Shown here one piece after another: positions 1 to 10,998 of a DNA stretch of 10,998 nt. How positions within the stretch are numbered: position 1 is the first letter of the stretch; every line of letters starts with the position of its first letter. A model generated the notes under the pieces. That model was given only the letters and a program-made list of their open reading frames with translations. It did not search any database and was not told the origin of the DNA. Origin of the DNA: an uncultured Chroococcidiopsis sp. (lineage in GTDB: Bacteria; Cyanobacteriota; Cyanobacteriia; Cyanobacteriales; Chroococcidiopsidaceae). A program made the position numbers and the translations under genes. The stretch spans positions 1 to 10,998 of the forward strand of contig CAXTYC010000066.1 of the NCBI GenBank assembly GCA_964248365.1, given 5' to 3'.

Positions 1-63
1 TTAAAAACTGTAGTCCTTATCCTGTATACCTCAGAGCTTTTCTTCGTGCCATTCAATACAGGG
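1..63 (-). mobile_element. Probable terminus of an insertion sequence (IS1380-like) inserted into the FMN reductase gene
   Basis: Resemblance of ORF 53..415 to FMN reductases ends at ...CFKEK. The minus strand from 63 reads CCCTGTATTGAATGGCACG, similar to the CC-initiated ends of IS1380-family elements (recalled, not searched). The rest of the element would lie outside the window. Confidence 0.4.
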
Positions 64-415
64 TCTTTTCTTTGAAACATACCAATGCCAATGGAGGTTC
101 GTCTGGTTCAGGTCGTGATGCCCAGTCGATGGCATTTTTGAGCAATGGAGTAATAGAACTGTTGTACTCTGGGCAGGAAATCAGGAATCCCTGATGCGCT
201 TTCATCAACCCCTTGAGTTTGAGGGCATTTTCTGGTAGCCCCTCAGCTTCCTCCAAATCTTCGTCATAAAGCGGGAGAGGCAGATTGCGAAAATCCAAGT
301 AGGTGACTTCTGCACCTGCGGCTTTGGCTCCAACAAGCGCAATTTTCACCAGTTTTTTGTTGTAAGAGCCTTGGCGGACGCTCCCAGCAAATGCCAGAAT
401 TTTGGCAGTAGCCAT
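53..415 (-). pseudogene. NADPH-dependent FMN reductase (flavodoxin-like), 3'-truncated
   Basis: Motifs GSVRQGSYN, LPLYDEDLE and PEYNSSITPLLKNAIDWASR are present. The ORF is only 120 aa and lacks the expected downstream S-x-S-P-G-G-x-G-G segment. A GAGG RBS lies upstream (cctc at 421-424). Confidence 0.85.
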
Positions 416-915
416 AAAGTCCTCTTATTTTGTTGAATGGGCGATCGAGGGCGAATATTTAGATTATCCATAATTATCGCGGCGTTATTCTTTACCCGCC
501 CGCCTCCACTGAAGATACGACATCACAATTTTTCCGCCGGACTTAATCGGCGATTCGGTACCCAGGTGAAGAATATCTGCGTCAATTGTGACAACGCACG
601 GCTGAGTCTGTCCCATCCACTTTGGAAATAACGACGCAAACATCAAATGTGTCTGCGTCTGCTTTCTAAAGCATGATCGAGAACGCTGGAGGTAAAACAT
701 TTTTGAATTTTCAGACATGGAGCGGGTACTGATGCATCACTCACTGCTGAATTTGAATTAGACATCCTTCCGGTACGGCGAGTCTGCAACACTGTAAACA
801 GTGCAAGCAGAGCTTGAAACCGCCTCACCTGCACTGTTTTTCAAGACTCATCTGCTTCAACTTGCCCAAAAGCTCATATGAGAACGTTACCTAAAGAAGG
901 CTAGATAAAAAACCA

Positions 916-1830
916 TTAGAGTCTTCTATCTACATCTGAGGGATCTTGCGTATTAATGTCTAATTTTTCTCGACGAACTGTATCTTGGGCTTCAACCGTA
1001 TCTTGCTGTACTTCTTTCCTGATTCTTACTTCCTCACCTACAACCGTTTCTTTGCGAATATCAGGAGTCTCTTCGTATATTTGCATATGTGCCACTTCCC
1101 CTTCACGAAAGGCATTTGCAGGAGAACCTGGAGTACCAGGGTCTGTTGGAGTTACTCGCTCAATCACAACTCGCTCTTTTTCGATTGGGACTGAAACCCG
1201 TGCTGCCTCGGTTTCAACGTGTTTGTTAATCGTTACTTCTCCTACATTGCGAAGGTTTTTAGTTGCAACTAGCCGTTCTTCGTAGAGTTTGAGGGTTTGT
1301 TGATCGGAATCGTTCATCTCGTACAGTTGTGGCTCTTGCTCGTAGGTGTAGGTATCACGAGCATAATTTGCATTGGTAGCTGGAGCTGGGATAGCGCTTG
1401 GAGTAGGAGCTTTATATGCCGTCGGTGTGTCTAAAGGTGCCGATGCTTCTAAAGGTGCTGATGCTTCTAAAGGCACAGTGCGATAAACTCCTCGTACCCG
1501 CTCTTCATAATCGTAATCAATCTTCAAGTCGTCGCTAAACTCAGGTAAATTTTGTGCTTGCTCTTTGGTAAACCCTAGAGCATAGACACGTTTACTGTTC
1601 GGAAAAATACGGGTACGCCCAACTGGTAGCAATACTTGTTTACCAAAAATCCAAAAACCAGTGTCAACAACTAAATACCGGAAACGACCTGCTTCATCAA
1701 CTAGGATATTCTTGACTGTGCCTACCTTCTCATCATCTTTGTCTGTGTAAACATCTAGCCCTACAATATCGTCACGACCAGCAGCGTCCTGGTAGTCTGG
1801 GTCAAAATCTTTAAGTCTGTAAAGAACCAT
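916..1830 (-). CDS. PRC-barrel plus DUF2382 (YsnF/AvaK-type) domain protein
   Basis: N-terminal PRC barrel (DEKVGTVKNILVDEAGRFRYLVVDTGFWIFGKQVLLPVG) and C-terminal DUF2382 motifs (LKLYEERLVATK, VPIEKERVVIER, EEVRIRKEV, DTVRREKLDI). AGGA RBS upstream of the ATG. Confidence 0.92.
   Translation of the reverse strand: MVLYRLKDFDPDYQDAAGRDDIVGLDVYTDKDDEKVGTVKNILVDEAGRFRYLVVDTGFWIFGKQVLLPVGRTRIFPNSKRVYALGFTKEQAQNLPEFSDDLKIDYDYEERVRGVYRTVPLEASAPLEASAPLDTPTAYKAPTPSAIPAPATNANYARDTYTYEQEPQLYEMNDSDQQTLKLYEERLVATKNLRNVGEVTINKHVETEAARVSVPIEKERVVIERVTPTDPGTPGSPANAFREGEVAHMQIYEETPDIRKETVVGEEVRIRKEVQQDTVEAQDTVRREKLDINTQDPSDVDRRL
1430..1475 (-). repeat. In-frame 18-bp tandem repeat (~2.5 units) encoding PLEASA-PLEASA-PLD
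   Basis: tctaaaggtgccgatgct (1430-1447), tctaaaggtgctgatgct (1448-1465), tctaaaggca (1466-1475). Confidence 0.85.
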
Positions 1831-2121
1831 GTTATTCCTATTTGAGTTATCTAAATTGCTTAGAGGTCATTTGTAAAGTAAGCGAACCCCTCTTTGATTG
1901 GTCGAGCAGGAATCAATGGAGGAGCTAGGTGGTTATTAAGGTGAACGCTTATTTTATAAATCAATTCTTAGTGTCTAGAATAAACCTCTCTCGATTCGCT
2001 ACATCCTCCTAAAGACTGAGTTGATTTAGGTTAATATTTGATAAGTAGAACAAGGTGAAAAAACCAAACTGTGTAAAGATAATTTAAATGTACATAATCC
2101 ATTTACCACAGTAACAGTGAC

Positions 2122-3283
2122 ATGGGTAGCCGTTTAAGGGTATTTCTGACTCCCGATCAAGATAAAACTCTGTTTAACCTAAGAACGGCAGATGTACCGC
2201 AGAAAGTGAAAGACAGAGCAGAAGTGATTAGATTGAGCGCACATGGTTGGTACGTAGAGAAGATAGCGGCTCACTTTAATTGGACTGCACAAATAGTGAG
2301 AGAAGTTTTGCATAGATGGAAATAACTAGGTGTGGAAGGGCTTTGGGAAAAACTAGGGCGAGGAGGAAAACCAAGGTGGGCGGAAGCTGACTAGGTGTTT
2401 TTAGAAGAATGTTTAGAGAAAGAACCACGTACATATAACAGCGTTCAGTTAGCCCAAAAACTAGAACAAGAACGCTCGTTGAAATTAAGTCCTGACCACT
2501 TAAGGCAGGTACTTAAAAAAAGGGGATCATCTGGAAGCGAACTAGAAAAAGCCATAAAGGAAAACAAGACCCAGTATTACAATAAATCAAACAGGCAGAC
2601 TTAGAAATGTTGGAATTGTCTGCGGCATTACATTTAGCGCAAAAAATAAAAATTTGACCGTCATATCCAGATCTCTCACTACCAACGAATAAACTTTAAA
2701 ACACGGTCAAATTTTTATTTTCAAGCTTCCTTAACTGGAGAAATCGATTTAAAGTATGTGGATGAATCAGGATTTTGTGCATGGAGCGAACCAAGTTATA
2801 GCTATTACTTTCGAGGCGAGCAGAAACGTTTAGAACAAAGTCAGCGTCGGGGTCGGAGGTTAAGCATCATTGGTTTTCTTCAACATGAAATTAGTTTTGT
2901 GTACGGTTTGGTGATTGGAGGTGTTTCACACAAATCTTATATTCGGATGATGGAAATTGAAGCCGCCGAAGCCGAACAATCGGGACGCATCAGGGTAATA
3001 GTGCAGGATAACGGTCCAATACATCGTTGCAAAGAGGTACAGCAATTATGGTCAAAGTGGGAAGAGATGGGTTTGTACATCTTCTTTTTACCTAAATATT
3101 GTTCCGAAATGAACCCAATTGAATTAGAGTGGCAACACCTGAAAAAAGATGAACTAGCCTCGAAAAGTTTTGAGGATGAGGCGCGACCTTGCTTATGCTG
3201 TGATTGATGGAATTCAAATTAGAGGAGAAAAGGGAAACTACAGTACGCAACGTGTGAAATTTAGCTCTAATCCTTCTGCTTAA
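2122..3283 (+). pseudogene. IS630 transposase pseudogene
   Basis: HTH region, then DESGF, VQDNGPIH and LPKYCSEMNPIELEW motifs. A7G4 slippery site at 2515-2525. Lesions: stops at 2323-2325, 2392-2394 and 2583-2585, a 106-bp insertion at 2628-2733, and a frameshift near 3181-3184. The shifted frame continues DLAYAVIDGIQIRGEKGNY to a stop at 3281-3283. Confidence 0.9.
2628..2733. mobile_element. 106-bp hairpin element, copy 1, inserted in the IS630 transposase
   Basis: Perfect 19-bp inverted repeat (2643-2661 / 2703-2721) around a 41-nt loop. Removing 2628-2733 restores MLELSAA|TGEIDLKYVDESGF in frame. Confidence 0.8.
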
Positions 3284-3478
3284 TTTTCTGTTACATACTT
3301 ATAAATTTCTTCCCCGACTTACTTACTTAGAGAGGATACGCTGGATTGGCTGTTAGCAAAGTATATATTTATCAAGTTTTTCACCCAGATTTTTTTAATA
3401 AATACTAGCGAGCCACGAGTGCCAATTCTTTTAAAGCTAGTTATGGCTTAGCTGCTAAGTTTACCAAAATTTTGTAAA

Positions 3479-4645
3479 ATGAAACATTTTTTAAAGCAAC
3501 CTACGCTCTATCTGGTAATGCTGATTATTGGCAGCAGTGTAGGATGTACCGAGCAAAGAGATAGAGAAGCAAGACTTGCACAACCTGACGCTACTAACAC
3601 TGGACAAAATCCATCCTCTCAAGTTGCTGCCCAGCCAAACAATCTCAATTTTGTCGCCTCAGTTGCCCAAAAGGTAGGGCCTGCGGTTGTACGTATTGAT
3701 GCAACTCGTACTGTAGATGTACCAGCAACTAGTAATCCTTTGATTGAACGTTTTTTTGGTAGTGAATTACCGACTGGGCGAGTCCAACGCGGTATTGGTT
3801 CTGGATTTATTATTAGCTCGGATGGCCGCGTTTTGACTAATGCCCATGTTGTGGAAGGTGCTGATCAAGTCACAGTCGTTCTCAAAGATGGAAGAAGTTT
3901 TGCAGGTAAGGTTATCGGTGCTGACAAGGTAACAGATGTAGCAGTTATCAAAATTGAAGCAAATGGGTTACCAACAGCTCAACCAGCAAATTCTGATAAT
4001 ATTGTGGTTGGACAATGGGCGATCGCTATTGGTAATCCTTTAGGTCTAAATAACACAGTTACTCAAGGCATTGTCAGTGCTACGGGACGTAGTGGATCTG
4101 ATATTGGAGTGCAAGACATACGCCTTGACTTTATCCAAACTGATGCAGCAATTAATCCTGGTAACTCTGGCGGACTTTTGCTCAACGCTCAAGGACAAGT
4201 AATTGGCGTTAACACAGCAATTCTTAGCGGAGCGCAAGGGTTAGGTTTTGCAATACCGATTGAAACAGCACAGCGGGTTGCTAATCAATTAATCACAACT
4301 GGTCGAGTCGAACATCCATATATAGGTGTGCGGCTGATTGAGCTAACACCGGAAATTCAACAGCAAATCAACCAAAGTAATCTTGGTTTTAAAGTCAATC
4401 AAGCGCAAGGAGTCTTAATTGTAGCTGTAGCTCCCAACTCCCCAGCAGCGCGTGGTGGCTTACGTCCTGGTGATATTATTACCTCAGTAAAAGGAGTTCA
4501 AATTCAAAACGCCGATTCTGTCCAAGCTCAAGTACAAGCAACACATGCCTGAAATACTCTTCAATTTGAAGTTAACCGCAATGGTTTACCCCAAACTATC
4601 ACAGTTAAACCAGAGCAATTGCCAGCAGATGCTTCTAATCAATAA
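3479..4645 (+). pseudogene. HtrA/DegP-family (HhoA/HhoB-like) serine protease with PDZ domain and a premature stop at 4550-4552
   Basis: Catalytic motifs TNAHVV, DVAVIK and [17 protein letters not shown] motifs YIGV and [14 protein letters not shown]. After the TGA the same frame continues NTLQFEVNRNGLPQTITVKPEQLP to TAA at 4643-4645. The N-terminal signal ends in a lipobox-like SVGC. Confidence 0.88.
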
Positions 4646-4697
4646 AAAGTAGACAATTGTTAACTACTTAAGATGCTATGCCAAGACTAAAATTGCT

Positions 4698-4803
4698 TTA
4701 GATCTGGCGCAAAAAAAATTGAGGCAGCCCTCTTTAAAGATCTCTCGACTCGCAACCAGTATTCCTAATACAGGGTTGCCTCAATTTTTTCAAGCCTACC
4801 TCT
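4698..4803. repeat. Hairpin element, copy 2 (intergenic)
   Basis: 19-bp inverted repeat (4713-4731 / 4772-4790, one mismatch) around a 40-nt loop. Same flanking and loop motifs as 2628-2733. The right boundary is approximate. Confidence 0.75.
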
Positions 4804-4862
4804 AGAAAGTAAGACATTTTCAAAAATCAAAAGGTATTTGATCACAATTAAGGAGAACGAAG

Positions 4863-5435
4863 ACGACAAATGACTTAAATTCATACCTACCTGTACCAAC
4901 TAAGCAAAAATTTGCAGCTACTTTTCACGTAGTAAGACCGATTAGCTTCTGGGTACAATTATCACTAGGCGCTGTTTCTAGCTTGGCTTTGTTTTTAGCT
5001 ATATTTAGCCGTAATGTCACTGCCCAAACAACGACAAATTCGGTCATGGGGTTTGGAGTCTTTTTAGGCATTATTGGAATTTTAGTGCTGTGCTTTAGAC
5101 TCTATTGGGTGAATCGCTATAGGCGTTTAGATAAACTTTTGCAGTCGCCTAATCGGGAATTACATCCAAGGAAAGAGGACGTAATTCAAGTATTACAAAC
5201 TGCTTTAATCGTCAGTTTGATAGGGCTATTGTTAGCTTTTTTAGCATCTGAAGTAACCGTTATTGCTGTACTATCGAAATCGCTAGCTCTGCCTCAAGGA
5301 GTGGCAGTCTATAGACCTGAAAATGTCATTCGTTCCTTAGATCTTTTTGTGGTTTTGGCAAACGTCAATCTGATTGGCGCTCACCTTGTCGGAAGTATGA
5401 CTTCACTTGGGCTGCTTAACTGGTTAGAGCAATAG
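4863..5435 (+). CDS. DUF3611-like (Tic21/PIC1-related) membrane protein, with ACG at the expected start position
   Basis: The frame is open upstream of the TTG at 4983 and encodes the family-like SFWVQLSLG motif. C-terminal IRSLDLFVVLANVNLIGAHLVG. AGGAG at 4851-4855 lies 7 nt before ACG at 4863. Confidence 0.75.
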   Translation, partial: TTNDLNSYLPVPTKQKFAATFHVVRPISFWVQLSLGAVSSLALFLAIFSRNVTAQTTTNSVMGFGVFLGIIGILVLCFRLYWVNRYRRLDKLLQSPNRELHPRKEDVIQVLQTALIVSLIGLLLAFLASEVTVIAVLSKSLALPQGVAVYRPENVIRSLDLFVVLANVNLIGAHLVGSMTSLGLLNWLEQ

Positions 5436-5445
5436 TAAATAGCAG

Positions 5446-5470
5446 TCGCCCAGATGTTGCATCTGGGCGA
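5446..5470. terminator. Perfect 11-bp hairpin between convergent genes, possible bidirectional terminator
   Basis: tcgcccagatg-ttg-catctgggcga lies 10 nt after the stop at 5435. The U-tract is weak. Confidence 0.5.
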
Positions 5471-5536
5471 ATTTAATAGCAGTTCACGATTTATACTCGT
5501 TCCTGTTTAGGACAAGTTAATTTATTAGAAATTCAA

Positions 5537-8500
5537 CTACAGCGTCATCGGCGCAATAGGTTCAATATCAGGATTTATACCACCAACCTGATTAGTTCGC
5601 AACACCCACGCCGAACCACCCTGTTTGATGAATGCTTCTGTCACCTCATCACTGGTTAAACGAGGTAAGATAGTGCGCCAAGTAAGCAAACTGCGGATTA
5701 AGTTTTGCACTGGATTATCCTCCAGGGTGCTACCTAATACCTCAGCTTGATTTTTCCAGTCTGCTCGTGCCGTTCCCCAAGGCAACAGTATATGTTTCAA
5801 ATCTTTACTTAACCTTTCTAGCTGCTCCAATCTATGCAACTGTGAGGGATGTTGTTGTTTCCATTCCTCAACATTTGGGTGAGAACGAATTGCTCTAGAT
5901 ATTTGCCTCAGCGCAGCATATAAAGCTTGATTGGCATCCTGGGTACAGTTATTTGCAGGTCCAACGAAAGTGCCTCCTGTCCCGTCACCAATGCGATAGC
6001 GAGCCGCCATAATTTCCAATTGATGGATGACTTGATCTAGAGGCGATCGCTTCCAACCGTCCTGGGTTTCATAATCACCAGTAAACCCGTCGAGTTCGAC
6101 TATGGTATCGGCAACTGGACGCAATCCTAGCCATCCAAAGGAGCGATCGCCCATGTAACGCGACCAATGCAGGCTACCTGCAATCAGTCCATCAGTATTA
6201 TGAGTGTAGATTTGGTGATAAACTATCTCGAACCGCAATTCATCGGTTAACGGTTCGAGCACTACTTTGGCAATTCCGTAAGCAAAGTGACCGAAGTAGA
6301 GCGGACTTTTCGCCTTGGGTTCCGTTTTCTTGCCACCAATCCCACCATAGATGTGAATTAGCAACGCCCGTTTACCTTCGTGCGGGGCAGCACTTCTTGC
6401 TTGAATTGTCTTGTCACCCAGCACAACAGAGCTAATTTTACCTTTTTGGGCAGCTAGATTGTCCCAAGACTCTTTTTTGAGATACTTTTTGACTGGCTTT
6501 TTGCCCACAACCATGCGTTGGGGTTCGACCTGCAATAAAATACGAGGGGCTAAAGCCTGCACAATAAACAGCCCTGACTCATCCGGCGCACCATAAATGT
6601 ACCATCCGGTTTCGTTGAGAGGAGATTTTTCAATATTCTTACTGGTTGATGGATAGGTATTATTGCGATTGGCTACTACACAAGGCATTCTGACGATTTC
6701 TTCTGCCCCATCAAATTGCCCATTAGCCCGATTGAAGTGAACGATCCTAAACAAGTCACTTTCTGGCTTAATCGGTTGAACGAATTTTATTAATCCGTAG
6801 TAACGTCCGGTGATTTGAACGGGATCGTGAGAGATGTACAAGATGTGTGGTGTAGGAGAACTGCTTTCACCGTGTGCAGTGTTGGTGTCATTGCCGAATG
6901 AGCGCACCACAACAGGTTCAGGTAGCATCACCATCACGTCATCGTGGGGATGCGAACCTGCTAGCGATTCTAAGGGATTGACAAGTCGCCAGTGATTAAT
7001 TCTCGTCGGATGAATGTTGCCTTGTTGACTGCTATACTCTGCTTGGGCGCTGAAATGCACGTCTTTAGTCACTGCCTGGACGTATGTCTGCACCTGTGGA
7101 TCGTCGCTAAGGCGCAAAATTACGACTTGTCCAACAAGATGTTGAAAATCGCCAGGTGCATGATGTACTTCAAACAACACTCCTTTAATAGCTTGTCGCT
7201 GCTCTTTAGCGGGCAGAATTAATCGTCCCATCCAAGACGCGATCGGTCGGTAATATTCTTGTGACACAGATTGATGAATCGGATAGAACTCTTGTCGATT
7301 GAAAGTTGCTTGCCGATACCGTTCGTAATTACTTAATTTGCGAGGAGTTGCCCGATCCTCGTGTTGGGCAGTGCCAAGTAAAATTCCTACTACCCAATCG
7401 ATGGTTTGTTGCAAGTGAGTGCGACCATCGGGCAGAAGCTGTTCGGAGTCCATTAATCCTCCTGGTACTTGATGCCCGACTGGACCTAGAGAAATCAGGT
7501 TCACTTTGCCCAATCGCTTCGCGCGATTCCAGTAAGACAGGAAGAAGATAGCCCAACGTCCAGGGAACATTCCCGAACCAATACGCTCAACCATATCTTT
7601 GTCACCTACTAGATGATAGAGATGCTCAAGTTTTAGGACATTAATATTGCCACTGATAACGCCGCCGAGGGAAATGACCTCGATGGGTGCAGTCAACGCC
7701 TGTCGCAAAAATGGGGCTGCTGCTGCTGCCATTTGTCCGCCACCACTAAAACCAATTAGGGTAATCGGTACGCTGCTATCGGGTTGGTAGCCCTGTCGGA
7801 TTAGAGCTTGATACATCACCTGGGTAATTCCCAGGTTGTAAATTGGACCGTAGCGTTTGTCAGCAGAAACCGCGACAACCAAAACGTTGCGAATGTTGAC
7901 TAAATAACCAAACAAGCTAGCAGGATTTTTTAGCCGGAATCGGTCAGCCAAGCGCCAGAAGAATCCCAGGGGACGGTTTCCTGTTAGTGGGTTATTGCGG
8001 ACTGAGTAGGGCATGATTCCTTTAATTAGCACCACGTCCTCTGGTAAGACGGGTGCTAAAGAGTCTAGAAACTCTTGAATATCTGGCAGATACTCAAATG
8101 TAGACTGACCAATGCCATCGAGATAAATTACATAACGTGTAACTTTTTGTTGTGGGGTAGGTTGCGACTTCCCTTTTGCATCGGGTGTGGTGTCTAAGCG
8201 ATCGCCATACCAACCCGCCCACCAGCCAAGGGCTTCTAGGGGAGCTAAGAGTGCAGCAGTCACAAGAGCGATGATGCCGATCCAAACTAAATCGAAGACT
8301 AGTTTAAAAATCCCGCCTAGATTTCCATACCAGGCGAACCACCAATAGTGAATCGGTGAAAGGAGGACGATCGTACTAAAAGTTACGCCAGTTAGAATGA
8401 TGATGCCTGGTAACTGCCTAGCTATTGTACTTAGCCTCATACGGCGATTTCTAGCTGTTGTATCAGTCTGCCTTGCGATCGCATGACGTGCTGCGCTTTG

Positions 8501-9295
8501 CGCTATCGCTGCATTAGATACGGAACTAGGCGATCGCCTATTTGTTGGTGCGATCGACTGTTCGACCGACTCTACTATTTCCTCTTCCATCTGGTCAGAC
8601 GTGACTGCATCACTGGTTTGGGGTACGCTAACCGCTGTTGAATTAGTGGCAGAGATAAGGCGTAATCTTCTTTGCAAAATTGCTAAAAGCCGTTCACGCC
8701 CTGTAACTAGCTCTACACCTGCCACCTGACAAGTAACCCAGTGACCAAAAGAGGCAATTGGCTGTCCAATGGTTCGCTGCAACACCCAAAGCGTCATCCA
8801 TCCCAGCACTACAGTCCCAAATGCCTGCCATACACCTGTATTGCTCGCAGCGGCAACACCTATAACCATCGCCAACAAGTGCCACAGCGACAAAAGTGAT
8901 AGGAGCGGTTCTCCCAGGTAAGGCATCGCCCCGAAAAGACTAAAAATCAGCGGTGCGTAGCTAAATCCTAAAGTGCGTGCCACAATACCAAAAGGAGCTT
9001 CGACTGTAAATGGAGCAAAGCCGATCAGCCAGGTACTAACAACCAGAAATATGTAGCCAAAGGCAAACAATACTGCGCCAATCAGCAAGCTGAAAACAAA
9101 GCGCACTGGTGTGATACGGTTGATGAATAAAATAATGCTTTGAGCAACAACTTGGGATAAACTAGCAGCCAGAACAACAATTAGTGCCACTGTTGAGCCA
9201 TGAGGCAGGGTGTTAATTTGCTCAAATGCTTCAGACTTAAGAGCAAGCACCCATCCCAATAGTTCCCAAAATCGGTCGAGGGCAGTTCCATTCAT
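5537..9295 (-). CDS. 1252-aa multidomain membrane protein (cyanobacterial family often labelled 'CAAX protease'): membrane domain + alpha/beta-hydrolase-like domain + large C-terminal domain
   Basis: Uninterrupted ORF; the ATG at 9295 (MNGTALDRFWELLG) is more plausible than the TTG at 9439. Multiple N-terminal hydrophobic helices; YLDGIGQS, IGFSGGGQ, GDKD and VGH motifs; C-terminal YFGHFAYG and ANNCTQD. Contains five HIP1 sites. Confidence 0.8.
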   Translation of the reverse strand: MNGTALDRFWELLGWVLALKSEAFEQINTLPHGSTVALIVVLAASLSQVVAQSIILFINRITPVRFVFSLLIGAVLFAFGYIFLVVSTWLIGFAPFTVEAPFGIVARTLGFSYAPLIFSLFGAMPYLGEPLLSLLSLWHLLAMVIGVAAASNTGVWQAFGTVVLGWMTLWVLQRTIGQPIASFGHWVTCQVAGVELVTGRERLLAILQRRLRLISATNSTAVSVPQTSDAVTSDQMEEEIVESVEQSIAPTNRRSPSSVSNAAIAQSAARHAIARQTDTTARNRRMRLSTIARQLPGIIILTGVTFSTIVLLSPIHYWWFAWYGNLGGIFKLVFDLVWIGIIALVTAALLAPLEALGWWAGWYGDRLDTTPDAKGKSQPTPQQKVTRYVIYLDGIGQSTFEYLPDIQEFLDSLAPVLPEDVVLIKGIMPYSVRNNPLTGNRPLGFFWRLADRFRLKNPASLFGYLVNIRNVLVVAVSADKRYGPIYNLGITQVMYQALIRQGYQPDSSVPITLIGFSGGGQMAAAAAPFLRQALTAPIEVISLGGVISGNINVLKLEHLYHLVGDKDMVERIGSGMFPGRWAIFFLSYWNRAKRLGKVNLISLGPVGHQVPGGLMDSEQLLPDGRTHLQQTIDWVVGILLGTAQHEDRATPRKLSNYERYRQATFNRQEFYPIHQSVSQEYYRPIASWMGRLILPAKEQRQAIKGVLFEVHHAPGDFQHLVGQVVILRLSDDPQVQTYVQAVTKDVHFSAQAEYSSQQGNIHPTRINHWRLVNPLESLAGSHPHDDVMVMLPEPVVVRSFGNDTNTAHGESSSPTPHILYISHDPVQITGRYYGLIKFVQPIKPESDLFRIVHFNRANGQFDGAEEIVRMPCVVANRNNTYPSTSKNIEKSPLNETGWYIYGAPDESGLFIVQALAPRILLQVEPQRMVVGKKPVKKYLKKESWDNLAAQKGKISSVVLGDKTIQARSAAPHEGKRALLIHIYGGIGGKKTEPKAKSPLYFGHFAYGIAKVVLEPLTDELRFEIVYHQIYTHNTDGLIAGSLHWSRYMGDRSFGWLGLRPVADTIVELDGFTGDYETQDGWKRSPLDQVIHQLEIMAARYRIGDGTGGTFVGPANNCTQDANQALYAALRQISRAIRSHPNVEEWKQQHPSQLHRLEQLERLSKDLKHILLPWGTARADWKNQAEVLGSTLEDNPVQNLIRSLLTWRTILPRLTSDEVTEAFIKQGGSAWVLRTNQVGGINPDIEPIAPMTL

Positions 9296-9535
9296 AGCAG
9301 ATCGAGTAAAAAAGCGCTGTTCTATGCGCGAAGCAACTAAGCGCCAATAACTAAAAGTATAAGGCAGCAACCTTGCTCCCAATTCTAGCAAGAATGAATT
9401 TATCAACTTGTCCCTAGAATCCGCTGAAGTTGTAACCAACTCCTACCGATATTCCCACATCTGTGTCATCTCCAAAAAGCGCATTCACAGCAGCTGTTGC
9501 GGTGAATTGACTAGGAGTTGATGTTGAGCAGCGCA

Positions 9536-10319
9536 ATGAAATGTCCCTTATGCGGTCATGAAAAATCTCATAAACATGGCTTGACCAGTAAAGGCACGCA
9601 ACGCTACTTCTGTCCGAAATGCCGTCAAACTTTTACTGAAACTTTCGCTCCGCTCTACTACCGTCGCCAAGTGAGCGAAGAAGACGTGCGAATTGTGCTG
9701 CAATCGCATGCACAAGGCAGTAGTTTACGAGGTATCAGTCGTATAAGTGGTCTAGCTTACGACACAGTTGTCAGTATCGTTCAAGCAGCGGCAGAAAAAG
9801 CGCAGATGCTGCATAATGCCTCTGTTCAAAATGTTGATACGGATGCGATTGCAGCCGATGAATTGTGGTCATTTGTTGAAAAAAACAAAAACACTGCCTG
9901 CCAGAAGAACTAGAGGCTGGAGATTGCTGGATAGCATTGAGTTTAGCTCAACTGAGCGGGTTGATTCTCTGCGCTTGTGTAGGCAAGCATACTGACGAAC
10001 TAGCCATCGAGTTAGTGGCTAGTACTGAAGCCAAGACCGATTGCAAGGAATGGCATACGGATGGTTGGGAGGGATATGAGCGAGTGCTGCCTGATAAAGT
10101 AGAGCATTATATTAGTCAAGGGTTGACGCAACGCTTAGAGCGAACCAATGGGATTGTTCGTCAGCTTTCCAGGGCGTTGGCATCGCCGGCAAAACAAATT
10201 TGGCAAGGTGTGGGAGCAGACCGAGATCACTGTAAGGCTCGTCCTGAGCTACTTTAACTGGATATTGCAGCATTCGTGCCTGGGAACTACAGCCGCACAG
10301 CGAGCAGAGCCAACCGAGC
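9536..10319 (+). pseudogene. IS1-family transposase (InsA zinc ribbon/HTH + InsB DDE), frameshifted and interrupted
   Basis: MKCPLCG...QRYFCPKC zinc ribbon, then DELWSFV followed by an A7C slippery site at 9879-9886. The -1 frame reads KQKHC...GDCWIA...TDGWEGY...LERTNGIVRQ. An extra frameshift near 10165 precedes GRWHRRQNKF. The gene is cut at 10320 by the IS66 end. Confidence 0.88.
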
Positions 10320-10939
10320 GTAAGGATTCAGGTGGGGGGGTATTGACAAAGGGGACGCTTGAGGTGGAGTATCGCCATTATGAACAAAAACCTGCCTCAA
10401 CAAGTAGACCGGGAAAGTCTATGCCAGTTGCCGAAAGAAGAACTGGCGAACATAATCATTGAGCAGGGGATCGCCATCGAAAAGTTGCAAGCGAACATAA
10501 AAGAACTCAAGCAAGAAATCGAGCGGCTTGGTGTCAGTAAAGACCTAGATAGTAAAACTTCATCAAAACCCCCATCTAGTGATCTCCTGAAAAAATCACA
10601 GAAGAAGAAATCTGAGAATAAGCCAGAAACAAATAAAGAGAAACGAAAGCCAGGAGGGCAACCAGGGCACCAAGGAAGGACTCGTAAAGGATTTAGTCGG
10701 GTAGACCGTTTTGAAATATTGCGTCCAGAATTTTGCGCTTGTTGCGGTCACACAGAGTTTGTGGGTGAACCGATAAAAATCGAAAAACAACAAGTAGCGC
10801 AACTAGTTGAACGTCCAATCGAAATCGTCGAATATCATCGCCATATATGCTGTTGTCAGCGCTGTGGAAATTTACAAACAGCGGACTGGTCATCACAAAT
10901 TGTACCAGGACAAGACTTGGGAGTAAGACTACAAGCATT
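10320..10939 (+). mobile_element. IS66-family element, left part only
   Basis: Begins GTAAGGATTCAGG (IS66 ends start GTAA) exactly where IS1 transposase similarity stops. No right IR is present. Confidence 0.75.
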
Positions 10940-10961
10940 CGATGCAATACCTCTCGGTTAA
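10380..10961 (+). pseudogene. IS66-family transposase, N-terminal fragment (leucine zipper, DUF6444-like segment, zinc finger); no DDE domain
   Basis: DSKTSSKPPSSD, RKPGGQPGHQG, CACCG and CCCQRCG motifs. The ORF ends shortly after GVRLQAF at about 190 aa. Confidence 0.85.
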
Positions 10962-10998
10962 GGCTAGAATCAGATAATGATATTGTTGCCTGAGATAG

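Follow-up and report, generated by a model that had tools for sequence, protein, structure and literature searches.

Background

Several classes of small repeat bear comparison with the elements described here. The small dispersed repeats (SDR) of Nostoc, of which Elhai et al. gave an account in 2008, are reportedly 21-27 nt long, share a common structure, and tend to insert into one another. The non-autonomous derivatives of IS200/IS605 known as PATE possess two short subterminal hairpins and insert 3' of a fixed tetra- or pentamer. Among cyanobacterial MITEs, Nezha, MaeMITEa-h, and the elements of Anabaena sp. 90 are characterised by terminal inverted repeats (TIRs) and by lengths of mostly 130-435 bp, or 77-541 bp in Anabaena 90 (PMC3184786, PMC2779907, PMC3542288). 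ISY100 is a cyanobacterial IS630 that duplicates 2 bp on insertion at TA and requires nothing beyond its ends (PMC2170065). Template switching at inverted repeats is reported to give rise to both homogenisation of the arms and inversion of the spacer; the spacer inversions in that report are of 2-5 bp and were found in yeast genes (PMC8604942).

The window studied here is a stretch of 10,998 nucleotides that makes up contig C66 of its own assembly (G000; 5.58 Mb, 102 contigs). It holds two short hairpin elements which represent a real and apparently undescribed group of MITE-type elements, and an earlier listing of the group among predicted MITEs is possible. No description of the family was found in the literature searched, which included the available parts of PMC10969869, PMC3542288 (with its supplement), PMC3184786, PMC2779907, PMC3116915, PMC3337134, and bioRxiv 2024.01.18.576219; subscription papers, ISfinder, and preprint supplements may hold one.

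Results

Two hairpin elements in the window

Copy 1 occupies positions 2628..2733 and copy 2 positions 4698..4803, both on the + strand and both with ends of the type designated family A. In copy 1, a left outer end of 13 nt (2628..2640), which is kept across 17 family-A copies, is followed by a left arm (2643..2661) composed of an A-tract, a variable middle, and the common motif CC(G/C/T)T, then by an invertible loop of 41 nt (2662..2702), a right arm (2703..2721) that is the reverse complement of the left arm at 19/19 positions, and a right outer end of 12 nt (2722..2733). The corresponding parts of copy 2 are the left outer end (4698..4710), the left arm (4713..4731), a loop of 40 nt (4732..4771), the right arm (4772..4790), which is complementary at 18/19 positions with one G-T, and the right outer end (4791..4803). 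All these parts are given on the + strand, except for the loops, to which no strand is assigned. Re-measurement thus reproduced the two 19-bp stems and the loop lengths that an earlier note on this DNA had reported. Its statement that the outer termini form no inverted repeat also holds, the outer 12-13 nt being asymmetric and the repeat subterminal. Folding of the elements as DNA beats that of shuffled sequences on either strand (z of -4.5 and -4.4 for copy 1, and of -3.5 and -3.0 for copy 2).

The loop motif AGATCTCTC(g)ACTnnCAAC, which the same note had given for both loops, is indeed present in both window copies, but it does not extend to the family, as it has just two matches in the genome. 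A strict loop pattern matched a single copy in G000, and loop conservation across the family is limited to the shorter motifs AGAT and AA.AC.

Copy 1 lies within the transposase of a decayed IS630-family element with TA-flanked ends (2042..3325, + strand), which matches Pfam HTH_23 and DDE_3, and NCBIfam transpos_IS630 below the cut-off. This IS630 is a target of copy 1, which does not imply a role as its mobiliser. Copy 2 is intergenic, with a gene for a DegP/HtrA-type protease on one side and a DUF3611 gene on the other (both by Pfam). No promoter- or terminator-like site was found at either copy within 2500-4950. Public sequencing runs contain no more than 22% of the words from positions 2000-5000.

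A narrowly distributed multi-copy family

An iterated DNA profile of the arm-loop-arm unit found 100 non-overlapping cores in G000 at E ≤ 0.05, 72 of them near full length, and no match in the reversed genome. Therefore, the pair in the window is not a chance resemblance. Three quarters of the cores (75/100) lie on contigs shorter than 100 kb, which sum to 2.34 Mb, and the remaining 25 on larger contigs, which sum to 3.24 Mb. A covariance model matched at least six of 141 genomes, namely G000 and five of its 140 relatives. The matches number at least 26 in G014, 14 in G005 (including two loci counted on both strands), three in G079, two in G021, and one in G003; these counts are lower bounds, as 33 candidates were scored per genome and weak copies may have been missed. 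In a class-wide cyanobacterial sample, the model matched one of 151 genomes, which is G079 itself. The group is therefore narrow, with one cyanobacterial family at its centre. The proposal that the two copies belong to a larger family is borne out by these scans.

Other collections were searched as well. The family-A left end had 11 matches in a metagenome scan, none followed by arms; scans of viral sequences gave zero and two matches, with no element among them; three queries of a plasmid collection gave no match; and in a genome collection one core pattern had no match, while another matched nine loci, all from one assembly. A pattern match in G011 is not an element, since it lies within a coding gene and is without arms.

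The elements are about 105-115 bp long and non-coding. Longer versions carrying an ORF for a recombinase, an HUH nuclease, or a reverse transcriptase between the same ends, which the earlier note had suggested, were looked for and not found: the search covered pairs of matching arms as far as 6 kb apart in the fragmented assembly of G000, with no such version, and there was none among the unpaired ends of families A, B, and E, and none among the half-core matches in G014, G005, G021, G079, and G003 (two lists, of 22 and 35 places). This result falls short of demonstrating absence, because all three element-rich assemblies are fragmented.

One core with different ends

Each element consists of an asymmetric outer end, an A-rich arm, the CC(G/C/T)T motif with the loop, a mirror arm, and a second outer end. 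In the arm alignment, the core comprises the common CC(G/C/T)T, an asymmetric loop of 40-48 nt, and the mirror motif. At least eight different end pairs surround this same core. Families A, B, C, D, E, and G come from G000, and families F, H, and J from G005, G014, and G021. By strict pattern, family A, to which the window copies belong, has 17 copies, 16 in G000 and one in G005. The family-B pattern, applied to 401 genomes, matches 17 times in G000 and otherwise once, doubtfully, in G325 (two mismatches). The family-E pattern is confined to G000 among 61 genomes. Near-identical copies of family F occur in G005 and G014, which belong to different genera.

Insertion sites and junctions

The copy 1 site is empty in the IS630 homologues of contig C100 and of G014, in comparison with which copy 1 represents a net gain of 106 bp, with junctions uncertain by 1-4 bp. 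Contigs from four public metagenome runs also span this site in the empty state, with 2626 joined to 2737 via four other letters, or 2627 joined to 2738. The nearest empty allele has five differences in 391 aligned bases, and three of the four junction bases differ. The homologous site of copy 2 is empty in G002, G003, and G005, and contigs from three public runs cross it empty, with 4694 or 4697 joined to 4807 or 4816. Both window elements are genuine insertions, and the suggestion that one of them had landed in a gene is correct for copy 1. Mobility of the family, for which filled and empty orthologous sites had been proposed as evidence, is likewise seen beyond the window. The site of C3:77335 is empty in G005, a family-B copy has an exact empty site in a homologue of the Tn554-like TnpB, with ATTCC shared with the right end, and a family-E copy corresponds to an empty IS1 homologue with a single TA. 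For C20:70748, the search for an empty site turned up no orthologous region.

Different end families display distinct junction rules. In the TA-type families (E, F, and J), inspection by eye showed identical dinucleotides flanking the element in 29/29 copies (26 TA, one GA, one TG, and one TT), a count that leaves out one ambiguous copy, C59. In family B, CC or ATTCC is common to the target and the right end. In family A the overlap at the junction is 0-1 bp, a 1-bp match being seen in 10/17 copies (permutation p = 0.12), and the empty sites show no TA duplication. The left flank of family A exhibits a preference for C at -5 (14/17) and W at -1 (17/17), although these counts are not independent, some flanks being sibling elements or duplicated segments. 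The D-type copies appear to replace two target bases.

Insertions also involve the family itself. In G000, 23 of the 100 cores have a second core no more than 300 bp away, and the elements nest in one another's arms and loops, several clusters being many layers deep. Among the D-type copies, 8/13 are located at the siblings' common arm motif; at two places, C28 and C58, a single host element carries insertions in both of its arms; and several family-A copies are inserted at the siblings' loop motif.

Relationship of the ends to IS630

Among 20 IS630 loci of G014, G021, and G005, the one designated L300 combines a transposase frame with terminal repeats that are bordered by TA. The ends of family F agree with the L300 TIRs at 16-18/25 positions, in register, and with the C19 element of G000 at 21/25 and 15/25. 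By comparison, a score of 16/25 is attained by 0.06% of random positions in the genome that are anchored on TA. An end from IS_C29 was excluded from this comparison as out of register. In family F, the outer end together with the outer 12 nt of the arm thus reads as an IS630 terminal repeat. This match and the 2-bp duplications of the TA type point to IS630-type MITEs, and on such sequence grounds part of the group would qualify, namely family F and probably also E and J.

The ends of family A match neither L300 (7-12/25) nor the IS630 of the window (9-14/25), and those of family E agree with L300 at 11-13/25, which is not above background. L300-type IS630 was found in G005 and G014, where family F is common, and also in G001, G002, G006, G008, G031, and G033. 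It was not found in G000, and four of the genomes that carry it (G001, G002, G006, and G008) have no covariance-model match.

Other candidate mobilisers were considered and set aside. The IS630 type present in the window shows no clean co-occurrence with the elements, nor do resolvase-type serine recombinases, as assessed in the window's own genome. For Y1/RAYT, IS110, and the Tn554-like TnpA, co-occurrence is not clean and the ends are not shared.

Origin of the stem pairing

Compensatory changes in the stems, which the earlier note had proposed from the two window copies, are evident across 51 cores. Paired bases make up 90.7% of the stem cells, compared with 68.9% after shuffling, and none of 500 shuffles reaches the observed value; double changes number 208, against 69.7 when shuffled, and controls in which the alignment was slid are 38-58% paired. 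These covariation figures should not be read as a probability, because inverted repeats served in part to seed the set, whose members are moreover related in sequence.

The note had further inferred selection on the folded form, which as far as RNA is concerned is not supported by the pattern of changes. A functional RNA is expected to favour G-U on one strand. Among the mismatches in the 51 stems, however, G-T and A-C occur equally (22 each), so that there is no strand bias, and in 67 elements oriented by their outer ends they number 13 and 10, respectively. Only 18/51 stems are perfect and many copies have unmatched arms; pairing is therefore not strictly required. The loop is found in both orientations, in a ratio of 11:6 in family A and 5:4 in family B. 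Relative to its near-identical sister C41:32243, copy 1 has a loop that agrees at 38/41 positions when flipped (reverse complement) and at 15/41 when aligned directly, while their arms are set apart by a single substitution, present in mirror image in both arms. In family E there are two arm types, which occur in all four left/right combinations. In Rfam, which the note had proposed for comparison, there was no match at the gathering score for the window and six other loci, the only matches being to MIR529 and ohsC at E values of 0.29-0.37.

The equal numbers of G-T and A-C, the flipped loop, and the mirrored arm change argue for copying between arms at the DNA level rather than selection on RNA. 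Arm-to-arm DNA copying, and not a folded RNA, is therefore the likely source of the matched stems. The same pattern of arms and loops could also be produced by a recombinase working on the arms.

Discussion

Mobilisation of the elements

The explanation that we favour, with somewhat more confidence than doubt, is that the elements are MITE-type units moved in trans by transposases that read their ends, with arm identity and loop flips arising by template switching. A non-coding unit of about 105-115 bp would be recognised by its ends; its arms would be kept identical by arm-to-arm template switching in DNA replication, and the same switching would flip the loop. Family F would move by IS630-type transposition. 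For family A, we would guess at another cut-and-paste transposase, one whose target, WWCNNC/AW^, is weak and asymmetric. Ends may be exchanged by nested insertion into the arms of a sibling, followed by recombination between arms and by arm copying, as a result of which the core would gain new transposase-binding sites that are symmetric at once.

Certain observations count against this explanation. The ends of families A and E agree poorly with the IS630 repeats compared, and family A shows no TA duplication. The spacer inversions reported in PMC8604942 are of 2-5 bp, compared with 41 nt here. L300-type IS630 was not found in G000 and is present in genomes without a model match. The rewritten junction of copy 1 and the apparent base replacement by D-type copies are unusual for DDE transposition.

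It is possible, if somewhat doubtful, that the core has become a parasite of parasites, which passes from one unrelated transposon shell to another and switches between IS630-type and unrelated transposases or recombinases by nesting and arm copying, some members being targeted to the family's own arms.

We regard as unlikely the alternative that one tyrosine or serine recombinase moves all the end families via a circle, exchanging an overlap of 1-4 bp, and inverts the loop at the arms. Such an enzyme would account for the lack of clear duplication in families A and B, for the resemblance of the right end to the target's left flank (as with ATTCC and the exact empty site in family B), for the preferences at -5 and -1 in family A, and for the rewritten junction bases at copy 1 and the D-type insertions. 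Moreover, lone copies in G003 (C5) and G079 (C68) lie upstream of XerC/D-like tyrosine recombinase genes, which keeps the alternative alive. Against it, the ends of family F equal IS630 TIRs, no site of this kind precedes the intact plasmid-type recombinases of G000 (C46 and C76), and the element at C72 lies within a recombinase gene. In the element-rich G014, the Tn554-like TnpA of G000 was not found, genomes that lack the elements do carry it, and the family-A target preferences lose weight through the non-independence of their flanks.

Less probable still is a REPIN-like process, in which an HUH nuclease (RAYT or IS200 TnpA) would cut a single-stranded hairpin at fixed distances and paste it 3' of a short motif. 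The long hairpin with asymmetric tails, the nesting, and the fact that families A and B lack a duplication are reminiscent of REPINs (PMC3116915, PMC3337134), and there are five Y1_Tnp matches in G000. However, the arms contain no palindromic REP, and the repeats seen in the 350 bp to either side of the three RAYT-like genes of G000 are unrelated ones, not this element. Y1 genes also occur in element-free genomes, and the 2-bp duplications of the TA-type families do not fit. The insertion also includes the tetramers TTAC and TCAA, which in an IS608-type element would sit at the cuts.

RNA-guided movement of non-autonomous IS110/IS1111-type donors with subterminal inverted repeats is very improbable. 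The subterminal repeats, the 1-2 bp common at the junctions, and the aiming of D-type copies at one sibling-arm motif (8/13) agree with it. Nevertheless, G000 holds a single IS110 fragment, the IS110-rich G011 (31 matches) has no covariance-model match, no core or arm was found in the flanks of the 30 IS110 loci scanned, the loops, taken as guides, resemble the targets of their own elements no more than they resemble the remaining targets (p = 0.985 and 0.18), and the TA-type targets are otherwise unspecific. A structured RNA family with a stem kept by selection is hardly credible, strong covariation notwithstanding, in view of the equal G-T and A-C, the loop in both orientations, the lack of an Rfam match at the gathering score and of promoter- or terminator-like sites at either copy within 2500-4950, and the interruption by the copies of genes and of each other.

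In a few related cyanobacteria, both genes and other mobile elements are interrupted by insertions of this group. With one core, many ends, and one set of ends traced to a specific IS630, the elements may serve as a test case for how non-autonomous elements acquire new mobilising enzymes, and end swapping, if true, would make them a modular, host-switching mini-element system. The arm-targeting members offer a small natural example of site-selective insertion. There is also a warning for the discovery of RNA structures: the covariation seen here is without strand bias and accompanied by loop inversion, and strong apparent covariation can therefore arise on DNA without a functional RNA.

Comparison with known systems

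By the tests applied, the family qualifies neither as a REPIN or IS605 derivative nor as an IS110 donor or Rfam RNA. With MITEs in general it shares short length (105-115 bp), lack of coding capacity, high copy number (100 cores), and mobility. The verdict of the earlier note that this is no classical MITE stands for family A, whose outer 12-13 nt are asymmetric and which has neither TIRs nor TA duplication, and family A is therefore not filed as an IS630-type MITE; it does not stand for the sister family F, with its IS630-type TIRs and TA duplications. Like IS630/Tc1-mariner-type MITEs, families E, F, and J are bounded by TA and show a 2-bp duplication, and the F ends correspond to an IS630 TIR. 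Unlike them, the group has one core under unrelated ends with differing junction rules, its perfect repeat is subterminal and variable, and its loop flips.

The Nostoc SDR are likewise cyanobacterial mobile repeats with a shared structure and mutual insertion, but are reportedly 21-27 nt long, whereas the present elements are 105-115 bp with arms of 18-19 bp. In contrast to the IS200/IS605 PATE, there is one long stem here, and the family-A target is only loosely defined.

Nezha, MaeMITEa-h, and the Anabaena 90 MITEs are also small, non-autonomous, stem-loop cyanobacterial elements, for which both filled and empty sites as well as disrupted genes are described; their descriptions set them apart by TIRs and size, and the covariance model matched at least 6/141 and 1/151 genomes. 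REPINs resemble the family in being hairpins of about 100 bp with matched arms, a variable spacer, asymmetric tails, and clustering (PMC3116915, PMC3337134), and differ in that here the arms hold no palindromic REP, no RAYT is linked, and part of the group makes 2-bp duplications. Finally, template-switched inverted repeats (PMC8604942) share the mirror-image arm changes and inverted spacers, whereas in the present family the spacer is about 41 nt rather than 2-5 bp, and the substrate is a mobile element.

Disruption of the hairpin elements

Two of the cores (the arm-loop-arm hairpins of the mobile family) in G000, the window's own genome assembly, are truncated, at C40:45304 and C68:8234. The truncating sequences resemble, by their motif, the 3' ends of group II introns, and a Pfam match to RVT_N is found close to the intron-like truncation in one extracted locus (L015:5667-6164). 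The truncated cores, taken together with these intron-like 3' ends, suggest from the sequences that group II introns may insert into hairpin elements. A copy with outer ends of family E (G000:C18:109058) is truncated by a transposase-bearing element, probably ISAs1-like judging by its protein. The element at G000:C50:19011-19065 is coreless, consisting of the two outer ends of family B and A/T tracts with 3 bases between, and probably represents an arm-to-arm deletion, or else a shell without a core.

Other mobile elements and the protease gene

The first frame of the IS630 element (window 2042-3325) contains two in-frame stops in addition to the hairpin insertion. Its relatives are present in five other genomes (G014, G013, G012, G002, and G005). 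The IS630 of locus L300 (G014:C111) has a 353-bp element inserted within it (L300:354-712), of which G014 carries at least 11 more copies with 98-100% identity. Several more repeat families of 150-250 bp, unrelated and each with up to about 12 copies, occur on many contigs of G000, and their terminal repeats centre on AGATCTTGCA or a TAGAC motif. The stretches 9518-10330 and 10359-10961 of the window hold a fragmented IS1-like element with an InsA zinc ribbon and, after it, a fragment resembling a DUF6444 transposase where the contig ends.

The DegP/HtrA-type protease gene (window 3479-4552) ends at a TGA (4550-4552) within its own PDZ region, whereas position 4550 is G in contigs of two runs; because of this G, the stop in the window's allele looks premature.

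Possible relation to tyrosine recombinases

Two lone cores lie upstream of XerC/D-like recombinase frames, by 50 bp at G003:C5:23466 (L121) and by about 590 bp at G079:C68:17650 (L130), and may be either passenger insertions or relics of recombination sites. A three-gene tyrosine-recombinase transposon in G000 (C12:4600-8500; L021), Tn554-like and with a zinc-finger-rich TnpB, is disrupted by stops and a family-B insertion, and has homologues in 8 of 30 relatives. The family-A left end (window 2628-2646), read as its reverse complement, may resemble the XerC-side half of the dif site of enterobacteria, whose other half has no match.
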